Below are positions 1 through 64,000 of a stretch of DNA of 64,000 bases, piece after piece (positions within the stretch are counted from its first letter, which is position 1; the number at the start of each line of letters is the position of its first letter). The DNA comes from Escherichia coli. Lineage in GTDB: Bacteria; Pseudomonadota; Gammaproteobacteria; Enterobacterales; Enterobacteriaceae. The position numbers and the translations under genes were made by a program. Location: assembly GCF_001677475.2 (NCBI RefSeq), contig NZ_CP015229.1. One strand, 5' to 3'. The notes beneath the pieces are model-generated. The model worked only from the letters and a program-made list of their open reading frames with translations, had not been told where the DNA came from and ran no database searches.

Positions 1-1
1 C

Positions 2-517
2 CTGGCGTCGTTACGTAACCAGGTTGCTCTGGTGTCGCAGAATGTCCATCTGTTTAACGATACGGTTGCCAACAACATTGCTTACGCACGGACTGAACAG
101 TACAGCCGTGAGCAAATTGAAGAAGCGGCGCGTATGGCCTACGCCATGGACTTCATCAATAAGATGGATAACGGTCTCGATACAGTGATTGGTGAAAACG
201 GCGTGCTGCTCTCTGGCGGTCAGCGTCAGCGTATTGCCATCGCTCGAGCCTTGTTGCGTGATAGCCCGATTCTGATTCTGGACGAAGCTACCTCGGCGCT
301 GGATACCGAATCTGAACGTGCGATTCAGGCGGCACTGGATGAGTTGCAGAAAAACCGTACCTCTCTGGTGATTGCCCACCGCTTGTCTACCATTGAAAAG
401 GCAGACGAAATCGTGGTCGTCGAGGATGGTGTCATTGTGGAACGCGGTACGCATAACGATTTGCTTGAGCACCGTGGCGTTTACGCGCAACTTCACAAAA
501 TGCAGTTTGGCCAATGA
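2..517 (+). CDS. msbA: Lipid A export ABC transporter MsbA, C-terminal ATPase domain (5' part lies upstream of window)
   Basis: Frame open from window edge; ABC signature LSGGQRQR, Walker [14 protein letters not shown]-loop AHRLST; stop overlaps lpxK start (ATGA). Confidence 0.9.
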
Positions 518-1500
518 TCGAAAAAATCTGGTCTGGTGAATCCCCTTTGTGGCGGCTATTGCTGCCACTCTCCTGGTTGTATGGTCTGGTGAGTGGCGCG
601 ATCCGTCTTTGCTATAAACTAAAACTGAAGCGCGCCTGGCGTGCCCCCGTACCGGTTGTCGTGGTTGGTAATCTCACCGCAGGCGGCAACGGAAAAACCC
701 CGGTCGTTGTCTGGCTGGTGGAACAGTTGCAACAGCGCGGTATTCGCGTGGGGGTCGTATCGCGGGGATATGGTGGTAAGGCTGAATCTTATCCGCTGTT
801 ATTGTCGGCAGATACCACCACAGCACAGGCGGGTGATGAACCCGTGTTGATTTATCAACGCACTGGCGCGCCCGTTGCGGTTTCTCCCGTGCGTTCTGAT
901 GCGGTAAAAGCCATTCTGGCACAACACCCTGATGTGCAGATCATCGTAACCGACGACGGTTTACAGCATTACCGTCTGGTGCGTGATGTGGAAATTGTCG
1001 TTATTGATGGTGTGCGTCGCTTTGGCAATGGTTGGTGGTTGCCGGCGGGGCCAATGCGTGAGCGAGCGGGGCGCTTAAAGTCGGTTGATGCGGTAATCGT
1101 CAACGGCGGTGTCCCCCGCAGCGGTGAAATCCCCATGCATCTGCTGCCGGGTCAGGCGGTGAATTTACGTACCGGTACGCGTTGTGACGTTGCTCAGCTT
1201 GAACATGTAGTGGCGATGGCGGGGATTGGACATCCGCCGCGCTTTTTTGCCACGCTGAAGATGTGCGGCGTACAACCGGAAAAATGTGTACCGCTGGCCG
1301 ATCATCAGTCTTTGAACCATGCGGATGTCAGCGCGTTGGTAAACGCCGGGCAAACGCTGGTAATGACTGAAAAAGATGCGGTGAAATGCCGGGCCTTTGC
1401 CGAAGGAAATTGGTGGTATTTGCCTGTTGACGCACAGCTTTCAGGTGATGAACCAGCGAAACTGCTTGCGCAACTAACCTCGCTGGCTTCTGGCAACTAG
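514..1500 (+). CDS. lpxK: Tetraacyldisaccharide 4'-kinase
   Basis: 328 aa; P-loop [11 protein letters not shown]; translationally coupled to msbA; matches recalled E. coli LpxK. Confidence 0.9.
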
Positions 1501-1536
1501 TTACGCCGCGGCAGCGTTCGATTGATGGAGTCATGA

Positions 1537-2769
1537 ATGTCGCTGCCGCACATCTCCCTTGCTGATGCGCGTAATCTTCACCTTGCCGCGCAAGGCCTGT
1601 TAAACAAACCCCGCCGTCGAGCATCGTTGGAGGATATTCCGGCAACGATCTCCCGCATGTCCTTGCTGCAAATCGATACCATCAATATTGTTGCCCGTAG
1701 CCCATATCTGGTGCTTTTCAGTCGTCTGGGAAATTATCCTGCGCAGTGGCTGGATGAGTCTCTGGCGCGTGGTGAATTAATGGAATACTGGGCGCATGAA
1801 CCCTGCTTTATGCCGCGTAGCGACTTTCGTCTTATTCGCCACCGCATGCTGGCACCTGAAAAAATGGGCTGGAAATACAAAAACGCCTGGATGCAGGAAC
1901 ATGCGGCGGAAATTGCACAGTTAATTCAGCATATTCATGATAAGGGGCCGGTACGTTCAGCCGATTTTGAGCATCCTCGTAAAGGTGCAAGCGGCTGGTG
2001 GGAGTGGAAGCCGCATAAACGGCATCTGGAAGGTTTATTTACAGCCGGGAAAGTGATGGTGATTGAACGGCGCAACTTCCAGCGCGTTTATGATTTAACC
2101 CATCGTGTCATGCCTGACTGGGATGATGAGCGCGATCTCGTTTCGCAAACAGAAGCAGAAATCATCATGCTGGATAACAGTGCGCGTAGCCTGGGCATAT
2201 TCCGCGAACAGTGGCTGGCAGATTACTATCGGCTGAAACGTCCGGCACTGGCGGTTTGGCGCGAAGCGAGGGCTGAACAGCAGCAAATCATTGCTGTGCA
2301 TGTTGAAAAATTGGGCAATCTTTGGCTGCATGCTGATTTGCTGCCGCTACTCGAGCGTGCGCTGGCCGGAAAGCTCACTGCAACGCACAGCGCGGTACTT
2401 TCGCCTTTTGATCCTGTTGTCTGGGATCGCAAACGCGCAGAGCAGCTTTTTGATTTTAGCTACCGGCTGGAGTGCTATACCCCAGCGCCGAAACGCCAGT
2501 ATGGCTATTTTGTTCTGCCGTTATTACATCGTGGGCAATTAGTTGGGCGAATGGATGCCAAAATGCATCGCCAGACAGGCATCCTTGAAGTTATCTCTCT
2601 GTGGTTACAAGAAGGCATTAAACCAACGACAACGCTGCAAAAAGGGTTACGTCAGGCGATTACTGATTTCGCTAACTGGCAGCAGGCAACGCGGGTGACA
2701 TTAGGACGCTGCCCGCAAGGCCTCTTTACTGATTGCCGCACCGGCTGGGAAATAGACCCCGTCGCATAA
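1537..2769 (+). CDS. ycaQ: Winged-helix DNA-binding protein YcaQ (AlkZ-like DNA glycosylase family)
   Basis: 410 aa ORF in conserved position after lpxK; recalled K-12 synteny. Confidence 0.75.
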   Translation: MSLPHISLADARNLHLAAQGLLNKPRRRASLEDIPATISRMSLLQIDTINIVARSPYLVLFSRLGNYPAQWLDESLARGELMEYWAHEPCFMPRSDFRLIRHRMLAPEKMGWKYKNAWMQEHAAEIAQLIQHIHDKGPVRSADFEHPRKGASGWWEWKPHKRHLEGLFTAGKVMVIERRNFQRVYDLTHRVMPDWDDERDLVSQTEAEIIMLDNSARSLGIFREQWLADYYRLKRPALAVWREARAEQQQIIAVHVEKLGNLWLHADLLPLLERALAGKLTATHSAVLSPFDPVVWDRKRAEQLFDFSYRLECYTPAPKRQYGYFVLPLLHRGQLVGRMDAKMHRQTGILEVISLWLQEGIKPTTTLQKGLRQAITDFANWQQATRVTLGRCPQGLFTDCRTGWEIDPVA

Positions 2770-2820
2770 ATGATTATGATAAGATTTATGCATTCATAAC
2801 CCGATCCATCTGGAGGAACT

Positions 2821-3746
<926 letters not shown>

Positions 3747-3899
3747 TTTCACTTCACGACACTCCAGCCAATTTTGGGAGGAGTGTCGTACCGTTACGAT
3801 TTTCCTCAATTTTTCTTTTCAACAATTGATCTCATTCAGGTGACATCTTTTATATTGGCGCTCATTATGAAAGCAGTAGCTTTTATGAGGGTAATCTGA

Positions 3900-4793
3900 A
3901 TGGAACAGCTGCGTGCCGAATTAAGCCATTTACTGGGCGAAAAACTCAGTCGTATTGAGTGCGTCAATGAAAAAGCGGATACGGCGTTGTGGGCTTTGTA
4001 TGACAGCCAGGGAAACCCAATGCCGTTAATGGCAAGAAGCTTTAGTACGCCCGGAAAAGCCCGACAACTGGCATGGAAAACCACCATGCTGGCAAGAAGT
4101 GGGACTGTCCGTATGCCGACTATTTATGGTGTGATGACGCATGAAGAACACCCCGGCCCCGATGTCCTGCTACTGGAGCGGATGCGTGGTGTTTCGGTGG
4201 AGGCACCAGCCCGAACACCAGAACGCTGGGAACAACTCAAAGATCAAATCGTTGAAGCCTTACTGGCCTGGCACCGTCAGGACAGTCGCGGTTGCGTCGG
4301 CGCGGTCGACAATACTCAGGAAAATTTCTGGCCCTCATGGTACCGGCAACATGTTGAAGTGCTATGGACCACGCTCAATCAGTTCAATAACACCGGTCTA
4401 ACGATGCAGGATAAGCGGATCCTGTTTCGTACTCGCGAATGTCTCCCGGCATTATTTGAAGGCTTTAACGACAATTGTGTGCTGATTCACGGTAACTTCT
4501 GTTTACGCAGCATGCTGAAAGATTCGCGCAGCGATCAGTTACTGGCGATGGTCGGGCCGGGACTAATGCTTTGGGCACCGCGAGAATACGAACTGTTCCG
4601 ACTAATGGATAATTCTCTGGCGGAAGATTTGCTCTGGAGTTACCTGCAACGCGCGCCAGTGGCGGAGTCATTCATCTGGCGGCGTTGGTTGTATGTGTTA
4701 TGGGATGAAGTTGCGCAACTGGTTAATACCGGACGATTTAGTCGGCGCAACTTCGATCTGGCATCAAAATCACTCTTGCCGTGGCTCGCCTGA
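3900..4793 (+). CDS. ycbJ: Putative phosphotransferase/kinase-like protein YcbJ
   Basis: 297 aa ORF, conserved position; 3' end overlaps convergent elyC by 24 bp. Confidence 0.7.
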   Translation: MEQLRAELSHLLGEKLSRIECVNEKADTALWALYDSQGNPMPLMARSFSTPGKARQLAWKTTMLARSGTVRMPTIYGVMTHEEHPGPDVLLLERMRGVSVEAPARTPERWEQLKDQIVEALLAWHRQDSRGCVGAVDNTQENFWPSWYRQHVEVLWTTLNQFNNTGLTMQDKRILFRTRECLPALFEGFNDNCVLIHGNFCLRSMLKDSRSDQLLAMVGPGLMLWAPREYELFRLMDNSLAEDLLWSYLQRAPVAESFIWRRWLYVLWDEVAQLVNTGRFSRRNFDLASKSLLPWLA

Positions 4794-5549
4794 CGAACCT
4801 TTTAGCCACTGCCAGATGCGGCCAAGCGTTTCATAGCCAACACGATCGCTATGCATCAACCAAACCGGAGAAGGGATTGCCCGTTCCCACGGATTAAGCG
4901 GCGAGTTGATGGCCAACTGATTCGCCGGGGCTGGCAGCGGATTTAGCCCTTCCTGCTGAAAAAAGATCATCGCCCGCGGCAGATGTGATGCGGAGGTCAC
5001 CAGCAGGAAAGGGGCGTCACCAATTGCCTGTTTCACTGCCGCAGCTTCTTCTTCGGTATCTTTTGGCAAATCCAGAGTGATAATTTGCTCGCGCGGCACG
5101 CCCAGCGATTGCGCAACTCGGGCACCTACTTCGGCTGTACTCACCGTATTGGTTTTTGCTACGCCTCCCGTGAAGATCAGTTTTGATCCCGGATTTTCGC
5201 GCCATAAGCGAATACCTTCATTCAGGCGGGGCAGACTGTTATTGATTAAATTCGAGCTTGGTGCCCACTGCGGGTTCCAGGTATAACCACCTCCGAGCAC
5301 CACGATATAGTCCACTTTTTGCGAATTATTCCATGTCGGATAGGTGCTTTCGATGGGACGCAGCAGGCGGTCGGCTACCGGTTGCAAACTCAATAACAAG
5401 AGTGCCAGCCACCCAATGCTAATAAAAATCTTCCCGGTTTTTTGAAAACGGCTAAACCACAGCAGCGCCAGGCCAGCGCCAATAATCAACAACATCAGCG
5501 GAAGTGGCAGCAACATATTGCCAATCACTTTTTTCAGTGTAAAAAGCAT
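4770..5549 (-). CDS. elyC: Envelope biogenesis factor ElyC (DUF218), N-terminal membrane anchor
   Basis: 259 aa; hydrophobic N-terminus; recalled YcbC/ElyC sequence. Confidence 0.7.
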   Translation of the reverse strand: MLFTLKKVIGNMLLPLPLMLLIIGAGLALLWFSRFQKTGKIFISIGWLALLLLSLQPVADRLLRPIESTYPTWNNSQKVDYIVVLGGGYTWNPQWAPSSNLINNSLPRLNEGIRLWRENPGSKLIFTGGVAKTNTVSTAEVGARVAQSLGVPREQIITLDLPKDTEEEAAAVKQAIGDAPFLLVTSASHLPRAMIFFQQEGLNPLPAPANQLAINSPLNPWERAIPSPVWLMHSDRVGYETLGRIWQWLKGSSGEPRQE

Positions 5550-5684
5550 CCTTTCTGGTTCCTTTTTTAACCATATAGCAAGGGATCGCCAGCGATATTA
5601 CACCAGACGGGTTCATTCTCGCCGTGGCTGTGACAAAATAGCGTCTTTATCAGAAAACGTCTTAGCCAACCGGTGGAGAAAGCA

Positions 5685-6470
5685 ATGCAGGATCGCAATT
5701 TTGATGATATTGCGGAAAAGTTTTCCCGTAACATTTACGGCACCACCAAAGGGCAGCTTCGACAGGCTATTCTGTGGCAGGATCTCGATCGCGTGCTGGC
5801 GGAAATGGGCCCGCAAAAACTGCGTGTGCTGGATGCTGGCGGTGGAGAAGGGCAGACCGCAATCAAAATGGCTGAGCGCGGGCATCAGGTCATTTTATGC
5901 GATCTTTCTGCGCAGATGATCGACCGCGCAAAACAGGCGGCAGAAGCAAAAGGTGTGAGCGACAACATGCAATTTATACATTGCGCCGCTCAGGATGTTG
6001 CTTCGCATTTGGAAACGCCCGTTGATCTGATATTGTTCCATGCGGTGCTCGAGTGGGTGGCCGATCCCCGCAGCGTATTACAGACCCTGTGGTCAGTGTT
6101 GCGTCCAGGCGGTGTGTTGTCGTTAATGTTCTACAATGCGCACGGCTTGCTGATGCATAACATGGTCGCCGGGAATTTTGATTACGTGCAGGCGGGAATG
6201 CCGAAAAAGAAAAAACGGACGCTTTCGCCAGATTATCCACGCGACCCGGCGCAGGTTTATCTGTGGCTGGAAGAAGCTGGTTGGCAAATTATGGGTAAGA
6301 CAGGCGTTCGCGTGTTTCATGATTATCTGCGCGAGAAGCACCAGCAGCGCGACTGCTATGAAGCATTACTTGAATTAGAAACGCGTTATTGCCGTCAGGA
6401 ACCGTATATTACCCTGGGGCGTTATATTCATGTCACCGCGCGCAAACCGCAGAGCAAGGATAAAGTATGA
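5685..6470 (+). CDS. cmoM: SAM-dependent methyltransferase (tRNA cmo5U methyltransferase CmoM/SmtA)
   Basis: ATG at 5685 (track ORF starts at upstream GTG 5673); SAM motif VLDAGGGEG; stop overlaps mukF start. Confidence 0.8.
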
Positions 6471-7789
6471 GTGAATTTTCCCAGACAGTCCCCGAACTGG
6501 TTGCCTGGGCCAGAAAAAATGACTTCTCCATCTCGCTGCCGGTAGACCGACTCTCTTTTCTGCTGGCGGTTGCCACGCTGAACGGCGAGCGTCTGGATGG
6601 TGAGATGAGTGAAGGCGAGCTGGTGGATGCATTCCGCCATGTGAGTGATGCGTTTGAGCAAACCAGCGAAACCATCGGCGTGCGCGCCAACAACGCGATC
6701 AACGACATGGTGCGTCAACGTCTGCTGAACCGCTTTACCAGCGAGCAGGCGGAAGGGAACGCAATTTACCGTCTGACGCCGCTCGGCATCGGCATTACTG
6801 ACTACTACATCCGTCAGCGCGAGTTTTCTACGCTGCGCCTTTCTATGCAGTTGTCGATTGTGGCGGGTGAGCTCAAACGCGCAGCAGATGCCGCCGAAGA
6901 GGGCGGTGATGAATTTCACTGGCACCGTAATGTCTATGCGCCACTGAAATATTCGGTAGCAGAAATTTTTGACAGTATCGACCTGACGCAACGTCTGATG
7001 GACGAACAGCAGCAGCAGGTGAAGGACGATATCGCCCAGTTGCTGAACAAAGACTGGCGGGCGGCGATCTCCAGCTGTGAATTGTTGCTTTCGGAAACTT
7101 CCGGAACGCTGCGTGAATTGCAGGATACGCTGGAAGCGGCAGGCGACAAATTGCAGGCTAATCTGTTGCGCATTCAGGATGCGACGATGACCCATGACGA
7201 TCTGCATTTTGTCGATCGTCTGGTGTTCGATCTGCAGAGCAAACTCGACCGTATTATCAGTTGGGGCCAGCAATCCATAGACTTGTGGATTGGCTACGAC
7301 CGCCACGTACACAAATTTATCCGTACCGCAATCGATATGGATAAAAACCGCGTCTTTGCTCAGCGGTTACGTCAGTCGGTACAAACCTATTTTGATGAGC
7401 CGTGGGCGCTAACTTATGCCAATGCCGATCGTCTGCTGGATATGCGTGACGAAGAGATGGCACTGCGCGATGAAGAAGTGACTGGAGAACTTCCTGAGGA
7501 TCTGGAGTACGAAGAGTTTAACGAGATCCGCGAACAGCTGGCGGCGATCATCGAAGAACAACTCGCCGTGTACAAAACCAGACAAGTGCCGCTGGATCTT
7601 GGTCTGGTGGTACGCGAATATCTGTCACAGTATCCGCGTGCACGTCACTTTGACGTTGCGCGCATTGTTATTGATCAGGCGGTACGTCTTGGCGTAGCGC
7701 AAGCAGATTTCACCGGACTGCCAGCGAAATGGCAGCCGATTAATGATTACGGAGCCAAGGTACAGGCGCATGTCATCGACAAATATTGA
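6467..7789 (+). CDS. mukF: Chromosome partition protein MukF (kleisin)
   Basis: 440 aa; matches recalled MukF N-terminus [18 protein letters not shown]. Confidence 0.9.
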
Positions 7790-8474
7790 ACAAGTGATGC
7801 CGGTTAAGCTGGCGCAGGCGCTGGCGAATCCGTTATTTCCGGCGCTGGATAGCGCCTTACGTTCAGGCCGCCATATTGGCCTCGACGAACTGGATAATCA
7901 TGCATTCCTGATGGATTTTCAGGAATATCTGGAAGAGTTTTACGCGCGTTATAACGTTGAGCTTATTCGTGCACCGGAAGGGTTCTTCTATTTACGCCCA
8001 CGTTCCACCACTCTTATTCCTCGTTCCGTCTTGTCGGAACTGGATATGATGGTCGGGAAAATCCTCTGTTATCTCTATCTCAGCCCGGAACGGCTGGCGA
8101 ATGAGGGGATTTTTACTCAACAGGAACTGTACGACGAACTGCTCACCCTGGCCGATGAAGCGAAACTGCTGAAACTGGTGAACAACCGTTCAACCGGTTC
8201 AGACGTTGACCGGCAGAAGTTGCAGGAGAAAGTACGTTCTTCGCTCAACCGTCTGCGTCGTTTGGGCATGGTGTGGTTTATGGGCCACGACAGCAGCAAG
8301 TTCCGCATTACCGAATCGGTGTTCCGCTTCGGAGCCGATGTGCGTGCTGGCGACGATCCCCGTGAAGCACAGCGTCGCCTGATTCGTGATGGCGAAGCAA
8401 TGCCGATTGAAAATCATCTGCAACTCAACGATGAAACCGAAGAGAGTCAGCCAGATAGCGGAGAGGAAGAATAA
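7770..8474 (+). CDS. mukE: Chromosome partition protein MukE
   Basis: ATG at 7770 (MSSTNIEQ) overlapping mukF 3' end; 234 aa. Confidence 0.85.
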
Positions 8475-11400
8475 TGATTGAACGCGGTAAATTTCGCTCA
8501 CTGACGCTGATTAACTGGAACGGTTTTTTTGCCCGAACTTTTGACCTCGATGAGCTGGTTACGACGCTCTCCGGCGGTAACGGGGCGGGTAAATCCACCA
8601 CCATGGCGGCGTTCGTTACGGCGCTGATCCCCGACCTGACCCTGCTGCATTTCCGTAACACCACGGAAGCCGGGGCCACCAGCGGTTCGCGCGATAAAGG
8701 TCTGCACGGTAAGCTGAAAGCGGGTGTCTGTTATTCGATGCTCGACACCATTAACTCGCGCCACCAGCGCGTGGTGGTCGGTGTGCGTCTGCAACAGGTT
8801 GCCGGACGCGATCGTAAAGTGGATATCAAACCGTTTGCCATTCAGGGACTGCCGATGTCGGTGCAGCCGACACAGCTGGTGACCGAAACTCTGAACGAAC
8901 GCCAGGCGCGCGTGCTGCCGCTTAACGAGCTGAAAGACAAGCTCGAGGCGATGGAAGGCGTGCAGTTTAAACAGTTCAACTCCATTACCGATTACCACTC
9001 GCTGATGTTCGATCTGGGCATCATCGCGCGTCGTCTGCGCTCCGCATCTGACCGTAGCAAATTCTATCGTCTGATCGAAGCTTCGCTGTATGGCGGGATC
9101 TCCAGTGCCATTACCCGTTCTCTGCGCGACTACCTGTTGCCGGAAAACAGCGGAGTGCGTAAAGCGTTCCAGGACATGGAAGCGGCACTGCGTGAAAATC
9201 GCATGACGCTGGAAGCGATTCGTGTCACCCAGTCGGACCGTGACCTGTTTAAGCATCTGATCAGCGAAGCCACCAACTACGTGGCGGCGGACTACATGCG
9301 TCACGCCAACGAGCGCCGTGTCCATCTCGACAAAGCCCTGGAGTTTCGTCGCGAGCTACATACTTCGCGTCAGCAACTGGCGGCTGAGCAGTACAAACAC
9401 GTCGATATGGCGCGTGAGCTGGCAGAGCACAACGGTGCCGAAGGCGATCTGGAAGCGGATTATCAGGCGGCCAGCGATCACCTGAACCTGGTGCAAACCG
9501 CACTGCGTCAGCAGGAGAAGATCGAACGCTACGAAGCGGATCTCGATGAGCTGCAGATCCGTCTGGAAGAGCAAAACGAAGTGGTGGCAGAAGCCATCGA
9601 ACGCCAGGAAGAGAATGAGGCTCGTGCGGAAGCTGCCGAACTGGAAGTGGACGAGCTGAAAAGCCAACTTGCTGACTACCAGCAGGCGCTGGACGTCCAG
9701 CAAACGCGCGCGATCCAGTATAACCAGGCGATTGCTGCGCTTAATCGTGCCAAAGAACTGTGCCATCTGCCGGACTTAACCGCCGACAGCGCCGCCGAAT
9801 GGCTGGAAACCTTCCAGGCGAAAGAGCTGGAAGCGACTGAAAAAATGCTCTCTCTTGAGCAGAAAATGAGCATGGCGCAAACCGCGCACAGCCAGTTTGA
9901 GCAGGCTTATCAGCTGGTGGTGGCAATCAACGGCCCGCTGGCGCGTAACGAGGCGTGGGATGTCGCTCGCGAACTGCTGCGCGAAGGGGTCGATCAGCGT
10001 CACCTGGCAGAGCAGGTTCAGCCGTTGCGGATGCGCTTAAGCGAACTGGAACAGCGTCTGCGCGAACAGCAAGAAGCTGAGCGTCTGCTGGCAGATTTCT
10101 GCAAACGTCAGGGCAAGAATTTTGACATTGACGAGCTGGAAGCTCTGCATCAGGAGCTGGAAGCACGCATTGCCTCTCTTTCCGATAGTGTGTCTAACGC
10201 CCGTGAAGAGCGCATGGCACTGCGCCAGGAGCAGGAACAGCTGCAGTCTCGCATTCAGAGTTTGATGCAGCGTGCACCGGTTTGGCTGGCAGCGCAAAAC
10301 AGCCTCAACCAGTTGAGCGAACAGTGCGGCGAAGAGTTCTCTTCCAGCCAGGATGTCACCGAATATCTGCAACAGTTGCTGGAGCGTGAGCGCGAAGCCA
10401 TTGTTGAACGCGATGAAGTAGGCGCGCGCAAAAACGCCGTCGATGAAGAGATCGAACGTTTAAGCCAGCCAGGTGGTTCTGAAGACCAGCGTTTGAATGC
10501 GCTGGCGGAGCGTTTTGGCGGCGTGCTGCTGTCAGAAATTTATGACGACGTTAGCCTGGAAGATGCGCCGTACTTCTCGGCGCTGTATGGCCCGTCCCGC
10601 CACGCCATCGTGGTGCCAGATCTGTCACAGGTAACCGAACACCTGGAAGGTTTGACCGATTGCCCGGAAGATCTCTATCTGATCGAAGGGGATCCGCAGT
10701 CATTCGATGACAGCGTGTTCAGCGTTGATGAGCTGGAAAAAGCGGTGGTGGTGAAAATCGCCGATCGTCAGTGGCGTTACTCACGTTTTCCGGAAGTGCC
10801 GCTGTTTGGACGCGCGGCGCGCGAAAGCCGCATCGAAAGCCTCCATGCCGAGCGTGAAGTGCTTTCCGAACGCTTCGCCACGCTCTCCTTTGATGTACAG
10901 AAAACCCAGCGTCTGCATCAGGCGTTCAGCCGCTTTATCGGCAGCCATCTGGCGGTGGCGTTTGAGTCTGATCCGGAAGCCGAAATCCGTCAACTGAACA
11001 GCCGTCGCGTCGAACTGGAGCGGGCGTTGAGTAATCATGAAAATGATAACCAGCAGCAGCGTATTCAGTTTGAGCAGGCGAAAGAGGGTGTTACGGCGCT
11101 GAACCGCATTCTGCCGCGTCTCAACCTGTTGGCTGATGATAGCCTGGCAGATCGCGTCGATGAAATCCGCGAACGTCTGGATGAAGCCCAGGAAGCCGCG
11201 CGTTTTGTTCAGCAGTTTGGCAATCAACTGGCGAAACTGGAACCGATCGTTTCGGTATTGCAGAGCGACCCGGAACAGTTCGAACAGTTAAAAGAAGATT
11301 ACGCGTACTCTCAGCAGATGCAGCGCGATGCCCGTCAGCAGGCGTTTGCCCTGACGGAAGTGGTGCAGCGTCGTGCGCACTTTAGCTACTCTGACTCGGC

Positions 11401-12934
11401 AGAAATGCTTAGCGGTAACAGCGATCTCAACGAAAAACTGCGTGAACGTCTGGAACAGGCGGAAGCGGAGCGTACCCGCGCGCGTGAAGCGTTGCGCGGA
11501 CACGCAGCGCAGTTGAGTCAGTACAACCAGGTGCTGGCTTCGCTGAAAAGTTCTTACGACACCAAAAAAGAGCTACTCAACGATCTGCAACGTGAATTGC
11601 AGGATATCGGCGTGCGTGCTGATAGCGGGGCAGAAGAGCGGGCGCGTATTCGCCGTGACGAGTTGCACGCGCAACTGAGCAATAACCGTTCACGCCGCAA
11701 TCAACTGGAAAAAGCGCTTACCTTCTGCGAAGCAGAGATGGACAACCTGACCCGCAAACTGCGCAAGCTGGAGCGGGATTACTTTGAGATGCGCGAGCAG
11801 GTAGTGACCGCGAAAGCGGGCTGGTGTGCAGTCATGCGCATGGTGAAAGATAACGGCGTTGAGCGCCGCTTACACCGTCGTGAGCTGGCTTATCTCTCCG
11901 CTGATGATTTGCGTTCCATGTCGGATAAGGCGTTAGGTGCGCTGCGTCTGGCAGTGGCAGATAACGAACATCTGCGCGATGTGCTGCGCATGTCGGAAGA
12001 TCCAAAACGTCCGGAACGTAAAATTCAGTTCTTCGTGGCGGTTTATCAGCATCTGCGTGAACGTATTCGTCAGGATATTATTCGTACCGATGATCCGGTG
12101 GAAGCTATCGAACAGATGGAGATCGAACTTAGCCGTCTGACCGAAGAGTTAACCTCCCGCGAACAGAAACTGGCGATCAGTTCCCGCAGCGTGGCGAACA
12201 TCATTCGCAAAACCATTCAACGCGAGCAGAACCGTATCCGTATGCTCAACCAGGGCTTGCAGAACGTATCGTTTGGTCAGGTGAACAGCGTGCGCCTCAA
12301 CGTGAACGTGCGTGAAACGCACGCCATGCTGCTGGATGTACTCTCTGAACAGCATGAGCAGCATCAGGATCTGTTTAACAGCAACCGTCTGACCTTCTCG
12401 GAAGCGCTGGCGAAATTGTATCAGCGTCTTAATCCGCAGATTGATATGGGGCAGCGCACGCCGCAGACCATTGGCGAAGAACTGCTGGATTACCGCAACT
12501 ATCTGGAAATGGAAGTTGAGGTTAACCGTGGTTCCGATGGCTGGCTGCGCGCAGAATCTGGCGCTCTGTCGACCGGTGAGGCGATTGGTACCGGTATGTC
12601 GATTCTGGTGATGGTGGTACAAAGCTGGGAAGATGAATCTCGCCGCCTGCGCGGTAAAGATATCTCTCCTTGCCGCCTGCTGTTCCTCGATGAAGCAGCG
12701 CGACTGGATGCTCGTTCTATCGCCACGCTGTTTGAATTGTGTGAACGTTTGCAAATGCAGCTCATCATCGCAGCGCCGGAAAATATCAGTCCGGAAAAAG
12801 GCACCACCTATAAACTGGTGCGTAAAGTCTTCCAGAATACCGAACACGTTCACGTCGTCGGCCTGCGAGGATTTGCGCCGCAACTCCCTGAAACGCTTCC
12901 AGGAAGTGACGAAGCGCCTTCCCAGGCGAGTTAA
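8474..12934 (+). CDS. mukB: Chromosome partition SMC-like ATPase MukB
   Basis: 1486 aa; Walker [10 protein letters not shown]; long coiled-coil middle; Walker B LLFLDEA at C-terminus. Confidence 0.95.
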
Positions 12935-12937
12935 AAT

Positions 12938-12970
12938 GAAGGCGGCAGCAATGCCGCCTTTTCTTTTTCC
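12938..12970 (+). terminator. Rho-independent terminator after mukB
   Basis: Hairpin ggcggca-gcaa-tgccgcc followed by ttttcttttt. Confidence 0.7.
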
Positions 12971-13194
12971 GAAAACTCCGTTTCTGCACTAAAAAAGTGG
13001 CACATTACGGCGCGCTTTTCTTTAAACTTCTTTACATTAGGTTATGTAAAAACGTATCGGCGTTTATATACTGAAGATAAGCCTGATGAGTAACAGGCTT
13101 GCTCGTCATACTTTCGTGAGTATTGGCGTTGTACAGGCAAGTCGTAAAATAACAGCCTGGCTATTCAGAGTATGATAAAAACAGGGGGCAAGGG

Positions 13195-15041
13195 ATGTTG
13201 CTTAATATGATGTGTGGTCGTCGGCTGTCGGCAATCAGTTTGTGCCTGGCCGTAACATTCGCTCCACTGTTCAATGCGCAGGCCGATGAGCCTGAAGTAA
13301 TCCCTGGCGACAGCCCGGTGGCTGTCAGTGAACAGGGCGAGGCACTGCCGCAGGCGCAAGCCACGGCAATTATGGCGGGGATCCAGCCATTGCCTGAAGG
13401 TGCGGCAGAAAAAGCCCGCACGCAAATCGAATCTCAATTACCCGCAGGTTATAAGCCGGTTTATCTTAACCAGCTTCAACTGTTGTATGCCGCACGCGAT
13501 ATGCAACCCATGTGGGAAAACCGTGATGCTGTTAAAGCCTTCCAGCAACAGCTGGCAGAGGTGGCGATTGCCGGTTTCCAGCCGCAGTTTAATAAATGGG
13601 TAGAGTTACTGACCGATCCTGGTGTTAACGGGATGGCACGCGACGTGGTGCTCTCTGATGCAATGATGGGCTATCTCCATTTCATTGCAAATATTCCGGT
13701 CAAAGGCACTCGCTGGCTATATAGCAGTAAACCTTACGCGCTTTCAACGCCGCCGCTCTCGGTGATTAACCAATGGCAACTGGCGCTGGATAAAGGTCAA
13801 TTGCCGACGTTTGTTGCAGGTCTGGCACCGCAGCATCCGCAATATGCAGCGATGCATGAATCGTTACTGGCCTTACTCAGTGACACCAAACCGTGGCCCC
13901 AACTGACCGGCAAAGCAACGTTGCGCCCAGGGCAGTGGAGTAACGACGTACCGGCGTTGCGCGAAATATTGCAACGCACAGGCATGTTGGACGGGGGCCG
14001 AAAATTACGCTGCCTGGCGATGACACGCCAACTGACGCGGTAGTCAGCCCATCCGCTGTTACTGTTGAAACAGCAGAAACTAAGCCGATGGACAAGCAAA
14101 CGACGTCTCGTAGTAAACCTGCGCCTGCCGTTCGTGCTGCCTACGATAATGAACTGGTGGAAGCCGTTAAACGTTTTCAGGCATGGCAAGGATTGGGGGC
14201 AGATGGTGCTATTGGCCCGGCAACGAGGGACTGGTTAAACGTAACGCCCGCCCAGCGTGCAGGCGTGTTGGCACTCAACATCCAGCGATTGCGCTTGCTG
14301 CCAACAGAGCTTTCTACCGGGATCATGGTTAACATTCCGGCCTATTCGCTGGTTTATTATCAGAACGGCAATCAGGTACTGGATTCGCGAGTCATTGTCG
14401 GTCGCCCCGATCGCAAAACGCCGATGATGAGCAGTGCCCTTAACAACGTAGTGGTAAACCCGCCGTGGAACGTACCACCAACTCTGGCACGCAAAGATAT
14501 TCTGCCGAAAGTGCGCAACGATCCGGGATATCTCGAAAGCCATGGCTATACGGTGATGCGCGGCTGGAACAGCAGAGAAGCGATTGACCCATGGCAGGTT
14601 GACTGGTCTACAATCACGGCCTCGAATTTACCGTTCCGCTTCCAGCAGGCTCCAGGCCCACGGAACTCGCTGGGTCGCTATAAATTCAATATGCCGAGTT
14701 CAGAGGCCATTTATTTGCATGACACGCCGAACCACAATCTGTTCAAGCGTGATACACGCGCATTGAGCTCAGGCTGTGTACGAGTGAATAAAGCTTCCGA
14801 TCTGGCGAATATGCTGTTGCAGGATGCAGGCTGGAATGACAAACGTATTTCTGATGCGCTGAAGCAGGGTGATACACGTTACGTCAATATTCGGCAGTCG
14901 ATTCCGGTGAATCTCTACTACCTGACGGCCTTTGTTGGTGCAGATGGTCGTACCCAGTATCGTACAGATATTTACAATTATGATCTGCCTGCGCGATCCA
15001 GCTCGCAAATCGTATCGAAAGCGGAACAATTAATCAGGTAA
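13195..15041 (+). pseudogene. ldtD: L,D-transpeptidase LdtD (YcbB) interrupted by -1 frameshift in a G-run at 13993-13997; fragments 13195-14043 and 14088-15041
   Basis: Two adjacent ORFs in different frames; the second frame is open upstream back across the first ORF's stop and reads the expected continuation; restoring one G gives a 615-aa product; catalytic YkuD domain ([16 protein letters not shown]) lies in the downstream fragment. Confidence 0.8.
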
Positions 15042-15221
15042 ATGAAGTAGTTCGGGGAAATCAGTTGTCGTAATAATTAGCATGATTGGGGGCGATTCTC
15101 TGCAGCCCCCGTCACTGCTGGGGTTGAGTCATCTTGACGTCTGCTTTACGGGCGGTTAAGGTGCCTCTTGTGCGCCAGAAGTGCATATAAACGATAACAT
15201 TGACCTGTAGACTTGATTATC

Positions 15222-15770
15222 ATGGACAAATTCGACGCTAATCGCCGCAAACTGCTGGCGCTTGGTGGCGTTGCACTCGGTGCCGCCATCCTGCCGACCC
15301 CTGCGTTTGCAACACTCTCTACCCCACGCCCGCGCATTTTGACACTCAATAATCTTCATACCGGAGAGTCAATCAAAGCGGAGTTTTTCGATGGCAGAGG
15401 CTATATTCAGGAAGAATTGGCAAAACTTAACCATTTTTTCCGCGATTATCGCGCGAACAAAATAAAGTCCATCGACCCAGGATTGTTCGATCAGTTGTAT
15501 CGCCTGCAAGGGTTATTAGGTACCCGCAAACCGGTGCAACTCATTTCCGGTTATCGTTCCATTGATACCAACAATGAACTACGCGCCCGCAGCCGTGGAG
15601 TAGCGAAGAAAAGCTATCACACGAAAGGGCAGGCGATGGATTTCCATATTGAAGGTATCGCGTTAAGCAATATTCGCAAAGCCGCGTTATCTATGCGCGC
15701 AGGTGGTGTAGGATATTACCCACGTAGTAACTTTGTGCATATTGATACCGGGCCAGCACGGCACTGGTAG
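15222..15770 (+). CDS. mepK: Murein endopeptidase MepK (YcbK), Tat signal peptide
   Basis: ATG at 15222; twin-arginine motif NRRKLLALGG; 182 aa. Confidence 0.8.
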   Translation: MDKFDANRRKLLALGGVALGAAILPTPAFATLSTPRPRILTLNNLHTGESIKAEFFDGRGYIQEELAKLNHFFRDYRANKIKSIDPGLFDQLYRLQGLLGTRKPVQLISGYRSIDTNNELRARSRGVAKKSYHTKGQAMDFHIEGIALSNIRKAALSMRAGGVGYYPRSNFVHIDTGPARHW

Positions 15771-15796
15771 CAATCGCTTAACGAAACAGGGGCAGT

Positions 15797-16444
15797 ATGA
15801 ACTATCGTATTATTCCGGTCACCGCATTCTCCCAGAACTGTTCATTGATCTGGTGTGAACAAACCCGTCTGGCCGCACTGGTCGATCCTGGCGGCGATGC
15901 GGAAAAAATCAAACAGGAAGTTGACGCCAGCGGCCTGACACTGATGCAGATCCTGCTGACGCATGGTCATCTGGACCACGTTGGTGCAGCGACGGAACTG
16001 GCGCAACATTACGGCGTGCCGGTTTTTGGCCCGGAAAAAGAAGATGAGTTCTGGCTGCAAGGCTTGCCTGCGCAAAGTCGTATGTTTGGGCTGGAAGAGT
16101 GCCAGCCGCTGACGCCAGATCGTTGGCTGAACGAAGGCGATACCATCAGCATAGGGAATGTGACTTTACAGGTGTTACATTGCCCTGGGCATACGCCGGG
16201 TCATGTCGTGTTTTTTGATGAGCGGGCAAAGCTGCTGATTTCTGGCGATGTTATTTTCAAAGGCGGAGTAGGGCGCAGTGACTTCCCGCGTGGCGATCAT
16301 AATCAACTGATTTCTTCAATCAAAGATAAATTGCTGCCACTGGGGGATGACGTGACATTTATTCCGGGTCACGGACCATTATCCACACTTGGTTATGAAC
16401 GCCTGCATAATCCCTTCCTGCAAGACGAAATGCCCGTCTGGTAA
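15797..16444 (+). CDS. gloC: Metallo-beta-lactamase-fold hydroxyacylglutathione hydrolase GloC (YcbL)
   Basis: 215 aa; metal-binding THGHLDH motif. Confidence 0.8.
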
Positions 16445-16455
16445 GGCACACATAA

Positions 16456-16487
16456 AAAAGCCCGCTTTTCAGCGGGCTTCATTGTTT
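16456..16487. terminator. Bidirectional hairpin terminator between convergent gloC and aspC
   Basis: aagcccgct-tttc-agcgggctt with A/T runs on both sides. Confidence 0.75.
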
Positions 16488-16494
16488 TTAACGC

Positions 16495-17685
16495 TTACAG
16501 CACTGCCACAATCGCTTCGCACAGCGGAGCCATGTTATCTGGTGTCATCCCGGCCACGTTTACGCGACCAGAAGCAACAGCATACACGCCAAACTCTTCG
16601 CGCAGACGCAGCACTTGTTCTTTTGTCAGGCCACTGAAGGAGAACATGCCGTTCTGTTTGATGATAAAGCTGAAGTCGCGGTTTGCGCCTTTTTCCTGCA
16701 GCGTATTGACGAACAACTGACGCATACGCTGAATACGCTGGCGCATATCAGTCAGCTCTTGTTCCCAAATCGCACGTAACGCATCGTTGCTCAGGATGGT
16801 GGCAACAACAGAAGCGCCGTGTGCTGGTGGGTTAGAGTAGTTAGCGCGAATCGCCGCTTTCATTTGGCTGAATGCGCGATCAACGGTTTCACTGTCGGCA
16901 GCAACCAGAGTACAAGCGCCAACACGCTCGTTGTACAGGCCAAAGTTTTTAGAGTAGGAACTGGCAACAATCAGCTCTTTATGCATAGCCGCGAAAGCGC
17001 GCAGTCCTTCAGCATCTTCTTCCAGACCACGGGCAAAACCCTGGTAAGCGAAGTCAAACAGCGGTAACCAGCCTTTCTCAACGGAGAGTTGTGCCAGTGT
17101 CTGCCATTGTTCCAGCGTAGGGTCGATACCGGTTGGGTTATGGCAGCAGCCATGGAACAGCACTACGTCGCCAGCCTGAGCTTCGTTCAGGCTGTTAATC
17201 AGTGCATCGAAGTCAAGGGTGTGGTTTTCCGCATCATAATAAGCGTATTCACGAACTTCCAGACCTGCAGAGTTAAAGACGCTCTTATGGTTCGGCCAGC
17301 TTGGGTTGCTCACCCACACACGCTTAACGCTGGTATTTTTTGCCAGGAAATCGGCAGCCACGCGTAGTGCGCCAGTGCCACCCGGAGTCTGTGCCGTGCG
17401 AGCACGTTTGTCATTGATCAGGGCGCTACCTTTACCAAACAGCAGTTCCTGAGTGCAGCGACCAAATTCAGGGATGCCGTCAATGCCGAGGTAATTTTTG
17501 GTGGTTTCATTTTCGAGCAGATACTGTTCAGCCTTTTTCACGCTGGTCAGTACCGGGGTTTTGCCCGTCTCATCTTTATAGACACCAATCCCGAGGTTAA
17601 TTTTGCCGGGACGTTCATCGGCACGAAACAGATCGGCCAGGCCCAGAATCGGGTCGGCAGGAGCGGCGGTAATGTTCTCAAACAT
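16495..17685 (-). CDS. aspC: Aspartate aminotransferase
   Basis: 396 aa; PLP-lysine context [14 protein letters not shown]. Confidence 0.95.
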
Positions 17686-17811
17686 GACGAGGTTCCATTA
17701 TGGTTACAGAAGGGAAGTCCGCTATCAGGGTAACGGGAGATTTACAAAATTCCAACTATTACTGATGAAAACGCAGGCTGTTTTTGCAAGACGTGAGATT
17801 GCTCTGGAAGG

Positions 17812-17845
17812 CATAAAAAAAACAGGACCAACGTCCTGTTTTTTC
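17812..17845 (-). terminator. Rho-independent terminator of ompF
   Basis: caggac-caac-gtcctg hairpin with T8 run on minus strand immediately after ompF stop. Confidence 0.8.
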
Positions 17846-17869
17846 GGCATTTAACAAAGAGGTGTGCTA

Positions 17870-18958
17870 TTAGAACTGGTAAACGATACCCACAGCAACG
17901 GTGTCGTCAGAACCTACGCCCAGTTTGTTGTCAGAATCGATCTGGTTGATGATGTAGTCAACATAGGTGGACATGTTTTTGTTGAAGTAGTAGGTTGCGC
18001 CCACTTCAAAGTAGTTCACCAGATCAACATCACCGATACCTTCTACGTCTTTCGCTTTAGATTTGGTGTAAGCGATGGACGGACGCAGACCGAAATCGAA
18101 CTGGTATTGCGCAACTAACAGAACGTCTTGCGTTTTGTTGGCGAAGCCGCTGATGTTTGTAAATTTATTAGTGATCGGCGTAGCGTTACGGGTTTCACCG
18201 TAGTTCGCTGCCAGGTAGATGTTGTTCGCGTCATACTTCAGACCAGTAGCCCACTGTTCAGCTTTTTTACCGTTGCCAAGAAGTTGAGCTTCTTGCAGGT
18301 TGGTACGGTCAGCTGCGCCATAAGCACCAACGATACCAAAGCCTTCGTATTCGTAGCTGATAGAACCGCCAACACCGTCGCCGTTAGAACGGCGTGCAGA
18401 GTCACGCTCGTTTTTACCCAGGTACTGAACAGCGAAGTTCAGGCCATCAACCAGACCAAAGAAGTTGGAGTTACGATAGGTAGCAACGCCGCCAACACGA
18501 CCAACGAAGAAGTCATCGCTGTATGCAGTATCACCACCAAATTCTGGCAGCATATCGGTGTAACCCAGTGCATCATAAACCACACCGTAGTTACGGCCGT
18601 AATCGAAAGAACCAACGTCAGCGTATTTAAGACCCGCGAATGCCAGACGCGTTTTGTTACCAGTTTGAGCGTCAGCGCCTTCAGAGTTGTTACCCTGGAA
18701 GTTATATTCCCACTGACCATAACCGGTCAGATCGGAATTGATTTGAGTTTCCCCTTTAAAACCAAGACGGGCATAGGTCATGTCGCCATTGCCACCGTAA
18801 CTGTTTTCACCGTTACCCTTGGAGAAATAATGCAGACCGACAGCTTTACCGTACAGATCTACTTTGTTGCCATCTTTGTTATAGATTTCTGCAGCGTTTG
18901 CAGTACCTGCTACTAACAGAGCAGGGACGGTCACTGCCAGAATATTGCGCTTCATCAT
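17870..18958 (-). CDS. ompF: Outer membrane porin OmpF
   Basis: 362 aa; signal peptide [22 protein letters not shown]; C-terminal VGIVYQF. Confidence 0.95.
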
Positions 18959-19102
18959 TATTTATTACCCTCATGGTTTTTTTATGACACCTGCCACTGC
19001 CGCCAATAAGTTCTGTCAATAAAAATTTACGGAACTATTGATGAGAGTTTGGTGTCTTTATGTGTCTGCAGGCATCTTTCCATTCAAACTAACGTTTCGC
19101 TA

Positions 19103-19167
19103 CCGTGAAAGTGCTACAAAGATAAAGATTTGGTTTCAGAAAGAAAAAATATGTAACCAAAAGTAAA
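19103..19167 (-). promoter_or_regulatory. ompF promoter-proximal OmpR binding sites (F1-F2-F3 boxes)
   Basis: Minus strand reads TTTACTTTTGGTTACATATTT...TTTCTGAAACCAAATCTTTATCTTTGTAGCACTTTCACGG, matching the recalled OmpR box sequence upstream of ompF; long AT-rich 600-bp upstream region. Confidence 0.7.
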
Positions 19168-19518
19168 AATTAAGGAACTTTGTGAACACCGTCATATTTC
19201 CATAGAGATGTGATGATATTTACAGCAATTTTTATCTATTTATATGATTTCCTTATATTTAAATTAACTAAACGGAAATTTTGTTTCTGATGGAAACTTT
19301 ATCGACCTGGCACAAAATCCTCTTTCAGACATCCAGAATGCCAAAAAATAGTATGAAAATTGTGCTATCAGCTAAGAAAAAACTAATCCGCAATAAGAAT
19401 GCGGGTTATTTTTTGTGCGTAAATGTTGCAATGTAATATTCCGTAACAGGATAATCGTTATGGCGGGGTTGCAAATAGATTGCTTGACTTAACAAACAGA
19501 TAACTTGACAGAAAGGAT

Positions 19519-19545
19519 AAAAAAGAGCCAGCGGGCGCTGGCTCT
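19519..19545 (-). terminator. Rho-independent terminator of asnS
   Basis: agagccagcg / cgctggctct stem followed by T5 on minus strand. Confidence 0.75.
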
Positions 19546-19558
19546 TGAAGACGCTAAA

Positions 19559-20959
19559 TTAGAAGCTGGCGTTACGCGGAGTACGTGGGAACGGAATCAC
19601 ATCACGCACGTTTTGCACACCAGTTACGTAAGCAATCAGGCGTTCAAAACCAAGACCGAAACCTGAATGCGGAACAGTACCGTAGCGACGCAGATCGCGA
19701 TACCACCAGTAATCTTCTTTATTCAGGCCCATTTCCAGCATACGCTCGTCCAGCACGTCCAGACGTTCTTCACGCTGGGAGCCACCAATGATCTCACCGA
19801 TGCCCGGAGCCAGAACGTCCATAGCCGCAACGGTTTTACCGTCTTCGTTAAGGCGCATATAGAACGCTTTAATATCTTTCGGATAGTTTTTAACCACTAC
19901 CGGTGCTTTAAAGTGTTCTTCCGCCAGATAACGCTCATGCTCAGAAGAGAGATCGACTCCCCAGTAAACCGGGTTTTCAAACTTCCTGCCGCAGTTTTCG
20001 AGAATTGTCACTGCGTCGGTATAATCCACCTGCGCGAAATCGGCCTCAATGAAGCGTTCCAGACGTGAAACGGCATCTTTATCTACGCGTTCAGCGAAGA
20101 ATTTCATGTCGTCAGCGCGTTCTTCGAGAACCGCTTTGAAGACATATTTCAGCATGGCTTCAGCCAGACCTGCGATATCGTTCAGGTTAGCAAACGCCAC
20201 TTCCGGCTCCAGCATCCAGAATTCCGCCAGGTGACGGCTGGTGTTGGAGTTTTCAGCACGGAAAGTCGGGCCGAAGGTATAAATTTTGGATAATGCGCAA
20301 GCGTAGGTTTCGCCGTTCAACTGGCCAGATACGGTCAGGAAAGACTCTTTACCAAAGAAGTCTTTGTCGAAATCCACTTTGCCCTGATCGTTACGCGGCA
20401 GGTTTTCCAGATCCAGCGTAGAAACGCGGAACATTTCGCCAGCCCCTTCGGTATCAGACGCAGTAATCAGTGGCGTTGAAACCCAGAAGAATCCCTGCTC
20501 GTTAAAGAAGCGATGCAGCGCCTGCGCCAGCGTATGGCGAACGCGCGCGACGGCACCAATCAGGTTTGTGCGCGGACGCAGGTGAGCGACTTCGCGCAGA
20601 TACTCTATGCTGTGGCGTTTTGCCGCCATCGGGTAAGTGTCTGGATCTTCAACCCAACCAGCAACTTCAACCTTGCTGGCCTGAATTTCAAATTGTTGCC
20701 CCTGGCCCGGCGACGCCACGACTTTACCCGTCACAATGACCGAGCAGCCGGTGGTCAGACGCAGGACGTCTTCATTGTAATTGGGCAGAGAATTATTGAT
20801 GACAGCCTGTACAGGATCAAAGCAGGAACCGTCATAAACGGCGAGGAAGGAGATGCCAGCTTTTGAATCTCGGCGGGTACGTACCCATCCGCGTACGGTG
20901 ACTTCGCTGTCAACGGCTACGCGGCCCTGGAGTACGTCGGCTACAGGCACAACGCTCAT
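19559..20959 (-). CDS. asnS: Asparagine--tRNA ligase
   Basis: ATG at 20959 ([13 protein letters not shown]), 466 aa; class II aaRS motifs ([13 protein letters not shown]). Confidence 0.95.
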
Positions 20960-21093
20960 AATATTCTCTCTGTTAATAGTCGGAAAAAATAAACACTTGT
21001 CCACCCGTAAATGGGGGGATACCTATGTTACCTGGCATCTGCAATCAGACAAGCAGAATTCGCAAATGCAGCGAAAGATTTCGGAATTAAAGG

Positions 21094-21120
21094 TAAAAAA
21101 AGGGAGCCGATTAGCTCCCT
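21094..21120 (-). terminator. Rho-independent terminator of pncB
   Basis: gggagc-taatcg-gctccc hairpin followed by T7 on minus strand. Confidence 0.75.
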
Positions 21121-21127
21121 GATGATA

Positions 21128-22330
21128 TTAACTGGCTTTTTTAATATGCGGAAGGTCGAACGCTTTGCGCAGCGCCCGAACAAACGCTTTATCGTGGCAG
21201 ATAGTTTTGCCAGGGCTGTCAGAAAGTTTCGCCACCGGTTTACCGTTACACTCTACCAACTTAATCACAATATTCAGGGGTTTTACCTGGGGGATATCGC
21301 AGGTCAGGCGAGTCCCAATACCAAAACTTAATTGCACGCGGGAAGAGAAGTGGCGGTATAGCTCAACCGCTTTGCGTAAATCCAGATTGTCAGAGAAAAC
21401 CAGCGTTTTACTCTGTGGATCAATTCCCAGCTTTTTATAATGTGCAATGGCTTTTTCACCCCATTCAACCGGGTCGCCAGAGTCATGACGCAGGCCCTGG
21501 TACCGACTAGCGAACTCGACACCGAAATCACGCAGGAAAGCATCCATAGTGATGCAGTCGGTTAATGCAATGCCAAGTTGGTCGGGATATTCTTCCAGCC
21601 AGGCAGCAAGTGCAGCTCGCTGGCTGTTGGCTAGATCCGGGCTGATTTGCTGATGTGCCTGGAACCATTCGTGTGCCTGTGTTCCCATCGGCGTGAGGGA
21701 AAGCCGACGCGCCAGATCGTAGTTGCTGGTGCCCACGAACCAGGATTCCTGTTGCAGACGCTTAACGATGGTTTCTTGTACTTCGCGAGAAAAACGGCGA
21801 CGGGTGCCAAAATCCATCAGATGGAAGCGCGACATATCAAGGCCGGCGGTTAACGCCGAGAAGTCGACTAATTTGCTTTCCAGCGTGTCGAGGGCTTGCG
21901 CAACGTCGGCCTGCGGTGAGCGATAGCGATGTACCATTTCACTGATAACCGCCAGCAAAGGAACTTCCCAGAGGATGACTTCACGCCACGGGCCGCTTAA
22001 ACGAATATCCAGCTTGCCATTATCGTTGGACACGGTGACTTGTTCCGGGTTAAAGCGGAACTCGCGTAGCCAGTTAAGATAGTCGGCTTTAAAGAAAGGC
22101 AGGACAGAGAGCCACTGATATTCATCATCCTGCAGGCGCAGGTACTGCATCGCCTGAACCTGTTCACGAATAGCATCGGCATAAATACCCAGCAGATCGT
22201 CACCTCGGCAACGAAACTCCGCCGCGACATGCACATCGTAATAGTGATGAAACACGGCTTGCTGCATATGCAACTTATAAGCATCTGTATCCAGCAACGA
22301 GTGCAGAACAGGAGAAGCGAATTGTGTCAT
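21128..22330 (-). CDS. pncB: Nicotinate phosphoribosyltransferase
   Basis: ATG at 22330 ([19 protein letters not shown]), 400 aa. Confidence 0.9.
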
Positions 22331-22595
22331 AGGTGCGCAGTAGCGTCCTCGTACAGGAGCGTTTAGTACAATAAACATCTTCAGGAACTGCTGGAGTATA
22401 CCTTGTTTCGCAATTTATTGAACCCCGATCACACCATATGCCACCTTTCTGGTCGATGGCATTACGCGGTGTATGTTATAAAAATGTAGCAATAAAGGCG
22501 TTTGTACCTGAAAAGATGAAGATTCTGCATAGCGCGATTTACGCAACAGGAATAGACTGAACACCAGACTCTATAAAAGATGCTAAAGGTTATTT

Positions 22596-25208
22596 ATGAC
22601 TCAACAGCCACAAGCCAAATACCGTCACGATTATCGTGCGCCGGATTACCAGATTACTGATATTGACTTGACCTTTGACCTCGACGCGCAAAAGACGGTC
22701 GTTACCGCGGTCAGCCAGGCTGTCCGTCATGGTGCATCAGATGCTCCGCTTCGTCTCAACGGCGAAGACCTCAAACTGGTTTCTGTTCATATTAATGATG
22801 AGCCGTGGACCGCCTGGAAAGAAGAAGAGGGCGCACTGGTCATCAGTAATTTGCCGGAGCATTTTACGCTTAAGATCGTTAATGAAATTAGCCCGGCGGC
22901 GAATACTGCGCTGGAAGGGCTTTATCAGTCAGGCGATGCGCTTTGCACCCAGTGTGAAGCCGAAGGTTTCCGCCACATTACGTATTATCTCGACCGCCCG
23001 GACGTGCTGGCGCGTTTTACCACCAAAATTATTGCCGATAAAACCAAATATCCCTTCCTGCTTTCCAACGGTAACCGCGTTGCGCAAGGCGAACTGGAAA
23101 ACGGACGTCACTGGGTACAGTGGCAGGACCCGTTCCCGAAACCGTGCTACCTGTTTGCGCTGGTGGCAGGCGACTTCGACGTGCTGCGCGACACCTTTAC
23201 CACGCGTTCTGGTCGCGAAGTAGCACTGGAGCTGTTCGTCGATCGCGGCAACCTTGATCGCGCGCCGTGGGCGATGACCTCGCTGAAAAACTCAATGAAA
23301 TGGGATGAAGAGCGCTTCGGCCTGGAGTATGACCTCGACATCTATATGATCGTCGCGGTGGACTTCTTTAATATGGGCGCAATGGAGAATAAAGGTCTGA
23401 ATATCTTTAACTCCAAATATGTGCTGGCCCGTACCGACACCGCCACCGATAAAGATTACCTCGATATTGAGCGTGTTATTGGTCACGAATATTTCCACAA
23501 CTGGACCGGTAACCGTGTGACCTGCCGCGACTGGTTCCAGCTCAGCCTGAAAGAAGGTTTAACCGTCTTCCGCGATCAGGAGTTCAGCTCTGACCTTGGT
23601 TCCCGTGCAGTTAACCGCATCAATAATGTGCGCACCATGCGCGGATTGCAGTTTGCGGAAGACGCCAGCCCGATGGCGCATCCAATCCGCCCGGATATGG
23701 TCATTGAGATGAACAACTTCTACACCCTGACCGTTTACGAGAAGGGCGCGGAAGTGATTCGCATGATCCACACCCTGCTTGGCGAAGAAAACTTCCAGAA
23801 AGGGATGCAGCTCTATTTCGAGCGCCATGATGGCAGCGCGGCAACCTGCGACGACTTTGTTCAGGCGATGGAAGATGCGTCGAATGTCGATCTCTCTCAT
23901 TTCCGCCGTTGGTACAGCCAGTCCGGTACGCCGGTTGTGACCGTCAAAGACGACTATAATCCGGAAACAGAGCAGTACACCCTGACCATCAGCCAGCGCA
24001 CGCCAGCTACGCCGGATCAGGCAGAAAAACAACCGCTGCATATTCCGTTTGCCATCGAACTGTATGATAACGAAGGCAAAGTGATCCCGTTGCAGAAAGG
24101 CGGCCATCCGGTGAATTCCGTGCTGAACGTCACCCAGGCGGAACAGACCTTTGTCTTTGATAATGTCTACTTCCAGCCGGTGCCTGCGCTGCTGTGCGAA
24201 TTCTCTGCGCCAGTGAAACTGGAATATAAGTGGAGCGATCAGCAACTGACCTTCCTGATGCGTCATGCGCGTAATGATTTCTCCCGTTGGGATGCGGCGC
24301 AAAGCCTGCTGGCAACCTACATCAAGCTGAACGTCGCGCGTCATCAGCAAGGTCAGCCGCTGTCTCTGCCAGTGCATGTGGCCGACGCTTTCCGCGCGGT
24401 ACTGCTTGATGAGAAGATTGATCCGGCTCTGGCGGCAGAAATCCTGACGCTGCCTTCCGTCAATGAAATGGCTGAACTGTTCGATATCATCGACCCGATT
24501 GCTATTGCCGAAGTACGCGAAGCACTCACTCGTACTCTGGCGACTGAACTGGCGGATGAGCTGCTGGCTATTTACAACGCGAATTACCAGAGCGAGTACC
24601 GCGTTGAGCATGAAGATATTGCAAAACGCACTCTGCGTAATGCCTGCCTGCGTTTCCTCGCTTTTGGTGAAACGCATCTGGCTGATGTGCTGGTGAGCAA
24701 GCAGTTCCACGAAGCAAACAATATGACTGATGCGCTGGCGGCGCTTTCTGCGGCGGTTGCTGCACAGCTGCCTTGCCGTGACGCGCTGATGCAGGAGTAC
24801 GACGACAAGTGGCATCAGGATGGTCTGGTGATGGATAAATGGTTTATCCTGCAAGCCACCAGCCCGGCGGCGAATGTGCTGGAGACGGTGCGTGGCCTGT
24901 TGCAGCATCGCTCATTTACCATGAGCAACCCGAACCGTATTCGTTCGTTGATTGGTGCGTTTGCGGGCAGCAACCCGGCAGCGTTCCATGCCGAAGATGG
25001 CAGCGGTTACCAGTTCCTGGTGGAAATGCTTACCGACCTCAACAGCCGTAACCCGCAGGTGGCTTCACGCCTGATTGAGCCGCTGATTCGCCTGAAACGT
25101 TACGATGCCAAACGTCAGGAGAAAATGCGCGCGGCGCTGGAGCAGTTGAAAGGGCTGGAAAATCTCTCTGGCGATCTGTACGAGAAGATCACCAAAGCAC
25201 TGGCTTAA
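22596..25208 (+). CDS. pepN: Aminopeptidase N (M1 zinc metallopeptidase)
   Basis: 870 aa; GAMEN motif and HEYFHNWTGN...E zinc-binding motif. Confidence 0.95.
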   Translation: MTQQPQAKYRHDYRAPDYQITDIDLTFDLDAQKTVVTAVSQAVRHGASDAPLRLNGEDLKLVSVHINDEPWTAWKEEEGALVISNLPEHFTLKIVNEISPAANTALEGLYQSGDALCTQCEAEGFRHITYYLDRPDVLARFTTKIIADKTKYPFLLSNGNRVAQGELENGRHWVQWQDPFPKPCYLFALVAGDFDVLRDTFTTRSGREVALELFVDRGNLDRAPWAMTSLKNSMKWDEERFGLEYDLDIYMIVAVDFFNMGAMENKGLNIFNSKYVLARTDTATDKDYLDIERVIGHEYFHNWTGNRVTCRDWFQLSLKEGLTVFRDQEFSSDLGSRAVNRINNVRTMRGLQFAEDASPMAHPIRPDMVIEMNNFYTLTVYEKGAEVIRMIHTLLGEENFQKGMQLYFERHDGSAATCDDFVQAMEDASNVDLSHFRRWYSQSGTPVVTVKDDYNPETEQYTLTISQRTPATPDQAEKQPLHIPFAIELYDNEGKVIPLQKGGHPVNSVLNVTQAEQTFVFDNVYFQPVPALLCEFSAPVKLEYKWSDQQLTFLMRHARNDFSRWDAAQSLLATYIKLNVARHQQGQPLSLPVHVADAFRAVLLDEKIDPALAAEILTLPSVNEMAELFDIIDPIAIAEVREALTRTLATELADELLAIYNANYQSEYRVEHEDIAKRTLRNACLRFLAFGETHLADVLVSKQFHEANNMTDALAALSAAVAAQLPCRDALMQEYDDKWHQDGLVMDKWFILQATSPAANVLETVRGLLQHRSFTMSNPNRIRSLIGAFAGSNPAAFHAEDGSGYQFLVEMLTDLNSRNPQVASRLIEPLIRLKRYDAKRQEKMRAALEQLKGLENLSGDLYEKITKALA

Positions 25209-25249
25209 AAAATAACCGAATGGCGGCAATAGCGCCGCCATTCGGGAAT
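25209..25249. terminator. Bidirectional terminator between convergent pepN and ssuB
   Basis: 12-bp perfect stem ccgaatggcggc / gccgccattcgg. Confidence 0.75.
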
Positions 25250-26017
25250 TTACCCCTGTTTTCTCAGGCGAGTTTCAGATTCACCACGCTGCATCACCCG
25301 TTGCAACACTTCCGCTTCCAGCTCCGCTAATCGCACCGACCCTAACCGGCGCGGACGGGGGATATCCACCGTCAAATCCAGACCAATTTTTCCCTCTTCA
25401 ATTAACAACACCCGGTCAGCCATTGCCACCGCTTCGCTGACATCATGCGTCACCAACAGTACGGTAAAGCCGTGCTCCTGCCAAAGTGACACAATCAAAT
25501 CCTGCATCTCGAGTCGCGTTAAGGCGTCCAGCGCCCCGAGCGGTTCATCAAGCAACAATAAACCCGGTCGATGAATCAACGCTCTTGCCAGCGCCACTCG
25601 CTGTTTCTGCCCGCCTGAAAGTGCGGCAGGCCATTCCCCTGCGCGATTCTCCAGTCCTACTGCAGCCAACGCCCGACGCGCGGCATCGCGCCACTGGCCT
25701 TTAAGGCCTAACCCAACGTTATCAATCACCGATTTCCACGGCAGCAGACGCGCATCCTGAAACATCATTCGCGTGTCTTCCTGAATTTCAGCCAGCGGTG
25801 TGGTGCCCGCTAACACATCGCCAGCGGTTGGCGTTTCCAGACCTGCCAGCAGGCGCAGCAGGGTACTTTTGCCACCACCGCTGCGGCCCACCACCGCCAC
25901 AAACTGACCAGCCGGAATATGTAAATCCAGTTGGTTCAGGACGATATTTTCCGCGTAATGTTTGCTTACTGCATTGAGCAACAATGGTGTGCCCTGGTTC
26001 AGACGAGCAGTATTCAT
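25250..26017 (-). CDS. ssuB: Aliphatic sulfonate ABC transporter ATP-binding protein
   Basis: 255 aa; Walker [10 protein letters not shown], signature LSGGQKQR. Confidence 0.9.
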
Positions 26018-26808
26018 ACAGTGGCCTCCTTCAAATGATAAGCCGGGTTCCAGCGCAACCAGAGGCGCTCTAACAGCTGTGCGCTGACGTCAGCCAGTTT
26101 GCCGAGCAGGGCGTAAAGAATAATGGCGACCACCACCACGTCCGTTTGCAAAAACTCCCGCGCATTCATCGCCAGATAACCAATGCCTGAATTGGCAGAA
26201 ATGGTTTCGGCAACAATCAGCGTCAGCCACATCAGGCCCAACGCAAAACGCACGCCGACCATAATTGAGGGCAGGGCGCCAGGCAGGATCACATGGATAA
26301 ACAGCGGTATGCCGGATAATCCATAGCTACGCGCCATCTCCACCAGCCCGCGATCGATATTACGGATGCCATGCCAGGTGTTGATATAAATGGGGAATAG
26401 CGTACCGAGTGCGACCAGAAAGATTTTTGCGGATTCATCAATGCCAAACCACAAAATCACCAGCGGGATCAGCGCCAGATGCGGCACGTTGCGCAACATC
26501 TGAATTGAGGTATCCAGCAGCCGTTCTCCCCAGCGCGACAGCCCGCTAATCAGTCCCAGAATCAAGCCCAGCGATCCGCCAATTGAAAAGCCAATGAGCG
26601 CCCGCCAGGAGCTGATCGCCAGATGCTGCCACAATTCGCCGCTGGCGGAGAGCGTCCAGAACGCCATCACTACCCCTTCCGGTGAGGGCAAAATACGCGT
26701 CGACAGCCAGCCAACTGAGGAGGCCAGTTGCCACACCGCCACGATGCCCACCGGTAAAAACCAGGGGGCAACGCGCAATAACCACTTTTTCACTGGCGTT
26801 GCCATCAT
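26014..26808 (-). CDS. ssuC: Aliphatic sulfonate ABC transporter permease
   Basis: Multi-span hydrophobic protein; overlaps ssuB start by 4 nt. Confidence 0.85.
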
Positions 26809-26816
26809 TTTGTTCC

Positions 26817-27962
26817 TTAGCTTTGCGCGACTTTACGGGGGATAAAATCATTTGCCACCGCTTCGCCTTGCGGATTCAGCGGCTGCGGCTGGGGAATTTC
26901 CGGGATGGCGACATCCAGATGCGGGAACAGCAATTCGCCAACCCGATACGCTTCTTCCAGATGCGGGTAGCCCGAAAGCACAAAACTGTCGATGCCAAGT
27001 GCAGCGTATTCGTTGATTCGCGCGGCGACCGTCGGACCATCGCCCACCAGCGCCGTCCCGGCACCGCCGCGGACTAAGCCAACGCCCGCCCATAAATTGG
27101 GGCTGATCTCCAGATTGTCGCGCTTGCCGTTATGTAACGCCGCCATCCGCTGTTGTCCTACGGAATCCGTCCGGGCGAATGCGGCCTGTGCTTTGGCGAT
27201 AGTCTCATCATCAAGATGCGAGATTAACCGCTCGGCGGCCTGCCACGCTTCGTCGCTGGTTTCACGAACAATCACATGCAGACGAATACCGAAACGAATT
27301 TTGCGTCCATGCGCGGCAGCTTTCGCCCGCACTTGTTCGATTTTCTCTTTAACCAGTTCCGGCGGTTCGCCCCAGGTAAGGTAGAGATCTACTTGTTCTG
27401 CCGCCAGCTCCTGCGCGACATCTGACGATCCGCCAAAGTAAAGTGGCGGATACGGCTGTTGAATCGCCGGGAAGAGCAGTTTTGCTCCGCGCACATGAAT
27501 ATGTTTACCGTTGAAATCGACGGTTTCTCCCTGCAATAAACGTCGCCAGACCTGGGTAAATTCTGCCGAGGCTTCGTAGCGCTCGCTATGGTCGAGGAAC
27601 ACGCCGTCGCCTGCCAGCTCTTGTGGATCGCTGCCTGTGACCAGGTTAAACAACGCACGTCCATTTGAGAGACGGTCAAGCGTGGCGGCCTGGCGGGCGG
27701 CAACGGTAGGTGAGGTTACGCTGGGACGCAGGGCGACAAGAAACTTCAGCCGCTGCGTCACCGGGATCATCGACGCCGCCACCAGCCACGCATCTTCACA
27801 CGATCGCCCTGTTGGGATCAGCACACCGGTATAGCCCAGACGATCCGCCGCTTGCGCAATTTGTTGCAGATAACCGTGATCAACCGGACGTGAACCTTCT
27901 TCCGTTCCCAGATAGTGCCCGTCACCGTGGGTCGGTAAAAACCAGAACATATTCAGGCTCAT
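26817..27962 (-). CDS. ssuD: FMNH2-dependent alkanesulfonate monooxygenase
   Basis: 381 aa; N-terminus [20 protein letters not shown] typical of luciferase-like monooxygenases. Confidence 0.9.
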
Positions 27963-28918
27963 AATTGTTTTCCTTCCAGTTGAGTGGGCTGCCAGATGCG
28001 CTGGCGAATATCGACTTTTTTCGGCACCAGACGATTTTCATAAAACAGATCTGCCGTTTGCTGCTGTAAGGCGGCAACTTCGGCGTTAACCGGTTTGATG
28101 GTAGTAGGAGGGCGATGATCTAAATAAGAGGCAATCACCGGGGCCGGTAAGCCCATCGTTTTTGCCAGTAAAGCGATGCTTTGCTCGCGCTGGCTGCGGG
28201 TTAACGCATCGGCCTCACTAAAGGTTGCCAGTACGCCCTGAATAAAAGCGCCGTTTTTTTCTGCATACGGACGGGCAGCCAGATAAAACGATCCGGTCTG
28301 ATTGAGATCGGTGCCGTCTTTTAGCACCCGCACGCCGCCCTGTAATAATGCAGCGGAGTAGTAGGGATCCCAGATAGCCCATGCGTCGACGTTACCTTGC
28401 TGGAACGCGGCGCGGGCATCAGCGGGTGTCAGGTAAGTGGGTTGTATATCGGTAAACTTAAGCCCGGCCTGGCGTAGTGCGCGTAGTAAAAGATTGTGCG
28501 AACTGGAACCTTTCTGAAAGGCAACTTTGTGACCTTTAAGATCGGCTACGGTTTTGATCGGGCTGTTTTCTGCCACCAGAATCACTTCGGCTTTGGGCTT
28601 CGGCGGCTCGACGCCCACATATACCAAATCAGCCCCGGCAGCCTGGGCAAAGATTGGCGGAATATCTCCGGTACTGCCGAGATCAATACTGCCAACGTTT
28701 AACGCCTCCAGCATCTGTGGGCCAGCGGGGAACTCCACCCAGGAGATTTTGGTTTGCGGATAGCGTTTTTCCAGTAACTGGTGGCTTTTTGCCAGCACCA
28801 TACCAATACTGCCTTTCTGATAGCCTATACGTAACGCTTCAGGAGAGGATTCTGCAGCAACCGCAATCGTAGAGACGCTAAGTAATCCCGCCAGCGCCAG
28901 TTGAATGATGTTACGCAT
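27959..28918 (-). CDS. ssuA: Aliphatic sulfonate-binding periplasmic protein
   Basis: ATG at 28918 ([15 protein letters not shown] signal peptide); track ORF extends further from an upstream in-frame start. Confidence 0.85.
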
Positions 28919-29486
28919 GGGCATTACCTCGCAGAGACAGAAGATCGGGAACCTGAACATCGCGGCGGTGCAGCGCCTGCCAGAAAGTTTCCAGCGCGGT
29001 ATCAAGACGGGTTTGCAGATTTGGCGTGAACTGCGGCTTGTGGTGGTAATCAATCACCTGTGAGTCATCGGCAAACACGCCGTGCAGGATCTCCTGGGCT
29101 TTCAGCGCACTTAAAACTGGCTTAAGGGCATAATCGACCGCCAGCAGATGGGCCACCGTACCGCCCGTCGCCAGCGGTAGCACCACTTTGCCTTGCAACG
29201 CACGTTCTGGCAGCAGGTCGAGCAGGGTTTTCAGCGCACCGGAATAGGCGGCTTTATACACAGGCGTGGCGACAATCAGCCCATCGGCCTGTTGCAGCTG
29301 TTCGGTGAAGGTTTTGAGTGCCGGACTATCGAAACGAGCATAAAGTAGATCTTCCGGGGCGAAGTTTTGCAGATTCCAGTGATAAACCTCTACATCCAGG
29401 CCATTTAGTTTTTCCCGCGCATATTCCAGCAAGGAGCTGGAACGAGAAGGAAAGCGAGGACTACCCGCCAGGGTGATGACACGCAT
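28911..29486 (-). CDS. ssuE: NAD(P)H-dependent FMN reductase
   Basis: 191 aa; first gene of the ssuEADCB operon; overlaps ssuA start. Confidence 0.85.
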   Translation of the reverse strand: MRVITLAGSPRFPSRSSSLLEYAREKLNGLDVEVYHWNLQNFAPEDLLYARFDSPALKTFTEQLQQADGLIVATPVYKAAYSGALKTLLDLLPERALQGKVVLPLATGGTVAHLLAVDYALKPVLSALKAQEILHGVFADDSQVIDYHHKPQFTPNLQTRLDTALETFWQALHRRDVQVPDLLSLRGNAHA

Positions 29487-29687
29487 ACTCTCTCCTTATA
29501 ACCAATTGTTCTTGTTTTGTTAACATTGATAACAATTCGGTCAGTCTGACAGAGGGCGTCCGCGAGTCGAAATGATTTATCTGAGGAAGAAAAGCCAAAA
29601 AAAGCATAAAAAAAGCGCAATAAGAAAACGTTTGCTATTTATTGCCACAGGTCAATTCCCTTTTGGTCCGAACTCGCACATAATACG

Positions 29688-29722
29688 CCCCCGGTTTGCA
29701 CACCGGGAATCCAGGAGAGTTC
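29688..29722 (+). promoter_or_regulatory. pyrD leader hairpin and Shine-Dalgarno
   Basis: cccgg-tttgcaca-ccggg hairpin immediately 5' of AGGAG SD and pyrD ATG; pyrimidine-dependent leader control is a recalled mechanism, not shown by the sequence. Confidence 0.5.
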
Positions 29723-30733
29723 ATGTACTACCCCTTCGTTCGTAAAGCCCTTTTCCAGCTCGATCCAGAGCGCGCTCATGAGTTTACTTTTCAGCAATTA
29801 CGCCGCATTACCGGAACACCGTTTGAAGCACTGGTGCGGCAGAAAGTGCCTGCGAAACCTGTTAACTGCATGGGCCTGACGTTTAAAAATCCGCTTGGTC
29901 TGGCAGCCGGTCTTGATAAAGACGGGGAGTGCATTGATGCGTTAGGTGCGATGGGATTTGGATCGATCGAGATCGGTACCGTCACGCCACGTCCACAGCC
30001 TGGTAATGACAAGCCGCGTCTCTTTCGTCTGGTAGATGCCGAAGGTTTGATCAACCGTATGGGCTTTAATAATCTTGGCGTTGATAACCTCGTAGAGAAC
30101 GTAAAAAAGGCCCATTATGACGGCGTCCTGGGTATTAACATCGGCAAAAATAAAGATACGCCAGTGGAGCAGGGCAAAGATGACTATCTGATTTGTATGG
30201 AAAAAATCTATGCCTATGCGGGATATATCGCTATCAATATTTCATCGCCAAATACCCCAGGATTACGCACTCTGCAATATGGTGAAGCGCTGGATGATCT
30301 CTTAACTGCGATTAAAAATAAGCAAAATGATTTGCAAGCGATGCACCATAAATATGTGCCGATCGCAGTGAAGATCGCGCCGGATCTTTCTGAAGAAGAA
30401 TTGATCCAGGTTGCCGATAGTTTAGTTCGCCATAATATTGATGGCGTTATTGCAACCAATACCACACTCGATCGTTCTCTGGTTCAGGGAATGAAAAATT
30501 GCGATCAAACCGGTGGCTTAAGTGGTCGTCCGCTTCAGTTAAAAAGCACCGAAATTATTCGCCGCTTGTCACTGGAATTAAACGGTCGCTTACCGATCAT
30601 CGGTGTTGGCGGCATCGACTCGGTTATCGCTGCGCGTGAAAAGATTGCTGCGGGTGCCTCACTGGTGCAAATTTATTCTGGTTTTATTTTTAAAGGTCCG
30701 CCGCTGATTAAAGAAATCGTTACCCATATCTAA
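29723..30733 (+). CDS. pyrD: Dihydroorotate dehydrogenase (quinone)
   Basis: ATG at 29723 ([21 protein letters not shown]), 336 aa. Confidence 0.9.
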
Positions 30734-30765
30734 TTATTTCTTCGAATTCCTCTTTATAAGATAAT

Positions 30766-30798
30766 CAGGGCTTTATTTTCAGCCCTGGTTGTTTTATA
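30766..30798 (+). terminator. Rho-independent terminator after pyrD
   Basis: cagggct-loop-agccctg followed by T-rich run. Confidence 0.6.
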
Positions 30799-30906
30799 TT
30801 CATCGCTGTTGCTTATTTAGACATTTTGTACTTTTATTGTTGAGGTTATTAAGCGAAGCGACAATGGATTGTGTTGCTGCGGTTTTATAGGGTAGGGGAG
30901 AGGCAG

Positions 30907-31449
30907 ATGCGAATTAAACCAGACGATAACTGGCGTTGGTATTACGATGAAGAGCACGATCGAATGATGCTCGATTTAGCCAATGGTATGCTATTTCGCT
31001 CACGTTTTGCGCGCAAAATGTTGACTCCAGATGCCTTTTCTCCCGCAGGCTTTTGCGTTGACGACGCCGCGCTCTATTTCTCATTTGAAGAAAAATGCCG
31101 CGATTTTAATTTATCTAAAGAACAAAAAGCCGAACTGGTGCTTAATGCGCTGGTAGCAATTCGTTATCTCAAACCGCAAATGCCGAAAAGCTGGCATTTT
31201 GTTTCCCATGGTGAAATGTGGGTGCCCATGCCGGGCGATGCGGCCTGCGTTTGGTTGAGCGACACTCACGAGCAAGTCAATTTGCTGGTCGTTGAATCTG
31301 GCGAAAATGCCGCACTATGCCTGCTGGCACAACCCTGCGTTGTTATTGCGGGTCGCGCGATGCAGATGGGCGACGCCATCAAAATCATGAACGACAGGCT
31401 GAAACCGCAGGTTAATGTTGACAGCTTCAGCCTCGAACAGGCAGTCTAA
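30907..31449 (+). CDS. zapC: Cell division protein ZapC
   Basis: ATG at 30907 ([24 protein letters not shown]), 180 aa. Confidence 0.8.
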
Positions 31450-32555
31450 CGTGCCAACTTAAGTGCAGTCTTCGGTACACAGCTACAGCAAAGAATGGTG
31501 CCATCATCGCCCATTGCTGATTTTTTCAGCGGCGTGACTTCGCCTTCTAAAAGCTGAACACGGCAACTTCCACAAATGCCCGCGCGGCAAGAATAAGGGA
31601 TACGAATTCCCTGATTTTCTAATTGCTCCAGCAACACTTGTTGGTTATTTCCACGAAATGCCCGTCCCTGCCAGTCAATATCTACATTTGCGTCCGATTG
31701 TTGCGTGATGTTGGCGGTATCATCAGCGGCAGTTGCGCCGTAAACTTTCGCCGGAGCCGTTGCCAGAATTTCCACCTCATCGCCAACGCGAATCACGCCG
31801 CTATTACGGGCAATTAAATTCTGACCAAAATCGACATCGCCGTTATTCTGGGCAGTGCGGAAAGATTGCAATGTTTTTAATGGTTCGCCTGCCGGATGTT
31901 TTTGCCCTTTTTCTGGGCTGACGGTGGTGAAAATACAGCGGCTACAAGGTTTAACCACATCAAACACCACATCACCAATGCGAATCACTTTCCAGCGATC
32001 TTCTTCCCAGGCGGACGCGCCGGAAACCACCAGATTGGGGCGGAATTGCTCCATTTTTACACTGGCCGGACAACGTTGTTGGAGATCACGTAACGAGGCT
32101 TCGTTAGCAAGAAGGTAAGGATAGCCATCAGCAAATGACAGGGGTACAGTGTTGTGGCGTTTCACGCGCCGCGTCATTTGTGGCCCCACCCAGCGCAACT
32201 GCACTTCGCGGGAGAAAAATCCACTTAGCCATTTGTTGATCGCGTCTGGCGCAATTCGCGCGGTAAAATGTGTGCCCCAAACTTCGGTTGGTGCGTCTTG
32301 TGTGGCGAAATCAGCAAAACGAACATATGCGCTACTGCCATCTGGTGCGGTGAGATGCAAGCCATCATGCACAGGTGAAGGAGTAAACCGTACCATCTGG
32401 GGAAACTGGCGAGCGGTAATAAACGTACCGTCAGGTTCCGTGATCATAAAGATGCGATCGAAGGCCAGACCACTGACATCTGCCAGGGCATGTGTAAGAC
32501 CAATGCCGCGCATCGATTTAACAGGATGAATAAAAAGCCGGGTTAATGTCGCCAC
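31446..32555 (-). CDS. ycbX: MOSC-domain protein with C-terminal 2Fe-2S ferredoxin domain (YcbX)
   Basis: 369 aa; C-terminal cysteine cluster CRAGICGSC; convergent with zapC, stop codons overlap. Confidence 0.8.
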
Positions 32556-32798
32556 GGTGCGGTCCTCAAATGAAAATAAGCCCTCAACTTTATGACATGA
32601 CGCGCTTATTAGCTATAATGCGCAACAATTTTCTTAGCGCCTGTCCCATTAGGCTATTTTATTTGTCAGTTTGGCCCAGGGAAGTGCTCGAAATCCTCAC
32701 GTACTTGTGTACGCTCCGGTTTCTCCGCGCTGTCCATGTCCAGACTGACTGCAACAATTACGCCTACTGCGGTAGGCTCTTAGAGTAAAAGTGACGAT

Positions 32799-34907
32799 AT
32801 GAATTCTCTGTTTGCCAGTACGGCCCGTGGGCTGGAAGAGCTGTTAAAAACTGAACTGGAAAACCTGGGGGCCGTTGAATGCCAGGTGGTTCAGGGTGGG
32901 GTCCATTTCAAGGGCGACACACGGCTTGTTTACCAGAGCCTGATGTGGAGCCGCCTGGCCTCGCGTATTATGTTGCCGCTGGGCGAGTGTAAGGTTTACA
33001 GCGATTTAGACCTCTATCTCGGTGTTCAGGCGATCAACTGGACAGAGATGTTTAATCCTGGCGCGACCTTCGCTGTCCACTTCAGTGGTTTGAATGACAC
33101 CATCCGCAACAGTCAGTACGGTGCGATGAAAGTGAAAGACGCGATTGTCGATGCTTTCACGCGGAAAAATCTGCCGCGTCCAAATGTTGATCGCGATGCG
33201 CCGGATATCCGCGTTAACGTCTGGCTGCATAAAGAAACTGCCAGTATCGCCCTTGATCTCAGTGGTGATGGTTTACATCTGCGTGGCTATCGCGATCGTG
33301 CTGGTATTGCGCCGATCAAAGAAACCCTGGCAGCCGCGATTGTTATGCGATCCGGCTGGCAGCCAGGAACACCGCTGCTCGATCCGATGTGTGGTTCCGG
33401 TACGTTGCTGATTGAAGCGGCGATGCTGGCGACCGATCGCGCACCAGGCTTGCACCGTGGGCGTTGGGGCTTTAGCGGCTGGGCGCAGCATGATGAAGCT
33501 ATCTGGCAGGAAGTGAAAGCGGAAGCGCAAACTCGCGCCCGCAAAGGCCTGGCTGAGTATAGCTCTCATTTTTACGGTTCGGACAGCGACGCACGGGTGA
33601 TTCAACGTGCGCGCACTAACGCCCGTCTTGCGGGGATTGGTGAACTGATCACCTTTGAGGTGAAAGATGTCGCGCAACTGACCAATCCGCTGCCGAAAGG
33701 GCCGTACGGTACAGTGTTGAGTAACCCGCCATACGGTGAACGTCTGGACAGCGAACCGGCGCTGATTGCGCTGCATAGTCTGCTGGGCCGAATCATGAAA
33801 AACCAGTTCGGTGGCTGGAATCTCTCTTTGTTTAGTGCCTCGCCGGATCTGCTCAGCTGCCTGCAGCTGCGTGCAGACAAACAGTACAAGGCGAAAAACG
33901 GCCCGCTGGACTGCGTACAGAAAAATTACCACGTTGCCGAAAGCACACCAGACAGCAAACCGGCAATGGTAGCGGAAGACTACGCCAACCGCCTGCGTAA
34001 GAACCTCAAAAAATTCGAGAAGTGGGCTCGCCAGGAAGGGATTGAATGTTACCGCCTGTATGACGCCGATCTGCCGGAATATAATGTTGCCGTTGACCGT
34101 TATGCCGACTGGGTGGTGGTGCAGGAGTATGCGCCGCCAAAAACTATTGATGCGCACAAAGCGCGTCAGCGTCTGTTCGATATTATCGCTGCAACCATTT
34201 CGGTACTGGGGATTGCGCCAAACAAACTGGTACTGAAAACCCGCGAACGCCAGAAGGGCAAAAACCAGTACCAGAAACTGGGCGAGAAGGGCGAGTTTCT
34301 TGAAGTTACCGAATATAACGCTCACTTGTGGGTGAACCTGACGGATTATCTCGATACTGGTCTGTTCCTCGATCACCGTATCGCCCGCCGTATGCTCGGT
34401 CAGATGAGCAAAGGCAAAGATTTCCTCAACCTGTTCTCTTATACCGGCAGTGCCACCGTGCATGCGGGATTAGGCGGTGCACGCAGCACCACCACCGTGG
34501 ATATGTCACGTACTTATCTGGAGTGGGCAGAACGCAACCTGCGTCTGAATGGCCTAACCGGGCGTGCGCATCGCCTGATTCAGGCCGATTGCCTGGCGTG
34601 GCTGCGTGAGGCAAATGAACAGTTCGATCTGATCTTTATCGATCCGCCAACCTTCTCTAACTCAAAACGAATGGAAGATGCGTTTGATGTTCAGCGCGAT
34701 CATCTGGCGCTGATGAAAGATTTGAAACGTCTGCTGCGTGCAGGCGGGACGATCATGTTCTCGAACAACAAACGTGGCTTCCGTATGGATCTCGACGGCC
34801 TGGCAAAACTGGGACTGAAAGCACAAGAAATTACGCAAAAAACGCTCTCCCAGGATTTCGCCCGTAACCGCCAGATCCACAACTGCTGGCTGATTACCGC
34901 AGCCTGA
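32799..34907 (+). CDS. rlmL: Bifunctional 23S rRNA methyltransferase RlmKL
   Basis: 702 aa; two SAM-MTase motifs (DPMCGSGT and later IDPPTF). Confidence 0.9.
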
Positions 34908-34918
34908 AAGGAATAGTA

Positions 34919-36826
34919 ATGTCATTAATCAGTATGCATGGCGCATGGCTGTCGTTCAGCGACGCGCCGCTTCTCGATAACGCAGAACTGCATATCGAAG
35001 ATAACGAACGTGTTTGTCTGGTGGGCCGCAACGGCGCAGGCAAATCGACGTTAATGAAAATCCTCAACCGTGAACAAGGGCTGGATGACGGTCGCATTAT
35101 TTACGAGCAAGATTTGATTGTAGCTCGTCTGCAACAGGATCCGCCGCGTAACGTTGAGGGGAGTGTTTATGATTTCGTTGCCGAAGGCATTGAAGAACAA
35201 GCGGAATACCTGAAACGCTATCACGATATTTCGCGCCTGGTGATGAACGACCCGAGCGAGAAAAATCTCAACGAACTGGCGAAGGTTCAGGAACAGCTGG
35301 ATCACCACAACCTGTGGCAGCTGGAAAACCGCATCAACGAAGTGCTGGCGCAACTGGGGTTAGATCCTAACGTTGCGCTGTCGTCGCTTTCCGGCGGCTG
35401 GTTGCGTAAAGCGGCATTAGGACGCGCGCTGGTGAGCAATCCGCGCGTATTGCTGCTCGACGAACCGACTAACCACCTGGATATCGAAACCATCGACTGG
35501 CTGGAAGGATTCCTTAAAACCTTCAATGGGACGATAATTTTCATCTCCCACGACCGTTCGTTTATCCGCAATATGGCGACGCGCATTGTTGATCTCGATC
35601 GCGGCAAGCTTGTGACCTATCCTGGGAATTACGACCAGTACCTGCTGGAAAAAGAAGAAGCCCTGCGCGTGGAAGAACTACAAAATGCCGAGTTCGATCG
35701 CAAACTGGCGCAGGAAGAGGTGTGGATCCGCCAGGGGATCAAAGCACGCCGTACCCGTAATGAAGGCCGCGTACGCGCCCTGAAAGCAATGCGTCGCGAG
35801 CGTGGCGAACGTCGCGAAGTGATGGGTACCGCAAAGATGCAGGTGGAAGAGGCCAGCCGTTCCGGTAAGATCGTTTTCGAAATGGAAGACGTTTGCTACC
35901 AGGTCGACGGTAAGCAACTGGTGAAAGATTTTTCGGCCCAGGTTCTACGTGGCGACAAAATTGCCCTGATTGGTCCGAATGGATGCGGCAAAACCACGCT
36001 GCTGAAACTGATGCTCGGTCAGCTTCAGGCGGACAGCGGGCGTATTCACGTTGGCACCAAACTGGAAGTGGCTTATTTCGATCAGCACCGTGCGGAACTG
36101 GATCCCGATAAAACGGTGATGGATAACCTTGCTGAAGGTAAGCAAGAGGTGATGGTTAACGGCAAGCCACGCCATGTTTTGGGCTATTTGCAGGACTTCC
36201 TGTTCCATCCGAAACGGGCGATGACGCCGGTACGTGCGCTTTCTGGCGGTGAGCGTAACCGCTTGTTGTTGGCGCGTTTGTTCCTCAAACCAAGCAACTT
36301 ATTGATTCTTGACGAACCGACCAACGATCTTGATGTTGAAACGCTGGAACTGCTGGAAGAACTGATCGACAGCTACCAGGGCACGGTATTGCTGGTGAGC
36401 CACGATCGTCAGTTTGTCGATAACACCGTTACAGAATGCTGGATCTTCGAAGGCGGCGGTAAAATTGGTCGTTATGTCGGCGGTTATCATGATGCCCGTG
36501 GTCAGCAAGAACAGTATGTGGCGCTCAAACAGCCTGCGGTGAAAAAAATCGAAGAAGCCGCCGCGCCAAAAGCAGAAACTGTAAAACGCAGCAGTAGCAA
36601 ACTAAGCTATAAATTGCAGCGCGAACTGGAGCAGCTACCGCAATTGCTCGAAGATCTGGAGGCGAAGCTGGAAGCCCTACAGACGCAGGTGGCGGATGCT
36701 TCCTTCTTCAGTCAGCCGCATGAGCAGACACAAAAAGTGCTCGCTGATATGGCTGCTGCAGAGCAGGAGCTGGAGCAAGCCTTTGAACGCTGGGAGTATC
36801 TTGAAGCGTTAAAAAATGGTGGCTGA
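34919..36826 (+). CDS. uup: ABC-F family ATPase Uup
   Basis: 635 aa; two Walker A motifs GRNGAGKST and GPNGCGKTT; C-terminal coiled-coil. Confidence 0.9.
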   Translation: MSLISMHGAWLSFSDAPLLDNAELHIEDNERVCLVGRNGAGKSTLMKILNREQGLDDGRIIYEQDLIVARLQQDPPRNVEGSVYDFVAEGIEEQAEYLKRYHDISRLVMNDPSEKNLNELAKVQEQLDHHNLWQLENRINEVLAQLGLDPNVALSSLSGGWLRKAALGRALVSNPRVLLLDEPTNHLDIETIDWLEGFLKTFNGTIIFISHDRSFIRNMATRIVDLDRGKLVTYPGNYDQYLLEKEEALRVEELQNAEFDRKLAQEEVWIRQGIKARRTRNEGRVRALKAMRRERGERREVMGTAKMQVEEASRSGKIVFEMEDVCYQVDGKQLVKDFSAQVLRGDKIALIGPNGCGKTTLLKLMLGQLQADSGRIHVGTKLEVAYFDQHRAELDPDKTVMDNLAEGKQEVMVNGKPRHVLGYLQDFLFHPKRAMTPVRALSGGERNRLLLARLFLKPSNLLILDEPTNDLDVETLELLEELIDSYQGTVLLVSHDRQFVDNTVTECWIFEGGGKIGRYVGGYHDARGQQEQYVALKQPAVKKIEEAAAPKAETVKRSSSKLSYKLQRELEQLPQLLEDLEAKLEALQTQVADASFFSQPHEQTQKVLADMAAAEQELEQAFERWEYLEALKNGG

Positions 36827-36955
36827 TCGCAAAATAGTCGATTTAAACAGAGACAGCTGACAACGGTAAAATTGCCTGATGAATTGGGTTTATCAGGCAT
36901 GAAAACCAACACTTTGTTCGTCATCTGTAAAATAGCGCATCATTAAGGAGTACCA

Positions 36956-38209
36956 ATGTGCGAACATCATCATGCCGCGAAGCACATCCTGTGCTCGCAG
37001 TGTGACATGCTGGTGGCGTTACCGCGCCTTGAGCATGGTCAGAAAGCGGCATGTCCCCGGTGTGGCACAACGTTAACCGTGGCGTGGGATGCCCCTCGGC
37101 AGCGTCCCACCGCCTATGCGTTGGCTGCACTGTTCATGCTGTTGCTGTCCAACTTGTTTCCTTTTGTGAATATGAACGTTGCAGGAGTTACCAGTGAAAT
37201 TACATTACTGGAAATTCCCGGCGTGCTTTTTTCTGAGGACTACGCCAGCCTCGGCACCTTTTTCCTGTTGTTTGTGCAACTGGTTCCCGCGTTTTGTCTG
37301 ATAACCATTCTGTTACTGGTGAATCGCGCGGAATTACCGGTCCGTTTAAAAGAGCAACTGGCACGGGTGCTTTTTCAACTCAAAACCTGGGGAATGGCGG
37401 AGATTTTCCTTGCGGGTGTGCTGGTCAGTTTCGTTAAACTGATGGCCTACGGCAGCATTGGTGTCGGCAGCAGCTTTCTCCCCTGGTGTTTATTTTGTGT
37501 CCTGCAACTGCGCGCCTTTCAGTGCGTTGATCGTCGCTGGTTGTGGGACGATATCGCCCCGATGCCAGAACTGCGCCAGCCGCTAAAACCTGGCGTCACG
37601 GGGATACGTCAGGGGCTGCGTTCTTGCTCCTGTTGTACGGCAATCCTTCCTGCTGATGAACCCGTATGCCCGCGCTGTGGTACTAAAGGGTACGTTCGGC
37701 GTAGAAACAGCCTGCAATGGACACTCGCGCTGCTTGTAACGTCCATCATGCTGTATCTTCCGGCTAATATTTTGCCCATCATGGTGACGGATTTATTAGG
37801 CTCGAAGATGCCATCGACGATTCTCGCTGGGGTCATCCTGTTATGGAGCGAAGGATCTTATCCCGTCGCTGCGGTTATCTTTCTGGCCAGTATTATGGTG
37901 CCAACGTTAAAGATGATCGCCATAGCGTGGTTGTGTTGGGATGCCAAAGGGCATGGCAAGCGCGACAGTGAAAGAATGCATTTGATTTATGAAGTTGTTG
38001 AGTTTGTAGGCCGCTGGTCGATGATTGACGTTTTCGTTATCGCGGTGCTCTCGGCGCTGGTGCGTATGGGAGGTTTAATGAGTATTTATCCGGCAATGGG
38101 TGCATTAATGTTTGCTTTAGTCGTCATAATGACAATGTTTTCTGCTATGACGTTTGACCCGCGTTTGTCGTGGGATCGTCAACCTGAATCAGAGCATGAG
38201 GAGTCCTGA
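36956..38209 (+). CDS. pqiA: Paraquat-inducible membrane protein PqiA
   Basis: 417 aa; paired CxxC zinc-ribbon-like motifs and TM helices. Confidence 0.85.
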   Translation: MCEHHHAAKHILCSQCDMLVALPRLEHGQKAACPRCGTTLTVAWDAPRQRPTAYALAALFMLLLSNLFPFVNMNVAGVTSEITLLEIPGVLFSEDYASLGTFFLLFVQLVPAFCLITILLLVNRAELPVRLKEQLARVLFQLKTWGMAEIFLAGVLVSFVKLMAYGSIGVGSSFLPWCLFCVLQLRAFQCVDRRWLWDDIAPMPELRQPLKPGVTGIRQGLRSCSCCTAILPADEPVCPRCGTKGYVRRRNSLQWTLALLVTSIMLYLPANILPIMVTDLLGSKMPSTILAGVILLWSEGSYPVAAVIFLASIMVPTLKMIAIAWLCWDAKGHGKRDSERMHLIYEVVEFVGRWSMIDVFVIAVLSALVRMGGLMSIYPAMGALMFALVVIMTMFSAMTFDPRLSWDRQPESEHEES

Positions 38210-38213
38210 CAGT

Positions 38214-39854
38214 ATGGAATCTAATAATGGGGAAGCCAAAATCCAGAAAGTGAAGAACTGGTCTCCCGTGTGGATATTTCCTATCGTCACGGCGCTCATT
38301 GGGGCCTGGGTTCTTTTTTATCATTACAGCCATCAGGGGCCGGAAGTGACCCTGATCACCGCGAATGCGGAAGGAATAGAAGGTGGTAAAACCACCATTA
38401 AAAGCCGTAGCGTTGACGTCGGCGTGGTTGAAAGCGCCACACTGGCTGATGATTTGACGCACGTTGAAATCAAAGCGCGGCTGAATTCCGGTATGGAAAA
38501 ATTGCTGCATAAAGATACCGTCTTTTGGGTGGTGAAACCGCAGATTGGTCGAGAAGGGATTAGCGGCCTGGGAACTCTGCTGTCTGGTGTTTATATCGAA
38601 CTGCAGCCAGGCGCGAAAGGCAGCAAAATGGATAAATACGATTTGCTGGACTCACCACCGTTGGCCCCGCCTGATGCGAAAGGTATCCGTGTGATTCTCG
38701 ATAGCAAAAAAGCCGGGCAGCTCTCGCCAGGAGATCCCGTGCTGTTCCGTGGCTATCGGGTAGGTTCGGTTGAAACCAGCACCTTCGATACGCAAAAACG
38801 CAATATCAGCTATCAACTGTTCATCAATGCACCTTATGACCGACTGGTGACCAGCAATGTTCGCTTCTGGAAAGATAGTGGCATTGCGGTTGATTTGACG
38901 TCAGCGGGAATGCGTGTGGAGATGGGCTCATTGACAACGCTGCTTAGTGGCGGTGTCAGCTTTGATGTGCCGGAAGGTCTGGATTTAGGGCAGCCAGTGG
39001 CACCGAAAACAGCTTTCGTTTTGTATGATGATCAGAAGAGCATTCAGGATTCGTTGTATACCGATCACATTGATTATCTGATGTTCTTTAAAGATTCGGT
39101 ACGCGGTCTGCAACCGGGAGCTCCGGTAGAATTCCGGGGTATTCGCCTGGGTACCGTAAGCAAAGTGCCATTCTTTGCGCCGAATATGCGTCAGACATTT
39201 AACGATGATTACCGTATTCCGGTACTGATTCGTATCGAGCCAGAGCGGCTGAAAATGCAGCTTGGCGAAAATGCGGATGTTGTTGAGCACCTTGGCGAAT
39301 TGTTGAAACGTGGTTTACGCGGATCGCTGAAAACCGGAAACCTGGTCACTGGCGCACTGTATGTTGATCTCGATTTCTATCCAAATACGCCTGCAATAAC
39401 CGGTATTCGTGAATTTAATGGTTATCAGATTATCCCGACCGTTAGCGGCGGTCTGGCGCAAATCCAGCAACGACTGATGGAAGCGTTAGATAAGATCAAC
39501 AAACTGCCATTGAATCCGATGATTGAACAGGCAACCAGTACGCTTTCTGAAAGTCAGCGCACAATGAAAAACCTGCAAACGACGCTGGATAGCATGAACA
39601 AGATCCTCGCCAGCCAGTCGATGCAGCAGTTACCGACGGATATGCAGTCAACGTTGCGTGAATTGAATCGCAGTATGCAGGGCTTCCAGCCTGGCTCCGC
39701 AGCCTACAACAAGATGGTGGCGGATATGCAGCGACTTGATCAGGTGTTGCGAGAACTGCAACCGGTGCTGAAAACGCTCAACGAGAAGAGTAACGCGCTG
39801 GTATTTGAAGCGAAGGACAAAAAAGATCCAGAGCCGAAGAGGGCTAAACAATGA
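38214..39854 (+). CDS. pqiB: MCE-domain lipid transport protein PqiB
   Basis: ATG at 38214 (MESNNGEAKIQKVKNWSPVW), 546 aa; track ORF begins further upstream inside pqiA. Confidence 0.85.
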   Translation: MESNNGEAKIQKVKNWSPVWIFPIVTALIGAWVLFYHYSHQGPEVTLITANAEGIEGGKTTIKSRSVDVGVVESATLADDLTHVEIKARLNSGMEKLLHKDTVFWVVKPQIGREGISGLGTLLSGVYIELQPGAKGSKMDKYDLLDSPPLAPPDAKGIRVILDSKKAGQLSPGDPVLFRGYRVGSVETSTFDTQKRNISYQLFINAPYDRLVTSNVRFWKDSGIAVDLTSAGMRVEMGSLTTLLSGGVSFDVPEGLDLGQPVAPKTAFVLYDDQKSIQDSLYTDHIDYLMFFKDSVRGLQPGAPVEFRGIRLGTVSKVPFFAPNMRQTFNDDYRIPVLIRIEPERLKMQLGENADVVEHLGELLKRGLRGSLKTGNLVTGALYVDLDFYPNTPAITGIREFNGYQIIPTVSGGLAQIQQRLMEALDKINKLPLNPMIEQATSTLSESQRTMKNLQTTLDSMNKILASQSMQQLPTDMQSTLRELNRSMQGFQPGSAAYNKMVADMQRLDQVLRELQPVLKTLNEKSNALVFEAKDKKDPEPKRAKQ

Positions 39855-40414
39855 AAAAGTGGCTAGTGACAATTGCAGCACTGTGGCTGGCCGGATGCAG
39901 CTCCGGCGAAATTAATAAAAACTATTACCAGTTACCTGTGGTGCAGAGCGGTACACAAAGTACCGCCAGCCAGGGCAATCGCCTGTTATGGGTAGAGCAG
40001 GTCGCTGTACCTGACTATCTGGCGGGGAATGGTGTGGTTTATCAAACCAGTGATGTGAAGTATGTGATTGCCAACAACAACTTGTGGGCCAGCCCGTTGG
40101 ATCAACAGTTGCGCAACACCCTGGTAGCCAACCTGAGCACGCAACTGCCCGGCTGGGTGGTTGCCTCCCAGCCTCTGGGAAGCGCCCAGGATACGCTCAA
40201 TGTTACCGTAACGGAGTTTAACGGGCGCTATGATGGCAAGGTCATTGTCAGTGGTGAGTGGTTGTTGAACCACCAGGGACAACTGATCAAACGTCCGTTC
40301 CGTCTGGAAGGGGTGCAAACTCAGGATGGTTACGATGAAATGGTTAAAGTGCTGGCCAGTGTCTGGAGTCAGGAAGCCGCTTCTATTGCGCAAGAGATAA
40401 AGCGTCTACCGTAA
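39851..40414 (+). CDS. pqiC: Lipoprotein PqiC (YmbA)
   Basis: Lipobox LAGCSS; overlaps pqiB stop (ATGA). Confidence 0.8.
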   Translation: MKKWLVTIAALWLAGCSSGEINKNYYQLPVVQSGTQSTASQGNRLLWVEQVAVPDYLAGNGVVYQTSDVKYVIANNNLWASPLDQQLRNTLVANLSTQLPGWVVASQPLGSAQDTLNVTVTEFNGRYDGKVIVSGEWLLNHQGQLIKRPFRLEGVQTQDGYDEMVKVLASVWSQEAASIAQEIKRLP

Positions 40415-40435
40415 TCATAAAGATTTGTAAATATA

Positions 40436-40472
40436 ACCGTCTCCGGTATGTTGCCTGAGGCGGTTTTTTTGT
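40436..40472 (+). terminator. Rho-independent terminator after pqiC
   Basis: accgtctc ... gaggcggt stem followed by T7. Confidence 0.7.
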
Positions 40473-40669
40473 TTCTAACTTGCGGAAAAAGTTGTTCCTC
40501 TTCACATTTTTTGTACAACCGACATGCCCGTGTAGCTCACAAATATGACAGTGGCGTGAATTTTGCGCATTGACGGCAGTTATGATTCGCGGTATTGCTT
40601 AACTGTGATTGCACATTTAGTAATCACTGTTTTCTTTTCCACCAGAAACCAGTATGAGGGAAACGAGGC

Positions 40670-40837
40670 ATGAAGAGACAAAAACGAGATCGCCTGGAAC
40701 GGGCACATCAACGTGGTTATCAGGCCGGCATCGCCGGACGCTCAAAAGAAATGTGTCCCTATCAGACGCTGAATCAAAGGTCACAATGGCTGGGAGGCTG
40801 GCGAGAAGCCATGGCGGACAGGGTAGTAATGGCCTGA
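40670..40837 (+). CDS. rmf: Ribosome modulation factor
   Basis: 55-aa ORF MKRQKRDRLERAHQRGYQAGIAGRSKEMCPYQ...RVVMA; below the 60-aa cutoff of the supplied ORF track, which instead lists a different-frame ORF at 40654-40851. Confidence 0.85.
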   Translation: MKRQKRDRLERAHQRGYQAGIAGRSKEMCPYQTLNQRSQWLGGWREAMADRVVMA

Positions 40838-40847
40838 TTCTGTCTCT

Positions 40848-40887
40848 TTAAAAAGAAACCTCCGCATTGCGGAGGTTTCGCCTTTTG
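40848..40887. terminator. Bidirectional terminator between convergent rmf and fabA
   Basis: cctccgc-att-gcggagg hairpin flanked by A and T runs. Confidence 0.75.
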
Positions 40888-40906
40888 ATACTCTGTCTGA
40901 TTATAA

Positions 40907-41425
40907 TCAGAAGGCAGACGTATCCTGGAACAGACCGACTTTCAGGTCGCTGGCGGTATAGATCAGACGACCATCAACCAACACTTCGCCATCTGCCAGA
41001 CCCATAATCAGACGACGATTAACAATGCGTTTAAAGTGAATACGGTAGGTCACTTTTTTCGCTGTCGGCAGTACCTGACCAGTGAATTTCACTTCGCCAA
41101 CGCCCAGCGCGCGGCCTTTACCTTCGCCGCCCAGCCAGCCGAGGTAGAACCCTACCAGCTGCCACATTGCATCCAGGCCCAGGCATCCCGGCATAACCGG
41201 ATCGCCAATGAAGTGGCATCCGAAGAACCACAGATCCGGATTGATATCCAGTTCTGCTTCAACATACCCTTTGTCGAAGTTACCACCCGTTTCGGTCATT
41301 TTGACCACACGGTCCATCATCAGCATGTTCGGTGCTGGCAATTGCGGGCCTTTAGCGCCAAACAGTTCACCGCGACCAGAGGCAAGAAGGTCTTCTTTTG
41401 TATAGGATTCGCGTTTATCTACCAT
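40907..41425 (-). CDS. fabA: 3-hydroxydecanoyl-ACP dehydratase/isomerase
   Basis: ATG at 41425 ([23 protein letters not shown]), 172 aa; active-site region [11 protein letters not shown]. Confidence 0.9.
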
Positions 41426-41493
41426 GTTCTCTGTAAGCCTTATTTTATTGAAGCACGCAGGATAGCTAACACGTGTACGCTGAACAAGTCCGA

Positions 41494-43254
41494 TCAGTTC
41501 GGAATAAACCAGTTCAGCCAACGTAATGGCCATGGAAAACGGTGACGTCCTTCCTGTTGCGATGCTTGCGCGATACGTTCCTGGATGGTTTGCATCAGCG
41601 TCGTTTGGCCTTCGCCATCCCACACCAGATTTAATAATAACGGCAGTGCGTCAGTCACATCGTCTACTGCCCAGATGGTGAATTTGCCTTCTTCTACCGC
41701 TTTCACCAGTTCACTGTGAAGACTTAAATGGCGAACGTTAGCTGTGGGGATAATGACACCTTGTTTCCCGGTTAACTCACGTTGCTGGCAAATAGCAAAG
41801 AAGCCTTCGATTTTCTCATTTAAACCACCGACCGGCTGGGCGCGACCGAACTGATCGACTGAACCTGTGATAGCGATACTCTGATTCACCGGCACATCGG
41901 CGAGGGCGCTTATCAGGGCGCAGAGTTCAGCCATCGAGGCACTATCGCCATCCACTTCACTGTATGACTGCTCAAATGTCAGCGATGCTGAGAAGGGGAT
42001 CTGTTGCTCAAGCTGTAGTTCCGACATCAGGAACGCCTGCATGATCATCATCCCTTTCGCATGGATATTGCCGCCAAGCTCCGCTTTGCGTTCGATGTCG
42101 GTGAATTCACCATCGCCAATATGCACAACGCAGCTAATGCGAGAAGGTTCGCCAAAAGCGCGTGGATGACCCGGAAATTCAATGACCGAAAGGGCGTTAA
42201 TTTGCCCGATGCGTTCGCCTTCGGTTTCAATCAGGATTTGCTCCTGAAGGATCTCATCCTGCATGCGTTCAGCGAGGAAACCTTCACGCCATTCACGCTG
42301 CTGCAGCATTAAGTTTAGCTGCTCGCCGGAGAAGGTGTCGCCATCGCACAGGGAGGCGACCTCTTTACACTGGCGGAGGATCCACTGCGGGCTAAGCGGA
42401 AGTGTTTCTTGTTCACCGGTGTAGCGGGCTGCTTCGCGGATAAGTACCGGCCAGGCATCCGCTCCCGGTGCAGGTAAGTGATTATGTCTTGCGGTCAATG
42501 TTACCCAGCGACACCACTGACTTACTGACTCCGCATCGACAATCTGCAGAGTATCTTCAAATTCGCTATAAATAGCCTGCTCTGAAAGCTCTGGTTCCAT
42601 CTCCTGGAAATCAGCCAATGATTCGCGTTCGCCTACCAGAATGACTTTCAGCTTCAATGGCATCGAAGGCACAGAGACGGGGAGAGGGCGCGACTCATCA
42701 AACGCAACCCAGTCAAAACGCTCGCGGTTAACGATATTTTTCAGCCGCATCCACAGCAGAGGTTGCGCCAGCAGTGTACGCAAAGAGATGATGAGAATAC
42801 CGCCATTTGCCTGATGCACCAGACCTGGCTGCAGGGTAATGTCGCCATTAAACTGGCGCAGGCAGCCAAAGAGTTGTTCCGCTTCTACCCAGTCGGCAGC
42901 GACAACTTGCGTTAAAGTCGCAAAATTATCATCTGCACTCACTGCGTTACGTAAGCGGATGGTGTGCCCGGAAACCTCATAGTGACCGCCCACCAGTTGG
43001 CCTGCATCGCTTTGTAGCGCACGCGCGGCATCGGCAATAAGATTCAGATACTCAGACTCTTCCGGGGCCTTCGCCAGCATAAAAGAGGAGGATGCTCGCG
43101 TATGCAGCAGCTGCTCCAGCGCAAATTGCAGCCGCGGTTGAGTATCACTGAATAAAGGATCGTTTTCGTCAATCAAATGTGGCTGAGCAAATATTTCCTG
43201 ATAGCTATCGGTATCAGGAACCAGGTCACGCCATGCAAGTTTCGTAATGGTCAA
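41494..43254 (-). CDS. ycbZ: Lon-like protease homolog YcbZ (no AAA+ module)
   Basis: 586 aa; Lon S16 proteolytic-domain-like motif DGDSAS near C-terminus. Confidence 0.8.
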
Positions 43255-43439
43255 AGTTGATGTTTTTTAGTCTGTTGTCAAAGCCGCGATTATACCGTAA
43301 CCGGCACTGCAGCACACGTATAAAGCACCGACAATACTCCTGGCATGGGCGTTAAAGCTCACAGGATGGAGATTCTTTTCTTCACTGGCCTAAAAAGCTG
43401 ATATTCTGTAAAGAGTTACACGGTAACATTGAGATCGCT

Positions 43440-43892
43440 ATGAAATATCAACAACTTGAAAATCTTGAAAGCGGTTGGAAATGGAAGTATCTGGTGAAGA
43501 AGCATCGCGAAGGGGAGTTAATCACCCGTTACATAGAAGCCAGTGCCGCCCAGGAAGCCGTCGATGTGTTGCTCTCGCTGGAAAATGAACCCGTGCTGGT
43601 CAATGGCTGGATTGACAAGCATATGAATCCGGAACTGGTCAATCGCATGAAGCAAACCATTCGGGCCAGACGGAAGCGCCATTTTAATGCGGAACACCAG
43701 CATACGCGCAAAAAATCGATCGATCTGGAATTTATTGTCTGGCAACGTCTGGCTGGTCTTGCGCAGCGTCGCGGTAAAACGCTTTCTGAAACGATTGTTC
43801 AGCTGATTGAAGATGCGGAAAACAAAGAGAAATACGCGAATAAAATGTCTTCTTTGAAGCAGGATCTGCAGGCATTGCTGGGTAAGGAATAA
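43440..43892 (+). CDS. matP: Macrodomain Ter protein MatP
   Basis: 150 aa; matches recalled MatP N-terminus [19 protein letters not shown]. Confidence 0.85.
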
Positions 43893-43924
43893 CTGACGAA
43901 AGTCAGTTCAATTTTCTAAAGACG

Positions 43925-43956
43925 AAAAAAAACCCCGCAGCAGCGGGGTTTTTTAC
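43925..43956. terminator. Bidirectional terminator between convergent matP and ompA
   Basis: A8-ccccgc-agca-gcgggg-T6. Confidence 0.85.
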
Positions 43957-43967
43957 CAGACGAGAAC

Positions 43968-45020
43968 TTAAGCCTGCGGCTGAGTTACAACGTCTTTGAT
44001 GCCTTTAACTTCGATCTCTACGCGACGATCCGGAGCCAGGCAGTCGATCAGTGCAGCACGCTGTTTCACGTTGTCACAGGTGTTGCCAGTAACCGGGTTG
44101 GATTCGCCCATACCACGTGCGGAGATCTTGTCTGCCGGGATACCTTTGGAGATCAGGTAATCAACAACAGACTGAGCACGGCGCTCGGACAGACCCTGGT
44201 TGTAAGCGTCAGAACCGATGCGGTCAGTGTAACCCAGAACAACTACGGAACCGTCTTTCGGATCCAGGTTGCTCAGCTGGCTGTACAGCTGATCCAGAGC
44301 AGCCTGACCTTCCGGTTTCAGGGTTGCTTTGTTGAAGGTGAACAGAACGTCAGACTTCAGAGTGAAGTGCTTGGTCTGTACTTCCGGTGCCGGAGCTGGA
44401 GCCGGAGCAACTACTGGAGCTGCTTCGCCCTGACCGAAACGGTAGGAAACACCCAGGCTCAGCATGCCGTTGTCCGGACGAGTACCGATGGTGTGTGCGT
44501 CACCGATGTTGTTGGTCCACTGGTATTCCAGACGGGTAGCGATTTCAGGAGTGATCGCGTACTCAACACCGCCAGCGAAAACCGGAGAAACGCCGGTGTC
44601 GTGGTCTTTAAAAGATGCGCCACCAGGTACGTTAGCCTTGGTGTCTGCACGCCATACCATACCACCCAGACGAGTGTAGATGTCCAGATCGTCAGTGATT
44701 GGGTAACCCAGTTTAGCGGTCAGCTGAACGCCCTGAGCTTTGTATGCGCCGTTGATGTTGTCGCCTTTGTACGGCATACGACCTAACCAGTCGTAACCCA
44801 TTTCAAAGCCAACATACGGGTTAACCTGGTAACCACCAAAAGCACCTGCACCCAGTTGGTTTTCGTGGGTCGGACCATTGTTAGGAATAAAACCAGTGTC
44901 ATGGTACTGGGACCAGCCCAGTTTAGCACCAGTGTACCAGGTGTTATCTTTCGGAGCGGCCTGCGCTACGGTAGCGAAACCAGCCAGTGCCACTGCAATC
45001 GCGATAGCTGTCTTTTTCAT
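43968..45020 (-). CDS. ompA: Outer membrane protein A (variant surface-loop allele)
   Basis: ATG at 45020 ([21 protein letters not shown]); 350 aa versus 346 in recalled K-12 form; APAPAPAP hinge and OmpA C-terminal domain. Confidence 0.9.
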
Positions 45021-45153
45021 TTTTTGCGCCTCGTTATCATCCAAAATACGCCATGAATATCTCCAACGAGATAACACGGTTAAATCCTTCACCGGGGGAT
45101 CTGCTCAATATTAACTCTACCGATATCTTCGGCTTATGCCGAGCACCCCTGGC
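45021..45153 (-). promoter_or_regulatory. ompA 5' untranslated leader (sRNA/Hfq target region)
   Basis: Long untranslated region upstream of ompA ATG; extent taken from recalled K-12 133-nt leader, transcription start not verifiable here. Confidence 0.45.
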
Positions 45154-45376
45154 GATGTAAAGTCTACAACGTAGTTGAAAACTTACAAGTGTGAACTCCG
45201 TCAGGCATATGAAAAAAAAGTCTTGTATAAGGTACGTTTAATCTTTTTTGTCAGCGACAATTTACAGAAGAAAATCGCGGAAACCGCTTCAGACAAGCCT
45301 CTGCAAGGAAAATTAGTCACGACTGAAAGCATTGGCTGGGCGACAAAAAAAGTTCCAGGATTAATCCTAAATTTAC

Positions 45377-45886
45377 TTAATGATACAAATTAGAGTGAAT
45401 TTTTAGCCCGGAAAGTTGTCTCGTTGCGTGAGAGGATGCGCTTACCGGACGCATAATAAACCCCATAGCGTTACCTTCATTTGCCGCATCAACAAGTTCA
45501 GCATGCTCTTCTTCAGTCAAATCATCTGCCAACCAACCGATCACCACACTGTAATTGCCCGTGCGTAAAGCGCGAACCATTGACTCCACGGTGTGGCAAG
45601 GGGAGAGCTGGTTAATCTGCATTACTTTCGTTAAGGGTAGCCCAGATGCCTGAACCCATTCCCGACTCAGTTTTTGTTGCGGTGTTAACCAGAGTTGCCA
45701 GCGCGATTGCTGACCGAGTTGCTGTAACAATGGCAACAGTAGAAGTTGCGTCATCATGGGCTGATCTTCGCGATAGACAACTTCACTGATAAGCCCGGCT
45801 GTAGTGTTTTCCGTAGAGACACGCGCAATTTTACTTGCTGCGGATGAGAACGACGAAGAACGATGTGCATAGCCTGAAGTGTACAT
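45377..45886 (-). CDS. sulA: SOS cell division inhibitor SulA
   Basis: ATG at 45886 ([23 protein letters not shown]), 169 aa. Confidence 0.9.
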
Positions 45887-45908
45887 AATCAATCCAGCCC
45901 CTGTGAGT

Positions 45909-45928
45909 TACTGTATGGATGTACAGTA
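45909..45928 (-). promoter_or_regulatory. LexA operator (SOS box) of sulA
   Basis: Minus strand TACTGTACATCCATACAGTA, fits CTGT-N8-ACAG consensus, 23 bp upstream of sulA ATG. Confidence 0.85.
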
Positions 45929-46104
45929 CATCCAGTGACGACAAAGATCAACCCTATTTTCGGAAAGAGCCTCGCAAATTTTGTCGTTGGTGACGGGAAA
46001 ACATAAATTAATCTTGCCCCTTAAGAATAAGTTGCCTATTTTCGTAGTTAACGGATCCGTTAATGTGAATCATTCTTTTACGTTATGATTTTAAAAGGAA
46101 TTTT

Positions 46105-46734
46105 ATGAAAAGCCTCTCCTATAAGCGGATCTATAAATCACAAGAATACCTGGCAACGTTGGGCACAATTGAATACCGATCATTGTTTGGTAGTTACAGC
46201 CTGACCGTTGACGACACGGTGTTTGCGATGGTTTCTGATGGTGAGTTGTATCTTCGGGCTTGTGAGCAAAGTGCACAGTACTGTGTAAAACATCCGCCTG
46301 TCTGGCTGACATATAAAAAGTGTGGCCGATCCGTTACCCTCAATTACTATCGGGTTGATGAAAGTCTATGGCGAAATCAACTGAAGCTGGTGCGTCTGTC
46401 GAAATATTCTCTCGATGCTGCGCTGAAAGAGAAAAGCACGCGCAATACCCGGGAAAGACTGAAAGATTTGCCCAATATGTCTTTTCATCTGGAAGCGATT
46501 CTCGGGGAGGTGGGGATTAAGGATGTACGGGCGTTACGTATACTTGGGGCAAAAATGTGTTGGTTGCGACTGCGGCAGCAAAACAGTCTGGTGACAGAAA
46601 AGATTCTGTTTATGCTTGAAGGGGCCATTATCGGCATTCATGAAGCTGCGCTCCCGGTGGCACGCCGCCAGGAGCTTGCAGAATGGGCTGACTCTCTTAC
46701 GCCGAAACAGGAGTTTCCTGCGGAACTTGAGTAA
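46105..46734 (+). CDS. sxy: Competence regulator Sxy/TfoX
   Basis: 209 aa; matches recalled Sxy N-terminus MKSLSYKRIYKSQEYLATLG. Confidence 0.85.
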   Translation: MKSLSYKRIYKSQEYLATLGTIEYRSLFGSYSLTVDDTVFAMVSDGELYLRACEQSAQYCVKHPPVWLTYKKCGRSVTLNYYRVDESLWRNQLKLVRLSKYSLDAALKEKSTRNTRERLKDLPNMSFHLEAILGEVGIKDVRALRILGAKMCWLRLRQQNSLVTEKILFMLEGAIIGIHEAALPVARRQELAEWADSLTPKQEFPAELE

Positions 46735-48859
46735 TCTGGCGTTGCAGACGACCAATCTCTGGCAGTAATGCAATCAATAACCCAACTTGTTGTACGACCA
46801 GAGGTTCTTTGCTGTCTGCCCGTGGTTCAAGTTGCTGCATCCGCTGTTTCAGGCCAGCTAATGCCTGATTGACGCGTTCTTCATCAGCAGGTTGATGATG
46901 TAACGCGTCATCAACATAGCAAACTGCGTCATCAAGAAACGCCAGAATTTCAGGATTAGTTAACTGCTCCCGGTGAGCACCGAGGGCTGAGATATAGCTG
47001 GTAAACGTATGGTTAAGGCACAGCAACCGAAACGCGGCCTCACTAATTTGCGGGGTAACGTTCGGCTCGCTGGACATATTTGATACCACCGACGCCAGTT
47101 CAGCATCACGGTTGTGTGCATCGCGGCGGGCAATACGATACGCCAGACGGTTATCACGCCCCTGATGGTATTGCTCCAGTATGGCATCGAGATAGCGACA
47201 GTTGGCCTCGGTGGCGCGTTCGAGCATGCGCGGCAGATTGCGAAACTTCCAGTCAGGCCAGATGTAGCTCACCGCCGCCCACGCAATGGCACAACCAATC
47301 AGCGTATCGATTACGCGAGGTAACGCCACTTCAAAACCTTCACCCAGCAAGTTAAAACAAAGTAGCACCAAAAGTGTGATGAACATCGTTGCATGGGCAT
47401 ATTGCACGTTACGGAAGGCAAAAAAGAGCACGCCGGTAATAACCAGTAGCACCAGCTGCCCTTCCAGTGACGGCACAAACCACAGCACAGGAATGCCAAT
47501 GGCGATACCTACCAGCGTCCCAATAATCCTTAACTTCAGGCGGTGGCGAGTGGCGTTATAGTTTGGCTGGCAGACAAACAAACTTGTCAGCAAGATCCAA
47601 TACCCGTGATGCATTCCGGTTATCTGAATGATGGCGTAGCCGAAGCACAACACCAGCGACATTCTTACCGCATGACGGAAGAGGGCGGATTCCGGCGTGA
47701 AGTGACGGCTAAGACGCAGCCAGATATCACTCAATCCGTGCGGGCTGTCATCAGCGAGCTCATTTTCGTCATTATTATGGGGCAGTGCCTGGGCCTGTTC
47801 TGATTCAATTGTTGCCAGTTGGGCATCAATAGCGCGTAAATTGTTCAGCAAAAATCCCAGTGTTTTGAGTAAATCGGCAGGCGCGCCGTTATCGCGCATC
47901 CGCTCCAGCGCAGCATCAATATGCGTAAAAGCGCGCTCAAAATGCGGATCATGTTGATAAGGCTGGCGCAGCAAAATACAGCGTGACAGTTGCTGGCACG
48001 CCTGGCCCTGCATCGACATCAGCCGCTGAAAACGGAACAGCACGTCGCTGTGGCGAAAATGTTCACGCAATGTTTGATACTGAATATGAGAAGAGCTGGC
48101 ACGCTCGTGAATATCCTGCGCGACGAAGTAATAATGCAGCGTGCGACGCGTTCCCCGTTGACCACGATCGCCACGTAAGCGGGTCAGCAGCGAGAGTTTC
48201 GTCTGATTCAATGTCGCCATCAGCTGACCGTTGGCGAGAGCCAAATCGTACAGCGGTGCCTGGCTTTCATCTTCAATATCAGGATCAAACATGCGCGACT
48301 TGAGCTCAAGATAACGCGCCAGTTGTTCATAGCAACGCGCCAGGTTGTCCTGCAGCGGGCGGACCGGGAACAGCAGATGACCAATAAGTGTCAGGACGTT
48401 GTACCAGACGGCACCGGCCAGCAGATACATCGGCTGCTGATACCAGTGCTCATACAGTGATGTTCCCAACATAGTGTAAATGGCGATCAGCAATGCACCG
48501 AAGGCAATTGTTGCATAGCGTTGACCCAGACCGCCGAGCAAAATGAAGCCGCTGGTAGAGAGCGTTAAGCCAATCGCAAATAGCCAGGGCCAGGGAAACA
48601 GCAATTCTACTGAGGCCGAGGCGATAAAAAAGCAGAACAGCGTAATGATGAGGTTACGCAAACGTCCCGCCAGTCGGTCATCGAGATCGGTCAGCGCCGC
48701 TGCCACCATCCCCAGCGTTAGCGGAATCGTCAGTTTTACATCACCCAGCCACCACGGAAACGCTGTGGTTCCACAAAGCGCAATAAAAATACGCGCGTAA
48801 TACAGCCAGGCGCTGTTCCAGGTATAGCGTTTGAGCAAAGGACTTAGCATAAAGGCCAT
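46697..48859 (-). CDS. yccS: Putative inner membrane efflux/FUSC-family protein YccS
   Basis: 720-aa ORF (alternative ATG at 48850 gives 717 aa); two blocks of TM helices; 3' end overlaps convergent sxy by 38 bp. Confidence 0.8.
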   Translation of the reverse strand: MAFMLSPLLKRYTWNSAWLYYARIFIALCGTTAFPWWLGDVKLTIPLTLGMVAAALTDLDDRLAGRLRNLIITLFCFFIASASVELLFPWPWLFAIGLTLSTSGFILLGGLGQRYATIAFGALLIAIYTMLGTSLYEHWYQQPMYLLAGAVWYNVLTLIGHLLFPVRPLQDNLARCYEQLARYLELKSRMFDPDIEDESQAPLYDLALANGQLMATLNQTKLSLLTRLRGDRGQRGTRRTLHYYFVAQDIHERASSSHIQYQTLREHFRHSDVLFRFQRLMSMQGQACQQLSRCILLRQPYQHDPHFERAFTHIDAALERMRDNGAPADLLKTLGFLLNNLRAIDAQLATIESEQAQALPHNNDENELADDSPHGLSDIWLRLSRHFTPESALFRHAVRMSLVLCFGYAIIQITGMHHGYWILLTSLFVCQPNYNATRHRLKLRIIGTLVGIAIGIPVLWFVPSLEGQLVLLVITGVLFFAFRNVQYAHATMFITLLVLLCFNLLGEGFEVALPRVIDTLIGCAIAWAAVSYIWPDWKFRNLPRMLERATEANCRYLDAILEQYHQGRDNRLAYRIARRDAHNRDAELASVVSNMSSEPNVTPQISEAAFRLLCLNHTFTSYISALGAHREQLTNPEILAFLDDAVCYVDDALHHQPADEERVNQALAGLKQRMQQLEPRADSKEPLVVQQVGLLIALLPEIGRLQRQITQVPQETPVSA

Positions 48860-48868
48860 ATTAGTGGA

Positions 48869-49315
48869 TTATTGGAAACGACGACGTGCATTGGCTTCAC
48901 GCGCAGCTTGCGCTGTTTCTACCGATACCACGCGACGACCAACCGGCCATAGTGCAATAGCGGCAATTTTAAAGTTCGCAATGCCGACAGGAATGCCAAT
49001 GATTGAAATACATTGTGCGATGCCCGTTGCAATGTGCATCAGGCATAACCACCAGCCAAAGAAAATCAGCCAGAAAATATTCAATACCGTACCGCCAGTA
49101 TTTAGCAGCACATTTTTGCCAGCCGGGTTCAGTTCATCGACATGAATAGCTTCATTGCCATAAGGCACCAGAGACAGTTTAGTGATCTCCCAGCAGGATC
49201 GTGTCAGCGGTAAGGTAAAAATCAGCACAATACTGACCAGAGTCGCCAACAGCCAGCCCAGAGTGGTGGCAAATCCGCCAAGCACAAAGTTCAGAATGTT
49301 CAAAACGGTACGCAT
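48869..49315 (-). CDS. yccF: Inner membrane protein YccF (DUF307)
   Basis: 148 aa, highly hydrophobic; 9 bp upstream of yccS. Confidence 0.8.
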   Translation of the reverse strand: MRTVLNILNFVLGGFATTLGWLLATLVSIVLIFTLPLTRSCWEITKLSLVPYGNEAIHVDELNPAGKNVLLNTGGTVLNIFWLIFFGWWLCLMHIATGIAQCISIIGIPVGIANFKIAAIALWPVGRRVVSVETAQAAREANARRRFQ

Positions 49316-49437
49316 AAAACCTCGCTTTACTGTGGTTTTCAGTAATGGGCGGCAATTGTAACGTTTTTTTGGGCTGGAGCACGTTTTCTCTGACGGTTAC
49401 ACTGATAAGAAATCATTTCGTGTGGATCTACAGAGTC

Positions 49438-51492
49438 ATGGAACTGAAAGCGACAACGCTTGGAAAACGTCTGGCACAGCACCCTTACGATCGGGCGGTG
49501 ATCCTCAATGCCGGGATTAAAGTCTCCGGCGATCGCCACGAATACCTTATTCCTTTCAATCAATTACTGGCGATTCACTGTAAGCGCGGTCTGGTATGGG
49601 GCGAGCTGGAATTTGTACTGCCGGGCGAAAAAGTGGTGCGTCTGCACGGTACCGAATGGGGCGAGACGCAGCGTTTTTACCATCATCTTGATGCTCACTG
49701 GCGGCGGTGGAGTAGCGAGATGAGCGAAATTGCATCTGGTGTTTTACAGCAGCAACTGGATTTAATTGCCACGCGCACCGGAGAAAATAAATGGCTGACG
49801 CGTGAGCAAACCTCTGGCGTGCAGCAACAAATCCGCCAGGCTTTGTCGGCGTTGCCGTTGCCGGTTAACCGACTGGAAGAATTCGATAACTGCCGTGAGG
49901 CGTGGCGTAAATGTCAGGCCTGGTTGAAAGATATTGAAAGCGCTCGGTTGCAGCATAATCAGGCGTATACCGAAGCCATGCTTACCGAGTATGCGGATTT
50001 TTTCCGCCAGGTCGAGTCTTCACCGCTGAATCCGGCGCAGGCCCGGGCAGTCGTTAATGGCGAGCATTCTTTGTTAGTGCTGGCTGGTGCAGGAAGCGGA
50101 AAAACGTCGGTGCTGGTGGCCCGTGCAGGCTGGTTGCTGGCGCGTGGTGAAGCGTCCCCTGAGCAAATTTTATTGCTGGCGTTTGGTCGCAAAGCCGCTG
50201 AAGAGATGGACGAGCGTATTCGCGAACGGCTACATACCGAAGACATTACCGCACGCACGTTTCATGCGCTGGCGCTGCATATTATTCAGCAGGGCAGCAA
50301 AAAAGTTCCGATAGTCAGCAAACTGGAAAATGATACCGCTGCCCGTCATGAACTCTTTATTGCTGAGTGGCGCAAGCAATGCAGCGAAAAGAAAGCGCAG
50401 GCGAAGGGCTGGCGGCAATGGCTGACGGAAGAAATGCAGTGGTCAGTGCCAGAAGGTAACTTCTGGGATGATGAAAAATTACAGCGTCGTCTTGCCTCAC
50501 GCCTCGATCGTTGGGTAAGTCTGATGCGGATGCACGGTGGTGCACAGGCAGAAATGATTGCCAGTGCACCCGAAGAGATTCGCGATCTGTTCAGTAAACG
50601 TATCAAGTTGATGGCTCCGTTATTAAAAGCCTGGAAAGGTGCGCTGAAGGCAGAAAACGCTGTCGATTTTTCGGGCCTTATTCACCAGGCGATTGTGATT
50701 CTGGAGAAAGGTCGCTTTATCAGCCCGTGGAAGCATATTCTGGTTGATGAATTTCAGGATATCTCGCCGCAGCGCGCAGCGTTGTTAGCGGCATTACGCA
50801 AGCAAAATAGTCAAACGACGTTGTTCGCTGTTGGTGATGACTGGCAGGCGATTTACCGTTTCAGCGGTGCGCAAATGTCGCTCACCACCGCTTTCCATGA
50901 AAACTTTGGTGAAGGCGATCGCTGTGATTTAGACACGACTTACCGTTTTAACAGTCGTATCGGTGAGGTGGCAAACCGTTTTATTCAGCAGAACCCAGGC
51001 CAGCTGAAAAAGCCGCTAAACAGCTTAACCAATGGAGACAAAAAAGCCGTCACGTTATTGGATGAGAGTCAACTTGACGCTTTGCTGGATAAGCTCTCTG
51101 GTTATGCCAAACCGGAAGAGCGCATTCTGATCCTGGCGCGTTATCATCACATGAGGCCTGCCAGCCTGGAAAAAGCGGCAACACGCTGGCCGAAGTTGCA
51201 AATCGACTTTATGACCATTCATGCCAGCAAAGGGCAACAGGCGGATTACGTCATCATCGTTGGCTTGCAGGAGGGGAGTGATGGTTTTCCGGCTGCGGCG
51301 CGGGAGTCGATTATGGAAGAGGCGCTACTACCCCCGGTTGAGGATTTCCCGGACGCTGAAGAACGGCGGTTAATGTACGTGGCGCTGACCCGGGCACGCC
51401 ATCGGGTATGGGCATTATTTAACAAAGAGAATCCCTCTCCCTTTGTCGAAATACTGAAAAATCTGGATGTGCCGGTGGCGAGAAAACCGTAG
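49438..51492 (+). CDS. helD: DNA helicase IV
   Basis: ATG at 49438 (MELKATTLGKRLAQHPYDRAV), 684 aa; UvrD-type Walker A AGAGSGKTS. Confidence 0.9.
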   Translation: MELKATTLGKRLAQHPYDRAVILNAGIKVSGDRHEYLIPFNQLLAIHCKRGLVWGELEFVLPGEKVVRLHGTEWGETQRFYHHLDAHWRRWSSEMSEIASGVLQQQLDLIATRTGENKWLTREQTSGVQQQIRQALSALPLPVNRLEEFDNCREAWRKCQAWLKDIESARLQHNQAYTEAMLTEYADFFRQVESSPLNPAQARAVVNGEHSLLVLAGAGSGKTSVLVARAGWLLARGEASPEQILLLAFGRKAAEEMDERIRERLHTEDITARTFHALALHIIQQGSKKVPIVSKLENDTAARHELFIAEWRKQCSEKKAQAKGWRQWLTEEMQWSVPEGNFWDDEKLQRRLASRLDRWVSLMRMHGGAQAEMIASAPEEIRDLFSKRIKLMAPLLKAWKGALKAENAVDFSGLIHQAIVILEKGRFISPWKHILVDEFQDISPQRAALLAALRKQNSQTTLFAVGDDWQAIYRFSGAQMSLTTAFHENFGEGDRCDLDTTYRFNSRIGEVANRFIQQNPGQLKKPLNSLTNGDKKAVTLLDESQLDALLDKLSGYAKPEERILILARYHHMRPASLEKAATRWPKLQIDFMTIHASKGQQADYVIIVGLQEGSDGFPAAARESIMEEALLPPVEDFPDAEERRLMYVALTRARHRVWALFNKENPSPFVEILKNLDVPVARKP

Positions 51493-51523
51493 GAAACAGG
51501 TGGCGTTTGCCACCTGTGCAATA

Positions 51524-51982
51524 TTACTTCAGACGGTCCGCGAGATAACGTTGATAATCGGGGATCAGAATATCGACCGCGTCGTTGAAATGCGGTGACT
51601 GGATAATGAAGTCTGCCGTTGCCACGTTGGTGGCGACCGGAATGTTCCATACCGTCGCCAGACGCAGCAAGGCTTTCACGTCAGGATCGTGCGGCACGGC
51701 ATTTAGTGGATCCCAGAAGAAAATCAATACATCAATTTTCCCTTCTGAGATCAATGCGCCAACCTGCTGGTCACCCCCCATTGGGCCACTCAACATCGCG
51801 TTGACGTTCATGCCGGTCGCGCGGGAAATTAAGTTACCGGTAGTGCCTGTTGCATACAGTACGTGTTGTTCCAGTAACGGTTGATGCCGTTCCACCCAGC
51901 TCATCAGCATTTGTTTGCAGTGATCGTGTGCCACCAGCGCAATATGTTTCCGCGCAGGTAAAGTGCGTGTCGTCAGTTCCAT
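51524..51982 (-). CDS. mgsA: Methylglyoxal synthase
   Basis: ATG at 51982 ([23 protein letters not shown]), 152 aa. Confidence 0.9.
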
Positions 51983-52077
51983 AATGTACATCCGTAGTTA
52001 ACTTTCCTACAGATTACTGTAAGCACTTATCGCTGCAAGATAAAGACCGAAAAAGCCTGCGCACAGGCACAAAAATC

Positions 52078-52740
52078 TCAGGAAGATGGTTGTTTTTCCG
52101 CCCATTGCAGAAAAGTATTTCGCGTTTGTGGGTCAGCCAGTTTAAACCAATACTTCAGCCGTTGTTCTGTGAGCACCTGAGACTGCGGTGGAATAGCATC
52201 CAGCTCGGAAACACCCGAAAGCAGCGTACTGTCATCTGCCATCATCGTGGCAAATTGCGGTAGTGAAGCGCGTTTCGCGGATTTGTTATAGCGTTCAACC
52301 TCGACCTCATAATCAATCGTTTTTGCCGTTGAGGTAATGGCGAGAATATCCAGCTTTACCGGAATCGGCGTCGCATCGCCATCCAACAATTCAAGGCGCG
52401 GCGCGGCATCAAAATGGTTAGCTTCCCGCTCATTCTCCAGGCGAGGCAGGCGAAAATTGACCTGGTTGATGAGCTGGGTATTAAAACTGACCACCAGCGG
52501 TGGGGAGATATACAGCCGTTCTTCACTATTGGAAAGATGAATCGTCTTCTCAACGCGAAACACTAACTGATGCGGTCCGTTATCCAGTTCAATGCTGTCC
52601 GCACCGCGCAGCAGAGAGCTGGAAACCTTCTTGCCGTCGAGTACCAGAAGATCGACATCGGTTGAAAGCCGCAGCGTGGTGGCAAAAACGGATACCGGCA
52701 AACATAATGCAATCAAGGTGGTCACGATGCCGGTTTTCAT
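52078..52740 (-). CDS. yccT: Periplasmic protein YccT (UPF0319)
   Basis: 220 aa with N-terminal signal peptide. Confidence 0.8.
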
Positions 52741-52912
52741 AGATAGCTCCTGTCAAAAGACCGCCCGAATAATAATGTGTCAAATTTTTTCTTTAATCAT
52801 ACTTACTAACATATAGACATATTTCCCGCTTTTGCTCTCATTCATTCGTATTAGCTGCATGGTTGGCATGTCGGCTTTGTCGTACACTTTGTTAAACAGT
52901 CTGGAGGAAATA

Positions 52913-53326
52913 ATGAAAGAAACCGATATTGCAGGCATTTTAACGTCCACTCACACCATTGCGCTGGTGGGGGCAAGCGACAAACCCGATCGTCCCAGCT
53001 ATCGCGTGATGAAATATCTACTCGACCAGGGGTATCACGTCATTCCGGTTTCACCAAAAGTTGCCGGCAAAACGCTGCTGGGCCAGCAGGGGTATGGCAC
53101 GCTGGCAGACGTTCCGGAAAAGGTCGATATGGTCGATGTTTTCCGTAATTCAGAAGCAGCGTGGGGCGTGGCGCAGGAAGCGATCGCCATAGGCGCGAAA
53201 ACCCTCTGGATGCAACTGGGGGTGATTAATGAGCAAGCGGCAGTACTGGCACGGGATGCCGGATTAAATGTGGTGATGGATCGCTGCCCGGCTATTGAGA
53301 TCCCTCGCCTGGGCCTGGCCAAATAA
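52913..53326 (+). CDS. yccU: CoA-binding domain protein YccU
   Basis: ATG at 52913 preceded by GGAGG; 137 aa. Confidence 0.8.
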
Positions 53327-53363
53327 AAAATCCCCGGAAGGCTAAAACCTTCCGGGGATTTGT
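53325..53363. terminator. Bidirectional terminator between convergent yccU and hspQ
   Basis: tccccggaagg-ctaaaa-ccttccgggga hairpin flanked by A6 and T-rich runs. Confidence 0.85.
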
Positions 53364-53370
53364 TCAGGGA

Positions 53371-53745
<375 letters not shown>

Positions 53746-54936
53746 TTACATGACGCGACAGGCAAACCCTTTCAGATATAGCCCTTCCGGATAGGTAGCG
53801 ATCACCGGATGATCGGCTGCCTGACGGAACTGCTCTATAAATTGTACATCACGACCGGCATCAATTGCGGCATCCGCGATGATTTTCTGAAATAAATCGC
53901 TGGTCATCAGACCGGAACAGGAGAAAGTCAGGAGAATACCGCCTTCATTCAGCAGCTGAATCGCCAGCATGTTGATATCTTTATAACCACGACACGCGCC
54001 CATCAACTGGCTTTTATTCTCAACAAACTTCGGCGGGTCCATCACGATAACGTCAAATTTTTCACCGCGATCGCGATAGGTACGCAGCAATTTAAAGACA
54101 TCATCACGGACAAACTCAGCCTTGCTCAGATCCAGTTTGTTCAGCTCAACGTTCTGCCGTGCAATATCCAGGGCTTCCTGGGAGGTATCAACGCTGACAA
54201 CCTGGCTGCAACCGCCCATCAGTGCCGATACGGCGAAACCACCGGTATAGGAGAAACAGTTCAGTACGCGTTTATTTTCAACGTAGCGGCGGGTAGCCAG
54301 GCGGCTATCACGCTGATCCAGGTAGTAGCCCGTTTTGTGTCCGTGCTGAATATCCACCAGCAGCTTCATGCCGTGTTCTTCAATCGGCAGCAGGGCAGGC
54401 GGCAACTCGCCGGTGACGGGGCCCTGGGTCAGCTCCATCCCTTCTTTTTTACGTACCGCAACATCGCTGCGATCGTAAATCGCACATTCCGGGTACAGCG
54501 TTTGCAGGGCGCTAATTAATGCCGCGCGCTGATATTCTGCGCCAGCACTCAGTAGTTGCAGTACCAGAAAATTACCGAAACGATCGATAGTAATACCCGG
54601 CAGGCCATCAGATTCTCCGGCGATTAAACGATAGCTGTCGAGGCCATCTTTTTGTGCCAGCCAGTCACGCCATTTTTGCGCTTGTTGCAAACGGCGGGTA
54701 AAAAAAGCAATGTCGATAGACTCAGACGGGTCAAACGTCCAGACGCGCGCCCGGATTTGCGAAGCTGGCGAATAAGCGCCGCGTGCTAACCATTTTCCCT
54801 GATGATCAACAATATCGATGGTTTCACCGAGGCTGGCTTTACCTTCCATGCGGGCAACGGCCCCGGAAAAGACCCACGGATGGCGACGAAGTAATGATTT
54901 TTCGCGCCCTTTGGCTAACACTAAACGTACACTCAT
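53746..54936 (-). CDS. rlmI: 23S rRNA m5C1962 methyltransferase RlmI
   Basis: 396 aa; SAM-dependent MTase motifs (FSYTGGF, DPPKF). Confidence 0.85.
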
Positions 54937-55030
54937 AATTTACTTTTCTGTCGATGCAAAGAAATGGGCGTCATTGTCCGGAGTTTTCCATGGATTTGCA
55001 ACGCGTCCATTAAGGATAAGGAGAGCAGCA

Positions 55031-55309
55031 ATGTCGAAAGTCTGCATAATTGCCTGGGTTTACGGGCGAGTTCAGGGCGTAGGATTTCGCTACACCACGC
55101 AGTACGAAGCGAAAAAACTGGGCTTAACCGGGTATGCCAAAAATCTTGACGATGGCAGCGTGGAAGTGGTTGCCAGCGGTGAAGAAGGGCAGGTGGAAAA
55201 ATTAATGCAGTGGTTAAAAAGTGGCGGCCCGCGTTCTGCGCGTGTAGAACGGGTGCTTAGCGAGCCGCATCATCCCTCGGGGGAATTAACCGATTTTCGT
55301 ATCCGTTAA
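55031..55309 (+). CDS. yccX: Acylphosphatase
   Basis: ATG at 55031; 92 aa; acylphosphatase motif [11 protein letters not shown]. Confidence 0.85.
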
Positions 55310-55635
55310 ATACATTTTACCGGTTTAGGCAGGCCAGCAATTTTGGTGGCTTGCTTTGCCGGACCTTTCGGAAACAGTCGGTATAAATAGCGGCTGTTAC
55401 CTTTTTCTTCGCCAAATTTATTCGCCATCGCTTTTACCAGCATACGAATCGCCGGAGAAGTATTGAATTCCAGATAGAAATCACGCACAAAACGCACCAC
55501 TTCCCAGTGTTCTGGCGACAGCGAAATCCCTTCGTTCTCTGCAATCACCACTGCCAGCGGCTCACTCCACTGGCTGCTTTCTTTGAGATAGCCTTCGGTA
55601 TCCGTTTCTATCTCTTTACCTTCGAAGATCAGCAT
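55306..55635 (-). CDS. tusE: Sulfur relay protein TusE (DsrC-like)
   Basis: ATG at 55635 ([18 protein letters not shown]), 109 aa; C-terminal PKPVKCI. Confidence 0.85.
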
Positions 55636-55725
55636 AATTATTACTACCTTAATCAGACTGGCGGCAGTGTAACAAAAAACAAAGCCCCGCATAAAGCGAG
55701 GCTCGGTAAGTAACCCTGGGCGAGA

Positions 55726-56385
55726 TTAATCGCGGCTGGCGAAGCCCAGAATGCTCAGCAGGCTGACGAAGATGTTGTACAGCGAAACATACAGGCTAAC
55801 CGTGGCACGAATATAGTTCGTTTCACCGCCATGAATGATGTTGCTGGTTTCAAACAAAATAGCGCCAGAGGAGATCAGAATGAAGACCGCGCTGATCGCC
55901 AGATGCAGAGCAGGCAGTTGCAGGAAGATATTCGCAACCATACCAATCAGCACCACCACAATACCCGCCATCAGCATACCGCCGAGGAACGACATATCTT
56001 TGCGGGTGGTCAGCACATATGCAGAGCAGCAGAAGAACACTAACGCCGTTCCGCCCAGTGCCATCGCGATTACGTCACCCATTCCGGCAGACAGATAGGT
56101 ATTCAGAATTGGTCCGAGGATATAACCCAGAAAACCGGTAAAGGCGAATGCGGAGATAATCCCGGTCGGCTTATTCGCCGTTTTATAGGTCAGGAACATC
56201 AAACCATACATACCCACCAGCGTCAGAATCAGACCCGGAGATGGCAGCATCAGCACCGTACTGGCAGTTGCGGTAATCGCCGAAAAGGCCAGCGTCAGGC
56301 TCAGCAGAAAATAGGTATTACGCAGCACCTTATGGGTGCTAAGCAGTGATGTACGGTCATGTGAAGAACTAACAATACGATCCAT
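55726..56385 (-). CDS. yccA: BAX-inhibitor-1 family membrane protein YccA (FtsH modulator)
   Basis: 219 aa, seven hydrophobic segments. Confidence 0.85.
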
Positions 56386-56548
56386 TGAGTCACTCTCTAT
56401 GACAGATGTAATTAATTAAGCAGCATAATGATAATGCGTAAGGGCACCCAGAAGTTTTACCCATCTTTACGCATTTGATCTGGAACAGGTTTAACAGCGG
56501 ATTATCAGGTCATTAAGCAAATATAACGCCCTGAGAATTTCGACAGGC

Positions 56549-56580
56549 AAAAGAAAAAGGGGTTAGCATTTAGCTAACCC
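56549..56580 (-). terminator. Rho-independent terminator of serT, retained next to the displaced tRNA fragment
   Basis: ggggttagc-attta-gctaacccc hairpin followed by T-rich run on minus strand directly 3' of the tRNA CCA end. Confidence 0.75.
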
Positions 56581-56591
56581 CTTATCTTATT

Positions 56592-56651
56592 TGGCGGAAG
56601 CGCAGAGATTCGAACTCTGGAACCCTTTCGGGTCGCCGGTTTTCAAGACCG
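56592..56651 (-). tRNA. serT: Truncated tRNA-Ser(UGA): 3'-terminal 60 nt only (anticodon loop to CCA); attL copy at prophage junction
   Basis: Minus strand reads CGGTCTTGAAAACCGGCGACCCGAAAGGGTTCCAGAGTTCGAATCTCTGCGCTTCCGCCA; the 5' 28 nt of the recalled serT sequence are replaced by AT-rich prophage DNA. Confidence 0.8.
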
Positions 56652-56792
56652 AAGAAAAATAAAGAAAAATCAGTATAATACGCAAAATAGCCGAAAAGTT
56701 AATCAGACTTAACACCAAGAAAAATCAAGATGTTAGGGAGTTATTCAGAGTTAATATACCAGGTCTTTTTGCCAGAAAATTTTCTGGATTGT

Positions 56793-57812
56793 CTACTTAC
56801 TGACCACAAGCGGCAAATCCAGTGTTGGCGTGATTTTGGTTTTACGATCGTAAATCAACACCTGATTTTCTGTTTTGTGTCCACTGAAAATTTGTTTGTC
56901 GCGACTGCTGCCTTCGTAATCTGAAATCCCTTTGGCTTTTATGTCATGGAAGTTGCACCCAAACGGAACGCCGGCTTTTTGCTCGGCTGCACGTTTAGCC
57001 TGATTCCACCAGTTGTTCAGCGTCTTGGCTATTACCTTCCCGCCTTTGGTTGTGTTGATCACATACTCGCATGTGCCGGAAGATACATTTCGGGCTAACT
57101 GGATCGCCGTACGTAATCGCGGAGACCATTCCTTGATTTGTTTAGTGCCAGTCTTGTTTTGCTCAATGTAAATCCCTTTATCCATAATATCCTGCCATTT
57201 CAGCTCGAGTACATCACCGAGCCTTGCCGCACAAAGATAGGATATCTCCATTGCAATACGTAACTGTGGAATTGCTTCCGCATATATTGCTGCATACTGT
57301 TCATCGGTGATGTAAACAGTACGGGCTTTAAGTGTGAATTTTCTGACACCTTTGCATGGATTATTTTTCACATACCCACGCTCATATCCCCATCCGTATA
57401 CACGGCTCAGACTTGCCAGTTCATGGTTTGCCTGGGTCTTGCTCTCAAGTCCTCGCTTATCCATGAAAATTCTTACCTGTTCAATTTTTACATTATCAGC
57501 AAGCACTTTTCCGAATACTGCCAACAATGCCCTTTGATGTTGCCGATAATCTTTTTGGGTTCGGGGGGCCAGTTCTGTAAATGCAGGGGAGTCCATAAAC
57601 ATGTGCCATAATTTAGCTACTGTCATTATGTTGTGGAGTTTTGCTTTTTCCAGCTCATAATTTTGCCAGACTTTAGCTACGCTGGTTTCCCGCACTCTTC
57701 CGAGCCCTATAGTTCTTGTGCTTCCTTCGGGTTTCCATACGTAACTGTAACCGTTCGATCTAACACGCGGTGGTAGTGCATTATCTTTTTTGTTTTTTCT
57801 TGGTCTTCCCAT
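56793..57812 (-). CDS. int: Tyrosine-type site-specific integrase (lambda Int family)
   Basis: 339 aa; C-terminal catalytic region GHKTENQVLIYDRK resembles lambda Int LLGHKSDTMASQY; 3' end faces the att site. Confidence 0.9.
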   Translation of the reverse strand: MGRPRKNKKDNALPPRVRSNGYSYVWKPEGSTRTIGLGRVRETSVAKVWQNYELEKAKLHNIMTVAKLWHMFMDSPAFTELAPRTQKDYRQHQRALLAVFGKVLADNVKIEQVRIFMDKRGLESKTQANHELASLSRVYGWGYERGYVKNNPCKGVRKFTLKARTVYITDEQYAAIYAEAIPQLRIAMEISYLCAARLGDVLELKWQDIMDKGIYIEQNKTGTKQIKEWSPRLRTAIQLARNVSSGTCEYVINTTKGGKVIAKTLNNWWNQAKRAAEQKAGVPFGCNFHDIKAKGISDYEGSSRDKQIFSGHKTENQVLIYDRKTKITPTLDLPLVVSK

Positions 57813-58032
57813 TGTTCAGCGCCTCAAAATCGGGTTCAGCGGAAACCAGCTCAGGTGCTTTTGGCATCGTTGTCAGTCCGTGTGGAATATCCCTGCGAAG
57901 AACTATTGGTTCGTTTTTAGGACCGATTACAAATGGGATGCCGTGCAGCCTTAACTGGTGTTGCTGTTTTGTGTATCGCTCGTATTTCGTGATCTCTTGA
58001 ATCTCTGCTGGCGATAGAGTTAATTCGTACAT
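57781..58032 (-). CDS. xis: Excisionase-like protein (lambda Xis-like)
   Basis: 83 aa, N-terminus MYELTL and basic C-terminal tail KTKKKQKR resemble lambda Xis; overlaps int start by 32 nt. Confidence 0.6.
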   Translation of the reverse strand: MYELTLSPAEIQEITKYERYTKQQHQLRLHGIPFVIGPKNEPIVLRRDIPHGLTTMPKAPELVSAEPDFEALNNGKTKKKQKR

Positions 58033-58098
58033 GTGGTCACGTGCCTTACAGCATGACCGCCGCCAATATAATTCGGAGACGGCGATCAGGGGTGAACA

Positions 58099-60549
58099 TT
58101 AAAAATCAACCGGATTCGGGATCAGTTTTTGCCAGATTGCTGAAACGTATTTTGCCTGGTAACGAGCGTCATCAAGTGCATTATGGCGCTCACCTTCGAA
58201 TGGGATAGCTGTTCTGGCATCGAAGTCTATGGCTTTCCCCAGCTCAACGATTGTGCGTACATCGCGATCGTTGCAGTAGCGCCAAGGGCAGGGGATACCC
58301 TGTCGTTCGTATGAACGGCGTAAAATCACGTTGTCGAAGTTGGCCCCATTACCCCAGACCTGAACAAAAAATTCACCGGAGTTTTCGTCGATAAATTCCC
58401 GCAATTGCAGCAGTGCATCATCTAACGGGATTTCATCGGTCAGAATGGCAGATTGCGCCTCGCGTGATTGCTTAAGCCACCATTTTATGGTGTCACGATT
58501 AATGACTCCGCCAGCAGTTTCCAGATCGATGGTCTTACTAAATTCCGGCCCCATATCTCCGGTTTGCGGATCGAAAAATATTGCACCTATTGAGATAATC
58601 GGGGCATCGGGATTTTTTCCCATGGTTTCAAGGTCGATCATAAGATGGTCACATGACCTGCTTGTGGATGTGATATTGTGATAACCGTTCACCTTAATTA
58701 AGGGATCTGTTGCTTCGCCAGTTTCATTATCGCTGGCGTGATGCTGATTGCCTCCAGTGTTCTCCTTGTGTGGATGTTCAGCGCCTTCCATTTCCTCCGG
58801 ATCATTCTCCTGAGCTTCAACCTGATTCTCTTCATCGAATGTTTCCTGGTATGTTGCGTTTCCCATGACCGCGCCACAGTCAGGACAGTTGCCGCCGCTG
58901 CTCTGACCGCAGACGGTGCAGACTTTTTCCGGTTCCTGTTGCACTACTGGTTCGGATTGTTTCGTTTCTGGTTCGTTTTGTTGCGCATTTGGGCTGTTTT
59001 GTTCCGCTTTCTGGTCGTTCTGTGCCGTTTCTTGCTGGTTCTGGTTCACAGAATCGCGGGTTTCAATCCCCTTCACCCATTTCGGATCATTCGGGTCGCT
59101 AATCCCTGCAACAAATTCACCACGTGATGCAGCGAGCAACTGACTGGCGTCAGGCAGGCTGATATTGGCTGCCTGCATAATTTTGTTTACTTCGTCAGCG
59201 GTAACTTTTACCTGATTAACCGGATCTATCTGTGCCTGAGTATCCAGCGATTGCGTGTCCTGGCGAAGTTCAGTTGTATCCGGCTCCATTGCTTCAGTCG
59301 TTGCCTGTTCATCTGCCATTGCGTCAGACGGTTGTGATTTTTCATCATTATTTTTTTCTTCTTCTGTTTCGCGTTTAGCAGCCAGTTCGCGGTTAACTTC
59401 TTCCTGGATATCTTTTTCCGGTGTATGTCGTGCAGCAGCGAGAGTTTCTTCGGTAGGGTTCTCGTGATCAGTCTCCGTTAAGTGGGCGTTGATATACTCC
59501 TGAAGGCGTCCCGGGTAGAGATAAAGTTCAGGGTGAGCACTTCGGATAAGTGCAAAAATAGCGGCACGGGAATAATCCAGAATACCAGGGGTTGCGCGAA
59601 GTGCTGCGGACCATTCTTTGAACGGACTTTCTTTCTTCCGGACGACTTCTTTTGCGCGACGATAAACGCTGCCCGGAATTTCATAAATATTAAAATCCAT
59701 CGGAAGTGTGGCCGCTGCAATCTCCACATCCAGCGTATCGAAGGTGTGTACTAAATTCGGATTGCGATCGGTTTTGTTCCCGCCGCCAGCATTAGCACCG
59801 GAAGCCGTGCGGATGATGCGTGAAACACGATTCCCCTTCATCCACTCTTTTGTAAGCAGACCGCGATCGGTGTAGTCAGCGCCCAGGTATGCTTCGAAAA
59901 AAGCAGTCATCAGTCCCAGGTCTGAATTGCCAGGATTAGGGAAAACTTTGTCAGTGTCACGAACCAGTTTGTGGAGATCGCGAATTTCCAGCGGTTCGAG
60001 TTGCGCTGCTTTATTTGAGATGGCCAGCGCGGTAACGGCGGGAAGTTTTTCATCCTGTGCGTTATGTAATGCGCGCAGTTCGCCCCGCGAAACGTGAGTG
60101 ATCGGTTTTTCGCTGCCGTGCTGAGCAAGCCAGCGAATGGGAAGTATCTGGCCAGAAACCGGGAGTAGCATATTCTCCTCAATATCAGTCATGTCTTCGC
60201 CGTTGACGTTGGTATTGTCAGTGCTGGCTGGTTTATCCTGAACAGAGGGCGCGATAAATACCATTGTGATACCATCTTCCCCGCCTTTTTCGTATCGGTT
60301 GCAGAATTCGGTATCAAACACACCTTCCGGAGGCAGGTCATTCACAACGGGTAAATGGACGCGGACGGGTTTTTTAAAGTCGTCTTCATCATAATCGTTG
60401 TCATCCATTGCGGTAATACAACGGGAGATGGCAACAGATAATTTTTTTGCTGTGGTCCAGTAAAAACCACCTTTAATTCCCAGGCGTTTTCTGACTTTGT
60501 CATTTTTTGCTTCGCAATATAGCGCAAATTCTTCTTTTTCAGTGCTCAT
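58099..60549 (-). CDS. Large prophage protein: unknown N-terminal domain, acidic/Gln-rich low-complexity linker, CxxC-x9-CxxC zinc ribbon, C-terminal DnaQ-like (DEDDh) 3'-5' exonuclease domain
   Basis: 816 aa; exonuclease motifs IDLETMG (Exo I), WGNGANFDNVIL (Exo II), HNALDDARY (Exo III) in last ~185 aa (about 58102-58656); SD GAGG 7 nt upstream of ATG. Confidence 0.75.
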   Translation of the reverse strand: MSTEKEEFALYCEAKNDKVRKRLGIKGGFYWTTAKKLSVAISRCITAMDDNDYDEDDFKKPVRVHLPVVNDLPPEGVFDTEFCNRYEKGGEDGITMVFIAPSVQDKPASTDNTNVNGEDMTDIEENMLLPVSGQILPIRWLAQHGSEKPITHVSRGELRALHNAQDEKLPAVTALAISNKAAQLEPLEIRDLHKLVRDTDKVFPNPGNSDLGLMTAFFEAYLGADYTDRGLLTKEWMKGNRVSRIIRTASGANAGGGNKTDRNPNLVHTFDTLDVEIAAATLPMDFNIYEIPGSVYRRAKEVVRKKESPFKEWSAALRATPGILDYSRAAIFALIRSAHPELYLYPGRLQEYINAHLTETDHENPTEETLAAARHTPEKDIQEEVNRELAAKRETEEEKNNDEKSQPSDAMADEQATTEAMEPDTTELRQDTQSLDTQAQIDPVNQVKVTADEVNKIMQAANISLPDASQLLAASRGEFVAGISDPNDPKWVKGIETRDSVNQNQQETAQNDQKAEQNSPNAQQNEPETKQSEPVVQQEPEKVCTVCGQSSGGNCPDCGAVMGNATYQETFDEENQVEAQENDPEEMEGAEHPHKENTGGNQHHASDNETGEATDPLIKVNGYHNITSTSRSCDHLMIDLETMGKNPDAPIISIGAIFFDPQTGDMGPEFSKTIDLETAGGVINRDTIKWWLKQSREAQSAILTDEIPLDDALLQLREFIDENSGEFFVQVWGNGANFDNVILRRSYERQGIPCPWRYCNDRDVRTIVELGKAIDFDARTAIPFEGERHNALDDARYQAKYVSAIWQKLIPNPVDF

Positions 60550-60639
60550 TGATAAACCTCATTACAGATTTAAGGGTGAACAAATCCCTGCCATTGCTGG
60601 CATATAAAAATGAAACCGGATATTTATTACTGTGCTGTT

Positions 60640-60831
60640 TTAAAGTCCTGCCGGGACTTCGTTATTATCCATGCGAATAACTTTATCGACCGGATAACAG
60701 TTACCGGGAATTTTTTGTTCTGCTGCGGCAGCCATGCATTCTTTCATTGAACCGTATAAGCCAGTCACCAGCTCAAGAGATTCGCCGGAAACAAGATAAA
60801 CTGTCAGAACGAGTGCAAATGTTGTATTCAT
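60640..60831 (-). CDS. Hypothetical small protein (63 aa) with hydrophobic N-terminal segment
   Basis: ATG preceded by AAGGA SD; start overlaps upstream stop (ATGA); sequence MNTTFALVLTVYLVSG suggests signal/TM segment. Confidence 0.55.
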   Translation of the reverse strand: MNTTFALVLTVYLVSGESLELVTGLYGSMKECMAAAAEQKIPGNCYPVDKVIRMDNNEVPAGL

Positions 60832-61016
60832 TGTTTATATCCTTTTTGCCGCAGGTCCAGACGAGCCAGCATTGAAGGAATGCATACTTCATTTAACAGG
60901 TCCTGCTCGAGTGTTCTCTGCTTAATGGCGTCTTCAATAAATGTTTTGTCTCCGGTGATAACGCCAATTTCGAAACGAAGTTCAGACGTACTGGCATTGC
61001 ATGATAACTTTTCCAT
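60828..61016 (-). CDS. Hypothetical small protein (62 aa)
   Basis: ATG preceded by GAGGA SD at 7-nt spacing; translationally coupled to downstream 63-aa gene. Confidence 0.55.
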   Translation of the reverse strand: MEKLSCNASTSELRFEIGVITGDKTFIEDAIKQRTLEQDLLNEVCIPSMLARLDLRQKGYKQ

Positions 61017-61033
61017 TATCGCGTCCTCAACAA

Positions 61034-61186
61034 TGAATTTTGTGATGCGGTGCCTGGTGCCTCCAGGTGACGTTAACCAGTTAACAATTAACGCCGGAGT
61101 ATTTCACGTTACGCCAGTAAAGGACCGCTTTACTGTTTTAACTGTTCCGCGTGCGCTTAGCCGCATTCACCGCATCACAAAATTCA
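61034..61186. repeat. 19-bp perfect inverted repeat (TGAATTTTGTGATGCGGTG / CACCGCATCACAAAATTCA) flanking a 115-bp hairpin-rich spacer
   Basis: Arms at 61034-61052 and 61168-61186; spacer holds nested hairpins cctgg-tgcct-ccagg, cgttaa...ttaacg and cagtaaag-gaccg-ctttactg; no ORF over 26 aa on the minus strand across 61017-61573. Confidence 0.7.
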
Positions 61187-61573
61187 CTTTAAAAAGGGCG
61201 GACATCAGCCAGCAATGAAAACTGATGCCGCCAAAGGTACCAATCAACATGGAGTGTTGCGGCGGGGTTGTCACTCAGGCGTATGGTCAACCTGACAACC
61301 CGGTGTCACCAGTGGGGGTAAGGAAAACCCCGCCATACTTACCGCCGCGCCATTTCGCGGAGTGCCACAACCGGAAGCGCACGGTCGACGAAAATTTAAC
61401 GACAGGCTATCTATGAACCATAAACCTCGCCGTGCGCTTTCGCGTTATGCCCTGACTTTTCAGGGAAATATCCTTTCAGTAAACTGTCAGTGCCGGATGT
61501 TCACCCGTGTCCGGCGCACGCACTCCACCTCACCCGTGGAGAACCCCTTAATTACCAACCCTCAGGAGAGTGA

Positions 61574-61807
61574 ATGTTAAAATCAACTCTTATTGCTAAA
61601 TGCCTTTATCAAAATCGCATGGTAAGCAGCATTTCAATAGGCGAGTCTGCAGTTAAAAGTATTTTCGAAGAGTTCTTTCCCGGGCATGATTTTAATAAAT
61701 GGAATACCAAATTACCGCCAGCAGTTTCAACGCGTATTCTGAAAGCAACTGAAAGAGCAAGTACAATTCGCGTTAACTATTTCATTAAAGATTTGTGGGA
61801 TCTTTGA
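61574..61807 (+). CDS. Hypothetical AT-rich small protein (77 aa), opposite orientation to neighbours
   Basis: ATG preceded by AGGAGA SD; low GC relative to surroundings; 3' end overlaps convergent 135-aa gene by 23 bp. Confidence 0.45.
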   Translation: MLKSTLIAKCLYQNRMVSSISIGESAVKSIFEEFFPGHDFNKWNTKLPPAVSTRILKATERASTIRVNYFIKDLWDL

Positions 61808-62192
61808 TATCCACAGAGCCTAAAGTATGTGCATATGGATGTGCTATTGTGCGCCCTCGCAGATTTGCATCATTTTCTAAATTCACTGAACGAAACAGGG
61901 CATCAACAAGGCTCTGTACAATGCAAAGGCAATCGAAGACTGTCGCTGTTTCTGTTTTGATTGATGAAAGAACATGGCCATTCACGCAAACAGAAATTAC
62001 CCGTTCATTAACATCGCTTTCCTGCTTTTGATTATCAGAACTATATAGCCCAGAAAAAGCATTGCGCACATTATGAACCATATTATCGATGGTTTCTTTT
62101 TCTACGGTACTCAGGTCAAGAGTCGCCAGTTGAGAACGAACTATATTCGCTGCCATTTCCTGGAATGGTACTGGTAAATCTTTAAATTCCAT
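61785..62192 (-). CDS. Hypothetical protein (135 aa; alternative start at 62204 gives 139 aa)
   Basis: ATG at 62192 with GAGG 6 nt upstream; upstream gene stop TGA lies within the ribosome-binding region, implying coupling; no recognisable motif. Confidence 0.6.
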   Translation of the reverse strand: MEFKDLPVPFQEMAANIVRSQLATLDLSTVEKETIDNMVHNVRNAFSGLYSSDNQKQESDVNERVISVCVNGHVLSSIKTETATVFDCLCIVQSLVDALFRSVNLENDANLRGRTIAHPYAHTLGSVDIKDPTNL

Positions 62193-62207
62193 CGTCAACC
62201 TCATCAG

Positions 62208-62423
62208 TCAGTGGTTTTCAATCTCTCGTGAAACGTTTAATGCCGCGCTTTTTGCCAGAGTGGTAATATCCAGCTCCGCTGACGCCAGTTCTTTAGAGAG
62301 GTGCTCTTTGTTGTTAGCAGCCTGTTTCAGGTCATTAATGGCGCGTATCTTCCCGAACATCCATTCGTAAATTTCATCATCGGTATAGCCTGGTGCGATG
62401 ATGGTGGGTTCTGGTTTCTGCAT
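62208..62423 (-). CDS. Hypothetical protein (71 aa)
   Basis: ATG at 62423 preceded by AAGGAG at 5-nt spacing (track ORF starts at an upstream GTG, 62462); first gene of a two-gene coupled unit. Confidence 0.6.
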   Translation of the reverse strand: MQKPEPTIIAPGYTDDEIYEWMFGKIRAINDLKQAANNKEHLSKELASAELDITTLAKSAALNVSREIENH

Positions 62424-62515
62424 GTCAGCTCCTTGTGGTTCGCATTGCCTGCTTTTAACCACGTCAGGCGAGGTGGTATCCTCTGAGGGGTCTGTTACTC
62501 GAGAGGAAATTGGTT

Positions 62516-62716
62516 ATGAATACAATCAAGTTTTCTTGCCCAGAATGTGGTGGCGAAGTCTTTGACACATCCTTTAAGCCGCAGGGCTCTGACAGTTTCG
62601 CGGGAGCCATCTGCAAAAATTGTGGTCACCTTGTAACTGAAGATGAGTCCTCGCAGTTCGATGACGAAATCGTTGATAATATCTTCGGCGCACTCACCAG
62701 AGATTTCCTGAAGTAA
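62516..62716 (+). CDS. Small zinc-ribbon protein (66 aa)
   Basis: CPEC-x19-CKNC motif; GAGAGGA SD 8 nt upstream of ATG; divergent from the 71-aa gene with 92-bp shared upstream region; fewer rare codons than the overlapping antisense ORF. Confidence 0.5.
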   Translation: MNTIKFSCPECGGEVFDTSFKPQGSDSFAGAICKNCGHLVTEDESSQFDDEIVDNIFGALTRDFLK

Positions 62717-63030
62717 AAGCGCATGCCGTTTAGTTACCGCTCTGATCATTCTTACTTGTCCGGTAATGGCGCTGACATCAGTATAAAGCGCCATTGCTGC
62801 TTCTTTGCCGATCCCAGGATGCCTTCCATTCTGATGTTTGACTTCGCCCACTGAGAAATCCTCTGTTTCCCCTTAACGCCGGGGTAGCGGAACAAAAACC
62901 TGCTGCATAGTTAAAGTTGAACCCTGCCGTCATGTTCTTACGCCTCGGGCTGGCTACTTAACCCCTGACCACTGCCTGGTAACTCGAAGTATTGCCCTGC
63001 GTTTTGTGGGGCGGGGTGGGTTAGTAAAAA

Positions 63031-63052
63031 TAGTTTATACAAAAATAAACTA
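63031..63052. repeat. 22-bp palindrome TAGTTTATACAAAAATAAACTA (candidate operator or structural site)
   Basis: Perfect 8-bp arms around a 6-bp AT core, in the 400-bp non-coding gap between the zinc-ribbon gene and the ParE-like gene. Confidence 0.5.
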
Positions 63053-63116
63053 AACAGTCAATATGCAACTTAACTCTTTGGCGAGGATAACCCCTGTTGA
63101 GAGGGGCTTCGGGGGA

Positions 63117-63404
63117 TTAAGGTGTTACAGGGAACTGTCGGCGGGCGTGAACTACGCTAACAATTTCAATGCCTGAAATTGTCACGCGGTATAGAATTAT
63201 GTAATTGGGGTGAGCAACAATTTCACGCAAACCCGGAACTCTGTCGCTTGGCGGGTATAAATACGGATGCTCAGATAATGGCAGGACGCAAGTCCTTAAG
63301 CGTTTCCACAAACGTTCTGCCGCATCTATATCAAAACGAGCAATATAGCTAGTTATATCATCCAAGTCGGCATCTGCGCTTTCGAGCCATAAAACCGGTA
63401 ACAT
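63117..63404 (-). CDS. parE: ParE/RelE-family toxin
   Basis: 95 aa; family pattern (LPVLWLESADADLDDITSYIA ... PGLREIVAHPNYIILYRVTISGIEIVSVVHARR); start abuts antitoxin stop (TAAATG). Confidence 0.8.
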   Translation of the reverse strand: MLPVLWLESADADLDDITSYIARFDIDAAERLWKRLRTCVLPLSEHPYLYPPSDRVPGLREIVAHPNYIILYRVTISGIEIVSVVHARRQFPVTP

Positions 63405-63596
63405 TTACTGCTTGCTCCGTTCCTTGCGCATGTTAGCAAAGCGTTCAGCCATTCTGCGTTCAACTTCGTCATGTGGGATGGCTGGACGTGGATCAGCAAG
63501 GCTTGCGGCCACTTTTGCACGCAGCCATTCGTTATAACTATTTTCTTGCTCGATGGTTTCAAATTCAGAAACCATTGGTGAAAGGGCTGTGTTCAT
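63405..63596 (-). CDS. Small antitoxin (63 aa), PaaA-like partner of the ParE-like toxin
   Basis: ATG at 63596 with GAGG SD; immediately upstream of toxin; size and position as in recalled three-component paaR-paaA-parE modules. Confidence 0.7.
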   Translation of the reverse strand: MNTALSPMVSEFETIEQENSYNEWLRAKVAASLADPRPAIPHDEVERRMAERFANMRKERSKQ

Positions 63597-63631
63597 GGCG
63601 AACCTCGTTTTGTAAGTGCTGGTAATTCTGC

Positions 63632-64000
63632 CTAGGTAACTTTTTGTTGTGCTGCTAGCCACCTTGCAACTATACGATCCATTGTCTCTTTTTTTTCCTT
63701 CATATCTTTAAGTATTTGCTGTTGATCTTCCTCTGGAAATGCCTCAAATGTTTGAAGTAGCTCCTTTTGCTTAGGAGATATTTTTAATATATCCTGTGTT
63801 TTGTCTTCTTTTTCTTCATTTAATGGTAAGAAAAACCAATGTTGGGGAAAACCCGTTACTTCAGATAGTTTATCTAGATTAGCTGCTGTAGGGCTTGATA
63901 TACCACAAACCCACCTTTGGACGGATTGTTGAGCAATACCAATTCTGCGCGCAAGCTCTGCTTGACTCCAGCCTTTTTCTAATAGAAGCATCTTAATTCT
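63632..64000 (-). CDS. HTH XRE-family transcriptional regulator (PaaR-like), 5' end beyond window
   Basis: Helix-turn-helix signature GWSQAELARRIGIAQQSVQRW; frame open to window edge; 35 bp upstream of the antitoxin gene. Confidence 0.75.
   Translation of the reverse strand, partial: RIKMLLLEKGWSQAELARRIGIAQQSVQRWVCGISSPTAANLDKLSEVTGFPQHWFFLPLNEEKEDKTQDILKISPKQKELLQTFEAFPEEDQQQILKDMKEKKETMDRIVARWLAAQQKVT

Follow-up and report, generated by a model that had tools for sequence, protein, structure and literature searches.

The question raised by this locus is whether the three minus-strand open reading frames found at the edge of the window (the whole 64,000-nucleotide stretch of Escherichia coli DNA analyzed here) form a toxin-antitoxin (TA) module of their own or are part of a larger unit. 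These frames, read from the sequence, correspond to an HTH gene, paaA, and parE (Table 1). A preliminary description had interpreted them as a three-component module with a paaR-paaA-parE organization, in which an XRE-type HTH protein, a 63-aa protein, and a 95-aa protein are encoded tightly spaced on one strand. The sizes proved exact, and the gaps between the genes amount to 35 and 0 nt. The end of the window lies inside the immunity region of a lambdoid prophage, a CP-933P/Qin-like element of 59.6 kb integrated next to yccA in the E. coli chromosome. Profile and PDB matches, together with purifying selection across diverged copies, establish that the open reading frames of the block are not due to chance.

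Table 1. Features of the operon and its flanks. Positions are those of the window, except for the last feature, which is placed on the IMG/VR contig L007.
Feature	Position	Strand	Description
PL-like early-left promoter and PaaR2-type operator repeats	63019-63061	-	just downstream of parE
Short GC hairpin (CCCCT-CTCAAC-AGGGG, then TTAT)	63091-63106	-	begins 11 nt after the parE stop codon
parE	63117-63404	-	95 aa, ParE-family toxin
paaA	63405-63596	-	63 aa, PaaA2-type antitoxin
Spacer, HTH stop codon to paaA start codon	63597-63631	-	35 nt; holds the paaA Shine-Dalgarno
HTH gene, 3' 369 nt (122 codons plus stop)	63632->64000	-	first 9 codons past the window end
PaaR2 ortholog	L007 7314-7685, outside the window	operon strand	123 aa, directly upstream of the HTH gene

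The toxin and the antitoxin could be assigned with confidence. ParE (95 aa) matches the Pfam family ParE_toxin (PF05016) end to end (residues 4-91, E 1.4e-16), which bears out its earlier placement in the ParE/RelE family, and shares 90% identity across 92 aa with the ParE2 protein of E. coli O157:H7 (PDB 5cw7_B/5cze; E 2.7e-55). Likewise, PaaA exhibits 95% identity to PaaA2 (PDB 3zbe/5cw7; E 9e-35) and is also matched by the NCBIfam model NF050103 (85.6 bits, cutoff 50) and by phrog_3936 (E 5e-42). Judged by their sequences, the two proteins are orthologs of ParE2 and PaaA2 of the O157:H7 prophage CP-933P. Both genes are highly constrained, with dN/dS values of 0.04-0.07 for parE in comparison with copies in other prophages, and of 0.01-0.09 for diverged copies of paaA. 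The ATG of parE follows the stop codon of paaA without any gap, and the sequence GAGG is found 6 nt ahead of the paaA ATG. PaaA2 has been reported to be devoid of a DNA-binding domain (PMC8630535), and the same would be expected of the 95% identical PaaA of the window; the designation "RelB family antitoxin" attached to NF050103 is a naming convention and no evidence of an RHH domain. Since the identity to the crystallized ParE2 and PaaA2 proteins reaches 90 and 95%, respectively, the pair belongs to a known system, as had been anticipated, and one described in a lambdoid prophage of E. coli (PMC8630535). Toxicity, neutralization, and addiction by the window copy would be expected by analogy with the tested proteins, to which it is 90-95% identical. 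By itself, therefore, the TA pair is nothing new, but one more copy of PaaA2-ParE2.

Some TA systems defend against phages, and the presence of the module had been taken as a sign of stabilization or defense cargo. The first half of this proposal agrees with the literature on the paaR2-paaA2-parE2 system, in which the published support is for plasmid stabilization, addiction, and stabilizing of the immunity region, and not for phage defense (PMC8630535). In single-cell work, ParE2 activity went undetected in every state tested (PMC8630535), and thus the biological role of the pair is still debated. The possibility that paaA-parE is mainly anti-phage abortive-infection or defense cargo draws on the position of the TA pair, which is that of rexAB in phage lambda, a likeness already noted in the CP-933P literature (PMC9986795). 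Nevertheless, no matches for PaaA, ParE, or PaaR were obtained with PADLOC, and this result, along with the published stabilization and addiction phenotypes and the undetected activation of ParE2, makes a mainly defensive function improbable.

Past the end of the window, the locus could be followed in an IMG/VR contig (L007) retrieved by an exact-match scan, which is 100% identical to window positions 56793-64000 (7208 nt) and carries the rest of the HTH gene and a PaaR2-type gene, with ydaS-like and ydaT-like genes in divergent orientation. The entire HTH gene (L007 7716-8111) encodes 131 aa and starts 27 nt past position 64000, confirming that the 5' end of the regulator gene lies beyond the window. 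Upstream of it, a spacer of 30 nt is preceded by the stop codon of the PaaR2-type gene, with which the operon begins. Residues 1-64 of the PaaR2-type protein match PDB 7nkv ("Phage repressor protein CI") with an E value of 9e-31, as obtained with the near-identical copy of E. coli SCU-171 (L001), a locus 99.6% identical to the window over a shared stretch limited to 62866-64000. According to our own count from the alignment, identity to the N-terminal domain of 7nkv (residues 1-58) is approximately 88%. The existence of a separate PaaR2 ortholog upstream of the HTH gene means that the unit comprises four genes, not three, namely paaR2-like, dicA-like, paaA, and parE, which, given gaps of 30, 35, and 0 nt, would be co-transcribed. 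In L007, no terminator was found on the operon strand between the genes, and internal promoter matches were not above chance expectation. A scan of the L007 sequence identical to the HTH-paaA spacer revealed no promoter-like or terminator-like site on that strand.

The HTH protein itself has an N-terminal domain of the 434/XRE type (Pfam HTH_3, PF01381; E 1e-12), and no S24 peptidase domain was detected in the Pfam search. When used as query against PDB sequences, it retrieved generic XRE proteins only (434 repressor, HipB, and SinR, the first two being the best matches) and no PaaR2 entry among the matches, which was the first sign that the protein is not PaaR2. Indeed, its N-terminal domain gave no significant alignment with that of PaaR2-type proteins, and the sole part that aligns is the C-terminal stretch of about 77 aa, with 36% identity. 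Its identification as the PaaR2 ortholog was thus rejected, the true ortholog being the separate gene upstream. Consequently, the paaR-paaA-parE organization initially proposed holds for paaA and parE, whereas the HTH gene of the window is not paaR2 and the unit has one gene more. Similarly, of the suggested alignments to PaaR2, PaaA2, and ParE2, the last two extend over well-conserved orthologs, but the first is confined to the C-terminal part of the HTH protein.

The closest affinities of this extra protein are with other short phage repressors. The NCBIfam model for DicA (PRK09706, NF007257) matches residues 17-129 with a score of about 56 bits (56.2; E 3e-15); as the cutoff is 101, the protein is related to DicA without being a member of that subfamily. 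Identity to the Gifsy-1/2 repressors is 34%. We therefore assign it, on sequence grounds, to the DicA/Gifsy class of short XRE repressors. Like DicA of Qin and the Gifsy-1/2 repressors, it is a short CI-like protein consisting of an N-terminal XRE HTH and a short helical C-terminal domain, and has no RecA-cleavage domain; unlike them, it is encoded in second position in the operon of another repressor, is followed by a TA pair, and has no adjoining operator/cro region. In the AF2 monomer model, five helices make up the N-terminal domain and two the C-terminal domain, with a disordered linker between them; the C-terminal domain was predicted with low confidence (pLDDT 46-71). Both the extra repressor and the PaaR2-type protein match the C-terminal region of DicA and phrog_5736. 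PADLOC matches of the extra repressor (RmrA, PDC-M64, and capH) were restricted to the generic HTH domain and were not taken as evidence of a defense function.

The regulatory signals around the operon are of the PaaR2 type. The promoter had been expected past the end of the window, and a PRM-like promoter (TTGCTT-17-GATAAT) is found there in L007; however, it is located about 6-7 nt ahead of the paaR ATG, that is, upstream of the PaaR2-type gene and not just before the HTH gene. paaR2 has been described as leaderless, with a comparable PRM layout (PMC8630535). At the opposite end of the operon, the PL-like promoter is composed of a -35 hexamer TTGACT (63056-63061) and a -10 hexamer TATAAA (63034-63039) with a 16-nt spacer, and the PR-like promoter between paaR and ydaS in L007 has the same two hexamers. 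The PL region contains the repeats GTTTAGTTT, TAGTTTAT/ATAAACTA, and GGTTAGTAA, as well as an inverted repeat with 8-nt arms, and it resembles PL933P/OL as published (PMC8630535). The half-site GTTTAGTAA, allowing up to 2 mismatches, occurs 2.2 times per 100 nt at PL and 2.9 times at OR, versus 0.31 locus-wide. In addition, an OM-like site, TTGATTATCATGAGTCAA, is present at the ydaS/ydaT junction and constitutes a candidate YdaT operator. The hairpin found after parE appears in both the MFE and the centroid folds and may serve the repressor-TA operon as a weak terminator. Lacking a T-run, it escaped the terminator scan, and a clearer hairpin followed by a T-run is found at the corresponding place in type A loci. 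The predicted RNA fold downstream of parE, over a region that takes in about 170 nt conserved between immunity types, did not surpass those of shuffled sequences (z = -0.45), and an Rfam search of this region gave no match.

These data bear directly on the three-component reading, according to which the HTH protein of the window would be the dedicated regulator of paaA-parE, with a promoter and an operator of its own close to its 5' end. Such an arrangement does exist in E. coli, namely in the type B unit (XRE repressor-paaA-parE, three genes; e.g., OkiPb01714, L006). There, the sole regulator before paaA-parE is an HTH protein sharing 62-64% identity with the extra repressor; its gene adjoins an operator region of its own and diverges from a cro-like gene, and this regulator with its upstream operator region is found in 36 of 5426 E. 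coli genomes. Compared with the window, PaaA and ParE of L006 are 97 and 92% identical, respectively, and the yccA integration site is common to both; no name for this three-gene unit was found in the inspected records or in the literature consulted. In the window prophage, by contrast, the HTH gene is preceded by 30 nt and the stop codon of the PaaR2-type gene, with no promoter-like match in this spacer or in the 3' end of paaR. The sole same-strand match within paaR (L007 7483-7512, 9/12) lies about 200 nt before the HTH start, and the regional count of such matches is at chance. Furthermore, whereas the type B repressor has its own operators (ACAC-N6-AGTT) at OR and PL, PL in the window carries PaaR2-type operators. 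The type B motif (e.g., ACACTTTAAAAGTT), which was drawn by eye from one locus, L006, has 4 matches in that locus versus 0.07 expected, and a search tolerating 1 mismatch found none in L007 or the window (the window plus 15 kb of the 59.6-kb prophage were scanned). Relaxing the search to 2 mismatches yielded only chance-level matches in L007, far from the locus. With 62-64% identity between the two repressors, the specificity of the extra repressor could differ from that of the type B protein, and cognate sites could therefore be missed. Taken as a whole, the evidence renders a dedicated three-component module very unlikely, and the apparent module is rather a prophage lysogeny operon, whose "regulator" is a phage repressor.

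We thus favor, with a probability of roughly 85%, a model in which the locus is the lysogeny operon of a CP-933P/Qin-like prophage, containing a PaaR2 ortholog, an extra repressor, and PaaA-ParE, a model built on observed gene identities, gene order, operators, and selection. In lysogens, leftward transcription from the PRM-like promoter would produce the leaderless PaaR2 ortholog, as the CI analog, followed by the extra XRE repressor, PaaA, and ParE, and would end at the weak hairpin, so that the extra repressor would be co-expressed with PaaR2. The PL-like promoter would drive the early-left genes, which comprise small ORFs, DicF, a DicB-like ORF, an exonuclease, xis, and int. Going by the orthologous CP-933P system, PaaR2 and the Cro-like YdaS would compete at OR and PL, generating a bistable switch, with YdaT as a CII-like actor. 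On the same basis, paaA-parE would be transcribed only within the repressor operon, the unstable and intrinsically disordered PaaA would wrap and neutralize ParE, and the pair would function as an addiction module that makes it costly to lose or replace the immunity region.

Comparison with CP-933P/Sp12 of O157:H7 indicates how much of this layout is shared. In both prophages the antitoxin and toxin genes abut (PMC8630535), the TA pair sits between a CI-like repressor and a PL-like promoter, and a PaaR2-type repressor with a leaderless-type PRM is accompanied by divergent ydaS-ydaT genes and by the same PR/PL hexamers and operator repeats. Unlike CP-933P, the window prophage carries a gene of 396 nt for a 131-aa XRE repressor between paaR and paaA, resulting in four genes versus three. 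Its ParE has 95 aa versus 92 aa in ParE2, and it is integrated at yccA and not at the CP-933P site, being mosaic elsewhere. The operon also recalls cI-rexA-rexB of lambda, where accessory genes are expressed with the lysogenic repressor from PRM, just upstream of PL. In contrast to lambda, the accessory proteins are unrelated, there is no S24 autocleavage domain, and two repressor genes are present instead of one. The layout is a modest variant, whose new part is the extra repressor gene between paaR and paaA.

The HTH-paaA-parE block is rare, being present in 16 of 5426 complete E. coli genomes. A PaaR2-type gene was found upstream of it in all four loci inspected, and the paaR-HTH junction is homologous in the four diverged loci. 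A purine run (AAGAGA/AAGATA) upstream of the HTH ATG is kept in four of five loci, the remaining one (L005) having a shorter paaR-HTH spacer without the run. A search of open-access text for lambdoid immunity regions encoding a second repressor or repressors in tandem brought up no account of this layout.

The extra gene might be a functionless leftover from recombination between two heteroimmune prophages, hitchhiking between the repressor and the TA pair, where the flanking selected genes would slow its deletion. The rarity of the layout and the failure to find cognate operators in cis are in line with this explanation, as is a constraint on the extra gene (dN/dS 0.14-0.25, still indicative of purifying selection) below that of its neighbors (0.01-0.11). 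Moreover, a 1-nt deletion in L002 shifts the frame and changes the C-terminal tail of the protein, and L005 has a comparable 153-aa form; weaker constraint and altered tails indicate that the extra gene could be only weakly useful. However, five loci that have diverged by up to 0.26-0.49 at synonymous sites all preserve an intact reading frame, and their dN/dS is far below 1. The junction with the purine run is conserved in most of them, and the extra repressor has kept every residue that is invariant across the family (type B E. coli, Salmonella, Klebsiella, and Sodalis). A mere leftover is thus rather unlikely.

Elsewhere, the family of the extra repressor supplies the only master repressor of heteroimmune relatives, lying beside ydaS/ydaT in type B loci of E. 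coli and in Salmonella and Klebsiella; relatives occur in the cI position beside a cro-like gene (L006, L008-L011), and the recognition helix is nearly identical in the tandem form (AQQSVQRW) and in type B (AQQSVQKW). As the leading explanation, we infer that the extra repressor would act in trans, providing immunity to phages of the other immunity type. Instead of this, or besides, its homologous C-terminal domain may allow it to enter PaaR2 oligomers. In a role of this kind in cis, mixed oligomers with PaaR2 would retune the CI-like switch, affecting OR-PL looping or antirepressor sensitivity. PaaR2 has been reported to octamerize (PMC8630535), short-class repressors are known to be under antirepressor control (PMC10448788), the C-terminal domains of both proteins are homologous (36% over 77 aa, with the common DicA and phrog_5736 matches), and adjacent genes imply that the two proteins would be made together. 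Nevertheless, 36% identity is no proof of compatible interfaces, the C-terminal domains show no trace of homogenization, since type B proteins resemble the PaaR C-terminal domain at least as closely as the tandem-form copies do, and the C-terminal domain of the extra repressor is poorly defined in the monomer model. Retuning in cis is accordingly a possible but somewhat doubtful function.

With respect to the biology of these prophages, we suggest only tentatively that two CI-class repressors are combined in one TA-locked lysogenic operon, the second serving second-group immunity or mixed oligomers with PaaR2. If true, this would represent a natural "dual-immunity" cassette, in which different DNA-binding domains are linked to homologous oligomerization domains. 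The rare tandem-repressor form has persisted under purifying selection over a synonymous divergence of 0.26-0.49 among the copies compared. It would allow two questions to be put to a natural test, whether short CI-like repressors cross-talk via a common oligomerization domain and whether a spare repressor can be carried as prophage immunity cargo. The tandem form also fits the published idea that the TA pair guards the immunity region against recombinational replacement.

The preliminary description placed three ORFs on one strand at the right-hand edge of the window, and their coordinates and sizes proved exact (see table). Pfam ParE_toxin spans the entire 95-aa protein (E 1.4e-16). Across 92 residues this protein shares 90% identity with ParE2 of E. 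coli O157:H7, whose crystal structure is available (PDB 5cw7/5cze), and the 63-aa protein shares 95% with PaaA2 (PDB 3zbe). The stop codon of paaA abuts the start codon of parE, and strong purifying selection acts on both genes across prophages, with dN/dS values of 0.01-0.09 and synonymous divergence of up to about 1-1.6. On the strength of these identities, the Pfam match and the purifying selection, the pair is identified as orthologous to PaaA2-ParE2, a known system in which the antitoxin reportedly lacks a DNA-binding domain and is degraded by ClpAP and ClpXP, and overexpression of the toxin induces the SOS response (PMC8630535). The proposal that the element carries defence cargo was unsupported, PADLOC giving no match for PaaA, ParE or PaaR.

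Features at the right-hand edge of the window and the integrase of the prophage
Feature	Coordinates	Strand	Basis or remark
Integrase	56793-57812		prophage next to yccA
PL-like promoter	TTGACT 63056-63061, 16-nt spacer, TATAAA 63034-63039	-	hexamers identical to PR-like promoter
Short GC hairpin	63091-63106	-	11 nt past parE stop
parE, 95-aa ORF	63117-63404	-	Pfam ParE_toxin and identity to ParE2
paaA, 63-aa ORF	63405-63596	-	identity to PaaA2; ATG preceded by GAGG
HTH (XRE) gene, 3' part in window	63632-window end	-	ORF; 35-nt gap to 63-aa ORF

The reading of the locus as a known toxin-antitoxin (TA) system thus stood for the PaaA2-ParE2-type pair, but not for the visible regulator. This is another repressor, and the actual PaaR2 gene is located past the window. 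In a PDB sequence search, the window HTH protein matched generic XRE proteins only, such as the 434 repressor and HipB. HTH_3 (Pfam) covers its residues 11-60, the NCBIfam DicA repressor model aligns to residues 17-129 with 56 bits, below the cutoff of 101, and its best full-length matches in phage genomes (tblastn) were the Gifsy-1/2 'CI-like' repressors (34%). A separate 123-aa gene occurs directly upstream of the HTH gene in the nearest E. coli genomes. Residues 1-64 of its product match PDB 7nkv/8c3k/8c3l ('Phage repressor protein CI', E 9e-31), and its N-terminus, METKE..., is similar to MQKKE, the N-terminus determined for PaaR2 (PMC8630535). Judged by this match and N-terminus, the PaaR2 ortholog is the 123-aa gene and not the window HTH gene, whose identification as paaR2 was rejected given its generic PDB matches and a similarity to the PaaR2-type protein confined to the C-terminal ~77 residues (36% identity). 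Both proteins are contained in phrog_5736 and are, by sequence comparison, distant paralogs whose C-terminal domains are related and whose DNA-binding domains differ. In the AF2 model of the HTH protein, a disordered linker at residues 73-84 joins a confident N-terminal five-helix domain (pLDDT 82-91) to a C-terminal two-helix domain of lower confidence. Through this related C-terminal domain the extra repressor might form mixed oligomers with PaaR2, which is the main alternative to an action of its own in trans.

When IMG/VR was scanned for exact matches to 63 nt of the window edge, it yielded a single contig, IMGVR_UViG_2721755653_000010 (L007), which was taken as the same source sequence because it is 100% identical to window positions 56793-64000 (7208 nt). 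There, the full HTH gene encodes 131 aa, starting 27 nt past position 64000, and a 30-nt spacer separates it from the PaaR2-type gene upstream. A 102-bp intergenic region follows; beyond it lie a ydaS-like gene (95 aa) and a ydaT-like gene (141 aa), both divergent, and after these the replication genes. The intergenic region contains TTGCTT-17-GATAAT, ending 6 nt upstream of the paaR ATG, as in the leaderless layout reported for paaR2 in the cryptic prophage CP-933P (PMC8630535), and, on the opposite strand, a PR-like promoter (TTGACT/TATAAA). A YdaT OM-like site, TTGATTATCATGAGTCAA, lies at the ydaS/ydaT junction, where the OM site of YdaT sits (PMC9986795); as a single match at the stringency used it is within chance expectation, and its position, not the match itself, is informative. 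Hence, instead of a three-component module, L007 contains a four-gene lysogeny operon (paaR, extra repressor, paaA and parE). We infer that these genes are co-transcribed, because they are separated by 30, 35 and 0 nt and no promoter or terminator signals exceeding the chance level were found between them.

The PL-like promoter downstream of parE overlaps an 8-nt inverted repeat and lies within repeats of GTTTAGTAA, a published type of PaaR2 half-site (PMC8630535), with 2.2 half-site matches per 100 nt, compared with 2.9 at OR and 0.31 across L007. Promoter and repeats match the way PL933P/OL is arranged in CP-933P (PMC8630535). They provide evidence, in the window itself, that the prophage has a master repressor of PaaR2 type. 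Just 3' of the promoter, ~150-170 nt (~62870-63018, minus strand; CCCACCCCGCCCCACA...GGCGTTAAGGGGAAA) are kept in all three immunity types, while the operators immediately upstream differ among them. This stretch had no Rfam match and a predicted fold no better than shuffled sequences (z = -0.45), and could represent a leader or nut-like region, or else belong to the 5' end of a small conserved gene. Further along the minus strand are a DicF-like sRNA (61196-61245; Rfam RF00039, E 1.5e-07, with 44.1 bits narrowly missing the gathering score of 48), an adjoining STnc100-like match (61039-61184; 38 bits vs 47) and a 62-aa ORF (60828-61016) that may resemble DicB, which together suggest that a Qin-type dicBF operon is transcribed from the PL-like promoter.

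Both ORFs of an overlapping, opposite-strand pair match phage protein families, namely a 118-aa ORF (62495-62851, minus; phrog_21318, E 1e-60) and a 68-aa ORF with two CxxC motifs, zinc-ribbon-like (62510-62716, plus; phrog_4852, E 5.5e-10). The 816-aa 'exonuclease' ORF (58099-60549, minus) has a long acidic, low-complexity middle region, and its annotated length varies from 2403 to 2493 nt in related prophages. The prophage, which adjoins yccA in an E. coli backbone 99% identical to many strains, also carries an excisionase-like gene. It is mosaic, and no complete E. coli genome covered at least 80% of the window's last 8 kb.

Comparison of loci in related prophages revealed three layouts in E. 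coli: the canonical paaR-paaA-parE (type A; L003 and phage Evi), XRE repressor-paaA-parE, with a sole regulator 62-64% identical to that of the window (type B; L006), and paaR, XRE repressor, paaA, parE (type C; L001, L002, L004, L005 and L007). In L006 the type B repressor has a cro-like gene and an operator region of its own beside it, and in Salmonella and Klebsiella prophages members of the XRE repressor family are the sole CI-position repressor beside ydaS/ydaT, without the TA pair. Among 5426 complete E. coli genomes, the TA pair was found in 613, the type B regulator with its upstream region in 36 and the window HTH-paaA-parE block in 16; type C was the layout in all four inspected genomes of these 16, and in L007. 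At the DNA level, type C is made up of the OR-paaR block of type A, a ~440-460 bp segment with the XRE gene, and paaA-parE. All type C loci share a homologous paaR-XRE junction, which suggests a single origin followed by divergence. Synonymous divergence of the XRE gene among type C copies is 0.26-0.49; the gene, which may be a weakly selected recombination leftover, is intact, with dN/dS of 0.14-0.25 and all family-invariant residues kept. Its product has 153 aa, not 131, in L002 (8566-9027) and L005 (4580-5041), with a 32-nt overlap with the paaA start; the L002 form arises from the loss of 1 nt immediately ahead of the stop codon. From these longer forms, the extreme C-terminal tail is evidently unconstrained.

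The OR and PL regions of L006 have common 14-bp sites of the form ACAC-N6-AGTT, a motif derived by eye from this one locus. Allowing up to one mismatch, ACACTTWWWAAGTK gave four matches in L006 (0.07 expected), three of them at OR or PL. The fourth (ACACTTTAAAAATG, 9139-9152, one mismatch) is ~1.3 kb left of the type B PL region, in the interval from the DicB gene to the hypothetical-protein gene annotated next upstream, and may be either an additional operator or fortuitous. The same search gave no match in L007 or the 64-kb window, and two mismatches yielded only chance-level matches far from the locus. Similarly, no type B operator region was detected in type C genomes at megablast sensitivity; GF60 was the sole one of them to appear in that search, and just via its HTH gene. 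Since the pattern is absent from L007 and the window despite almost identical recognition helices in types C and B (AQQSVQRW vs AQQSVQKW), the extra repressor seems to lack a cognate site in cis within the scanned part of the prophage, with the caveat that the two proteins share just 62-64% identity overall.

What is new here is limited to the rare tandem-repressor variant, of which no description was found in the open-access literature searched. By orthology with CP-933P (PMC8630535; PMC9986795), a lysogen would make PaaR2 from a leaderless PRM-type transcript that would run on through the extra repressor gene, paaA and parE. PaaR2 would repress PR (ydaS-ydaT) and PL, YdaS would counteract PaaR2 to give a bistable switch, and PaaA would neutralise ParE, the two forming an addiction module proposed to guard the immunity region against loss or replacement. 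As the leading possibility, we infer that the extra repressor acts in trans, where it would make the lysogen immune to phages with type B immunity.
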